A stretch of 61,900 bases of DNA, filler included, from Candidatus Zapsychrus exili (lineage in GTDB: Bacteria > Omnitrophota > Gorgyraeia > Zapsychrales > Zapsychraceae), in NCBI GenBank assembly GCA_030765585.1. It is 7 parts of 7 records of this genome, joined end to end, with 100 filler letters (N's around TTAATTAATTAA, not from the genome) between each part and the next. Parts side by side here need not be neighbours in the genome. Positions count along the whole stretch, not along the records: positions 9,305 to 15,975 come from JAVCCJ010000031.1; 6 more parts are not named here. One strand, 5' to 3'. The translations under genes were made by a program, and so were the position numbers. The notes beneath the pieces are model-generated. The model did not search any database. It was given only the letters and a program-made list of their open reading frames with translations, and was not told where the DNA came from. Of the stretch, positions 1-61,900 are shown piece by piece; position 1 is the stretch's first letter, and each line of letters starts with the position of its first letter.

Positions 1-66
1 CATTGCAGGAATCAAGCCTCTAATTCCACCACCATCGATTGATAATATTTTAAATTTTCTACTCAT
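1..66 (-). CDS. Patatin-like phospholipase, N-terminus only (runs off window start)
   Basis: Manual translation from ATG at 66: MSRKFKILSIDGGGIRGLIPAM, containing the patatin ILSIDGGGxRG motif. Not in the ORF track. Confidence 0.8.
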   Translation of the reverse strand, partial: MSRKFKILSIDGGGIRGLIPAM

Positions 67-97
67 ATGAATTTATTTTTCGTATATTTTTTGAACA

Positions 98-127
98 AAC
101 TATTGATAACATATTTTATCAATAGTT
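98..127. promoter_or_regulatory. 12-bp inverted repeat upstream of the patatin gene (operator or terminator)
   Basis: AACTATTGATAA-catatt-TTATCAATAGTT. Confidence 0.4.
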
Positions 128-158
128 GTTTCAGTCTGACATAATTAATGACTCCCAT

Positions 159-1022
159 TTATTTTTCCTGCAAATATTTGCCAACTAAATCCAGAAAGAA
201 TTCCTTACTCCAAACTTCAATGGATGGTCTTTCATAATCGCGAACAAAAGGATAAATATCATTTTTAGCATCATCCCAATTTAAAGATTCGATCTTTTTA
301 CGCAGTTCATCAAAACACCAATTATTAGAAACAATCACACCCTTCTTTTCCCAAGGACCAGATTGATTCAACGCTGAACTTAACAAACCATAATTAACAT
401 CAACACGATTCGTACAAAACCAAATTAAATCATACCAATCACGTCCTTTGATATATTCCCGACATAATAAAGCATGCATTTTCCCTGCGAATAAACTTTC
501 TTTATCATGAACCCGAATAGAAGCCGGAAAAGGAAACGTCAAATATTTAGAAACATACCCGCTTCCTTGCGGCGGATTTGTATCCACCTCCAACTTAATC
601 TTAATTTTCTTCATAGAAGGATTGACCTGAATATAATCAAATTCAAGAATTTTCCCAATAGAATCATCTTTAATAAAAGCCTTCTTTACTACGCTAGTAG
701 CCTTTGACTTATCTGTAATCTCAAACTGATATCCATACGCATCTAATTCACGTACTGCTGCCTGTATATATTTCTCAAGAGAAAAATCAGCACTTTGTTT
801 CATTAAAACAAAATCTAAATCTTCAGAAAAACGATTTGTCCCATGAAAAATTCTTAAAGATGTTCCACCATGAAACTCTGCATATTTAAAAAAGTCTGAC
901 CGCGCAAGCCCTGCTAAAATAACTTCCTGCGTCATTTCTCTAAGAGCGTGTTCTTCCTCTTGCAAATTTTGACAATTATAAGACCTCAATCGATCCTGGA
1001 TAATATCTACACTCATAGACAA
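159..1022 (-). CDS. abiEii: AbiEii-family nucleotidyltransferase toxin (type IV TA / abortive infection)
   Basis: FHGGTSLRIFHG..RFSEDLDF motif, KLEVD, GKMHAL..R..KGRDWYDL; coupled to the upstream gene. Confidence 0.9.
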   Translation of the reverse strand: MSMSVDIIQDRLRSYNCQNLQEEEHALREMTQEVILAGLARSDFFKYAEFHGGTSLRIFHGTNRFSEDLDFVLMKQSADFSLEKYIQAAVRELDAYGYQFEITDKSKATSVVKKAFIKDDSIGKILEFDYIQVNPSMKKIKIKLEVDTNPPQGSGYVSKYLTFPFPASIRVHDKESLFAGKMHALLCREYIKGRDWYDLIWFCTNRVDVNYGLLSSALNQSGPWEKKGVIVSNNWCFDELRKKIESLNWDDAKNDIYPFVRDYERPSIEVWSKEFFLDLVGKYLQEK

Positions 1023-1648
1023 AGCTCCTTTTTTAAACCTCTAATAAAACGCTTAACCCTCTTGCTTTTATAATTCTCTAAAAGCTCATTACACCCCTTA
1101 AGAGAAATTTGTCCTAAAACATCTTCATCAATACGTAAGCTTTGGACAAGCGGAGCAATGGAATTCCAATCTTTCTTATAAACATAGACATAATCACATA
1201 ATGCTTTTAAAGGACTGGCCATAAAAAAAGATTCCTTTAAACTCTCAATTCGTTTGACCTGCCGATAAAAATTATTTAAAGGAACGCAATGATAAACAAA
1301 TGTTCCTAAAACATTTTCATAAGAAACCGAACGCTTCATGCTAGCACAAGTTGTCGAAAAAACACCTTCGGGGATCCATCCATGATAAGATAAAGCTGAT
1401 TCCAGACTCACACATGAAGGACCATATAAAACCTGTGAAATATGCCATAAATTAATTCCATAACGCTGATATTCTTTTGACAAACAATATACGCCACGTT
1501 TCAAACGAATCACATCGCCAGAACTAATAGCCCTCTTCATCAATGAATACTTTGTATCGTTACTATCATTTAATAACGTAGTCACATCAGAATCAACAAA
1601 AACATCTCTTTTTAACTCATTTAAGATTCTTTTAACGATTTTGTTCAA
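1013..1648 (-). CDS. abiEi: AbiEi-family antitoxin / transcriptional regulator
   Basis: RLKRGVY wHTH, YGPSCVSLESALSYHGWIPE, ASPLKALCD; overlaps abiEii start; TTG start with GGAG RBS. Confidence 0.85.
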   Translation of the reverse strand: MNKIVKRILNELKRDVFVDSDVTTLLNDSNDTKYSLMKRAISSGDVIRLKRGVYCLSKEYQRYGINLWHISQVLYGPSCVSLESALSYHGWIPEGVFSTTCASMKRSVSYENVLGTFVYHCVPLNNFYRQVKRIESLKESFFMASPLKALCDYVYVYKKDWNSIAPLVQSLRIDEDVLGQISLKGCNELLENYKSKRVKRFIRGLKKELCL

Positions 1649-1659
1649 TGTAAATCTCC

Positions 1660-1704
1660 ATATTTGTATAAAGCTGTCACTTATTGACAGCTTTATACAA
1701 ATAT
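1660..1704. promoter_or_regulatory. Perfect 20-bp inverted repeat, probable AbiEi autoregulatory operator
   Basis: ATATTTGTATAAAGCTGTCA-cttat-TGACAGCTTTATACAAATAT immediately upstream of abiEi. Confidence 0.75.
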
Positions 1705-1807
1705 AGTATACTTTTATTAATTTGTCAACAAAGAATCAAAACAAAACATACACCCAACTCCGATTTAGAAGTTGAGAAAACATCTAAAAAGAATCTAATT
1801 CTTTTTC

Positions 1808-2266
1808 CTAAGTTTCCACTTTTGTGTATCTTCTCTTAACCATATCCTCAAACTTCTTAAATCTCTCTTTACCTTCTTTGATTCTGCCTGCTTTCTGATC
1901 TTGAGGTACATCTTTTGTTAGAACTAACGTAAGATAGACAAAAGTCTCTAAGGTCTTCTCAAGATGTAGCATTCTTTCATCCATCTTCTCAAAAGTCTTG
2001 AGCATATCTAGTTTGAAGCTATCAAAAGCATGGTGTATTACTTCTTTGGCTACTCTTTTATCCTCGGGTTCAAGAGCATTCATTAAGTTACCATCTTCCA
2101 TCATTCTCATACCATAATCAATCGCACAACTTCTTAAGAATGATCTTGGTTTCATATCATTTTCTTCGCAAAAACGTTCTATGAAATCTTTTTCCTTATC
2201 GTTTAAACGAATCGATACTGTATGTTTTCTTTTATCTTCTTCCTTCATATTGGGCTTTTTAGGCAT
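1808..2266 (-). CDS. Ribbon-helix-helix, MobC-like relaxosome accessory protein
   Basis: HTVSIRLNDKEKDFIERFCEENDMKPRSFLR fits an RHH pattern; overlaps relaxase stop; GGAG RBS before ATG 2266. Confidence 0.55.
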   Translation of the reverse strand: MPKKPNMKEEDKRKHTVSIRLNDKEKDFIERFCEENDMKPRSFLRSCAIDYGMRMMEDGNLMNALEPEDKRVAKEVIHHAFDSFKLDMLKTFEKMDERMLHLEKTLETFVYLTLVLTKDVPQDQKAGRIKEGKERFKKFEDMVKRRYTKVET

Positions 2267-3746
2267 CTTCTCTCCTAAGATCATCTGTTAGTCTTAGACG
2301 TCTTCCTAGCTTTCGTTTAACTTCTTGTTTTAATTCTCTATTGGAACGTTCAACCATAGTCTTAATAAACTCTTTCTGCACTCTAGGCATATCTTTGTTG
2401 ATTATCCATTTATTATTACGCTCTTCACTCTGACGTTCGAATTCTTTATCTATTAAAGTTAAATCTTCTCTTTTTCTTAAATGAGCTAACTTATGATAGT
2501 TATTAAATTCTGTATATTTAATAGTCCTTTTTTCTTTGTCATCAAACTCTTTACCACCAAGCATAATAAAGTCCCCTATTTTTACATCCATTTGATCAAT
2601 AGCTTTTAATACCTTACCACCTGTTCGCATTCTATAAGCTTTACCATCTACTCCTTCTAACATTAAGTATCTAGTATGTCTAAGATCATCTTTAGCGCCA
2701 AATCCAAATACTCTACCAATAGCTTTTTCACCTACAGCAAGTTCCTTTTCCTCAATCTTAAGATCTTTACTTATAATATTCTTACGATGTTCATAGAGAC
2801 TTTTCTGTATATCCCTTGAAAGTTGTTCTCTTTTAAGGATTTCTAAGAAGTTGGTTTTTACTTTATATTCTATAGAACTTGTCTTTGCAGCTAGTCCGCG
2901 CTTAGCTAGAAAATCTAGTCTTTGAGCTAGTTGAAGCTCCTTTGTATACCTGAAGATGTTCTTCTCATCATAGTTTACCTGTAGTTGATTATATTTATCT
3001 ATTCTTCTGTTAATATCTTTATCTATTTCAGTTACGTGGACTTTATATAAGGCCTTCTGACGGCTTTCTAGAATGTCCTTCTTTTGCCTGTAACCTATTG
3101 TCTGCGTGATTATCTCACATGAACGTTGCCTAGCCATCTTCTTCTTATAATTATTGCTTAGAACTAACTCTATGCCCTGTTTGTCAACTCCTCTTATTAC
3201 TATGTGTACATGTGGATGATCAGTGTTTCTATGAACTACTGCTTTCCAATCAAAGTCTATCTTGTTGTCTTTTTGGATGGTTTCCATAAGGTTTCTTGTA
3301 TGTTCTTTGAGGTTAATAACATCTCCCTTTTCAGGACTTACTATAACTTTATGAAGTTTTGCATCACCTGCTTGTTGCCAAGATGCTAAGACTTTATTAA
3401 TTTCTATTTTGTCAGAATCAACATCAAATCCAAATTCTTTAATAACTCCAAGCTCATCCTTCCTAGCTTCTTCTCTCATTAGATATCTTCCATGAGCAGA
3501 CCATTGACCGGAATATTTGTTTGAAATATAAGTAAAATTAACAAAAGATTTTTGGAGGAAATTAGATCCAAAAGCTCTTTTGGAATGAAAAGAATTGGCT
3601 TTAAAAGAACTACGGAGTTGGCTATAAGCCATTGTTAAAGATGATTTTTGGGACTTAGCTTTTGGATATAATCTGCCGCTAAGTCCTTTGAACTTAATGG
3701 TGATTTCATCTTTGTTGATAGAGTCTAGGCTCTTAAATTTGATCAT
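2259..3746 (-). CDS. Conjugative relaxase (MOBP / VirD2-like, DUF3363 type)
   Basis: AHGRYLMRE catalytic Tyr motif, VIVSPE, AVVHRNTDHPHVHIVIRG HUH motif. Confidence 0.88.
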   Translation of the reverse strand: MIKFKSLDSINKDEITIKFKGLSGRLYPKAKSQKSSLTMAYSQLRSSFKANSFHSKRAFGSNFLQKSFVNFTYISNKYSGQWSAHGRYLMREEARKDELGVIKEFGFDVDSDKIEINKVLASWQQAGDAKLHKVIVSPEKGDVINLKEHTRNLMETIQKDNKIDFDWKAVVHRNTDHPHVHIVIRGVDKQGIELVLSNNYKKKMARQRSCEIITQTIGYRQKKDILESRQKALYKVHVTEIDKDINRRIDKYNQLQVNYDEKNIFRYTKELQLAQRLDFLAKRGLAAKTSSIEYKVKTNFLEILKREQLSRDIQKSLYEHRKNIISKDLKIEEKELAVGEKAIGRVFGFGAKDDLRHTRYLMLEGVDGKAYRMRTGGKVLKAIDQMDVKIGDFIMLGGKEFDDKEKRTIKYTEFNNYHKLAHLRKREDLTLIDKEFERQSEERNNKWIINKDMPRVQKEFIKTMVERSNRELKQEVKRKLGRRLRLTDDLRREDA

Positions 3747-3821
3747 TTCTGTGATTCTCCTTTTGTATTAGTGTAACACATTAGAATAGACCTGTCAAAC
3801 TTAAGAACGGGGAAAAGTATT

Positions 3822-3833
3822 CTTTATCTTGCC
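3822..3833 (+). other. Candidate oriT nic site
   Basis: TTTATCTTGCC resembles the MOBP nic consensus YATCYTG|Y and lies ~80 bp upstream of the relaxase start. Confidence 0.35.
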
Positions 3834-4307
3834 TTACGGATTACAAGCCTCTATTTCTTACGAATTATGTTTGCTTTACAGCTTTTACGGATAGATTTTG
3901 GTTGTGCTATTTGACGGGTCTGGTAATGCCATTGGTAGTATGCAGAAACCGTTGGAATGGGGGAAAGTTGCTTTAAAACTTTTACAGTTAATTAAAGCTT
4001 TGCTTGTTGTTAATGGTGTTTCAATGATTTGAGCAAACTAGAAAAACAAAAGATTAACTCCCTCCTCTTGGGCTTCAAAGATAACATTTTTTTATCCTTA
4101 CGCTTCGCTTTGTCTAGGGAGCCGCTGCGCTAGACTCCCTTGCCAACGGCTAACAAAAATGTAGTTTTTTCTTTTGCCAAGAGGGAATGGTTTTTAAGGC
4201 AGGCGGTTCAACAATCAGAAAGTGTAAGGTAGCAGAAAGGAGAATTCCGGTCTGCAAGTATTAAAACCTGGAAAGGGGCAGTTTGCTGCCTCTTCCTTCT
4301 TATCCTC

Positions 4308-4343
4308 AAAAAAAGGAAGCGAAATTAATCGCTTCCTTTTTTT
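4308..4343. terminator. Bidirectional intrinsic terminator
   Basis: AAAAAAAGGAAGCGA-aattaa-TCGCTTCCTTTTTTT, downstream of the Fic operon. Confidence 0.8.
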
Positions 4344-4450
4344 ACTGTAACTTAAACAGATAGTAACCGTTTCTGATCTAACTATTAAAATATATCATAT
4401 GTAAGTAATCAAGACTTTTTAAGCTTAAAGAATCTCTCTAAGATTATTGC

Positions 4451-4684
4451 CTAAAACTTCCTTGCCAATTTTTTATATCCTTCTTTAATAGCTTTAGCAT
4501 AATCTTTTAAAGAAGCAGATTTCTTTGGTAACTTTCTCAAATGCTCACCCAAGTTTAAAGCTGATATTCTCTTCTCCCCTTCATAAGCTTTTTTAAATTC
4601 ATCACTTTTTTGCAATTCTGATTCTATGTGCTGATTAATAGTTTCAGGAACGCTAGTTTCTTTCTTTTTATTTTTCATGAGCAA
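4451..4684 (-). CDS. Small hypothetical protein, possibly antitoxin-like
   Basis: 77-aa ORF overlapping the Fic stop codon. Confidence 0.4.
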   Translation of the reverse strand: MLMKNKKKETSVPETINQHIESELQKSDEFKKAYEGEKRISALNLGEHLRKLPKKSASLKDYAKAIKEGYKKLARKF

Positions 4685-5639
4685 ACCTATATTTTCTCTT
4701 ATTCAATTCCCCGCTCTTTTCTAGAATACCTTTTTCAACAGCAATAGCTAAATCTCTTGTTGCACTTGTTGGCGAAATATTATTATGAACCCCAAGATAA
4801 TCCCCTCTATTAAATTCTTTGTCTCTAAAATGTTCTCTAGCCAAATCTAATCTAATCTCTGTTTGTTGATTTGATGGTCTGACCTGTTTAGTTAGTTCAA
4901 GAGTAGCTTCTTTTATAACCTCCAGCATAAATTGAATAAACGGAGTAGATTCACCCTGTTTTTGAGATTCTTGCAAAGCTAAATAATATTCCATTTGTTT
5001 ACGCTTTATAGCTGTTTCTATTGGAATATAGGCAAAAATCTCACGATAATTATACAACATGACTGATTGCCATAAACGTCCAATGCGTCCGTTACCGTCC
5101 ACGAAAGGATGAATAAATTCAAATTCATAATGAAAGATACTTGATTTAATCAATGGAGTTAAACCTTGTTCATCTTTCATAAAAGAAAAAAGATTGTCCA
5201 TAAGTTCAGGAACCATTGCAAACTTTGGAGCCATATGAACAATCTTGCCCTTAGACCCTACTCCAACATTGACTTTTCTTAATTTGCCAGAATCACCAAT
5301 CAAGCCATCCATCATAATTTTATGAGCATCTAATAATGAGTTTAGGCTTTCCGGCTTATATTTATGTAGCAAATCATAAGCCTTGATAGCATTCTTAACT
5401 TCTAATATATCTTTTTTAGGACCAACAACTTTTTTGTTATTAACAATATCAGTTACTTGGTCTACGCTTAAAGTATTGCCTTCGATTGCAAGACTTGATT
5501 GAATGGTGATAATTTGCGTATGTTTTCTAAGCTGGGGCTTGGGGGTGGGCAAAGCCAACCCCTCATATTTCCCCAACATAAGGAATATATCTTCACATAA
5601 ACTTAGTATTTCTTTTGTAATTGTATATGGTGAATTCAC
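4668..5639 (-). CDS. Fic-family protein (AMP transferase) with C-terminal HTH
   Basis: HPFVDGNGRIGR Fic motif and SSLAIEGN inhibitory motif. Confidence 0.93.
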   Translation of the reverse strand: MNSPYTITKEILSLCEDIFLMLGKYEGLALPTPKPQLRKHTQIITIQSSLAIEGNTLSVDQVTDIVNNKKVVGPKKDILEVKNAIKAYDLLHKYKPESLNSLLDAHKIMMDGLIGDSGKLRKVNVGVGSKGKIVHMAPKFAMVPELMDNLFSFMKDEQGLTPLIKSSIFHYEFEFIHPFVDGNGRIGRLWQSVMLYNYREIFAYIPIETAIKRKQMEYYLALQESQKQGESTPFIQFMLEVIKEATLELTKQVRPSNQQTEIRLDLAREHFRDKEFNRGDYLGVHNNISPTSATRDLAIAVEKGILEKSGELNKRKYRFAHEK

Positions 5640-6232
5640 ACTAAAACCCCTTTTTATTAAACCATCATTGTTAAACCAACATTGTTTGATAAAAGAATAA
5701 CATAGATGACCAAGAAATACAAGATTTAATGGTTTTCTATTTCAGAAGTAATGCTCTTCTCTTCTTCCGTAAACCGCTTTGTTTAACAATATCTCCATTG
5801 TCTGTTTGCATATCATTTGCAACCAACTCAAACAAACTCATATTCCTCCCTTATTTTATAAAAATTAACAAAAACATTTATCTTCTTTGTGCATATTTAT
5901 AAAGAACTATTTTAAAGCCCCTCTTCTTACCATTCAAAAAATTCTAAATACAACACAGAACGACTATACCAGTCTGTCCGTTTTCTTACCTTAATTTCTC
6001 CTTTTAACACTATTTAGCTTAAAGAATTCTTTTTTGCTGGTTTTAGGTAATTGAGCAGTTTTTTGTGTTTAATCGATCTATGGGTCAGTTTGACCTTTAA
6101 AAGGTCAGCTTGACCCTCTTCTACCTTATCTAGCTATATCCCAGATTGCGAAACAAGACTCCTTGTTTCTGTATTCTACTCTTATAAACATTGTTTTTAT
6201 GCTTTGTTTTTCAGTTTTTTAAACGATAACAA

Positions 6233-6265
6233 TACCGTATTACTAACGAATTACTACCGTATTAC
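6233..6265 (+). repeat. Three 11-bp AT-rich tandem repeats next to the iterons (putative unwinding region)
   Basis: TACCGTATTAC TAACGAATTAC TACCGTATTAC. Confidence 0.6.
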
Positions 6266-6283
6266 TATATATAATATGTTTGT

Positions 6284-6360
6284 CCTATGGATAACAAGAT
6301 AAATCCTACGGATAACAGGGTAAACCCTATGGATAACAAGATAAATCCTACGGATAACAA
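6284..6360 (+). repeat. Iterons: 3.7 x 21-bp tandem repeats (putative oriV)
   Basis: CCTATGGATAACAAGATAAAT / CCTACGGATAACAGGGTAAAC / CCTATGGATAACAAGATAAAT / CCTACGGATAACAA; upstream of the rep operon. Confidence 0.85.
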
Positions 6361-6400
6361 TCATTTTCTATGTTCTTGAGCTTGAAAGAACATTTATGTA

Positions 6401-6593
6401 TTTCTGCAATCCAGATATTTATATTTCTGCAGTAGCTATTCAGCATAAATTGTTTGTCAGTAAGTACTTACGTTTTGTTGTCGTATACTTGCAGAAATAC
6501 ATTGTTATTTTCTGCAAGTAGCTCGCAGAAATATGTTCTTTTCTGCAAATACTATTTCTGCAAACAGTTTTAATGCAGAAATGTATTTCTGCA
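6401..6593. repeat. Cluster of TTTCTGCA/TGCAGAAA octamers (centromere-like)
   Basis: 8 exact copies plus 1 variant, both orientations, within ~190 bp. Confidence 0.7.
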
Positions 6594-6628
6594 AAGATAA
6601 AATAATTAAGAAAATAATTAAGTTTATC

Positions 6629-6656
6629 TTGACTTTTATAATAATATATATATAAT
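6629..6656 (+). promoter_or_regulatory. Sigma70-type promoter of the HTH-rep operon
   Basis: TTGACT-N16-TATAAT, ~40 bp before ATG 6697. Confidence 0.6.
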
Positions 6657-6696
6657 AAGATAAGAAAAAAATAAAAATTAAAAAGAGGATTTTAAA

Positions 6697-7557
6697 ATGA
6701 AAGAAAATATTTCAGCATCGATTAATCCAAGGGAAATGGGATACTATTCTTACGAAGAAGCGGCTGGTCTTTTAGCAATTAGTTTGCGATCTGTTGATAC
6801 TTATTGTAAGAAATATAATGTTACTCCTAAAACAGGTATAATTGATAATAGAAAGAAGTTTTTAACAAAAAAAGACATTATTGAAATATTTTTATCAAAC
6901 AACAAGTCCAAAGGTGTTGACAAAGACATTTCTGCAATAGATTGGAATAAAGTTGATGAGCGTATTTCTGCAGAAAGAGAAAGCTTTGCAGAAAATACAA
7001 AAGATAAAATTATTGATGCAGAAACAGCGGATTTCACTATTTTTGCAAATGATGATAATCAAAATAAAGAGTCACACTCTTCCAACGTGCCAGATGCAAA
7101 AAGCCCGGCTCGCTATATGGATGATTTCTTAGGTTTAAAGGAGGCTTCTGGTAAACAAGAAGCAGTCATTGAGTATCAAAGCAAGACTATAAAAACATTG
7201 TCAACTAAGATAAAAACTTCTCGTATATTTATTTGGTTATTTGTCCTTATTTTTCTATCTGCACTTGTTTTTCTTAATTTATATTTAGAGTCCAAAGAAA
7301 GAATGCTTGCAGAAATGAGTGTATTTCTGCAAGAGAAAGAAAAAAAAGAGTATAGCTTAAACGCACAGCTTAAGATTGCAGAAAATACTATAGTTTTTGC
7401 AGAAAAGGAAAAGAGTCACTTGCAGAAGATTAACCAAGAGTATCAAGATATTCTCGAAATTAGGAAAGATAAGTTGCAGAAAATGGAACTAATTCTGCAA
7501 GAACAAGATTTGCCAAATGCGCTAGAGATTACTGAAGAAAATACAAAAAATAATTAA
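6697..7557 (+). CDS. HTH + transmembrane + coiled-coil protein, putative plasmid partition factor
   Basis: N-terminal YYSYEEAAGLLAISLRSVDTYCKK (HTH-like), TM IFIWLFVLIFLSALVFLNLYL, E/K/Q-rich C-terminus; directly upstream of rep. Confidence 0.55.
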   Translation: MKENISASINPREMGYYSYEEAAGLLAISLRSVDTYCKKYNVTPKTGIIDNRKKFLTKKDIIEIFLSNNKSKGVDKDISAIDWNKVDERISAERESFAENTKDKIIDAETADFTIFANDDNQNKESHSSNVPDAKSPARYMDDFLGLKEASGKQEAVIEYQSKTIKTLSTKIKTSRIFIWLFVLIFLSALVFLNLYLESKERMLAEMSVFLQEKEKKEYSLNAQLKIAENTIVFAEKEKSHLQKINQEYQDILEIRKDKLQKMELILQEQDLPNALEITEENTKNN

Positions 7558-7568
7558 AAAAGTGTCCT

Positions 7569-8729
7569 ATGGATAACAAGGAGTTAGTTTTGAGTTCAAC
7601 TGATGTAAAAAAGATTGAGAAGAAATTTAAGACCAGAATGGAAGTAAATTTAGAAAAAATACCGTTTATTTCTTTTTTCAATTACAAAAATAAGAAAAAA
7701 ATAGAGGAAACTATGCGTTCTTCGAAAGGTGGGATACAGGTGTATTCTCAAGATTTGCCTGATGGATCTAAGCGTTCTATTAAGCTAGATGTTTCGATGA
7801 GTTATGGTTTACCTGTCAGTGAAGATCAAGATGTTTGGACGGTTGTTTCACACAAGATTAGTGAATACTGTTTTGAAAAGCAGGTTTGCCCAGAAACAAT
7901 TGAAATTAATATGAACTGTTTTGCAAAAATGATGAAAAAACAAATAACAGGACCATTTTATACAAACTTAGAGAATTCTTTGCATCGTTTGGCTGGTGTA
8001 ACTTTATATCATAATCAATTTATGCAAAAAAAAGAGAACAATAGTAAGTCTAATTTAGAATATGATGCTCAAAAAGGTATAAAAATCATTAATTCTGTTG
8101 CAGTTTTAAAAATAAAGAAAAATGGAAAAAGAATCCAAAATGTTGTTAGGATCGAGTTGCCTGCTTGGATCCGACAAAATTATGAGAATTTCTATACTTC
8201 TTATATAGATATTGATTTATATTTTCGCTTAAAACCAGGAAGAACACGCAGACTTTTTAAGCTTTTAGATGTTTATAGGTATAATCAAGAATATTTTATT
8301 GATTATAATAGATGCGATTCTATATTATTCCTAAGAGATCTTAAACATCGTTCAAAACGGAACGAAAAATTGAAATTAGCTTTAAATGAGCTTAAAAGAT
8401 TTAATTATGTTAAAGATTTTATTTTTGAAGAGTATGGAATAAAGGTATTTTTTAGTACAATTAAAAAAGCTTATAATAAGTCGTTAATGCTCAAGTTAAC
8501 GGAAGCAGACAATGAAACAGTAGATTTCTTAATGACGCATTTCAAAGAGCCAGAATCTAAAGCAATGTTTCGAAATATTGTTAGAGAATATCTACCCGAA
8601 AGTATAGTTCATTGTTTGGATCTCACAGATGAAAGTATTAAATATGAAGGTGTTAAAAAGACAAAAGGGGCAATATTTATGTATCATATTAATAAATATG
8701 GTCGTAAAAAGCAGGCCGTACTTTCATAA
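7569..8729 (+). CDS. Plasmid replication initiator protein (RepA/RPA-like)
   Basis: MEVNLEKIPF and YGLP..EDQDV motifs resembling RPA-type initiators, YFRLK...RRLFKLLD; adjacent iterons. Confidence 0.7.
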   Translation: MDNKELVLSSTDVKKIEKKFKTRMEVNLEKIPFISFFNYKNKKKIEETMRSSKGGIQVYSQDLPDGSKRSIKLDVSMSYGLPVSEDQDVWTVVSHKISEYCFEKQVCPETIEINMNCFAKMMKKQITGPFYTNLENSLHRLAGVTLYHNQFMQKKENNSKSNLEYDAQKGIKIINSVAVLKIKKNGKRIQNVVRIELPAWIRQNYENFYTSYIDIDLYFRLKPGRTRRLFKLLDVYRYNQEYFIDYNRCDSILFLRDLKHRSKRNEKLKLALNELKRFNYVKDFIFEEYGIKVFFSTIKKAYNKSLMLKLTEADNETVDFLMTHFKEPESKAMFRNIVREYLPESIVHCLDLTDESIKYEGVKKTKGAIFMYHINKYGRKKQAVLS

Positions 8730-8799
8730 ATATTAATCCTACCTATGTTTCTGCCAAAATCTTTCTATATATTCCGAAAATAGTAGACTCTATTCTTAA

Positions 8800-8958
8800 A
8801 TGATTGTTTCTAATAAATGTGAAGCTTTTTTAAGTAATGTTGACGAAGGTTTTACAAAAGATAAAACAGATAAAGAATTGTTAGACGAAGCGATGGAAGC
8901 GATGAGAGTTGTTGTAAGGAATGTTGAGCGCATTACGAAGTTAAAAGATTCAGAATAG
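8800..8958 (+). CDS. Small hypothetical protein (52 aa)
   Basis: Manual ORF MIVSNKCEAF...KLKDSE, below the ORF-track cutoff. Confidence 0.3.
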   Translation: MIVSNKCEAFLSNVDEGFTKDKTDKELLDEAMEAMRVVVRNVERITKLKDSE

Positions 8959-9204
8959 TATTTCTCTTGGGAAGTTGAAAAACTTCATAGAGTTATTAAT
9001 GTTGCAAACTTGTTTTTTGTGATTTACTTTCTTTAATTCTTGTAATATAGTATAAAAAGTTAGAGGACAAATCATATTCATTACGGTTGGCGTAGTATGT
9101 AAGTGCAATGCTTACAAAGCAATTAATAACGTAATGGAAGGGGTTTGTCTTTTTTTTGGTTTTAACTAATAAAACTTTTTTATTAAAAGGAATAGAAAAT
9201 GGGA

Positions 9205-9304
9205 NNNNNNNNNNNNNNNNNNNNNNNNNNNNNNNNNNNNNNNNNNNNTTAATTAATTAANNNNNNNNNNNNNNNNNNNNNNNNNNNNNNNNNNNNNNNN
9301 NNNN
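9205..9304. other. Artificial contig linker
   Basis: N run + TTAATTAATTAA + N run. Confidence 0.98.
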
Positions 9305-9339
9305 CGCAAACTTTGGGAGCGACCTGAGAGTTCGAAGGA

Positions 9340-9445
9340 AGGGCAAGAATAGAATAAATAGATTGATTCAATATGGGTAATATGATAACATTAAAGCCTG
9401 AGTTAAGCAGCTTTGGTGGGAAGCCGAAGCTGCTTTCTTGTTTTT
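9340..9445 (+). promoter_or_regulatory. Repeated promoter-hairpin module, copy A
   Basis: TTGATT(9363)-N17-TAACAT(9386), then hairpin AAGCAGCTTTGG-tgggaag-CCGAAGCTGCTT and a T-rich tail. Confidence 0.75.
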
Positions 9446-9462
9446 AAAAGGAGAAGTATATA

Positions 9463-11091
9463 ATGCAAAACGTAAAACTAACTGTCAAAAATTATCGTTG
9501 TTTTTCAGAAGAAAATCCTGTATCTATAAATATAGATAAAGGTTTTACATCTTTCATAGGTCCAAATAATTCTGGTAAATCTTCAATCCTTAGATTAATA
9601 TATGAAATCAGAAGTATTCTTAACTATGTTACTCAACAAGGAAATGGAGGAAATTACATAGAAAACGAACCGCTATGCACATTTAATCTCGCAGAAAGTA
9701 TTGGTTTATTAGGTGTTCCAGATTTTGACGAGATATTCTGCAATTCTAACAGTTCAAATGTTGTACTTGAATTTAGCCTGAATCCTTACGAATTAAAAGA
9801 TTCTAAGTATCCGGTTTTAACAATGTTAAAATTTGAGTTTGAAAGAAAGCGCCCATATAAATGCTCTATATTTTACAAGTGGACACCAAGAATAGTAGAC
9901 AACCCCAGAGAAGGGCAGCATATTGTAACAAAGGAAGAAAATTTAATAAGAGGGGGCACCATAATAGCAAACTGCAGCCAAATCTTTACGACAATAAAAC
10001 AACTTGCTAATACCATCTACATAGGTGCATTTCGTAATGCAATCAACAAGGGTGCGGGTAAATATTTTGATATTGATATTGGAACAGGTTTTATATCTAC
10101 ATGGAATTCATGGAAAACGGGTTCGCTAAAAGAAAAAAATAGAAAAATCATTAGTGTCACTAATGATATAAGGCGTCTTCTAGGTTTTAAAACTTTAGAA
10201 ATTAGTGCTTCTGATAATAAAGAAACTCTGCAAATAACTATCGACGGCAAGCCATATCTATTAAGAGAAGTTGGTTCTGGCATAGCTCAACTAATTGTTG
10301 TATTAGCAAACGCTGCAATTCAAGAACCTGCTTATATTCTTATTGATGAGCCCGAACTAAATCTGCACCCGTCTTTACAATCAGACTTCCTTATGAGCCT
10401 TGCTGCATATGCAAAGGAAGGCATATTGTACGCAACACATTCTTTAGGGTTAGCTCGAGCACATTCAGAGAGAGTCTATTCTGTTAGAGTTGTAGACAAT
10501 AAACACATAGTAAGACTTTTAGAAAATACGCCACGGTATGCAGAATTTATAGGCGAAATGGGTTTTGCAAGCTATAAAGAGATGGGGTTTGAAGTTATAT
10601 TACTCGTTGAAGGCGTTCAAGACGTTAAAACATCAATTCAATTTTTAAGAAAATTGCATATAGACCATCAAGTTGTGGTTATCCCGCTTGGTGGTGACGC
10701 TCTAGCAAGCGGTGGTAGGGAACAAGAACTTGATGAACTTTTGAGAATTACAAAAAAAATATTTGCACTTGTCGATAGTGAACGAGGAGCTAAAGGACAA
10801 CCACCAAAGAAAGAGCGTGTAAGATTTGAAAAAGTATGCAAAACATTAGGCATAACAGCTTGCCTTACTGAGCGTAGAGCTATTGAAAACTATCTTAGTG
10901 GCAAAGCAATTAAAGCAGAGAAAGGACCTAAGTACAACGCCTTAGCTCCATATGAAAAACGTGGGAGCAATCCTTTGTCTTGGGGCAAGCCAGAAAATTG
11001 GCGTATTGCAGCTAGAATGGATTGGACCGAAATAGAATCAACAGATGTGGGCAAATTTTTTCTTACTCTAAAGAAAAAATTGCTACCTTAA
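9463..11091 (+). CDS. OLD-like ATP-dependent nuclease (ABC ATPase + TOPRIM), probable defence protein
   Basis: Walker A GPNNSGKS, ILIDEPELNLHP, ATHS, TOPRIM LLVEGVQD..LGG..LVDSE, ERRAIENY. Confidence 0.85.
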   Translation: MQNVKLTVKNYRCFSEENPVSINIDKGFTSFIGPNNSGKSSILRLIYEIRSILNYVTQQGNGGNYIENEPLCTFNLAESIGLLGVPDFDEIFCNSNSSNVVLEFSLNPYELKDSKYPVLTMLKFEFERKRPYKCSIFYKWTPRIVDNPREGQHIVTKEENLIRGGTIIANCSQIFTTIKQLANTIYIGAFRNAINKGAGKYFDIDIGTGFISTWNSWKTGSLKEKNRKIISVTNDIRRLLGFKTLEISASDNKETLQITIDGKPYLLREVGSGIAQLIVVLANAAIQEPAYILIDEPELNLHPSLQSDFLMSLAAYAKEGILYATHSLGLARAHSERVYSVRVVDNKHIVRLLENTPRYAEFIGEMGFASYKEMGFEVILLVEGVQDVKTSIQFLRKLHIDHQVVVIPLGGDALASGGREQELDELLRITKKIFALVDSERGAKGQPPKKERVRFEKVCKTLGITACLTERRAIENYLSGKAIKAEKGPKYNALAPYEKRGSNPLSWGKPENWRIAARMDWTEIESTDVGKFFLTLKKKLLP

Positions 11092-11097
11092 ATAAAA

Positions 11098-11220
11098 GGA
11101 CACACTACTTAATTCAGGCAGGGCAAAAATAGAATAAATAGATTGATTCAATATGGCGGATATGGTAGCATATTTACAGCCCTAACAGCTTGGGTGGAAA
11201 ACAGAAGCTGTTATTTTGTT
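11098..11220 (+). promoter_or_regulatory. Repeated promoter-hairpin module, copy B
   Basis: ACACTACTTAATTCAG, then TTGATT(11143)-N17-TAGCAT(11166), then hairpin AACAGCTT..AAGCTGTT and a T-rich tail. Confidence 0.75.
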
Positions 11221-11237
11221 AACAAAATAGGAAATAC

Positions 11238-13103
11238 TTGAATATGAAAATTATGTCATTTGAAATAAAAAATTTTCGTTCGATAAAAGATAGTGGTGCT
11301 TGCTACGTATCAGGTGATAAAATTACTATTTTAGCTGGTAAAAATGAGTCAGGTAAAACAGCGATATTAGAAGCTCTAGAGGATTTTAGCACAGAGAGGG
11401 AAATAAGGAAAGAGGCAATCAACATCCATAATCGAGAAGCCAAGCCTGAAATAGCAGTAACGTTTCAAATTGAAAAAAGGACTCTTAATGAAATTTTTGG
11501 CGAAATAAATCTTGCGATAAAAGCACCTAAAATAGTCAATGTGAAAATTATTAAAGATTATCCGGCAAAATATTCGTTTTCGGAAGAGACAATAAAATCA
11601 ATAGGCATAAAAGATGAGAGGCTCTTAAAGATCAAAGGGAAGGAAATAGCTAATTCTTACAAAAAGATTAAAGATATTCATGAAGAATTTCCACAGATTA
11701 GCGGTACTTTTCCAGAACTAAATCCAGACGATATTCTTAGCTTAAAGCCCCAACTTGAGAATTTTTTTAACGAGATAGAACCCAACTTAATACAAATCAC
11801 AAATGAAGAAAAAAAAGAGAATTTTGCACAAGGAATTAAAAATATAGTAACTCTAATTATAGAGATAGAAGTGATACAAAGCGCAGAAGAAAAACTCTTA
11901 AATGAAATAAAGCAGTGGATACCAAATTTTATTTTGTTTAGTTCTTTTAATGATATCTTTCCGTCAAAAATCCCTTTCTCTGAAGCTGTAGATAATGACT
12001 TGATTAAGGATTTATGTGATGTTAGTAATTTAAACTTAGCACTAATTCAATCCGATGAGACACCTTCTAAAATGAAACATAAGGAGAACCTAAACTTAAA
12101 AATAAAAGAAGATTATAGCAAGTTTTGGTCTCAGGATTTTACTAACTTGCATATAGATTGGGATTCTCAAAACTTATATTTCTATATTAAAGATGAAGAT
12201 GGGGAATTCTATCCTCATGATTATAGGAGCAGAGGAAAACAATGGCATTTAGCATTTTATATAAGAATTTCTGCAAGAGCAAAAGAAGACGTGCCCAATA
12301 TTATATTAATTGATGAGCCAGGACTATTTCTTCACGCTAAGGCTCAAAAAGACATTCTCAAGAAACTTGAATATGAAACTAAGAATGTTCCAATAATTTT
12401 TTCCACACATTCACCATTTTTAATTAAAACAGACAATCTTAGTAGGATTCGCTTGATTTCACGTACACCTAAAAGAGGTACTGTCATTTCAGATAAAATA
12501 CATAAAGGCGCTGATAAAGAAACACTCACTCCAATAATTACAGCAATAGGTTTAGACTTATCTATAGGGCTTGATGTAGCAAAAGATAACAATATTATTC
12601 TTGAGGGAATAACAGATTACTACTACTTATTAGCACTTAAAGAATTACTGGGGTTTAAATTTAAAAAAAGTGTGCATTTTATTCCTGGAGTTGGAGCGGA
12701 TAAGCTTAATCTTTTAGTTTCATTAATGATTGGGTGGAAATTAACTTACTGTGCAGTTTTTGATAACGATAAAAAAGGAAGGGATGCGAACGCTAAGCTA
12801 TTAAAAGCTTTCAAACAAGCAGATATCAAAACAATGCTAGTGTCTGAAAATAGCGGTGAAGAAATAGAGGATTTATTTACAAAAGAAGATTTTGTGCAAT
12901 ACGTTTTGGATGAAAAACCAGACCCAGCTTTAACCAAGATGAAAAATTCCGAAATCGTTAAACAGAAACACAAAAACTACGATACGGCCTTGCTAGCAAA
13001 GTTATTTTATGAAAAAATAAACAACGGGAGCATCTCTCTTACGGTAGAGACTAAAGAGCGCTTTGAAAAGCTTTTAAGCAAAATAAACATAGTGATGTTC
13101 TAA
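11238..13103 (+). CDS. OLD-like ATP-dependent nuclease (ABC ATPase + TOPRIM), probable defence protein
   Basis: IKNFRSI, Walker A GKNESGKT, ILIDEPGLFLH, STHSPF, TOPRIM ILEGITD..GA..VFDND, EIEDLF. Confidence 0.85.
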   Translation: MNMKIMSFEIKNFRSIKDSGACYVSGDKITILAGKNESGKTAILEALEDFSTEREIRKEAINIHNREAKPEIAVTFQIEKRTLNEIFGEINLAIKAPKIVNVKIIKDYPAKYSFSEETIKSIGIKDERLLKIKGKEIANSYKKIKDIHEEFPQISGTFPELNPDDILSLKPQLENFFNEIEPNLIQITNEEKKENFAQGIKNIVTLIIEIEVIQSAEEKLLNEIKQWIPNFILFSSFNDIFPSKIPFSEAVDNDLIKDLCDVSNLNLALIQSDETPSKMKHKENLNLKIKEDYSKFWSQDFTNLHIDWDSQNLYFYIKDEDGEFYPHDYRSRGKQWHLAFYIRISARAKEDVPNIILIDEPGLFLHAKAQKDILKKLEYETKNVPIIFSTHSPFLIKTDNLSRIRLISRTPKRGTVISDKIHKGADKETLTPIITAIGLDLSIGLDVAKDNNIILEGITDYYYLLALKELLGFKFKKSVHFIPGVGADKLNLLVSLMIGWKLTYCAVFDNDKKGRDANAKLLKAFKQADIKTMLVSENSGEEIEDLFTKEDFVQYVLDEKPDPALTKMKNSEIVKQKHKNYDTALLAKLFYEKINNGSISLTVETKERFEKLLSKINIVMF

Positions 13104-13240
13104 AAAAGCACCCTCAATCCATGCCTCTTAAGCAAGCCCTTATTATTGTTCCGATTTAAATTACCTAAAACTTCTATCGTCTCATTATACAAAGCAATTT
13201 AAAGAGGCTTGACTTAAGTCTCTTTATAATCAAAAAATAA

Positions 13241-13371
13241 GGGGAGACACTACTTAATTCAGCAAGCATAAGAGTAGCACAATAAATAGATTGATTCAAT
13301 ATGGCGGATATGGTAACATATAAGTCTAAGTTAAGCAGCTTTGGAGAACAACCAAAGTTGCTTTTTTGTTT
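13241..13371 (+). promoter_or_regulatory. Repeated promoter-hairpin module, copy C
   Basis: ACACTACTTAATTCAG, then TTGATT(13291)-N17-TAACAT(13314), then hairpin AAGCAGCTTTGG-agaacaa-CCAAAGTTGCTT and a T tract. Confidence 0.75.
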
Positions 13372-13536
13372 GAAAGAGGGGAAAAGAAAACCAGATTTGT
13401 TAAAAAAAGATATAAAATTCACGAAAATTCGTGCTTAGGGTACCCCTTTTAGGGTCGCCCCCTTTATATCACTAAACAAAATTGGAAACACTTCTTAAAT
13501 ATAAATATTTTATATACGGCTAAAACAGGGGATAAA

Positions 13537-14673
13537 ATGAAAAAACGCACCGAAATAGATGATAGTATAATGAGCACCACTTTAAAGTTTAGTGACGATA
13601 GTGATATGGAGCAAACGCAAGTCGGCATACCCAAAGAAGAAAGAGTACTTAGAACACAAGCTTACGATAAAAGCGTAAGTGATATTGTAGACATGATTAA
13701 AAGCAACGACGTAATACTAAACCCAGAATATCAAAGGAATTATGTTTGGAATAGTAAAAAAGCATCTTTGCTCGTAGAATCAATCCTACTTAATGTGCCA
13801 ATACCCATTATTTATGTTTCTGAAGAAGAAGATGGTCGTTGGAGTGTAGTAGATGGATTACAACGGCTGAATTCCCTAAGAAGATACTTTGGCAACGAAT
13901 TTAAGCTAACCGGACTTGAAGTGCTTCAAGAATTAAATGGCTCGCAATATTATAAGCTAAACCCAAAAGCTCAAAGACTGCTAAGGAACGGGATTCTCAG
14001 GATAATTCTAATCTTCAAGGAATCTAATCCTGAAATCAAATATGACATATTCATGAGACTTAACAAAAGCTCCATACAACTCAATGATCAAGAATTGCGA
14101 AATTGTCTATACAGGGGGGAATTTAATGATTTACTAAAAAACTTAGCTTTAAATTCAAATTTTTTAGCTATGCTACGTTTAAAAAAACCTCACAAAAGAA
14201 TGCGTGATTCTGAAATGATTCTACGATACCTTGCTGTTGCAGATGATTATAATAGTGAACATGGCAAAATGAAAACATACAAAGGTAGCATGAGAACATT
14301 TTTAAATACGTATATGGGCGAAATGAAAAACGCATCGAGTGACACTATTGTTATGTTAAAAGATAGGTTCGAAAATACCATACTTAAAGTTCATGCCGTT
14401 TTTGGGAATAATGCTTTCCGTAGAATTGATAGTAGCGGCAAATTTGACAGTGCGGTCAACAGAGCTATTGCAGATTTCATAATGACAACTTTTGAAAATT
14501 TTGAATACGATGCTCTTGTTTCAAATAAACAAAAAATCATTAGCGCTCTGAGAAACATAATAATGGAAGATACAAAATTTTCTGAATCAGTCAGCTTTGG
14601 TACTTCTGATACACAAAAACTGGAATATCGCTTGTCAGTATGGTCTAAACAATTGCAAAGTTTGCTAAAATAA
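13537..14673 (+). CDS. DUF262 (ParB/Srx-like) domain protein
   Basis: PEYQRNYVW, SLLVESILLNVPIP, VVDGLQRL, IFMRLN motifs. Confidence 0.9.
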   Translation: MKKRTEIDDSIMSTTLKFSDDSDMEQTQVGIPKEERVLRTQAYDKSVSDIVDMIKSNDVILNPEYQRNYVWNSKKASLLVESILLNVPIPIIYVSEEEDGRWSVVDGLQRLNSLRRYFGNEFKLTGLEVLQELNGSQYYKLNPKAQRLLRNGILRIILIFKESNPEIKYDIFMRLNKSSIQLNDQELRNCLYRGEFNDLLKNLALNSNFLAMLRLKKPHKRMRDSEMILRYLAVADDYNSEHGKMKTYKGSMRTFLNTYMGEMKNASSDTIVMLKDRFENTILKVHAVFGNNAFRRIDSSGKFDSAVNRAIADFIMTTFENFEYDALVSNKQKIISALRNIIMEDTKFSESVSFGTSDTQKLEYRLSVWSKQLQSLLK

Positions 14674-14683
14674 TGTTTTACAT

Positions 14684-15379
14684 ATGAAAATTGATTTTGA
14701 ATCTGAAAAAAAATTTCGCGAAGCGGTTGAAGAGGTGGAACTCCTAACATTTGTAGCTGAAGCATACGAAAGGGAAGAATTGTTATATGTTGTATGTAAT
14801 AAATCCGCCCTGTTATTATTAATTGCAAAATTCGAAGCTTTTGTTGTGAACATTATATGCGAATATATTGTCCTTATTAACAAATTAAATTTAGGCACTA
14901 GGCATATCCCCACCGCTCTAAAGCTCAAACACACATTCAGTAAAATAGGTAACGTTGACTACCTAAAACATCCCCATAAAACTACTGAGGCTATAAAAAT
15001 ATTTCAAGATATCGGCTTGCTATGGATAAAAGAAAAAAAATTTAATAAGCTGCAAATAGATTCTAAATTTAGTTTTGGTAAACATGGTAGCAAAGAAATT
15101 GACAATCTATTTCATGAAACCGGATTACATGATATTTTCTCAAATATAAAAATATACAAAAAAACATCTTCGGCGCTTGGTTCAAGTCATAACGAAAAAA
15201 TAGATTTTAAAGGCATGCTAAATTCAGTAGTTTGTATAAGAAATGGCATTATTCATGAAGATGCAACTCCTAGTTTAACTCATCTTGATATAAATGAATA
15301 TACAACCAGGTTTATGCAGTTCAGTTATAAGCTAACTATTTTTTTAAGAAAAAAAATAGTACAACTGGCAAAACATTAG
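14684..15379 (+). CDS. HEPN-domain nuclease (MAE_28990/RiboL-PSP-like), partner of DUF262
   Basis: SALLLLIAKFEAFV helix and Rx4H motif RNGIIH; 10 bp after the DUF262 gene. Confidence 0.75.
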   Translation: MKIDFESEKKFREAVEEVELLTFVAEAYEREELLYVVCNKSALLLLIAKFEAFVVNIICEYIVLINKLNLGTRHIPTALKLKHTFSKIGNVDYLKHPHKTTEAIKIFQDIGLLWIKEKKFNKLQIDSKFSFGKHGSKEIDNLFHETGLHDIFSNIKIYKKTSSALGSSHNEKIDFKGMLNSVVCIRNGIIHEDATPSLTHLDINEYTTRFMQFSYKLTIFLRKKIVQLAKH

Positions 15380-15699
15380 CTTGAAAACATAAATATAAGG
15401 CATAAAGCAAAAAAGGCTTAACTTTGAGCCTCTTTATAATCATATAGCAAGAGAAAATATGTGGTGAAAATAGGCCTTATTTATCATATCCGGTATCATG
15501 ATCTTAGCCTGCATTATCAGCACTACCATTGATTGAATAAAAGGGAAGACAGGGCCTTTTGGGCCTAATCCAATGGACTGGTGGGGCTGCCGGAATCTTT
15601 ACAATCCTGCTGCTTTTGCTGATGTACTGGCTCAGCAAGAAACTCTTCTAAGCACAAAAAACCCACTTGACAATACAGAAGATATAATGTATATTAGTT

Positions 15700-15975
15700 A
15701 TGGGCATATGCTTAAAAGAACTAGGGGGTATGGTAGTGGGTAGAAAGCCAATAGGGAGACCTATAAAGACAAGATACATCAAAGCAGAACCGGAGATAAT
15801 ACAGTTCAGCCCAAGAGGCCGGCCTGGAAGACCTGATGAGGTTGAGCTTTCTATGGATCAATATGAGGCATTAAGATTAGCGGATCATAAGATGGTGCCG
15901 CATAACGCTGCTGGCAAGATCATGGGAATCTCGCGCCAGACATTTGAAAGAATACTTAAGAAAGCCAGAAACAAA
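15700..15975 (+). CDS. DUF134 DNA-binding protein, 3' truncated, start uncertain
   Basis: GRP.K.R.I...P....FSP.G..EALRLAD...AGKIMGISRQTFERILKKAR. Confidence 0.8.
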
Positions 15976-16075
15976 NNNNNNNNNNNNNNNNNNNNNNNNN
16001 NNNNNNNNNNNNNNNNNNNTTAATTAATTAANNNNNNNNNNNNNNNNNNNNNNNNNNNNNNNNNNNNNNNNNNNN
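15976..16075. other. Artificial contig linker
   Basis: N run + TTAATTAATTAA + N run. Confidence 0.98.
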
Positions 16076-17005
16076 AATAAAGCAAATCCTATAAGGAGAG
16101 CATCTCTTAATTTAAGAAATAATTTAAAAAAAGTATTGGAAGACAATCTTACTGAGAATGAGTCTGGAATTATGAAAGCAGTGCTTTTAGGATCGCGATC
16201 TCAGATTAAGAAACATATACGCGAACTATTTGCGCAGACAGGTACAGCGCATATTTTAGCTATTAGCGGACTTCATATAGGAATTGTTGCAGCTTTATTT
16301 TTAGTGTTCATTAAAATGTTTCCTTTCTCAAGGCGATTACAGATTTTTATTACAATTTTTCTTTTAGTTGTTTATTCGTTTTTAACAGGAGGCAGGCCAT
16401 CTGTTATCAGGGCAACTATTATTGCCGTTGTATTTTTATTTCAGTTTATTTTAGAAAAAGAGTCAGATGCGCTCAATACTTTAGCTTTAGCTGCTTTTGC
16501 GATACTTTTTGTTAATCCATTAAATATTTTTGATGTTGGGTTTCAGTTATCTTTTGTTTGCGTGTCTTCAATAATTTTCTTAACCCCGATTATAAAAGAA
16601 GTTATTTTAAAAATATTTGATTCGCACAAAAGGATTGTGCAGTCTTTGAGTATGTCAATTTCTGTTTGGATAGGTGTTTTAGGTCTTGTTGCGTATTATT
16701 TTAATATCATCTCCCCTATAACTGTTTTAGCAAATTTGATAGTGATACCGCTTATATCTTTAATAGTTGCTTTAGGTTTTGGGTTGTTAATTGTAGGTAG
16801 TTTATTGCCTTCTGCAGTATTTATGTTTGCTATTTGTATTAAGATTTCTCTTAATGCTCTAATCGTTTTTGTGTTTTTACTAAGCAAATCACCTTTCGCG
16901 TATTTTTATATAAAAGATGTAAGCTTGTGGACAGTCTGGGTTTATTATGGGATTGTTATATTTGCATTTCTTTACCTAAGATACTCTTTAGAACCTTCCG
17001 AGTAA
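16076..17005 (+). CDS. comEC: ComEC/Rec2 competence protein, 5' truncated
   Basis: GTAHILAISGLHIG, PSVIRA, DVGFQLSF; frame open to the contig edge. Confidence 0.9.
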   Translation, partial: NKANPIRRASLNLRNNLKKVLEDNLTENESGIMKAVLLGSRSQIKKHIRELFAQTGTAHILAISGLHIGIVAALFLVFIKMFPFSRRLQIFITIFLLVVYSFLTGGRPSVIRATIIAVVFLFQFILEKESDALNTLALAAFAILFVNPLNIFDVGFQLSFVCVSSIIFLTPIIKEVILKIFDSHKRIVQSLSMSISVWIGVLGLVAYYFNIISPITVLANLIVIPLISLIVALGFGLLIVGSLLPSAVFMFAICIKISLNALIVFVFLLSKSPFAYFYIKDVSLWTVWVYYGIVIFAFLYLRYSLEPSE

Positions 17006-17058
17006 GCCTTTCTGTCTATTAATTGACAAACCTACCTACCTGTGCTAAATTTGACGAT

Positions 17059-18015
17059 ATGAAAAGAACCTTTAATATTAGAATATTTCTAATAATATTA
17101 TTTATCTTATTACTTAGTATAGACGCATATGCTTTTTGGATGTGGACTCCAGAAACAAATAAGTGGGTTAATCCAAAGTATGCTGTAAAAGATACTCCGC
17201 AAGAGCAGCTAGAATATTCGCTTGAATTTTACAAAGTAAAAGAATATGAAGATGCATCTCGTGAGTTAAAGAAATTGCTTAAACATTATCCCCGTGCAAG
17301 ACAAGCCCCAGAAGCACAGTATTATTTAGGTATGGTTTTTGAAGGTCAGAGTAAGCCATATTTAGCTTTTAAAGAATATCAAATGGTTATCGATAAATAT
17401 CCTTTTAGTGATTTATCTTCAGAGATAATTAAAAAACAGTATGATCTTGGAATAGCGCTCTTAGAGGGTGAATTTGCTCATGGTGCATTTTTTAATGTTT
17501 TTGCAGATGATCATGATGTAATTGATATATTTCGTGCTGTTATTAAGAATGCTCCATATGGAGATTTAGCTTCTACGTCACAGTATAAAATAGGTTTATA
17601 TCTGCAAGAAAAAGGGCTTTATCAGGAATCACGCGATGAATTTGAAAAGGTTATAAATGATTATCCTGATAGCGAGTGGGCAAAGGCAGCAAAATATCAA
17701 ATAGCTAAGTCTGATGCAGAACGTTCCGCAGCAGCTCCTTATGATCAGAAAATAACTCAAGCAGCGGTTGAAGGATTTGAAGATTTCTTGAAAGATAATC
17801 CAGATGCAGAGCTTTCAAAAGACGCTAAAGAAAAAATTGGTCAATTGAGAGAAAAAGAGGCAGAGAATAGTTTTATAACGGCAAATTTCTATGCTAAACA
17901 AAGTAATTATAAGGCTGCTAAGATTTACTATAGAGTAGTTATAGATGAATATCCTGATTCAAAATGGGCGAAAGAAGCGTTAAAGAAAATACAAGAAGTT
18001 GGAGAGAAAGAATAG
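17059..18015 (+). CDS. bamD: Outer membrane assembly factor BamD-like TPR protein
   Basis: Signal peptide, TPR repeats with YP.S, YDQ..T..A...FE.F...P motif; upstream of lptE-holA. Confidence 0.75.
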   Translation: MKRTFNIRIFLIILFILLLSIDAYAFWMWTPETNKWVNPKYAVKDTPQEQLEYSLEFYKVKEYEDASRELKKLLKHYPRARQAPEAQYYLGMVFEGQSKPYLAFKEYQMVIDKYPFSDLSSEIIKKQYDLGIALLEGEFAHGAFFNVFADDHDVIDIFRAVIKNAPYGDLASTSQYKIGLYLQEKGLYQESRDEFEKVINDYPDSEWAKAAKYQIAKSDAERSAAAPYDQKITQAAVEGFEDFLKDNPDAELSKDAKEKIGQLREKEAENSFITANFYAKQSNYKAAKIYYRVVIDEYPDSKWAKEALKKIQEVGEKE

Positions 18016-18545
18016 TGAAAAAGTCAGCATATATATTTATGGCATTATTTTTAAGTTTTGTCTTATCCGCATGCGGATATACAACGCGTTCGACGTTACC
18101 AATCAGACTTAAGACTATTCATATTGAATCTTTTAAAAATAATATAAGTTATACTCAAGCCGGTAGACGAAATCTCTATTTGCCTATGTTAGAAATTGAT
18201 GTAAGAAATGCTATTATTGATAGATTTTTATTTAATGGAAATTTAAAAGTTACAGAACCTGATATGGCAGACTTAATTTTAAAAGGGGAACTTAGGAATT
18301 ATGAAAGACATGTTTTAAGGCATGATGATAATAATGATGTGGAGGAGTATAGAATCCAGATTACGGTCTCTTTAGCATTATTTGATGTAGAACAAGAATC
18401 AAATATGTGGACATTTCCAGGTTTTGTAGGAGAGACAACATATTATGTGTCAGGCATTAATGCCAAAACAGAAGAAGCGGCCTTAGATGCTGCAATAGAA
18501 GATTTATCTAGACGAATAGTAGAGCAGACAGTTGAATACTGGTAA
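18015..18545 (+). CDS. lptE: LptE-family LPS assembly lipoprotein
   Basis: Lipobox LSAC-GY, GTG start overlapping the bamD stop, upstream of holA. Confidence 0.75.
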   Translation: MKKSAYIFMALFLSFVLSACGYTTRSTLPIRLKTIHIESFKNNISYTQAGRRNLYLPMLEIDVRNAIIDRFLFNGNLKVTEPDMADLILKGELRNYERHVLRHDDNNDVEEYRIQITVSLALFDVEQESNMWTFPGFVGETTYYVSGINAKTEEAALDAAIEDLSRRIVEQTVEYW

Positions 18546-18592
18546 ACAAATACCTCTTTCGCTAAACACCACCTACTACCTACAACCTATTT

Positions 18593-19246
18593 ATGATTTA
18601 TTTCCTTTTAAGTGAAGATACACAATTAAAAGATAAAAAGATTGATGAGATAAAAAAGAAATATCTCCCTTCCAAAGAAGCACTTCAATTCGATTTTATA
18701 ATTATCCATGGAATAAAGCTAGATCCTGCAGAGCTGAAGAAAGCGCTTATCCAGTTACCTTCTGTATCAGAGAATAAGGTAGTTGTTATTCGCTCAGTGG
18801 AGAAGCTAAGTGCACAAAATAAAGATATAGTATTAAATTTTATTGATACAAAGTACGATGCTATTATTTTAGTGTTAGATTCTAACAGTCCCGATTTGGA
18901 TAATGCATTTACAAAGAAGATATCAAAGCAAGCAGAAGTTTTGCGTTTAAAATCTAATGTTAAATCTAATGTTTTTGATATGACAAATGCGATTGGCTTT
19001 AATAATCCAAAGAAAGCTTTAAAGCTTTTATTTGAGCTTATATCTAACGGAGATCATCCCCTACAAATCATGGGAGCGTTGGTTTGGTTTTGGGGAAAGA
19101 AGCGTAGCAAAGTTTCAAAAGAGAATTTTAAAAAAGGCCTCTTGGTTCTTCAAGAGGCCGATTTAAATATTAAAAGAAGTCGTTTAAATCCAGAGATAGC
19201 AGTTGAGATAGCGGTTGTTAAGCTGTGCTCTTTGCTAGCTTGCTGA
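18593..19246 (+). CDS. holA: DNA polymerase III delta subunit (short form)
   Basis: lptE-holA-rpsT synteny; NVFDMTNAI, LQEADLNIK motifs. Confidence 0.75.
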   Translation: MIYFLLSEDTQLKDKKIDEIKKKYLPSKEALQFDFIIIHGIKLDPAELKKALIQLPSVSENKVVVIRSVEKLSAQNKDIVLNFIDTKYDAIILVLDSNSPDLDNAFTKKISKQAEVLRLKSNVKSNVFDMTNAIGFNNPKKALKLLFELISNGDHPLQIMGALVWFWGKKRSKVSKENFKKGLLVLQEADLNIKRSRLNPEIAVEIAVVKLCSLLAC

Positions 19247-19481
19247 ATTTAGATTTTCTTCTGGATACAGTATTTTTGTGTAGTATGTTTCTTTTCGCTG
19301 CTTTATCTAGTTTCTTATGAACTATTTTTAATTCGTCTTTTACTTTTGTTTCGTTTTTGCTTTCAACAGAAGCAACGAATTTCTTGATAGTTTTCTTAAG
19401 ATCAGTTTTTATATCAAGATTGTGCATGTGCTTAGAATGATTTTTACGTAATTCTTTTATACCGGATCTTCTTTGTGGCAA
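19218..19481 (-). CDS. rpsT: 30S ribosomal protein S20
   Basis: LDKAAKRNILHKNTVSRRKS. Confidence 0.95.
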   Translation of the reverse strand: MPQRRSGIKELRKNHSKHMHNLDIKTDLKKTIKKFVASVESKNETKVKDELKIVHKKLDKAAKRNILHKNTVSRRKSKFSKLAKSTA

Positions 19482-19586
19482 TTGTAAACTCCTTAATTTA
19501 TTAAATACTTATTATTTATTTGCAACTTATGATTTTATGACTTATAGCCTATTTTCAAGGCGCAATAATATAGCAGAGAAGGATAT

Positions 19587-21179
19587 TTGATGTCAACTAA
19601 TAAATCACAACCAGCAATAAACTCAAAAGATTCGCATCGGTCTATAATAAAGTCTACTTCAATTCTTTCTTTGGGCACTTTAAGTTCTAGAATCCTGGGA
19701 TTCTTTAGAGATGTCGTTTTAGCAAGGCTTCTTGGCACAGGTATGGCTGCTGACGCCTTCTTTGTTGCCTTTAAGATTCCTAATTTATTTAGAGATATGG
19801 TAGGAGAGGGTGCAACAAATGCGGCTGTCGTTCCTATTTTTTCTGAATATTTGGAGAATAATGAAAGGGAAGCTTTTTGGAATTTTGTAAGCGTTGTTGT
19901 TACAACTGCGATGATTGTGTTAAGCGCTATAACCATTTTAGGAATTATATTCTCAGTATGGATTGTTAAGTTGATTGTGCCTGGCTTTATTGATGATCCT
20001 CAAAAGCTTAGACTTACCATAAGCTTAACAAAAATAATGTTTCCATATTTGATATTTATTGGCCTTACAGCATATAGTATGGGGATATTATTTACTTTCA
20101 GGTCATTTCGTGTTCCTGCATTTAGCCCGTGTCTTTTAAATATTTCTTTGATAACAAGCGCTTTTCTAGCTTCAAGGTTTATGAAAGAACCTGTTTTAGG
20201 ATTGGCAATAGGCGTTTTAGTTGGAGGAGTGTTGCAGCTTGCGGTACAGATTCCCTCTTTGATAAAAATAGGTATGAAATATAAAATTCCCAAGACCTTG
20301 GTTCATCCAGGTCTTTCTAAAATAGGGAGACTTCTCATACCTCGCATGATAGGAAGTGGAGTTTATCAGCTTACTGTTTTGATTGATGTGTTTTGCGCAT
20401 CTTTATTTACTATTGTAGGTCTAGGTGGCATATCAGCTATTTATTATGCAAATCGTTTAATACAATTTCCAATGGGGATATTTAGCGTGGCTCTTGCATC
20501 AGCAGTACTGCCTACTTTATCTGGTTTTGCAAATAGAAAAGATACTGAGTCTATTAAAAGAACAATTGTTTTTTCTCTTGAGAATATATTTTTCGTAATG
20601 TGTCCAACTACAATAATATATATCATTCTTTCATCTCCTATTATAAGAGCGCTTTTTCAGCGTGGAGAGTTTAATGCTTATTCAACTTCTATCACGTCAG
20701 GCGCGCTTGCATTTTATGCCCTAGGACTTTTTAGTTTTGGAGGAATTAAAATATTGGTGACCGCATTTCATGCATTACAAGATACAAAAACACCTGCTAA
20801 GGTCGCAGCTTTGTGTTTAGGTATTAATGTTGTTTTAAATTTTATACTTATGTTTCCACTGAAAATAGGCGGAATCGCCTTAGCTAGCTCAATTGCAGGA
20901 AGCATAGATTTCTTAGTGCTTTTTTATATTATGAATAAGCGCTTAGGCGGAATAGATTCTGGATTGTTTTTATATCTATTTAAAGTAACAGCAGCAGCTT
21001 TAATTACAGGGGTGTTCGTATTTTTATCTTGGAATGCATTTATAACAAATCATGAGATTACAAAATTATTCTTAATTGTTTTATTCGGCTATGCGTTTTA
21101 TGGATATATTTGTATTAAGTTTAAAATAGAGCAAGCAGAACATGTTTATAAATTTATTCTTTTAAGGTTTAAGAGATAA
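19587..21179 (+). CDS. murJ: Lipid II flippase MurJ
   Basis: SRILGFFRD, ADAFFVAFKIPNLFR..GEGA, YANRLIQFP, DTKTP. Confidence 0.95.
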   Translation: MMSTNKSQPAINSKDSHRSIIKSTSILSLGTLSSRILGFFRDVVLARLLGTGMAADAFFVAFKIPNLFRDMVGEGATNAAVVPIFSEYLENNEREAFWNFVSVVVTTAMIVLSAITILGIIFSVWIVKLIVPGFIDDPQKLRLTISLTKIMFPYLIFIGLTAYSMGILFTFRSFRVPAFSPCLLNISLITSAFLASRFMKEPVLGLAIGVLVGGVLQLAVQIPSLIKIGMKYKIPKTLVHPGLSKIGRLLIPRMIGSGVYQLTVLIDVFCASLFTIVGLGGISAIYYANRLIQFPMGIFSVALASAVLPTLSGFANRKDTESIKRTIVFSLENIFFVMCPTTIIYIILSSPIIRALFQRGEFNAYSTSITSGALAFYALGLFSFGGIKILVTAFHALQDTKTPAKVAALCLGINVVLNFILMFPLKIGGIALASSIAGSIDFLVLFYIMNKRLGGIDSGLFLYLFKVTAAALITGVFVFLSWNAFITNHEITKLFLIVLFGYAFYGYICIKFKIEQAEHVYKFILLRFKR

Positions 21180-21241
21180 GGTTTAAGGTGTAAGAAAAAC
21201 TTTTATTTAAACCTGAAACCCTAAACCTGAAGCCTAGCCTT

Positions 21242-22507
21242 ATGGATATCAAACAAAAAGTTAATTCATTGCCACTTACCAGCGGAGTTTATTTTATGAA
21301 AAACAAAGCTGGTAAAATTATTTATATAGGAAAAGCCTCTGTTTTGCGTAGACGAGTGCAGTCATATTTTGTAGGAAGCGCAGGAAGAGGACTGTCCCCT
21401 CGAGGGACTGTCCCGAGTACTAAGACCGATAAACTTGTTTTAAATATTTCTGATATTGATTATATTGAGACAGCTTCCGAGGCTGAGGCGCTTATATTAG
21501 AGGCAAGTTTAATAAAGAAACATAAGCCAAGATATAATATTGATTTAAAAGATGATAAAAGTTATCCGTATATTGTTGTAACAAAAGATGCATTTCCTCG
21601 AATATCTATTGAACGTCCAAGAATAAAGAAAAAAACAGCCAGGTATTTTGGCCCGTATGTAAATGCAAAATTAATTCGTCAGGCACTTTCTATTATTAGA
21701 AAGATTTTTTTGTTTAGAACTTGTGATCCTTTTCCAAAAAAAGAATGTCTTGATTATCATATTGAACTTTGTGATGGCCCATGTATTGGTAAGGTTTCAA
21801 AATCATATTATAAAAAAAGTATTAGAAATGTATGTTTTATTTTAGATGGCAAGAAAGATACTCTTTATCGTAATTTAAGAAAAGATATGGAGGAGGCTTC
21901 TTTGAAACAAAAGTTTGAAAAAGCTGCTTTAGCGCGCGATCAACTTCGTGCTATTTCAGCGCTTTATTCGGGAACTAAGGATATTAATTATTATAAGCAA
22001 GCAGAGCAGCTTAAAAGAATTTTAAATTTGCCGCGTAATCCTGAGAGAATTGAGGCATTTGATATATCTAATATATATGGTAATCAATCCGTGGGTTCTT
22101 GTGCTGTTTTCTTAAATGGAAAACCAGATAAAAAAAATTATAGACGTTTTAAGATTAAAAGCGTTGTAGGGATTGATGATTTTAGTATGATCGCTGAAAT
22201 TGTCAGAAGAAGATATAGCAGATTAAAGAAAGAAGGAAAAGCATTTCCAGACTTAATAGTTGTTGATGGGGGAAAAGGACAGTTATCAGCAGCTGTAAGA
22301 GAATTAAAACTATTGAGAGTAAATATACCAATTATATCTTTAGCAAAAAGAGAAGAAGAAATATTTGCGCCAAACAAAAGGGATTCAATAAAATTATCTA
22401 GCGATTCTTTGGGACTAAATTTGCTTAAACGCTTACGTGACGAATCTCATAGATTCGCAATAAATTATCATCGTTTGTTAAGAAGTAAAGAGGTCAAGAA
22501 GAAATAG
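21242..22507 (+). CDS. uvrC: Excinuclease ABC subunit C (short, no C-terminal HhH)
   Basis: GVY..IYIGKA, PRYNIDLKDDKSYPY, RIEAFDISN, DGGKGQL, RDESHRFA. Confidence 0.93.
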   Translation: MDIKQKVNSLPLTSGVYFMKNKAGKIIYIGKASVLRRRVQSYFVGSAGRGLSPRGTVPSTKTDKLVLNISDIDYIETASEAEALILEASLIKKHKPRYNIDLKDDKSYPYIVVTKDAFPRISIERPRIKKKTARYFGPYVNAKLIRQALSIIRKIFLFRTCDPFPKKECLDYHIELCDGPCIGKVSKSYYKKSIRNVCFILDGKKDTLYRNLRKDMEEASLKQKFEKAALARDQLRAISALYSGTKDINYYKQAEQLKRILNLPRNPERIEAFDISNIYGNQSVGSCAVFLNGKPDKKNYRRFKIKSVVGIDDFSMIAEIVRRRYSRLKKEGKAFPDLIVVDGGKGQLSAAVRELKLLRVNIPIISLAKREEEIFAPNKRDSIKLSSDSLGLNLLKRLRDESHRFAINYHRLLRSKEVKKK

Positions 22508-22508
22508 C

Positions 22509-22810
22509 ATGAAGCCAAGAAAACAATTAACTGAATTTCAAAGACAAGTTTTAAAAGCAACGCTAGATATATCAATAGGCGAAACTAGAACTTATAAGTG
22601 GATAGCAAAAAGGGTTGGTAACCCCAAATCTATGCGTGCTGTTGGACAAGCACTTGCCCAAAATCCTTATCCTATTAGAGCATACCTTGCCATAGAGTGA
22701 TTAAATCAGATGGTAGCCTGGGAGGTTATGCTGGCGGATCATCTGACAAAAAAGAGCATCTGCTCAAAATAGAGCAAAATATCCTATTTGAAATGGATCT
22801 CAAGAAGTAG
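22509..22810 (+). pseudogene. ogt: MGMT/Ogt-family alkyltransferase split by a frameshift
   Basis: RAVGQALAQNPYPI in one frame; IPCHRVIKSDGSLGGYAGG...KK* continues in another frame after an extra AG at ~22677-22680. Confidence 0.8.
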
Positions 22811-22904
22811 AGATTTATTTGCTTTTTTCCACCAAATATTGCATACTTTAATCTCCAGCCAATAAGTATTGTTAATAATAATATAATCTAATATAAGTTA
22901 ATTT

Positions 22905-25900
22905 ATGGATTTCGCTAGATATCATATAAAAAATAGGTATTTTATTAAGAAAATAAGCCTTTTTGTACTATTTTTCTTCTGTTTTGGCCTTATTGTCCCT
23001 CCAAGACCCTCTGCTCAGCCAATTCAAGCCCAAATTATAGCTACAAACTCTGGGGTTAACCCTACTTTAATTAAGGGATTAAATGTATTTCCTGATAATC
23101 CCTTTAGGTTTGATTTTATTATTGATCGGGGGCTAGGTTCTATGGCCGAGGGTCTAGAGTTTAAAGTCGAATCTGAGAAGTTAATAAAATATTTCCTTGC
23201 TGCCTTAACCGTACCCGAGGATGATCTGTGGGTTAATTTGTCCCCAATTGAAGAAGACAGAGTGATATCGGAAGACTTTGGAAAAACAGAGATGGGACGC
23301 CAGCTTCTAATCCAAGATTACCTTTTAAAACAAGTAACATCATCTTTAATGCATCCAGAAGGCGAGTTGGGTAAGAAGTTTTGGAATGAAATATATGGTC
23401 AGGCACAAAATAGATACGACTTATCAGACATAGAAACAGATGTATTAAGTAAGGTTTGGATTATGCCATCTGAAGCAGAGGTTTATGAACACGATAATAC
23501 TGTGTTTATAATTAGCGCTAAATTAAAAGTATTTCTTAAGGAAGGATATGAAGAATCTAACATTATAAAGGAAATAATTATACCGGAATTAGAGCGTCAA
23601 GTTAATGAAGATGAGACCTTTGCGCCGCTTCGCCAGGTCTATCATTCGCTCATACTAGCTGCCTGGTATAAACAGGTGTTTAAAACAAGTATTATTAATA
23701 AAATTTATTCCGATAAAAATAAAATAGCAGGTGTTAATCCAAATGATCCTGAGTTTAAAGAAAAGATATATCAGGATTATATGAAGACGTTTAAAGAGGG
23801 CGTATATAACCATATAAAAGAAGAGTATGACCCTAAAGCTAAATCAATTGTTCCTCGTAAGTATTTCTCTGGTGGTGTTTTTGGAAAAGTGACCCCAGTA
23901 CTTTCTATAAATAAAAATAGTCCAGACTCTGCAATGATAAGTGACGCAATCAAACATTCTAAAATTGTTCAAACTGTTATTAATCCATTTAAAAGAAAAA
24001 GAAAAGTTGTTGAGGATCCATATCCTCTTAAGCAAGATGAGCACATTTTTATAAGCATAGGAGACGTACAAGTTGCTATTAAAAAATATGATAAGAAAGA
24101 TAGCAATTCACATTTTCGTGATAATAAAAAAGATATAATCTTGTCGGAATCTGATATTAAAGCTTTTGAAGATAGAGGTTTTAAGCGGCACAGAATAAAA
24201 AGCGCTCTAAGGTTTTTACCGAAAACCCAGAAGCTTTATCATAAAATAAATTCCAAAAAAGAAGGCAGGTTAAATGCTTTTTTAATGATCAAAAAAGACA
24301 TTGAGCAAGTCATAGAAGCTAAACAAAAACAGGGCTTAAATGAAATAGTTGTTTATGAGATAGGTCCAGGAGAAGACTCAAAAGAATTTTTTGAAATAGT
24401 TAAGATGTTTAATGATGTGATTAAACAAAAGGCAGGTTTTGGCTGGATGTTAAAAATGGTAGTTTTGGATTATGATCGGAGCATCTTAGATAGTTTATTT
24501 GATAGTATTACTAGTAAAGAGAATAATATTTTATCAAATTTCTTGGATATAAACTTAGAAGTTGAATTGCATGCTGTAGATGTGTCAGATGTAAATGACG
24601 TCAGAGCATTGGCTAAGAAATTAAAGAAAATGAAGGAGCCGAAAGAATATGTTGATTATATGTTTGCTCGTAATGTTCTTTTAGCACAGGACATGGTTCA
24701 GGACGGACTTTTTGACTTTTTGCAGGATACTTCAAAAAAGGATATTCAAAGTTATATTTATTATACGGGTCTTTTTAAAAATTACGGATTAAAAAATATC
24801 TTCAATTCGTATCTTTCTCTTAAGAATATAGTAGGGTATTTTAGCAATGTTGGCACTAAGCTTATTGTTGAGCCAGCTTCTTTCTCAAGAGGAAAAATAG
24901 AAAAAGTTTTAAGAATCCCAGGCGCAGAAATATTAACAGCTAATCATTATGCAATTGATAATAAGTCTTTAAAACATGGGTTAAGGGATATAGGTACAGG
25001 AATTCATGAGATTAAGAATACAAAGATTATCGGAAGGAAGGGTATTGATTATTTTATTGAGCAGCCACAAGATAATGCAATGACAGCCGATGTTAATAGT
25101 TTTATTTTCTCAGAAAATAAAATTGAAGAGATAAAAAATTTATTGGATTCTAAGAATCAATACTCTTCACATCAAAAAGAGGAATACTTTAAGCATTTTC
25201 TATTATCAGATTTAGAGGAGATATTCTCTAAGAATTCTATATTTACGTCTTTGACAGGAAGTTTATTTAAGGAACTTTTAGTCACAGTAAAAGATATTTC
25301 TTATGATCAGTTTGACTGGATTGTTTATCGACTTTTTGAAATACAAAGACATGAAAAACAAATAAAATTTTCAAGTGTTAAAGAGCTTATAGAAACAATT
25401 TTGTCAGAAACGCCACCATTTTCTTTTGAGCATGATAGTTATGGTCCTAAATATTATGGAGTAGACAGGCTTGATGATTTTTTTGCTTGGAGTAGCGGAA
25501 CATCTTCTATGATTATTGATCAGTTTAAAAGCATGAAAAACATAGATTGGCCCAAAAAAGAAATTTTAGAGATATCTCCAGGCCAGGACGGAAAGATAAT
25601 TGAATTTTTGAAAAATAAAGGAGCAAAAGTATCTGCAGTTGATAGAAGTTTTAGGGGCGCTCGCTTAGCAAGACAAAAGTATGGGGTAGAAGCTAAAGTT
25701 ACGGATATTTTGGAGTTACTAGATAATCTTAAAAACAAGAAATATGATGTTATTGTGGCAGCATCTGTTTTGTCATATGTTATAGAAGATAACGCTTATA
25801 GATTGATAGAAGAAAATGTTGATAAGGTTATTAAAAGCATTAAAGGCTCTTTAAAAGAGGGAGGTTTGTTTTTCTGCACTTTTCATTTTGATGAATCTGA

Positions 25901-28900
25901 AAATGATGGGAAAGTTTATGATCATCGTCCATCTATGAAAGTACTAGACAAATTTAGAGCCGCAGGATTTGAAGTTGTAAGAAATATAAACAACAGAGAA
26001 CTTTTGATGTTCAGGAATACTCCAGAAGACTCTGTGATGATAACCGATGTTAATAGTTTTGTTTTCTCAGAAAATAAAATTGAAGAGATAAAGAATTTAC
26101 TGGATTCTAAGAATCAATATTCTCTACATCAAAAAGAGGAATATTTTAAGCATTTCCTATTATCAGATTTAGAGGAGATATTTTCTAAAAATTCTGTATT
26201 TGCGTCTTTGGCAGGAAGTTTATTTAAGGAGCTTTTAGTCACAGCAAAAGATATCTCTTATAATCAGTTTGATTGGGTTATTTATCGACTTTTTGAGATA
26301 CAAAGACATGAAAAACAAATAAAATTTTCAAGTGTTAAAGAGCTTATAGAAACAATTTTATCAGAAACGCCACCATTTTCTTTTGAGCATGATAGTTATG
26401 GACCCAAATATTATGGAGCAGACAGGCTTGATGATTTTTTTGTTTGGAGTAGCGGAACGTCTTCTATGATTATTGATCAGTTTAAAGGTATGAAAAACAT
26501 AGATTGGCCCAAAAAAGAAATTTTAGAGATATCTCCAGGTCAGGACGGAAAGATAATTGAATTTTTGAAAAATAAAGGAGCAAAAGTATCTGCAGTTGAT
26601 AGAAGCTTTAGGGGCGCTCGCTTAGCAAGACAAGAACATGACATAGAGTCTAAAGTTGCTGATATTTTAGAATTGTCTAAGACTCTCGGAGGCAAGAAAT
26701 ATGATGTTATCATGGCAGCATCTGTTTTGAAATATGTTATAGAAGACAATACTGGCAAATGGGTAGAAGAAAATGTTGATAAAGTTATTAAAAGCAGTAA
26801 AGGCTCTTTAAAAGAAGGAGGTTTGTTTTTCTGTACTTTTCATTTTGATGAATCTGAAAATGATGGGAAAACTTATGATCATCGTCTACCTATGAAAGTA
26901 CTAGACAAATTTAAAGCCGCAGGATTTGAAGTTGTAAGAAATATAAACAACGGAGAACTTTTGATGTTTAGGAATATTACAGAAGATAAAGCAATGATGG
27001 CAGATAAAAAGAAAGATGATCTTTTAGCGTTTTTCAAAAAATATAATGGCCCAATATATTATCCCGCAGGAGGAGTTGACTTGCGTTCTGTAAAGTTATT
27101 GGCTCATAGATTTCCAAAAGTTAATGAATTTATAATAGCAGATCCTTTTTATAAAGAGCAGGCTGAACCTATTTTTTATCTTAATAATATGAAATATACG
27201 AAAGATAATATGTCTGAAATATTAGAAAATATTTTATCAAATTTTGCAATGAGCGTAGCTTTAGGTCGAACAGAAATTATGGGGGAAATTATTAGCGAAG
27301 AGAACAAAGAGCTTAAAATAACTATTTTATTTAATGATCATAAAAAGGAGTATTTAAGTGATAGGAAAATAACTATACGATATCTTGTTAAAAAGTTTGA
27401 GAAATTAGAGGATAAGTTTGATGTTGTGTATGTCAGGATGCCAGGTGCAGGAGGAGATTTGTCTTGGGAAAGTAAATTTTGGGAGAATATTAAAGAACAA
27501 GTTTCTTCTGGTGGAAAGCTTTTGGTGAGTAGTAAGCATACAACTAGGCCATTCGAGGATCTTTTTACTTATCAGGCAGAATTTAAGAATCCTACTTCAA
27601 CATCAGGTAGCTTTTTTGTTTATGACAATGCGATGGTGGCAGAAAAACAAGGAATAAATTTCAAGGATGAAGGATTAAGAGATAAAGAGGTGTCAGATAA
27701 TGCGATGGTGATAGGACCAGAGACTAAATTGTTAGAGGAAATAGGTTTAAAGCTAGAAGATGTCTTGATTGAATTTGTAGAAGCAGAAAAAGGAACAGAA
27801 TTCTGGGGTTCAGAAGGATTTGTAGTTTTTTTAAAGGGCAAAATCGAGGATAAAAGTAACAAAGAAATTATTATGAGAAAATTAGGTCGTATGCTTGGCT
27901 TTAGCCATTCGGCGGTTGTTCAAGGATTAAATAATATTTTAAAAACGAATGGAATACAAATTAATAAAGAAAATGCAATAGCAGAAGCGTATGAACTTTT
28001 AGAGAAAGAGAAAGCCAGAGAGTATTTGCATAATATAACTAGACAAGTGTATGGAAAGCGTTCTTTTAATGAGATAGCAGTTAGTCAAAATTTAAGGGAA
28101 AAGGCTGAAATTTTAGAGAGCATAAGTTTAAAGCTAGAGGATGTCTTAATTGAATTTGTAGAAGTTGAAAAAGGAACAAAATTCTGGGGACCAGATGGAT
28201 TTGTGGCTTTTGTTCAAAGAAAAGCAAAGGATAATTTAACTATTCAACAATTAGCAAAAATATTTAATCTTAATGAAGAGGAGATATCGCAAGGTCTTAA
28301 AGAAGATTCTGTCATGAAAGATTTAAAACCAAAGAGTATTGTTTTTATTTCTGAAAGAAATAATTTTGGATTAAAGACAGAAGGGTATTTATCGCGCATT
28401 TCTACAACAAATCATAAAGGAAAAATAAATAAAAATGATAATGCGATGGTGGCAGATAGAAAAGCGGAATATTCTAAAATTATGAAAGAAGTTCTTCAAG
28501 AAGAAAATATGTTAAATGAATATGGCCAGATAAAAGATATAGAGCAGGCCGCTAAGCTTAATAATCAATTTTATAAGAAAAGGAAGGGCGAGAATGGTAC
28601 TAATAAAATATTAGTTGCTTATAATGCAGGTTCTTTGAATATGGATAAAGCTAGGCCACGTGGAACGATATTGGCACAAGGTATAGCAAGGGATTTAGGT
28701 TTTATATCTGATGATTTATGGAAAAAGCTTTCAGATAAGAAAGAAATTGTAAAAGAAGCGCATAGAAAATTGCTTCAAGAAGTTCTTAAAAAAGAGAAGA
28801 TGTTGGATGAAAAAGGAAAAATAAAGGACATCGAGAATGCCAATAAGCTGATAAATCAATTTTATATAGATAGGAATGGCGAAAAAGGTATTAATAAGGT

Positions 28901-36157: not shown

Positions 36158-38215
36158 TTACCTTTTACCCTTATCCTTAGTCTCTGTAATCTCTTCTATT
36201 GCCCAATATGTTACATCTAACAATTTCTTTATTTGATCTATATCTATTGAAAGAGGTGGCATAAGAACAATTACATTCCCTAGTGGACGCAATATTATAC
36301 CTCTTTCTCTTACTTTCTGACAAACACTAACGCCGACTCTCTTTTCCCATTTAAAAGGCTCTTTTGTTTTCTTATCCGCAACCAATTCAATGCCTATAAT
36401 AAATCCTTTTTGCCTAATATCGCCTACATGCTTTAAATTATGAAATCTCTTCAATCCTTGTTTAAAAAGTTTTATCTTAGGCCTTAATCTCTCTATCGTC
36501 TTTTGCTTTTTAAAAATATCTATGTTTGCAAGTGCCGCCGCGCAGCTTAAAGGATTTCCAGTGTAAGTATGCCCATGAAAAAATGTTTTCTGTTTCTTAT
36601 AATCAAACAAAAATCCTTTATATATTTTATCCGTTGTAAGTGTTGCTGCCAAAGGTAAATATCCCGCTGTAATACCTTTTGCTAAACACATTATATCCGG
36701 CTTAACGCTTTCGTGATTACAGGCAAACATTTTCCCTGTCCGACCAAATCCTGTCGCAACTTCATCAACGATGAAAATAACTTTATACTTTTTACAAAGC
36801 TCCTCCATTTTCTTTAAAACGCCACGAGGCCAAACAATTATGCCTGCTGCACCTTGAACAATAGGTTCAACCACAAAAGCCGCAATTTGCTTGTGCTTGG
36901 CTTTAAGAAGTTTCTCAAACTTTCCTAAACATTCAAATGCATAATCAGGATATGCCTTACCCTTTGGCGCCCTATAACAATCTGGAAAACCTATTTTTAT
37001 AGTTTCAAAAATAAGATTACGATATACCTTATGAAATATATCAATTCCTCCGACGCTTACACTCCCTAAAGTATCTCCATGATAAGAATTTTCTAAATGA
37101 GCTATTTTTATCTTTTTCTTCTGTCCAACATTTTGCCAATATTGATATGCTATTTTTATTGCAATCTCAACAGATGTTGAGCCATTGTCAGAATAAAAAA
37201 CTTTGTTTAAACCCGAAGGCGAAATCTCAACTAATCTCTTTGCAAGTTCAATTGATACAGTAGAGCCAAGACCCAACAACGTCGAGTGGCTTACCTTATC
37301 AATCTGATTGCGAATAGCAGCATCAACTTCTTTATTTCTATGCCCGTGAACATTTACCCAAAGACTTGATACGCCATCAATATATCTTTTACCATCTGTA
37401 TCAATTAAATAATTGCCTTCCGCTTGATCAATCACCAGAGGATCTTGCGCTCGCCAATCTTTCATTTGAGTAAAAGGATGCCACAAATATTTCTTATCCC
37501 AATTAATAAGCTCTTTTGTGCGACTTTTTTTAGTATATGATAATATTCTTTTTAGCTTTATTTCTGACTTACACTGTTTAACAATATTCTTTTGGCCAAA
37601 ACTCTTTAAATAAGGAATAGTGCCTAGTATTGGAATATTCCCAAGCTTCTTTATAATCTCTGGATTAGTTTTCTCTGGTATCCCCTTTAAACATTTCTTT
37701 GTTTCATTAAAAATAACACCGCAAACCTTTATACCTAAACTTTTAGCCTGGCTTATGGTGAGTAGGGTATGATTTATTGTACCCAAACTTAGACGAGAAA
37801 CTATAATGACCTCTAAATCTAAATCTTTTATTAAGTCAGATACCAGGTAATTCTTTTTTATAGGAACCATCAAGCCACCTACGCCCTCGACTAAAGTAAC
37901 ATCATGATTTCCTTTGATTGTTTTATATGCCTTTATAATCTTTTTTACATCTATCTCTTTTTTTGCTCTAGCAAAAGCTAAATTAGGACTCAGAGGCTCA
38001 TCAACATAATAGGGATTTATATCTTTGATATCATCTTGAATATCTAGTTTTGTTTTTAGAAATTTTGCATCATTACCCGAACAGGCAATAGGCTTCATTA
38101 CGCCTACATCAATACCTTTTTTCTTCAATATTGCACCAATTGCCAATGTTGCAATTGTTTTACCTACGTCAGTATCGGTTCCTGTTATAAAGATAGCTTT
38201 TTTGCTTCTGCCCAT
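36158..38215 (-). CDS. bioDA: Fused dethiobiotin synthase / DAPA aminotransferase (BioD-BioA)
   Basis: N-terminal ITGTDTDVGKT..VEGVGG..LGTINHT; C-terminal WHPFTQM, DEVATGFGRTG, AKGITAGYLP. Confidence 0.92.
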   Translation of the reverse strand: MGRSKKAIFITGTDTDVGKTIATLAIGAILKKKGIDVGVMKPIACSGNDAKFLKTKLDIQDDIKDINPYYVDEPLSPNLAFARAKKEIDVKKIIKAYKTIKGNHDVTLVEGVGGLMVPIKKNYLVSDLIKDLDLEVIIVSRLSLGTINHTLLTISQAKSLGIKVCGVIFNETKKCLKGIPEKTNPEIIKKLGNIPILGTIPYLKSFGQKNIVKQCKSEIKLKRILSYTKKSRTKELINWDKKYLWHPFTQMKDWRAQDPLVIDQAEGNYLIDTDGKRYIDGVSSLWVNVHGHRNKEVDAAIRNQIDKVSHSTLLGLGSTVSIELAKRLVEISPSGLNKVFYSDNGSTSVEIAIKIAYQYWQNVGQKKKIKIAHLENSYHGDTLGSVSVGGIDIFHKVYRNLIFETIKIGFPDCYRAPKGKAYPDYAFECLGKFEKLLKAKHKQIAAFVVEPIVQGAAGIIVWPRGVLKKMEELCKKYKVIFIVDEVATGFGRTGKMFACNHESVKPDIMCLAKGITAGYLPLAATLTTDKIYKGFLFDYKKQKTFFHGHTYTGNPLSCAAALANIDIFKKQKTIERLRPKIKLFKQGLKRFHNLKHVGDIRQKGFIIGIELVADKKTKEPFKWEKRVGVSVCQKVRERGIILRPLGNVIVLMPPLSIDIDQIKKLLDVTYWAIEEITETKDKGKR

Positions 38216-38970
38216 ATTACCTCTAAAGTTGCGTAAACGCTTTTTTCGTGTTTAAAGTTATCCTCGTAATATTGCCCTGTTCTTTTGAGCAAATCTTTGC
38301 CTACATAAAAATTATGATTAAGAAGATTAGCTCCAATGCCTTTTATCCATTTTAAAAGTGACATCATATCATCAAACTTTAATTTAAAAGTTTGACTTTT
38401 AACTTCAACATTTGAAAATCCAGCCCTTAACAAAGCATCAGATACTTTGGTGTCTTCAATTAACCTATCAATAGATATATCAGATTTATCTCTATGAGAT
38501 CTCTTCAAAGAAACAAAAAGCTCGTCGAAAGTATTTTTTCCGAACATAGATAATACTATCTTTCCATTTGGTTTCAATTGCGTATAGCAACTAGAAAAAG
38601 CTTTTGTTAGATCGTCTACCCATTGATAAGCCAAATTAGATACTATAATATCAAAAAACTCATCCTTAAAAGGAAGTTCTTTTGCGTCGGCTTGCACAAT
38701 AGCAAAACTTTTATTCGTCTTTTTTGCAACATTAACCATTCCAAAAGAAGAATCAACTCCAATTATGTTAGAACGTTTAAAAGTATCTGCTAGTCTTTCT
38801 GTAATCCATCCTGTACCCATTCCAACGTCAAGAATATTAATATCGCCATCTAATTCTTCAATCTTTTTTATAAGCCCAAGACCAACTTCTTTATGAAACT
38901 GCGTTAAACTTTCATACTGGCCAGAGGCAAAAGAGAATGAATCCTGAATTTTCTTATGAGACATAATCAT
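38185..38970 (-). CDS. bioC: Malonyl-ACP O-methyltransferase
   Basis: ILDVGMGTG, SNLAYQW; within the bio operon. Confidence 0.85.
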   Translation of the reverse strand: MIMSHKKIQDSFSFASGQYESLTQFHKEVGLGLIKKIEELDGDINILDVGMGTGWITERLADTFKRSNIIGVDSSFGMVNVAKKTNKSFAIVQADAKELPFKDEFFDIIVSNLAYQWVDDLTKAFSSCYTQLKPNGKIVLSMFGKNTFDELFVSLKRSHRDKSDISIDRLIEDTKVSDALLRAGFSNVEVKSQTFKLKFDDMMSLLKWIKGIGANLLNHNFYVGKDLLKRTGQYYEDNFKHEKSVYATLEVIWAEAKKLSL

Positions 38971-39776
38971 TAGCTTGTTTCCCTCATAAATTCCTCTAGT
39001 AATCCATTAAATTCATACGCTTTACTTAAAAATGGAAAATGACCACACTCTTCAAAGAAGCAATATCTCGCGCTCGGCAATATTTCCTTAATGATATTAA
39101 CTGATTCTTGTCTGCAAATAGTATCTTCGCGACCATTAATAAATTGCGTTGGAATATCAACTTCTCTTAAAACCTCCCTTAAATCTTCTACTTCTAATAT
39201 GTCTAAGCATTCTATTAAGGCATCTTGCATTGGAGGTTTATCATCGCGTCTAAATCTCTGCAGCCATTTATAACGCCTAGTTTGTCGCTCTTGTTTTGTA
39301 AAAAGAGATCTAAAAAAAATATTTAATATAGAAGGATAGTCTTCTTTAATTTGCTTGCCTAACTTACGCATCTGCTCCATATCCAAACCATAAGGATAAT
39401 CATCCGCTCTTGAAAACTTAGGGGCGCTTCCGACAAAGACAAGCCTCTTAAATCCTTCAGGAAAAAGATCATAAATCTTAAGAGCAACTAAACCGCCTAA
39501 AGAGCTTCCGACAACGGTTATCTTATCTATATCCAAACTTTCTAAAATCTGATTTATGTCCTCTGCTATTTGCGTTAATTCAACTTTCTTAAATTTGCTT
39601 AATCCATGTCCTGGCAGATCAACAGATATTACATTATAATTGCGTGAGAAATGTTTCTGCTGCTGACGCCAAATGCGCCTATCAACTCCCCAACCATGAA
39701 TAAACAAGAGGGGATCTCCACGACCCACTGTATCAAAATACCACTCTATACCACTATTAGTTGTTAAATGAGGCAT
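38970..39776 (-). CDS. bioH: Pimeloyl-ACP methyl ester carboxylesterase (alpha/beta hydrolase)
   Basis: HGWG, DLPGHG, GSSLGG, GHFPFL; within the bio operon. Confidence 0.82.
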   Translation of the reverse strand: MPHLTTNSGIEWYFDTVGRGDPLLFIHGWGVDRRIWRQQQKHFSRNYNVISVDLPGHGLSKFKKVELTQIAEDINQILESLDIDKITVVGSSLGGLVALKIYDLFPEGFKRLVFVGSAPKFSRADDYPYGLDMEQMRKLGKQIKEDYPSILNIFFRSLFTKQERQTRRYKWLQRFRRDDKPPMQDALIECLDILEVEDLREVLREVDIPTQFINGREDTICRQESVNIIKEILPSARYCFFEECGHFPFLSKAYEFNGLLEEFMRETS

Positions 39777-40960
39777 AATTTCTTTCCCTCTTTTCTTATT
39801 TTATCAACCAAGAAATCTAGGTCTTTTTTCTTATGTGTTGCCATAACAGTTAAGCGCAATCGCGCTGTGTCTTTTGGCACCGTCGGAGGTCTTATCGCAC
39901 TAATAAATATACCTTCTTTAAATAAAGCTTTTGACAATTCAACTGCCTTCTTTGCATCTTTCACCAAAATTGGAATAATTGGCGTCTGAGAATTCATTGT
40001 ATCAAATCCTAAGTCTTTCAAAGCTTGTTGCAAATATCTAGTATTTTCCCAAAGCTTAGTTTTTAAACTAGAGTCCTCTTCTATAATCTCAAAAGATTTT
40101 AAAGCTGCTGCTGCAATAGCTGGAGGCATACCTGTTGTATAAACAAAACTCCTTGCCTTATTAATAAGAAAGGAAACAAGATTACTACTTCCAACAACAT
40201 ATGCGCCAAAGCAACCTATTGCTTTTGACAATGTTCCCATTTGTATATCTATGTCTTTTTCTACATCAAAATATTCAGCCAAGCCGCGACCATTCTTACC
40301 CATAACGCCTAATGCGTGCGCTTCATCTATCATTACAGAACAATTATATTTCTTCGCTAACTCAACTATTTTATCTAGCGGAGCTATATCTCCATCCATA
40401 CTAAAAACACTGTCAGTTATTATTACTTTTTTATTACCACTCTGCTCTCGCTTTAACATTTCCTCTAATGTTTTCATACACAAATGAGGATATCTTTTAA
40501 GCTTCGCCTGACTTAGAAGTATTCCATCAACAATTGAAGCATGATTTAACCTATCAGAAAATATAATATCATCGCGAGAAAATAAACTCGATATTATTCC
40601 GACATTTGCCATATAGCCAGTGCTAAATAATAAACACTTTTCTTTTCCCTTAAAATCAGCTATTTTCTGCTCTAGCTTCTGATGAGCCGCCATATTTCCA
40701 CACACAAGCCTAGACGCTGAAGACCCAACGCCCTCTTCTTCTATACAATCTATCGCCGCGTGTTTAAGCGAATCCCTTGCTGCTAGACCTAAATAATTAT
40801 TTGAACAAAAATTTAAAACTTCTTTGCCTTCGATATATATTGAAGGACCCTGCGGACCTAAAACATTCTTTAGCTCTCTTTTAAGATCATTTTTGTCTAA
40901 ACTTAAGACTGCATCTTCTAGAAATTTATCAAGTATTTTCATAATATTAATTGTAAACAA
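39764..40960 (-). CDS. bioF: 8-amino-7-oxononanoate synthase
   Basis: SNNYLGL, NHASIVDG, DSVFSMDGD, DEAH, GTLSKA, IRPPTVP. Confidence 0.95.
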   Translation of the reverse strand: MFTINIMKILDKFLEDAVLSLDKNDLKRELKNVLGPQGPSIYIEGKEVLNFCSNNYLGLAARDSLKHAAIDCIEEEGVGSSASRLVCGNMAAHQKLEQKIADFKGKEKCLLFSTGYMANVGIISSLFSRDDIIFSDRLNHASIVDGILLSQAKLKRYPHLCMKTLEEMLKREQSGNKKVIITDSVFSMDGDIAPLDKIVELAKKYNCSVMIDEAHALGVMGKNGRGLAEYFDVEKDIDIQMGTLSKAIGCFGAYVVGSSNLVSFLINKARSFVYTTGMPPAIAAAALKSFEIIEEDSSLKTKLWENTRYLQQALKDLGFDTMNSQTPIIPILVKDAKKAVELSKALFKEGIFISAIRPPTVPKDTARLRLTVMATHKKKDLDFLVDKIRKEGKKLCLI

Positions 40961-41900
40961 TATCTCCGGACATTCTTTTTATAATATTGCCTTCCTCTGT
41001 TTTTATAACAAGTCCACCGTAGGAGTCTATATCAAGTGCCTTGCCCTTTATATCGCCAGACACATCTCTTAAAATGATTTGTTTACCTAAAGTCATACTA
41101 AGCTCACGCCAACGATTTATTATTTTATCTTTATCTCCGCTCAAAAAAATCTCATACCAAAATTCGAGACGCTGCAAAACTTGTTTAAATAAAGCAACTT
41201 TTGTTATATCTTTTCTTCCTTCAAGATAAACAGATGTAGCCTCTATGTCTTTAGGAAAACTCGTATTGCTTACATTAATACCAATACCAATAACAATAAA
41301 CTTAATCGAATCCATCTCAGCATTCATCTCTGTTAAAATACCAGCAATCTTTTTATTGCCAACAAGCACATCATTGGGCCATTTTATAAAAGCCTTAAGG
41401 TCCGCCACCTCTCTGATTGCCTCACAAACACAAATACCTGCTATTAATGTTAGCAAAGAGGACTCTTGTGGTGCTATTTTTGGACGAAGAATTATAGACG
41501 CATAAATACCTTTAGACTTTACAGAAGACCAGTTGCGCTGCATACGCCCGCGACCTTTTGTTTGCTTGTCTGTGCAAACAGCTGTCCCTTCTTCCGCACC
41601 TTTTTGAGCAAATTCAAAAGCCAAATCCATAGTAGAAGGCAGTTCTTCTGCATAAACCACTCTTTTCCCTAAATATTTAGCAGGAAAATCCCAATTTACT
41701 TCCCAACCAAGCAATTTATCTGGAGAACTTTTAAGATGATAGCCTTTATGAGATGCGGCCTCAATTACATACCCCATGTCTCTTAATTCACTTATATGTT
41801 TCCAAATAGCACTGCGGCTAATCTTAACAATTCGGCTAATTTCCTCTCCAGAGCAAAAATTACCATTATATTTAAGTAAATCTATAATCTTATCTTTCAT
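40947..41900 (-). CDS. birA: Bifunctional biotin repressor / ligase
   Basis: N-terminal HTH SGEEIS..ISRSAIWKHI, QTKGRGR, KWPND, KIAGIL. Confidence 0.96.
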   Translation of the reverse strand: MKDKIIDLLKYNGNFCSGEEISRIVKISRSAIWKHISELRDMGYVIEAASHKGYHLKSSPDKLLGWEVNWDFPAKYLGKRVVYAEELPSTMDLAFEFAQKGAEEGTAVCTDKQTKGRGRMQRNWSSVKSKGIYASIILRPKIAPQESSLLTLIAGICVCEAIREVADLKAFIKWPNDVLVGNKKIAGILTEMNAEMDSIKFIVIGIGINVSNTSFPKDIEATSVYLEGRKDITKVALFKQVLQRLEFWYEIFLSGDKDKIINRWRELSMTLGKQIILRDVSGDIKGKALDIDSYGGLVIKTEEGNIIKRMSGDIVYN

Positions 41901-41930
41901 AGTAAGATTATAATAAGAATTTTTAGGCCT

Positions 41931-41964
41931 ATTGTCAACCTAAAACGCTATTAAGGTTGACAAT
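41931..41964. promoter_or_regulatory. BirA operator (bioO)
   Basis: ATTGTCAACC-N14-GGTTGACAAT matches the TGTnAACC-N14/16-GGTTnACA consensus, upstream of birA-bio operon. Confidence 0.88.
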
Positions 41965-42144
41965 TAAAACATCTCTCGTCGATATACATAGCCTCTAAAA
42001 AATACCTGAATTCGGTCCGCGCGGACCGAATTGAAGATTAAGCCCATTTACAGCTTAAAAAGCTCTATTATCCGCAATATAAAGCTGTAAAGATATATGT
42101 AATTGACAATGAAACAAGGCAATGATATATTGAGGGACTTATTG

Positions 42145-42220
<76 letters not shown>

Positions 42221-42445
42221 GTCTACGCTCAAAAAATTTCGTGTTTGAGCTTCACAGAAACAAGCATAGCGTAAACATAATGATTACTATTTTAGCGAAC
42301 GCAGCAGAAAGCTTCTTCGTTTTTATTATCTAGAAAGATTCGCAGGATTATAGGTGGTGGTTCAGCTTTCTACATTTATATTTTAGAAAAGAAAGTTGTC
42401 CCAGCGCGAGGCGAATTACATTATTTTTATTGTTTAGAAAGATTC

Positions 42446-42531
42446 GCCGAAGTGGTGGAATGGCATACACGTCGGTCTCAAAAACCGATGCCTTTACGGG
42501 CTTGTGGGTTCGAATCCCACCTTCGGCACCA
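42446..42531 (+). tRNA. tRNA-Leu(CAA)
   Basis: GCCGAAGTGGTGGAATGG..., TCGGT-CTCAAAA-ACCGA, long variable arm, GGTTCGAATCC, CCA. Confidence 0.96.
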
Positions 42532-42534
42532 ATT

Positions 42535-42572
42535 ATAAAAAGGCATATACCTTAAGGTATATGCCTTTTTAT
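42535..42572. terminator. Bidirectional terminator between tRNA-Leu and rlmN
   Basis: ATAAAAAGGCATATACC-ttaa-GGTATATGCCTTTTTAT. Confidence 0.85.
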
Positions 42573-42609
42573 CTTTAACAAAAACACAAATTATTTGCTG
42601 CCTCACACT

Positions 42610-43656
42610 TTAATATTTCGTTCTTAACTGTCCACAGGCAGCTGAAATATCTGACCCTCTAGGAGCTCTTAAAGTGCAGTGAACCCCTAATTTAGTTAAT
42701 CTATCCTTAAACAAAATTGCCTGACCCTTATCTACAGGCTCGTATCCAAACTCCTCAACCTTATTATAAGAAATAAAATTTACCTTAAAAAGACCTTCTC
42801 TTAAAAGCCTTCCTAATTCATCTACACATTCATTTGTGGCAGTCAAATCTTTAATTAATATATACTCGAAAGTGATCTGCCTATTAGTTTCTTTAGAATA
42901 TTCCTTTAAAGCAACAATTAAATCTTTAAGAGGATATATCTTGTTCACTGGCATCAATTGAGTTCTTATTTTATCATTCGATCCGTGCAAAGAAACTGAA
43001 AGCTCTATTTGTAACCCTAAAGATATTAACTTTTTAATTTGAGGAATTAAACCGCAAGTAGATATCGTAATACGTCTTGCTGCAATATTTAAAGCATCTT
43101 TTGAATTTATTATCTTTATCGCTTTTATAACATTATCATAATTATCCAACGGTTCGCCAACACCCATAAACACAATATGGGTAAGCTCTCTTTCTCCTAA
43201 AATACTTTTTACATAAATTATTTGCGATAATATCTCTGCAGAACTTAGATCCCTTTTAAAGCCATTTATACCGCTTGCACAAAACTTACAAGCATACTTA
43301 CACCCTGCTTGTGTTGAAATGCAAACTGTAACACGCTTTGACGTAGGAATTATAACTGTCTCTATTTTCTGTTTATCTTCTAGCTCAAATAAAATCTTAG
43401 TAATTTTATCTGTTGATATTTCTTTCTTGATAGAATCTGTTACGGGAAACTTGAAATTTTCTTTAAGCTTATCTCTGAAAACAGCTGACAAATTAGTCAT
43501 TTTTTCAAAATCATCTACTGACCTTTGATATATCCATTCGAAAATCTGTCCAGCGCGATATGACTTTTCACCCAAAGCAAAAAGACGCTGCACTAATTCA
43601 TCTAAAGATAAATTTAAAATATCTTGTTTATCTGTTGAGTTGATATATTTTGTCAT
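42610..43656 (-). CDS. rlmN: 23S rRNA/tRNA m2A methyltransferase
   Basis: CISTQAGCKYACKFCASG, FMGVGEP, DISAACGQL. Confidence 0.96.
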   Translation of the reverse strand: MTKYINSTDKQDILNLSLDELVQRLFALGEKSYRAGQIFEWIYQRSVDDFEKMTNLSAVFRDKLKENFKFPVTDSIKKEISTDKITKILFELEDKQKIETVIIPTSKRVTVCISTQAGCKYACKFCASGINGFKRDLSSAEILSQIIYVKSILGERELTHIVFMGVGEPLDNYDNVIKAIKIINSKDALNIAARRITISTCGLIPQIKKLISLGLQIELSVSLHGSNDKIRTQLMPVNKIYPLKDLIVALKEYSKETNRQITFEYILIKDLTATNECVDELGRLLREGLFKVNFISYNKVEEFGYEPVDKGQAILFKDRLTKLGVHCTLRAPRGSDISAACGQLRTKY

Positions 43657-43665
43657 TTGTAAGTT

Positions 43666-44631
43666 TTAAGTAGGGTTTCCGCCAGATGAAAATACGCCCA
43701 TCTTACGGAATCTGTTATAACGATGATCAAGAACTTCTTCAGCAGATAAAAACGATAACTCATTAACATGTTTCAAAAGAGCATTTTTAAGACTTTCTGC
43801 ACAGGATACAGGATCTTTATGTGCGCCGCCTAGCGGCTCAGGGATTATATCATCTACAATGCCATGCTTTATAAGATTTTCACCTGTTATTTTAAGGGCT
43901 TCTGCGGCTTCTGGTGCTTTAACAGCATTTCTCCATAAAATAGAAGCACATCCTTCTGGAGATATAACAGAATAGTAGGCGTGCTCTAATATACAAACTT
44001 TATTAGCGACCCCTATACCTAAGGCTCCACCACTTCCACCTTCACCAATAACAGTTGCGACAATAGGCGTTTTGACTCTCGACATATCCTTCAAATTAGA
44101 GGCAATTGCCTGTGCTTGTCCTCTTTCTTCAGCTCCAATTCCAGGATAAGCGCCTGGCGTATCAATAAAGATTATAATAGGAAGATGAAATTTATCAGCC
44201 ATCTCCATCAGTCTCATTGCTTTTCTATATCCTTCAGGATGAGCACAACCAAAATTACGCATTATATTTTCTTTGGTGTCTTTTCCTTTTTGATGTCCGA
44301 TTACCATAACCTTATAATTCCCTAATTTTGCAAAGCCTCCAACAATAGCAGAATCATCAGCAAATTCTCTATCGCCATGTACCTCAACAAAATCAGTCAT
44401 TATCATATGAATATAATCAAGAGTATACGGCCTGTCTGGATGACGTGCAATTTGCACTCTTTGCCATATACCAAGCTTGCCATAAATTTCTTCTCTTAGC
44501 TTATTAAGCTTCTCAGTTAGAACTTTTATCTCAGGATTGATAGCAATATTCTGATCAGTTCCAAATGTCTTTAGCTCTTGAATTTTAGTTTCTAATTCAA
44601 ATATAGGTTTTTCAAATTCTAAAACACTCAT
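43666..44631 (-). CDS. accA: Acetyl-CoA carboxylase carboxyltransferase alpha
   Basis: ARHPDRP, PEGYRKA, GEGGSGGAL, YSVISPEGCASILW. Confidence 0.97.
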   Translation of the reverse strand: MSVLEFEKPIFELETKIQELKTFGTDQNIAINPEIKVLTEKLNKLREEIYGKLGIWQRVQIARHPDRPYTLDYIHMIMTDFVEVHGDREFADDSAIVGGFAKLGNYKVMVIGHQKGKDTKENIMRNFGCAHPEGYRKAMRLMEMADKFHLPIIIFIDTPGAYPGIGAEERGQAQAIASNLKDMSRVKTPIVATVIGEGGSGGALGIGVANKVCILEHAYYSVISPEGCASILWRNAVKAPEAAEALKITGENLIKHGIVDDIIPEPLGGAHKDPVSCAESLKNALLKHVNELSFLSAEEVLDHRYNRFRKMGVFSSGGNPT

Positions 44632-44636
44632 AATTT

Positions 44637-45443
44637 TTAATCTACAATCATTACTTTTGTTTTTAATGGAACTATACTATAAAGCTCTTCTACATCAATA
44701 TTTAACATCCTGACACATCCAGCTGTTGCTTGTTGACCGATGGTCTCTGGTTCTACTGTACCATGAATTCCATATCCTGACATATCAAACCCAAGCCAAC
44801 GACTGCCTAATACATTTTGAGGGCTTTCAGGCGGAACAACAACTCCACGATTAAACCACACAGGATCTACCAGCTTTATTGTAACCTTAAACTCTCCTGT
44901 AGGAGTGCTTGAATCTTGACCTGTCGACACAGAATAAACCTTCAATACTTCATCGCCATCTTTTAATGTTAATATATTCTGAGATTTATCAACGAATATA
45001 TTTAAGTCACCTGTCCAAATGCGTAACCTCTGGCCAATTCTTATAATATCACTTTTAAGATTATTTTTAACCTTTATTAGCTGAACTGTTGTTCCATATT
45101 TTTTGGCTAATTCTCCTAAGGTGTCTCCACTCTTTACTTCATGTTCAACGGTTTTCTCGCTTAAGGCATTAGAGAAAATAATATCCATATTCAAAACTTC
45201 TAACTCTCTTTGAACTTCAATAATATTTTCATAATCAGGATATTGAGATAATATTTTTTGATATAACAACTTTGCGGCAGATTTATCGTTTTCTAATGCT
45301 TGCCTGGCTTGGTTATAAACCTCTTGAGCCTCTGAATCCATTGAAGGTTCTATGCCTACAAAGCCCTTATTTTTAGCAGATATGCCAACCCACAATAAAA
45401 CAACAACAATAATTGCTGCAGCTATTATTATATTTCTTCTCAA
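44637..45443 (-). CDS. LysM + YkuD L,D-transpeptidase
   Basis: HEVKSGDTLGELAKKYG (LysM); YGIHGT..ATAGCVRM. Confidence 0.92.
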   Translation of the reverse strand: MRRNIIIAAAIIVVVLLWVGISAKNKGFVGIEPSMDSEAQEVYNQARQALENDKSAAKLLYQKILSQYPDYENIIEVQRELEVLNMDIIFSNALSEKTVEHEVKSGDTLGELAKKYGTTVQLIKVKNNLKSDIIRIGQRLRIWTGDLNIFVDKSQNILTLKDGDEVLKVYSVSTGQDSSTPTGEFKVTIKLVDPVWFNRGVVVPPESPQNVLGSRWLGFDMSGYGIHGTVEPETIGQQATAGCVRMLNIDVEELYSIVPLKTKVMIVD

Positions 45444-45458
45444 TGTATACCCCCTATA

Positions 45459-45902
45459 TTACCAAATCTTGTAAAAAAATATTGCTAAAACAAGTCCTAA
45501 AATAGAACCTATTATTACCTGTAACGGCGTATGACCTATGAGCTCCAGAAGCCTTCCGCTCTCTATCTTTCCCTTCCAATACATATCATCTAATATCTTA
45601 TTTAATATAGCTGCTTGTTCTCCTGCCGAACGTCTTACTCCTTGAGCATCAAACATAGTAACCATAGCAAATACAGCAGCTAATGCAAAAAAGACAGAGC
45701 CGAAACCTGTTTCTAATCCACAAGTTACAGCTAATGCAGTTGCGCCAGCGGCATGGCTTGAAGGCATGCCTCCAGTTCCAATAAGCCACTTAAAATTAAA
45801 TCTTTTCTCTTTTACGATTCCAATAGTCACTTTAATACCTTGAGCTATTGCCCAAACCAAAAGTGTTATCATTAATATCTTGTTTCCAAAGAATGCGTTC
45901 AA
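45459..45902 (-). CDS. Divergent PAP2 family (DUF212) membrane protein
   Basis: GGMPSSH, DAQGVRR, ELIGHTP. Confidence 0.9.
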   Translation of the reverse strand: MNAFFGNKILMITLLVWAIAQGIKVTIGIVKEKRFNFKWLIGTGGMPSSHAAGATALAVTCGLETGFGSVFFALAAVFAMVTMFDAQGVRRSAGEQAAILNKILDDMYWKGKIESGRLLELIGHTPLQVIIGSILGLVLAIFFYKIW

Positions 45903-46175
45903 AATATTTGTCTCCCTAAATATAATCCCAAATAAATACTTATCTAATCTTAATTATAATATTTATAAAAATTAATAGTAGATAGGTGCAATTTTCAAGA
46001 TTGACTAAAATACTAATTTATGTTAGCTTACATTATAATATCGGGCTTAAAAAAAGCAAGGCTTTTTGCCCTACTCCCCCACATTAGAATTATCACTCGA
46101 TTTCCCCAGAATTTATAACAAATATCCCCCAAATTATACACAAAATGACTCTAATTACAAGTAAGGGGGATACTA

Positions 46176-46751
46176 ATGTCTACAAAGAAATCAGTCCAAC
46201 AAATCTCAGAAGAAATAATTAAAAACAAAATATTTCTTATCCGAAGTAAGAAAGTTATGCTTGATCGTGATCTGGCGCAACTTTATGGCGTTGAAACCAA
46301 AGCTTTAAATCAAGCTGTTAAACGCAATATCAGACGTTTTCCTAAAGACTTCATGTTTCGACTTTCAAAAAAAGAAGCTAAAACGCTGGTCACAAATTGT
46401 GACCGGTTAGCCCCTCTGAAACATTCAACAGCAACGTCTTCTGCTTTTACTGAACAAGGCGTTGCAATGTTATCAAGCGTATTAAACAGCGAAAGAGCAA
46501 TACAAGTCAACATAATGATAATGCGCACATTTACTCAATTGAGAAAACTCATGAAAACCCATTCCGAAATAAAACAGAAAATAGAAGAAATAGAAAACAA
46601 ATACGATTATCAATTTAAAGTAGTATTTGAGGCGATTAAAAAAATATTTGAGCCGTCAAAAAAATCTAAACCGCAAATAGGTTTTAAACAAAACATAAAA
46701 CACAAAGGGAGAAATACATTATGCTCGCAAAAACATACAGCTACGGAATAA
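46176..46751 (+). CDS. ORF6N-domain DNA-binding protein
   Basis: VMLDRDLAQLYGVETKALNQAVKRN..RFP.DFMF, AFTEQGVAMLSSVLNS. Confidence 0.92.
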   Translation: MSTKKSVQQISEEIIKNKIFLIRSKKVMLDRDLAQLYGVETKALNQAVKRNIRRFPKDFMFRLSKKEAKTLVTNCDRLAPLKHSTATSSAFTEQGVAMLSSVLNSERAIQVNIMIMRTFTQLRKLMKTHSEIKQKIEEIENKYDYQFKVVFEAIKKIFEPSKKSKPQIGFKQNIKHKGRNTLCSQKHTATE

Positions 46752-48250
46752 ACGGATTAGATAATTATCTAGTAACAATCGAAGTAGACGTTTCAAGCGG
46801 ATTACCAGGAACTGCCATTGTTGGTCTACCCGACAATGCAATCAAAGAAAGCAAAGATAGATTTCGCGCTGCAGTCAAGAATAGTGGCTATAAATTCTTA
46901 TCAAAACGAACAACTATAAATTTATCTCCTGCTGACATAAAAAAAGAAGGTCCTTCTTTTGATCTTGCTATATGTTTAGGATACTTAGCTGCCTCAAAAC
47001 AAATTAATGGCGACGGATTAAAAGACTTCGCCATATTAGGAGAAGTTTCCTTAGATGGAAGAATACTTCCTGTTAGCGGAGCTTTATCTGCTGCACTATC
47101 AGTAAGAAAAAGCCCTTTTAAAGGAATTATAGTTCCATTTGATAATGCTCACGAGGCAGCGATTTGCGAATCTATTAAAATTTATCCTGTCAAAACTCTA
47201 AATGAGGTTATATTTTTCTTAAGCAATCCCGATGCAATTAATCCTTTTAAAGACAATAGCGAAAAGAAAGAAACACTAAATAAATACAATATAGATTTTA
47301 AAGATGTAAAAGGTCAGCTCCACGTAAAAAGAGGATTAGAAATTGCTGCAGCAGGTGGACACAATGTACTTATGATAGGACCTCCTGGAAGCGGCAAAAG
47401 TATGTTGGCCAAAAGAGTGTCAACAATACTCCCCAATATGACTTTCGACGAAACGCTTGAAATTACAAGAATTCACTCTGCGATGGGGTTGGTTAAACCC
47501 AGTCAAAGTATAATGAATACAAGACCTTTTCGCTCTCCTCACCATACTACCTCTTCTATTGCTATTGTTGGCGGCGGATCATATCCAAAACCTGGAGAAA
47601 TAACTTTAAGTCACAACGGAATTCTTTTCTTAGATGAACTTCCTGAATTTAATAGAAGCGTGCTTGAATCTTTGCGCCAACCTTTAGAAGATTATAAGGT
47701 AACAATATCTCGTGCAAATAAGTCGCTACAATTCCCCTCAAAATTTATGCTAGTTTGTGCGATGAACCCTTGCCCATGCGGGTGGTTTACAGAACCAAAA
47801 AAAGAATGTCATTGTTCGCCAGCTCAAATTCAAAGATATTTATCTAAGATATCTGGTCCATTATTAGATAGAATAGACCTGCATTTAGAAGTGCCTGCGG
47901 TATCGTACTCTGCTCTTTTGTCTGAAAACCAAGCTGAATCGTCGAGCAAGATAAAAGAACGTACCGTTGCCGCACGTACAATACAAGAAAAACGTTTTAA
48001 AAATACCGAAATATTATCAAATGCCCATATGAACCATAATCAATTAAAAGAATTCTGCTCTCTTGGCGAAGAATGTAAAAACTTAATAAGAAAAGCTATT
48101 GAAGAACTAGGATTTTCTGCTCGCGCGTATGACAAAATCTTAAAGATTGCACGCACAATAGCAGATTTAGATACGCAAAATGAAATATTAGAAGAACATA
48201 TTACAGAAGCTATTCAATATAGGTCATTAGATAGAGACTGGTGGGGATAA
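46721..48250 (+). CDS. comM: YifB/ComM Mg-chelatase-like AAA+ ATPase
   Basis: IVGLPD, GPPGSGKS, FRSPHH, LFLDELPEF, SGPLLDRID. Confidence 0.93.
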   Translation: MLAKTYSYGINGLDNYLVTIEVDVSSGLPGTAIVGLPDNAIKESKDRFRAAVKNSGYKFLSKRTTINLSPADIKKEGPSFDLAICLGYLAASKQINGDGLKDFAILGEVSLDGRILPVSGALSAALSVRKSPFKGIIVPFDNAHEAAICESIKIYPVKTLNEVIFFLSNPDAINPFKDNSEKKETLNKYNIDFKDVKGQLHVKRGLEIAAAGGHNVLMIGPPGSGKSMLAKRVSTILPNMTFDETLEITRIHSAMGLVKPSQSIMNTRPFRSPHHTTSSIAIVGGGSYPKPGEITLSHNGILFLDELPEFNRSVLESLRQPLEDYKVTISRANKSLQFPSKFMLVCAMNPCPCGWFTEPKKECHCSPAQIQRYLSKISGPLLDRIDLHLEVPAVSYSALLSENQAESSSKIKERTVAARTIQEKRFKNTEILSNAHMNHNQLKEFCSLGEECKNLIRKAIEELGFSARAYDKILKIARTIADLDTQNEILEEHITEAIQYRSLDRDWWG

Positions 48251-48288
48251 AACAAATGCGGAAATAAAATATAATTATAGTCAGAAAA

Positions 48289-48906
48289 TTATATTTCGCT
48301 AAGCAATGCTCTTATATCTTCTTCTATTGCAGAAAAATCTTTATTCAGAAATCGTTCTTTCTTAAATATACTTGCACCAAATGCAACAGCATCTGCCCCG
48401 CAATCAAAGAACTCTTTTATGTTATTTTTATTCACTCCTCCGCAAGCAAAAAGCTTAATCTTATTAAGAGGGGCTTTTACTTCTTTAAGATAAGAAGGTC
48501 CAAAAAACTTAGAAGGAAAAACCTTAACCATTGTCGCGCCAGCTTCGGCAGCTTTAAATATCTCTTGCGGAGTAAATGCTCCTGGAAAGACTGGTATTTT
48601 GTTTTTAACGCAAGATTTAACTACGTCGTCAACTAATATAGGAGAAACAATAAATTCAGCGCCAGAACAAAGAGCTTTATTTAAATCATCTAAATTCAAA
48701 ACTGTTCCTGCTCCAACATTTAATCTGCCGCCGGAGGCCTTAACCATTTTATTAATTAAAACATCCGCCCCGTCTGTATTCATTGTAATCTCAATATTCT
48801 TAAGTCCAGCCGAAATAACACATTCTACTAAGGGCTCTATTACATCCTCTTTAATACCACGCAAAATTCCGACTACAGGATATTTATTGAAATCCAAAAT
48901 ATCCAT
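48289..48906 (-). CDS. eda: KDPG/KHG aldolase
   Basis: EITM, GAGTVL, FIVSP, TPQE, VKVFP, GGV. Confidence 0.9.
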   Translation of the reverse strand: MDILDFNKYPVVGILRGIKEDVIEPLVECVISAGLKNIEITMNTDGADVLINKMVKASGGRLNVGAGTVLNLDDLNKALCSGAEFIVSPILVDDVVKSCVKNKIPVFPGAFTPQEIFKAAEAGATMVKVFPSKFFGPSYLKEVKAPLNKIKLFACGGVNKNNIKEFFDCGADAVAFGASIFKKERFLNKDFSAIEEDIRALLSEI

Positions 48907-48908
48907 CG

Positions 48909-49859
48909 CTACTCCATACCCACGCTTACCAGAGTTTCATAAAACTCTCTATAATCTTCCTTCTTTATACTATTACGAAGAGCCATTGCAGCGCGAGGAT
49001 GCTCATTAAGCATACCAGAAATAGCATAAGGCAAAATATATCCCCACTCTACTTTATTTTTTAAAGGAACAAATTCTTTTGATATTAAATCTAAAATAGG
49101 ACGTATGTCAAATTTTGGATTCTTTAAAAATCCCATTAAAAGTTCTAAAGTACAATTTCCGGCAGCACGTCCAATACCATAAACAGTTGCATCCAAATAA
49201 TTAACTCCGTGGATAATAGACTCTATCGTATTAGAAAAAGCGAGTTGCTGATTATTGTGCCCATGAAATCCAAGCTCTTTTGTTTTTATAAACTTTCTAT
49301 ATTGCTTTGCAAGTTGCTCAATATTTTCTTGATAAAAATAACCGAAGCTATCTACTATATAGATAACATCTGCTTTTGATTCTTTTTCAATTTGCTCAAG
49401 TGCCTCTTCTAACTCCGACGTCTGAGCACGTGAAATAGCCATTATATTAATTGTCGTCTCGTATCCCATACTAGAAAATTGATTAACCATAACAATTGCT
49501 TTATCAATATCTTTCACATAAGCTGCTACTCTTATCATATCAATTGGACTTTCTTTCGCCGGCCTTATATCATCCATATCAACGCGACCAATATCAGCCA
49601 TAACAGCTATTTTCGTCTTAGACTCTATACCGTCTACAACTTTCTCTATATCCTCATCTTTACAAAATTTCCAAGGACCAAAATCCTTAGGATTAAAAAG
49701 CTTATCTGAATTTTTATACCCTATCTCCATATAATCAATTCCAGCAAGCGATATAGCTTTGTATGTTTCTCTTACAAATCTATAGTCGAAACCATGATCA
49801 TTTACAAGTCCACCATCCCTAATTGTACAATCCAATACTTTTATTTCTTCTCTAAACAT
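48909..49859 (-). CDS. HMGL-like (DRE-TIM) aldolase
   Basis: LDCTIRDGG, GFHGHNN, GIGRAAGN. Confidence 0.85.
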   Translation of the reverse strand: MFREEIKVLDCTIRDGGLVNDHGFDYRFVRETYKAISLAGIDYMEIGYKNSDKLFNPKDFGPWKFCKDEDIEKVVDGIESKTKIAVMADIGRVDMDDIRPAKESPIDMIRVAAYVKDIDKAIVMVNQFSSMGYETTINIMAISRAQTSELEEALEQIEKESKADVIYIVDSFGYFYQENIEQLAKQYRKFIKTKELGFHGHNNQQLAFSNTIESIIHGVNYLDATVYGIGRAAGNCTLELLMGFLKNPKFDIRPILDLISKEFVPLKNKVEWGYILPYAISGMLNEHPRAAMALRNSIKKEDYREFYETLVSVGME

Positions 49860-49925
49860 TTTTATCCCCTAAATAATGATTCTAAATTTATCCCAACTTC
49901 TTACGAAAAAAGTTAAGATATAATT

Positions 49926-50183
49926 TTATTGTGTTATTACTTCTTCCTTTACCTTTTCTGTCCCTAATTCTAAACTTAAAATATTAGAAATTTTTAAAGA
50001 AATTTTAACAAAAGAATATCCTAAAGCAAATATTAAAATTCCCACAATTATATGAGAAATCTCTCCATAAATAATGTCGACATAAATAACCAATAACCCT
50101 AAAAATATAGGTAGAAGCCCACTTATATAGCAAGTTTTGCTTAAATTTTCTAAAGCTTTAATATTTTCTGCTTTCATATGCAC
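49926..50183 (-). CDS. Small two-TM hypothetical protein
   Basis: Two hydrophobic helices; AGGAG RBS. Confidence 0.6.
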   Translation of the reverse strand: MHMKAENIKALENLSKTCYISGLLPIFLGLLVIYVDIIYGEISHIIVGILIFALGYSFVKISLKISNILSLELGTEKVKEEVITQ

Positions 50184-50224
50184 CTTCTCCTTTTTAACTA
50201 AGTTATCTCACAGCTATCAACCGT

Positions 50225-50708
50225 TTATCGTTTATCATAAAATCTAGCTGCGGCTTTTAGTATATCAATTTCAGTCACAACTCCACACAACTTTGATTCA
50301 TCATCAACTACTGATATACATTTATGTTGGTTATGTATCACCCTTATCAAAGCATCTCCGATAGAATCATCAGCTTTCATACAAATAGGATCTTTTATCA
50401 TAACGTGTTTCAAAATAATAGTATTTAACATATCACAATCATAGTACCAAGTGCCATCCATAAGCTTTCTTGGAGAATGTATTTTATAAAGCTCCCTTTG
50501 GGGTCATAAGACCAACTAGCTTATTTGAATCATCAACAACAGGGAGATGTCTTATATGGTATTCAGCCATCTTCTTTGGAACTTCGACAAAAGGCTCATT
50601 TTTATTTATAGATATAACTTGCTCAGTCATTATTCTTCTTAATTTACTCTCTCTAAGAAGAATCCTTATATCAGTTATATCTGCAAACTCTTTATCATTA
50701 TTATCCAT
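50225..50708 (-). pseudogene. CBS-pair protein split by a +1 frameshift
   Basis: ORFs 50484-50708 and 50225-50461 join (LMT-QRELYKIHSPRKL-MDGTW) if one base of the G4 run at ~50500-50503 is removed. Confidence 0.75.
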
Positions 50709-50782
50709 AAGATATCCTTTTTACTATTGTGACGATATTCTACAGTGAAAATAGGCACTTAACAAGACAAAATTATCTTGTA

Positions 50783-51805
50783 CTAATACCCTTTATTGCT
50801 AAGAGCGCCTATAAGCTGACTATTAAATATACCTTTCTTTTTAAGCTCCTCTATATAATAAGAAGCAGCCTTATAGTCTTCATTATTATAATAATACATA
50901 GCTAAATATTTATAAGCTTCAACATATTTGGCATTAAGAACAATGGTCTTCTTCCACAACTCTGCTGCCTGCTCTTGCTTGCCTTGACTATAATACAATA
51001 AACCTAAATTAAAGTGCACATTATCGTATGTTGGGTTTATTTTAATTTCTCTTTTATATTCTCTTTCAGCCTCATTAAGCATCTTCTTTTTAAAATAAAT
51101 AAGACCTAAATTATTATGCGCCATTGCCTCATAAGGATTAAGCTTAAGCGCTTCATTATATTCTATGATTGAATTATCAAAATCTCCGTCTAAGTACAGC
51201 ATCGCACCTAAATTACGATGAGCTAAAGGAGAATGTGGCGAAGTTTTAACCGCAGCTCGCCAAAAAGTCATTCTATTATTAAATATGTCACTATACCTAA
51301 AAGTAATAAAAGAAAAAAGTACAACAACAGATGCAAAAGCAATTAAATGCTTCTTTCGGCTACTTTCATAGTTTTTAATAAAATCAATCTCAGAAAAAAG
51401 TATTATACATCCTAAAAGAGGTATATATAAACGGTACTCGTGTTTTAAAAAGCTTATTACCAAGGAGGGAGCAAGAAAGAGGAAGAACCACGCAACTCCA
51501 AATAAAATATAATTCATTCTTTTCTTTTTAGACAATAAAAGCGCTACAAAAACTGCTACAATCGCAATAATCCCATACCATATTTTTATATCACGAAGTA
51601 TCGGTAGTCCAGATAGATTAAAAGGCAGCACAACTTTCCCAAAATAAGAAATAAAAGCAGGGGAATTCTTAAATACAGATTCGATTGCTGTGCCTAAATC
51701 AATACTCCTAGCAGATACAAGTGCTTTTGATTTTAAGACAAACCATACAGCAAATGATGCAAACCATCCAAAGAATATTAAAAAATAATCTATATTCCCC
51801 TTCCT
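50783..51805 (-). CDS. Membrane protein with C-terminal TPRs (TMTC-like), 5' truncated
   Basis: TM segments, EYRLYIP, AHNNLG TPR repeats. Confidence 0.8.
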   Translation of the reverse strand, partial: RKGNIDYFLIFFGWFASFAVWFVLKSKALVSARSIDLGTAIESVFKNSPAFISYFGKVVLPFNLSGLPILRDIKIWYGIIAIVAVFVALLLSKKKRMNYILFGVAWFFLFLAPSLVISFLKHEYRLYIPLLGCIILFSEIDFIKNYESSRKKHLIAFASVVVLFSFITFRYSDIFNNRMTFWRAAVKTSPHSPLAHRNLGAMLYLDGDFDNSIIEYNEALKLNPYEAMAHNNLGLIYFKKKMLNEAEREYKREIKINPTYDNVHFNLGLLYYSQGKQEQAAELWKKTIVLNAKYVEAYKYLAMYYYNNEDYKAASYYIEELKKKGIFNSQLIGALSNKGY

Positions 51806-51905
51806 NNNNNNNNNNNNNNNNNNNNNNNNNNNNNNNNNNNNNNNNNNNNTTAATTAATTAANNNNNNNNNNNNNNNNNNNNNNNNNNNNNNNNNNNNNNN
51901 NNNNN
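51806..51905. other. Artificial contig linker
   Basis: N run + TTAATTAATTAA + N run. Confidence 0.98.
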
Positions 51906-52313
51906 GGGTTTCTTTGCTAAAGCTACAAAAGCTGTCGAATATGCGGTTTCTTGACCTGTTACTGACCAGGCTTCAATAAAAGGATACGCACTAATAACTA
52001 CGTAATAATTACCATTACCTGCTCCATTAATTCTAAATGCATATTGAACATCCTCCCAAATAACCATATCATTTGCCCAGTAACGGGCAGGGCTATAAAC
52101 AAACCACTCTATAAATTCCACATCATATGCTCTAGATAATAAAGATGTTGGTAATAAATTCTGTTCTTTAAATAATGGATAAAGGCCAGTGATGTTTTTA
52201 TCTGTATCTTCATTAAATAGTGACTTACCCATATAACGTGCTAAATAAAAAACGACGAGCATTTTTAAACTTGAAGCCCAATGTTTGGGGTATAGTCTTT
52301 TCCTGTTAATCAT
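51906..52313 (-). CDS. Hypothetical protein, 3' truncated
   Basis: Open frame to the contig edge; no motif recognised. Confidence 0.4.
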
Positions 52314-52567
52314 ATCATTTTACACCCGTAAATCCTAATGAGCAAGAAAATTTCAAAATATGCCGCAATTTAGTGAACGTGTTTATGCACATAAAAGGGT
52401 GTGGCTTGGGGGGATATGGTGTCCATATCATATAGTGACTATATAAGATTAATAATCCTTAAAAGTCCTTAAAGGTGATTAAAGTAGAGAATCTACGTAA
52501 GTTGTTTATGGGATATGTAATTAGAACAATTGTATAGGGTTAGGGAAATTGCCTTGGTCGGTTCCAA

Positions 52568-52601
52568 AAACTGGTGCTCTATCCATCTGAGCTACAGGCG
52601 C
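52568..52601 (-). pseudogene. 5' half of a tRNA (Arg-like); no T arm or 3' acceptor strand
   Basis: GCGCCTGTAGCTCAGATGGATAGAGCACCAGTTT on the minus strand. Confidence 0.65.
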
Positions 52602-52734
52602 ACTATTTATAAACTTTTGGATTGCCTTCTAGTAGTACACATCCACACATTTTACACTTCTTTATTTCTTTTATCTTACCCCTTTTAAAACACAAAAGCA
52701 ACCCATCTCTGGAATTATTACTTTTGTCTTCTTG

Positions 52735-53151
52735 TCACTGTAAACGATTCTTTATATCGGCAACCTGCTTAGAAAGTTGTTCTATTGAAGACTCAAGGGC
52801 TTCAATCCTACTTTCAATTTTAACCAAACGATTTAATACGCCTGCAAGTATCCCAGAAATCTTGTCCATTTTTCTTCCAATATAACTATCCAATCCTTCA
52901 GGCTCAATCATTCAGCCGTAATACACGAATTTCCTATCTTCGGCTGCACTTATTTTCAGCGTTCCCACAGTACGCACCCCTGTTTCTTTATTGTAAGTAG
53001 TTTCAGATATATCAACTTGTCCGTCTCCACCGAGGTCAAGTGCATAAATAGTACGATTTGAGAACACAACAACGGATATAACCAATATCGTTATAATTAA
53101 TATTCTATAACTTTTCATCCTCAACCTTGCGCTTTTAATCTCTTTGTTCAT
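52735..53151 (-). pseudogene. Secreted/coiled-coil hypothetical protein interrupted by an in-frame TGA (or two abutting ORFs)
   Basis: 79-aa signal-peptide ORF ends TGA at 52912-52914; the same frame continues MIEPEGLDSYIGRKMD..IESRIEALESSIEQL..LQ*. Confidence 0.45.
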
Positions 53152-53189
53152 AGTCTCTCAATAAAATCACTTTTAGCACATCTAGCATA

Positions 53190-53582
53190 TTAACAGGATT
53201 TGGAGTATCGTTTGCAATCTGACTCATCTCGGTAAGCACTGCCCATCTTCTCTTCTTCACTTTCAAAACCTTTTTTCGCATTTTTGGTATTAAATTCAGC
53301 CATATCCATCGAAAACATGAACTTCTTAAAAACACCTCTTGATTCATTATCCAAGCTGCATTTAAATACTATTATGCCAAAGACCAAAGCTAAAATTAAA
53401 AGCACCCATGTTACTAACATAAAAATCTCTATTGTTGTGCCAAAGTATTGCGTAAACGCTATAGAAATGCCTAACAATGTTGCTTGAATAGTCATTAACG
53501 CTATCCAAAAAGTCCTTTCATAACTAGTTATATCGCTTACTGATTTTTCAAACTTTTGCATATTTTCGTCTTGATAATTCAA
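53190..53582 (-). CDS. Two-TM hypothetical protein, possibly degraded at the 3' end
   Basis: Two hydrophobic helices; overlapping alternative-frame ORF 53135-53347. Confidence 0.5.
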   Translation of the reverse strand: MNYQDENMQKFEKSVSDITSYERTFWIALMTIQATLLGISIAFTQYFGTTIEIFMLVTWVLLILALVFGIIVFKCSLDNESRGVFKKFMFSMDMAEFNTKNAKKGFESEEEKMGSAYRDESDCKRYSKSC

Positions 53583-53595
53583 CCAAATTTTCTCT

Positions 53596-54689
53596 TCATT
53601 TTACATATTTCTTATTGTGGTTTCGGTTGCTATCTAGGAGTATTTGTTGTATTTTACTTTTATTTAACACATCTCGCATAAATATTTTAGACCCCTCTAA
53701 ACTAAGATGAACACCATCCCTAAAAAGTTTTCTGGGGTATTTATCTCTATATTTCAACATAGCATCATAAAAGCATGCATCCTCCCGCCTTGCTATCTGT
53801 AAAAGCTTATTCCTGAACACAGTCATCTTCTCGTAAGAACCATTGTCACGTGAAATGGCTTGAAAAACAGTAGGGTGGTAAGGCATGAGAACAAGAACTG
53901 GTGCAGAGCCGACCTCTTTAATATCTCTTAAAAGTTTTTCTAGTTTTTGAAACTCGGTATTATTAGCAGGTGCCCAGTGTCTCCAAGCATTTGTTGCCCC
54001 TATTGAAATATATAATGCCTTTGATTCTAAAGCATTTTCGTCAATTTCATCTATTCTTTTTGGATATACTTTGGAAAATGATCGCGTTTTACCACCCGTG
54101 TTTTCCAAGGCCGAATAGATATCGCATTCTTTTACTACCTCAAAGCCTTTTGTTTTTTCTTGAAAAATCATAACTCTAAAAGACTCTATTGTTGTTTCAA
54201 GGGATAAAAGATCTTTAAGATTTAATTGTATTTTTAATATGCAAGGCAATATTGATCCTTGCATATTAAAGAAACGGGAATAATATTTCTGTAGCGATAT
54301 CCAGCTTTTTGATTGCGAGGAACAAAGGGACTGAAATTCAACACACACAATAACTATGTCCGGTATCTTTTTATAATCTTTAATAAGTTGCCAAATAGCT
54401 ATGTAATCATTAATGTTCCCTGCGGTCACTCCTAAATTTAAAAATTCTGACCTATCAATAAAAGCTAGCATTTCAGGTTGAAAATTTAATACATAGCTAC
54501 CACCAAGCACACATATCCTAGGCTTAGAAACATATTCCATATAATTTTCTATTAAGACCCTGTCATTATAATTTGTCGGTGTACACAATGCAAGATCATT
54601 AGATTCTGCAAGTTTTTTCAACTTAGGGCGTATTGTATGAATGCTGTATCTATAATTAGGGTCTACTCTATAATTAAACAAAGCTAGAC
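53596..54689 (-). CDS. SGNH-hydrolase-like protein, 5' truncated
   Basis: VLGGS, NLGV.AG and D..H (RDGVHL) blocks. Confidence 0.6.
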
Positions 54690-54789
54690 NNNNNNNNNNN
54701 NNNNNNNNNNNNNNNNNNNNNNNNNNNNNNNNNTTAATTAATTAANNNNNNNNNNNNNNNNNNNNNNNNNNNNNNNNNNNNNNNNNNNN
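54690..54789. other. Artificial contig linker
   Basis: N run + TTAATTAATTAA + N run. Confidence 0.98.
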
Positions 54790-55638
54790 CATTAATGAAA
54801 GATATTTGATCCTTCCTAAAGAGGTAAAGGCAATAACTCGCCCTTTCTTACCTTTTACATATTGATCAATAAGCTTAACAATAATCTTTCCATCCATATC
54901 GCAGTTCGGTTTTGTGAAAATAACTTTCAGATCCTTAAATTTATCCAATGCTGATAAAATTTGCTCAAATTGCTCCTTAGAAGTATTATTCTCTAGCGTC
55001 ACCGGATGAAATGTAACAAGCGCCACTTTGCCGTTGAGCTTAAAACCTAACTCTTTTTCCAGATCTTTTTTGAAAAATAATTTTGTCCGCTTTATGTTAT
55101 CGATACCTAAGGCGCCAACATTAAATACAGTCCTAGGATTTTCCCCAAGCTGAATTACTCTCTGGCGATGTTCCTTTGCAGAGGTAAAATGCAAAAGGCT
55201 CATTTTAGTAATAGCATGCCGGATGGCATCATCCATGGCACCTTGTGTAATTTCTCCGCCATGTAGATGTGCAATAGGGATCCTTGCAAAAAACGCCGCG
55301 ATGGCGGCAGCATATGTTTCATATCTATCCCCCAAAAGGACAACCATGTCTGGCTTTAATCGCTTAAACACCGCCGCTAATCCAATTACGCCTATGCCCA
55401 ATGATCTTGAGATACCTTCGGCGGTGTCATCCTCCAAAGGAATCTTGACTTTTTCAGAAATCTTAAAACCATCGCGTAATATTTCTTTATAAGTTAATCC
55501 ATAAGCAGAAGACAGATGCATGCCCGTCACAAGAATTTGCAGATGAAACACCGAATCTTTTTTTATCTCTTTCAATAAGGGATAAAATAATCCGTATTCT
55601 GCGCGACTTCCTGTGACAATGCAGATCTTCTTTTTCAT
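54790..55638 (-). CDS. neuC: UDP-GlcNAc 2-epimerase (hydrolysing), 3' truncated
   Basis: VTGSRAEYG, TGMHLS, LGDRYE, HLHGGE, TFHPVT. Confidence 0.93.
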
Positions 55639-56639
55639 AGTCTCACCAACTCATCTGGCTTAAAGTCCTTTTTCGCCTGACGCCCAATCACTTGATCCCA
55701 TTTCATCGGACTTATACCCGTTCCGAGGCGCTTGGCCGCAATATTATACTCTGAAAACAGATCACCTTTTCTGATCGCACTCGAGGCGACAATACTTTTT
55801 CTTACGACTTTCATATTTTTAAATTCAGATTGTGAAGGTTTTTTGATGCCATGACCTAAAGCAATTTCAATATTGCGAATAGCATTCACCATGTGTTTTA
55901 ATTCACCAGGCTCAAGACTTGCTTTATGATCAGGACCGGGCATATTTTTATCAAGAGTAAGGTGTTTCTCGATCACGGTCGCACCGAGTGCTGTTGCCGC
56001 GATTGCCGTCTCTATCCCTAAAGTATGATCAGAATAACCGACTTTAACTCCCAATTTATTCTTCATGGTAAGCATCGCAGATAAATTTACATCCTTAAAA
56101 GGGGTTGGATACTCAGTATTACAGTGTAAAACTACAATATTTTTCTTTTTTGTACCACTTTTTACTAAAATATCTAGTGCTTCTTTTACTTCGGCTAGCG
56201 AAGACATCCCCGTGGACATAATAATCTTTTTGTGCAAAGATCCGATCTTGCGCAAAAAAGGTAAATTGGTTATTTCACCGGAAGGTATTTTAAATATTCT
56301 TAACCCCAAATGCGCTAAAAGATCAATGCTTTCTAAATCAAATGGCGAGGAAAGAAACATGATCTTTTTTGTTCGACAGTATCTTATCAATTCCTTGTGA
56401 GCGCTTAAGTCCAATTCTAACTTCCTTATCATCTCCAATTGGCTTTCATCCTTACCCGCAGCATTCTTCTGGTACATAGCCTTAGGCGCAAATTTAGATA
56501 CTAACGACTGCGCATTGAAAGTCTGAAACTTAATGGCGTCTGCACCAGCTTTTGCGGCGGCATCAACCATTTTCTTTGCGATTTTAAGAGAACCATTATG
56601 ATTAACTCCGGCCTCAGCAATAACAAAAACCTTAGACAT
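55635..56639 (-). CDS. neuB: Nonulosonic acid synthase (NeuB/LegI)
   Basis: IAEAGVNHNG, KFQTF, KIPSGEITN, GYSDHT, IEKH, SAF tail; start moved to MSKVF. Confidence 0.95.
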   Translation of the reverse strand: MSKVFVIAEAGVNHNGSLKIAKKMVDAAAKAGADAIKFQTFNAQSLVSKFAPKAMYQKNAAGKDESQLEMIRKLELDLSAHKELIRYCRTKKIMFLSSPFDLESIDLLAHLGLRIFKIPSGEITNLPFLRKIGSLHKKIIMSTGMSSLAEVKEALDILVKSGTKKKNIVVLHCNTEYPTPFKDVNLSAMLTMKNKLGVKVGYSDHTLGIETAIAATALGATVIEKHLTLDKNMPGPDHKASLEPGELKHMVNAIRNIEIALGHGIKKPSQSEFKNMKVVRKSIVASSAIRKGDLFSEYNIAAKRLGTGISPMKWDQVIGRQAKKDFKPDELVRL

Positions 56640-57279
56640 TCTTTTTTCTTTCTTTACATGGATTACCATAAGCAATCATATTCTTACGGATATCTTTTGT
56701 AACAACGCTTCCCGCCCCAACAATCACGTTTGCGCCTATTTTCAAATTCTGAATAACCACGCTCCCCGTACCGACATGTGCACAATCTCCGATGGTGACG
56801 CCACCACTTAAAATCACACTAGGAGAAAGATGAACAAAATTGCCGATCTTACAATCATGCTCAATAATTGCTCCAGTGTTAATAATGCAGTTGTTTCCTA
56901 TACAAGTTTCGGCGTTAATGATAACTCCGGGGGCAACATAATTCCCTTGCCCTAAAATTGCAGAGGAAGATACCAGCGCGCTTGGACTGATTAAATTCGG
57001 AAAAACAAATCCTGCTTTTTCAGCAAGGTTAAACAGTTTAATACGCACATGAGGATTGCCTACGCTTCCTACGGAAATGAAACAATGCTTTATGCCTGAT
57101 TCGAAAGAATGCATTAAATCCGAATCAGTTCCAACAACCGAAACTCCCAAAACCTTTGTCTTAAGATTTTCTTTTAAATCAATAATACCTGCTACTTCAT
57201 ATTCTTTAATATTCCGGAGCAAATCCAAAACCACTTTACAATGCCCTCCTGCTCCAACAAGCAATATTTTATTTTTCAT
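56632..57279 (-). CDS. neuD: NeuD/PglD-family sugar acetyltransferase
   Basis: GAGGH plus hexapeptide repeats (INTGAIIEHDC), GNP. Confidence 0.88.
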   Translation of the reverse strand: MKNKILLVGAGGHCKVVLDLLRNIKEYEVAGIIDLKENLKTKVLGVSVVGTDSDLMHSFESGIKHCFISVGSVGNPHVRIKLFNLAEKAGFVFPNLISPSALVSSSAILGQGNYVAPGVIINAETCIGNNCIINTGAIIEHDCKIGNFVHLSPSVILSGGVTIGDCAHVGTGSVVIQNLKIGANVIVGAGSVVTKDIRKNMIAYGNPCKERKKNV

Positions 57280-57283
57280 AAAA

Positions 57284-61900: not shown

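Follow-up and report, generated by a model that had tools for sequence, protein, structure and literature searches.

The window (the whole 61,900-nt stretch of DNA that was analysed) is made of several contigs joined end to end and includes the 6,671-bp contig C96 of genome G000, at positions 9305-15975, which carries two OLD-like genes, a DUF262-HEPN gene pair and a truncated DUF134 gene (Table 1). The original prediction placed one promoter-hairpin module ahead of both OLD-like genes and of the DUF262-HEPN pair, and indeed C96 carries all three copies (A, B and C). As described there, TTGATT at 9363, 11143 and 13291 is followed 17 bp on by TAACAT, TAGCAT and TAACAT, respectively; an identical stretch of 35 bp is common to copies B and C, both of which have ACACTACTTAATTCAG ahead of them, and copy B begins ~10 nt past the stop codon of OLD1. 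The pairwise similarity of the copies (BLAST E values between 1e-11 and 1e-14 within the 2.04-Mb genome) is not due to chance. Copy C is upstream of the DUF262-HEPN pair, but the DUF262 start is ~170 nt off and a transposon-end remnant lies between. The contig starts at 9305 and thus sequence further upstream of copy A is out of view; the spacer piece ahead of copy A also precedes the last module in L024/L025, and nucleotides 1-146 of C96 are 86% identical to L025 over 150 nt.

Table 1. Features of contig C96, in window coordinates
Feature	Position	Strand	Details
Repeated spacer piece	9305-9345	+	upstream of copy A; truncated by contig start
Module A	9345-9462	+	AT-rich UP-like tract; -35 9363-9368; extended -10 (TG-A-TAACAT) 9386-9391
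Module A hairpin and SD	9405-9453	+	hairpin 9405-9435; T tract to 9445; SD AGGAG 9449-9453
OLD-like protein 1 (OLD1)	9463-11091	+	542 aa; ABC-ATPase + TOPRIM
Left-type TIRYT terminal repeat	11098-11114	+	GGACACACTACTTAATT; before module B
Module B	11124-11243	+	-35 11143-11148; -10 11166-11171; weakened hairpin ~11184-11212; weak T tract
OLD-like protein 2 (OLD2)	11244-13103	+	619 aa; ABC-ATPase + TOPRIM
Second repeated terminator-like hairpin	13200-13227	no strand	GGCTTGACTT family; copy upstream of DUF134 in 5 loci
Left-type TIRYT terminal repeat	13241-13259	+	before module C; 23/25 columns identical to L116 TIR
Module C	13272-13380	+	-35 13291-13296; -10 13314-13319; hairpin 13333-13363; T tract; purine-rich linker
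Right-facing remnant	13404-13464	+	second TIRYT end family
DUF262 / GmrSD_N protein	13537-14673	+	378 aa; best PADLOC matches NsnA (Menshen), PD-T4-2_A
RiboL-PSP-HEPN protein	14684-15379	+	PF18735; with DUF262, PD-T4-2 domain pair
Terminator-like hairpin	15410-15435	no strand	conserved right border of variable region
Promoter, operator-like site and DUF134 gene	15667-15975	+	TTGACA-17-TATATT; palindromic site 15700-15715; truncated by contig end

Both OLD-like proteins have ABC-ATPase and TOPRIM motifs, and the two can be aligned with each other at the ATPase motifs only. Relatives of OLD1 at E ≤1e-40 were absent from 400 other genomes of the phylum; the relatives among the matches listed are 43-61% identical, and those that are named belong to other phyla. 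Neither gene has a Gabija helicase gene or any other partner beside it, and the closest known counterparts are stand-alone OLD nucleases. The adjacent DUF262 and PF18735 HEPN genes match the domains described for PD-T4-2 (PMC10952713) and are a candidate defence pair; the HEPN protein itself matched none of the PADLOC models.

Predicted promoter and hairpin of the module

Comparison of the copies indicates that the module combines a predicted sigma70-type promoter, of the extended -10 kind, with a terminator-like hairpin whose pairs covary and an SD tract rich in purines. Among 20 aligned copies, TTG, T-12 and T-7 are each found in 20, A-11 and the extended TG each in 19, and the 17-bp spacer is gap-free, with positions -10 and -9 variable. 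Such conservation is promoter-like. A plain consensus promoter scan missed the promoters of A, B and C (8 of 12 positions, with a threshold of 9); their support comes from the comparison across copies. The palindrome ATTGA-T-TCAAT, which spans the -35, was weighed as a possible operator and put aside because it is lost in diverged copies.

The terminator-like hairpin that had been proposed to follow the promoter is also real, as shown by base-pair covariation: 5 of its 13 pairs changed on both sides, a value matched by 0-1 of 500 shuffles, and slid controls were lower. The hairpins of copies A and C were called as terminators (-19.6 and -14.9 kcal/mol, respectively), while the weaker hairpin of copy B (-10.6 kcal/mol) was not. 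Terminator strength did not clearly separate copies that face a gene from copies that face a TIR.

A variable island beside dif, and its transposon ends

A second small contig, C62, adds two full copies and two half ones to those of C96. The best match beyond C96 and C62 in a module profile search has an E value of 0.66, and a search of 40 relatives of G000 returned only two matches of 19-25 nt. Two exact module patterns had 0 matches in viral contigs. The only Omnitrophota order in which the module turned up is a different one from that of G000 (family f19, mainly genus g62), and therefore C96 is probably mis-binned. The DUF134 of C96 is 94% identical to that of G063 and 51% identical to the dif-linked copy of G000 itself; we consider C96 probably to be a rare island allele of a co-occurring g62-type organism, wrongly binned into G000. 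Of the 19 loci from the metagenome scan, 7 were dropped as chance core matches that lack the remaining module, and L018, which overlaps L017, was taken into account only through L017.

Within this uncultured Omnitrophota group, the sequences place the module between apparently swappable genes of a hypervariable island at the predicted chromosome terminus. C96, C62, L017, L024/L025 and G063:C6 have the DUF134 flank in common, and their cargo is almost wholly different. A dif-like site is present at this flank in all of these except C96, dusB is present at the locus in L017, L024/L025 and G063:C6, and in the relatives both come after DUF134. Up to five full modules lie to the left of DUF134-dif-dusB in related contigs. 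There is one dif-like site per locus, at the right border only, and none between cargo units, unlike in pdif modules or IMEX arrays. Thus, when gene content was compared across related contigs, it was not fixed but varied at the same locus. Other repeated spacer pieces recur in the island, so that there are several kinds of joint, of which the module is one. Since module copies are related, their counts overstate independence. In two salt-lake runs, the depth of cargo genes was 0-4 versus 29-75 in four bins with module or DUF134 cores, depths that are sums over organisms rather than copy numbers; salt-lake contigs link the module to the right border across other cargo.

The suggested specificity for defence genes is not supported: of the 23 genes that come first after a module, only ~5 are recognised as defence genes, and the others include genes for a Cache protein, a flavoprotein and a cation exporter. 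The swappable genes beside the module are often, although not exclusively, predicted anti-phage genes.

The ACACTACTTAATT of the original prediction is, judged by its matches, a TIRYT (Y1/HUH transposase) terminal repeat. The repeat before module B matches the TIR of L116 in 22 of 25 aligned columns and the end of a TIRYT gene in L117 in 20 of 25, and the remnant past module C matches, in 47 of 63, the upstream end of L093's Y1 gene (G063:C2) taken as its reverse complement. TIRYT elements, TnpA-Y1 subclass 2.1 (10.1101/279083), have GGGGWSAS-type terminal repeats around Y1 genes, dispersed solo or paired (PMC3733652; 10.1101/279083). The repeats that flank the module have ends of this GGGG[AT][CG]A[CG] type, with the window copies 1-2 bases off consensus, and in L117, L083/L085/L087 and L093 a Y1 (PF01797) gene lies between inverted copies of the repeat. 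For three of the four TIR families, the f19 genomes contain a cognate Y1 gene; our search found none for the fourth (GGGGTCAGAGT). A strict right-type TIR end lies ≤140 nt past 15 of 32 module copies, never reversed, compared to 4 of 48 spacers without a module and 2.7% of random windows. Other contigs carry TIR ends as well. The proposed check for a linked Y1 transposase thus yielded a link through the end repeats; no Y1 gene or fragment, and so no autonomous TIRtron, was found in the island loci searched with one Y1 query.

Pairwise block comparison (from which L013, L016, L018 and L024 were omitted as overlaps or duplicates) located some of these changes. Between L017 and L025, a 94% block starts at a module and stops 10 nt inside a right TIR, where L025 has an extra gene and module, and a 99% block stops exactly at a left TIR edge. 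Many breakpoints between more distant g62 genomes lie away from modules.

Possible gene exchange at the module and other explanations

The sequences show the anatomy of the module, its restriction to one lineage, its locus, its variable cargo and the TIR identity of its flanks. The account towards which we lean, with modest confidence, is that PeSL-like promoter-terminator joints nested in TIRtron remnants are exchange points in the dif-adjacent island. PeSLs of T4-type phages consist of a ~100-bp AT-rich tract with a sigma70 promoter, a stem-loop and an SD, with the stem-loop downstream of the -10 in one class; they lie between variable genes of hyperplastic regions, where they have been proposed to be recombination joints (PMC2839356, PMC4122927). 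The module has the same layout, within ~100 bp between variable genes, but differs in that it is found on a bacterial chromosome beside dif, has a non-consensus predicted promoter and is nested in TIRYT ends. TIRYT ends often bracket or follow the module, and thus the whole reads TIR > promoter > hairpin > SD > [gene slot] > TIR. The module would be a portable expression joint, with its terminator-like hairpin ~10-45 nt past the start site followed by the purine-rich SD tract, and has multiplied only inside the DUF134-dif-dusB island of the f19/g62 group. The hairpin could terminate transcription constitutively and insulate each unit from read-through that arrives from upstream, with only a fraction of module-promoter transcripts reaching the next gene, an arrangement suited to toxic defence cargo. 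Genes would be gained, lost and swapped by recombination between module copies: a module-gene circle would cross into a resident module to yield module-gene-module, and TIRYT cutting at TIR ends might aid the exchange. The change between L017 and L025 at a module resembles such PeSL-like gain or loss, although distant genomes often break elsewhere.

Transposition itself might instead move the genes. A non-autonomous TIRtron would provide the promoter and SD, and a Y1/HUH transposase acting in trans would insert foreign genes between the SD and the right TIR, a gene-capture analogue of the integron. Defence and envelope genes would in this way be collected into an integron-like library at the replication terminus, with neither tyrosine recombinase nor attC. 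Complete TIR > module > TIR units exist in L009/L023, a 361-aa passenger gene lies between an exact TIR pair in G128:C55, the L025 insertion falls 10 nt within the right TIR, each of five genomes has 1-6 Y1 genes, and TIRtrons share the TIR-promoter-gene-TIR layout. We nevertheless judge this unlikely: the island loci have yielded no Y1 gene, the junction is not uniform (ends from four TIR families, 29-115 nt past the T tract, with no single conserved junction), only 4 of 26 copies have a left TIR of the strict motif ahead of them, and TIRYT binding and cleavage assays are named as future work in the available text of PMC3733652. We give little credence to the suggestion that the hairpin is a regulated attenuator, which would keep toxic defence genes silent until an antitermination signal triggered by infection. 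Its place directly after the promoter and the defence-like genes that abound in the dif-proximal cargo are consistent with attenuation, but copies also precede genes for an FMN reductase, a cation exporter, a DUF2157 protein, a Cache protein and small membrane proteins, and the leaders fall into two unrelated types; we disfavour it because what follows many copies is a TIR end instead of a gene, and because the consensus fold of the aligned modules predicts the terminator helix alone.

Promoter and terminator would also delimit a discrete short transcript, and the module could be a small-RNA gene carried on TIR elements (~45-55 nt, or ~100 nt in long-loop copies), for instance for an antitoxin or a transposase-associated RNA, with downstream genes using their own promoters. 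The stem is kept under covariation and across a 52-nt loop insertion, and copy A weakly matches the Rfam SpF01 sRNA (E 0.026; 35.5 bits, below the gathering cut-off of 55). However, leader and loop vary freely and no unpaired motif is conserved, 8 loci gave no Rfam match at gathering score, two loci with additional copies gave no match even at E ≤2, and copy A and several others run straight into an SD and ATG, which makes a small RNA rather improbable. Integrons and CALINs are co-oriented, variable, defence-rich gene arrays with a repeated joint. The island resembles them, with 73 of 77 long ORFs on the module strand in variable single-gene units, but has a promoter in every joint and lacks attC and IntI: boxes of the form RYYYAAC...GTTRRRY occur in 0 of 20 full copies, and no IntI above the TIGR02249 cut-off was found in G000, G063, G151, G128 or G420 (MAGs 86-97% complete), a cut-off that 14 of 14 control genomes likewise did not reach. 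The absence of attC and integrase noted earlier for the contig therefore extends to 20 copies and five genomes; of the integron-like array originally proposed, the cassette-like, variable gene content at a recurring locus stands and integron membership does not, and a true integron or CALIN is extremely unlikely.

If the module is a PeSL-like exchange point, a phage-type design would be placed on a bacterial chromosome and physically tied to TIRYT ends. A full-text literature search found no description of the module; supplements were outside its coverage, and those on bioRxiv may bear on novelty. The available text of an Omnitrophota genome preprint (10.64898/2026.06.07.730766) has 0 whole-word matches for 'dif' or 'integron'. 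For TIRtrons, whose identical or near-identical ends flank the module, the available parts of PMC3733652 and 10.1101/279083 mention neither promoter-terminator cargo within TIRs nor passenger genes nor a dif-side array, and report no activity test for the TIRYT class; the empty TIR-module-TIR unit and the filled alleles from the same habitat provide a defined substrate for tests of HUH gene capture. The island also supplies candidate defence genes without a family match, and its contigs, which can be mis-binned, are best read through the DUF134-dif flank. TnpA-REP, a Y1 transposase also of subclass 2.1, is associated with variable prochlorosin gene arrays, with causation unproven (in the available text of 10.1101/2020.03.09.984088); there, transposase genes lie inside the arrays, whereas the island has only their ends.

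Structure and distribution of the module

The window is made up of several contigs, and the promoter-hairpin module is on one of them, C96 (window 9305-15975); its three copies are found where the original prediction placed them, with -35 elements at window positions 9363, 11143 and 13291. A profile search of the 129 contigs of this genome (G000) yielded three full modules on C96 and two on C62, plus two right halves on the latter; the best match on any other contig has an E value of 0.66, and a covariance model search gave the same result. The TTG of the -35 element, T-12 and T-7 are present in all 20 aligned copies, whose 17-bp spacer is free of gaps; A-11 and the extended TG are each kept in 19, and positions -10 and -9 are variable. 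Such conservation is expected for a sigma70 promoter, and a promoter of this type is predicted in the module; a plain consensus promoter scan did not call it. In the hairpin, both sides changed in 5 of 13 pairs, and the covariation values were equalled by 0–1 of 500 shuffles and were lower in slid controls, a result inflated by the kinship of the sequences. The stem is lengthened by a 52-nt insertion in the loop; this self-complementary insert marks a module subfamily (L009, L013, L014, L023, L027, L028 and the start of L055). Most copies have 7–8 T within the 9 nt after the hairpin, and next comes a purine-rich tract, a putative SD where a gene begins directly.

An exact-pattern scan of metagenomes returned 19 loci, 12 of them (on 10 contigs) with a true module, while the scan of genomes returned one contig, from G420, placed in the class of G000, and that of viral contigs none. 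Strong genome matches are confined to family f19, in an order other than that of G000. BLAST matched 12 of 401 genomes at E ≤ 0.001, strongly only in G063 and G117; the covariance model matched 6 of 16 genomes in the order of f19 (strongly G063, G151, G128 and G420) and 5 of 150 class-wide, in the class that includes G000. None of 40 relatives of G000 gave a convincing match.

Cargo genes and the island beside dif

C96 encodes two OLD-like proteins (ABC-ATPase plus TOPRIM), which are alignable at the ATPase motifs only, then DUF262 and a PF18735 HEPN, two domains that are given together for PD-T4-2, and then DUF134. Across 400 further Omnitrophota genomes, the first OLD-like gene has no match at E ≤ 1e-40; among the matches listed, its relatives are 43–61% identical and the few named ones belong to other phyla, which points to horizontal gain. 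The module itself, predicted to head defence cassettes, is not defence-specific: of the 23 genes that come first after a module, about 5 are recognised defence genes (two OLD, DUF262, helicase-nuclease and SIR2), four are plainly non-defence (FMN reductase, cation efflux, DUF2157 and Cache domain), and the others, with small ORFs scanned in part, match either no family or an ambiguous one. Defence-like genes are nonetheless plentiful in the part near dif (restriction-modification, dGTPase-like, AbiEii, FRG, kinase and metallo-beta-lactamase fold).

DUF134 and a dif-like 11-6-11 site terminate C62, L016/L017, L024/L025 and G063:C6, with dusB next where the contig runs on, and C96 breaks off within the DUF134 of this locus type. 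C96 has its left flank in common with the last module of L025, a locus with five full modules; every gene between differs. The end of G063:C19 and the start of G063:C6 both fall within a module, which suggests an island of about 40 kb in G063. Across seven DUF134-dif loci, 73 of 77 long ORFs lie on the module strand. Three other f19 genomes (G422, G423 and G425) have the dif-like site, and the stretches fetched from them have no module match. Of 29 loci from the order of G000, 26 have DUF134 <1.5 kb away from a dif-like site and 27 have a palindrome like ATGAGCATATGCTCAT close by; DUF134 and dif form a conserved pairing with a probable autoregulatory operator.

TIRYT ends and the nature of the module

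Five genomes have 1–6 Y1 (PF01797) genes each. Several are flanked by inverted repeats that match the published description of TIRYT, a Y1/HUH transposase family with GGGGWSAS ends (Di Nocera 2013, PMC3733652) assigned to subclass 2.1 (Quentin 2018, 10.1101/279083). The motif originally noted upstream of copies B and C is a TIRYT end, matching the terminal repeats (TIRs) of the L117 Y1 gene and the L116 passenger gene. Downstream of copy C, the sequence agrees in 47 of 63 columns with one end of a different Y1 element. A strict right-type TIR end lies ≤140 nt after 15 of 32 copies, reversed in none; such ends occur in 2.7% of random windows and in 4 of 48 spacers that lack a module (Fisher p 1e-4; copies are not independent, but four TIR families are involved). 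Left ends precede 4 of 26 copies, L009/L023 have a single module enclosed by a full inverted TIR pair, and TIR ends are present on other contigs too.

Between L017 and L025, a 94% block starts with a module and ends 10 nt inside a right TIR, where L025 has an extra gene and module; a 99% block stops exactly at the edge of a left TIR. A methylase type shared among loci precedes different nucleases, and after each nuclease comes a module, either complete or half. In comparisons of more distant genomes, many of the blocks end at a distance from modules, and further spacer pieces besides the module are repeated in the island.

By analogy with the promoter-early stem-loops (PeSL) of T4-type phages, we lean slightly towards the module acting as a promoter-terminator-SD exchange joint inside remnants of TIRYT elements (TIRtrons) beside dif, and we infer transcription, termination and recombination at modules. 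Such a joint would insulate each unit and yield low, leaky expression, and its ~100 bp of homology would be available for gene exchange. The likeness to PeSL is in the design; the difference is the bacterial chromosome and the TIRYT ends.

Gene capture driven directly by Y1 has the TIR ends by modules in its favour, but no Y1 gene was found in the island loci, and we consider it unlikely. Regulated attenuation, as originally proposed, seems more improbable still, with no second conserved helix predicted in the module alignment beside the covarying hairpin; a repeated small RNA is equally improbable. A true integron has next to no probability: attC boxes occur in none of the 20 full copies, and IntI was above the cut-off in none of five genomes (nor in any of 14 control genomes). 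The module is not an integron element.

Coordinates of features in the window and in fetched loci (L)
Feature	Location	Remark
Three tandem copies, 21-bp period	window 6284-6359 (C94)	unrelated to module
2,799-aa ORF, internal repeats spaced 291-957 bp	window 22905-31304 (C97)	
ACCGCAAGGGGAATG-family spacer piece, second repeat of island	L137 (C62) 5818-5992; L025, L055, L059, L028	12 copies; often fused to apparent 3′ stump of nuclease gene
Different repeated spacer element, ~27-64 nt	L141 (G000:C66) 787-849, 1747-1838, 5575-5631	three copies; small accessory contig that carries a further DUF134 gene
Transposase, HTH_38 + rve	L025 17471-18565 (-)	just 5′ of module
Insertion-sequence transposase pair	L028 2934-4066	just 5′ of module; presumably IS3-like
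LAGLIDADG endonuclease gene	L137 (C62) 7399-7776, opposite strand	between border terminator and DUF134; this allele only
DUF134-dif pairing	L143-L171; G000:C80 ~24600-25100; L137 (C62) 7826-8604	
Exact TIRYT inverted pair enclosing 361-aa putative glycosyl-hydrolase-like gene	L116 (G128:C55) 13-1197	weak DUF4015 match; candidate passenger-carrying non-autonomous TIRtron
Other accessory arrays, interspersed with solo TIR ends in one orientation and lacking the promoter module	L117 (G117:C71) 2817-5244; L118 (G063:C28); L122 (G420:C43); L139, L140 (G000:C102, C118)	L117: intact Y1 gene preceded by three solo-type TIR ends

Organism of origin of C96 and C62

The DUF134 of C96 is 94% identical to that of G063, compared to 51% for G000's own dif-linked copy on C80; the best match in relatives of G000 has 47–62% identity, and no close orthologue of dusB (31%) is present in G000. 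This makes it probable that C96 and C62 are alleles of co-occurring organisms of the g62 genus type, placed in the wrong bin. In salt-lake runs X1 and X2, depth, summed over organisms, is 0–4 in cargo bins versus 29–75 in four module/DUF134-core bins, and contigs run from a module to the right border through different DNA.
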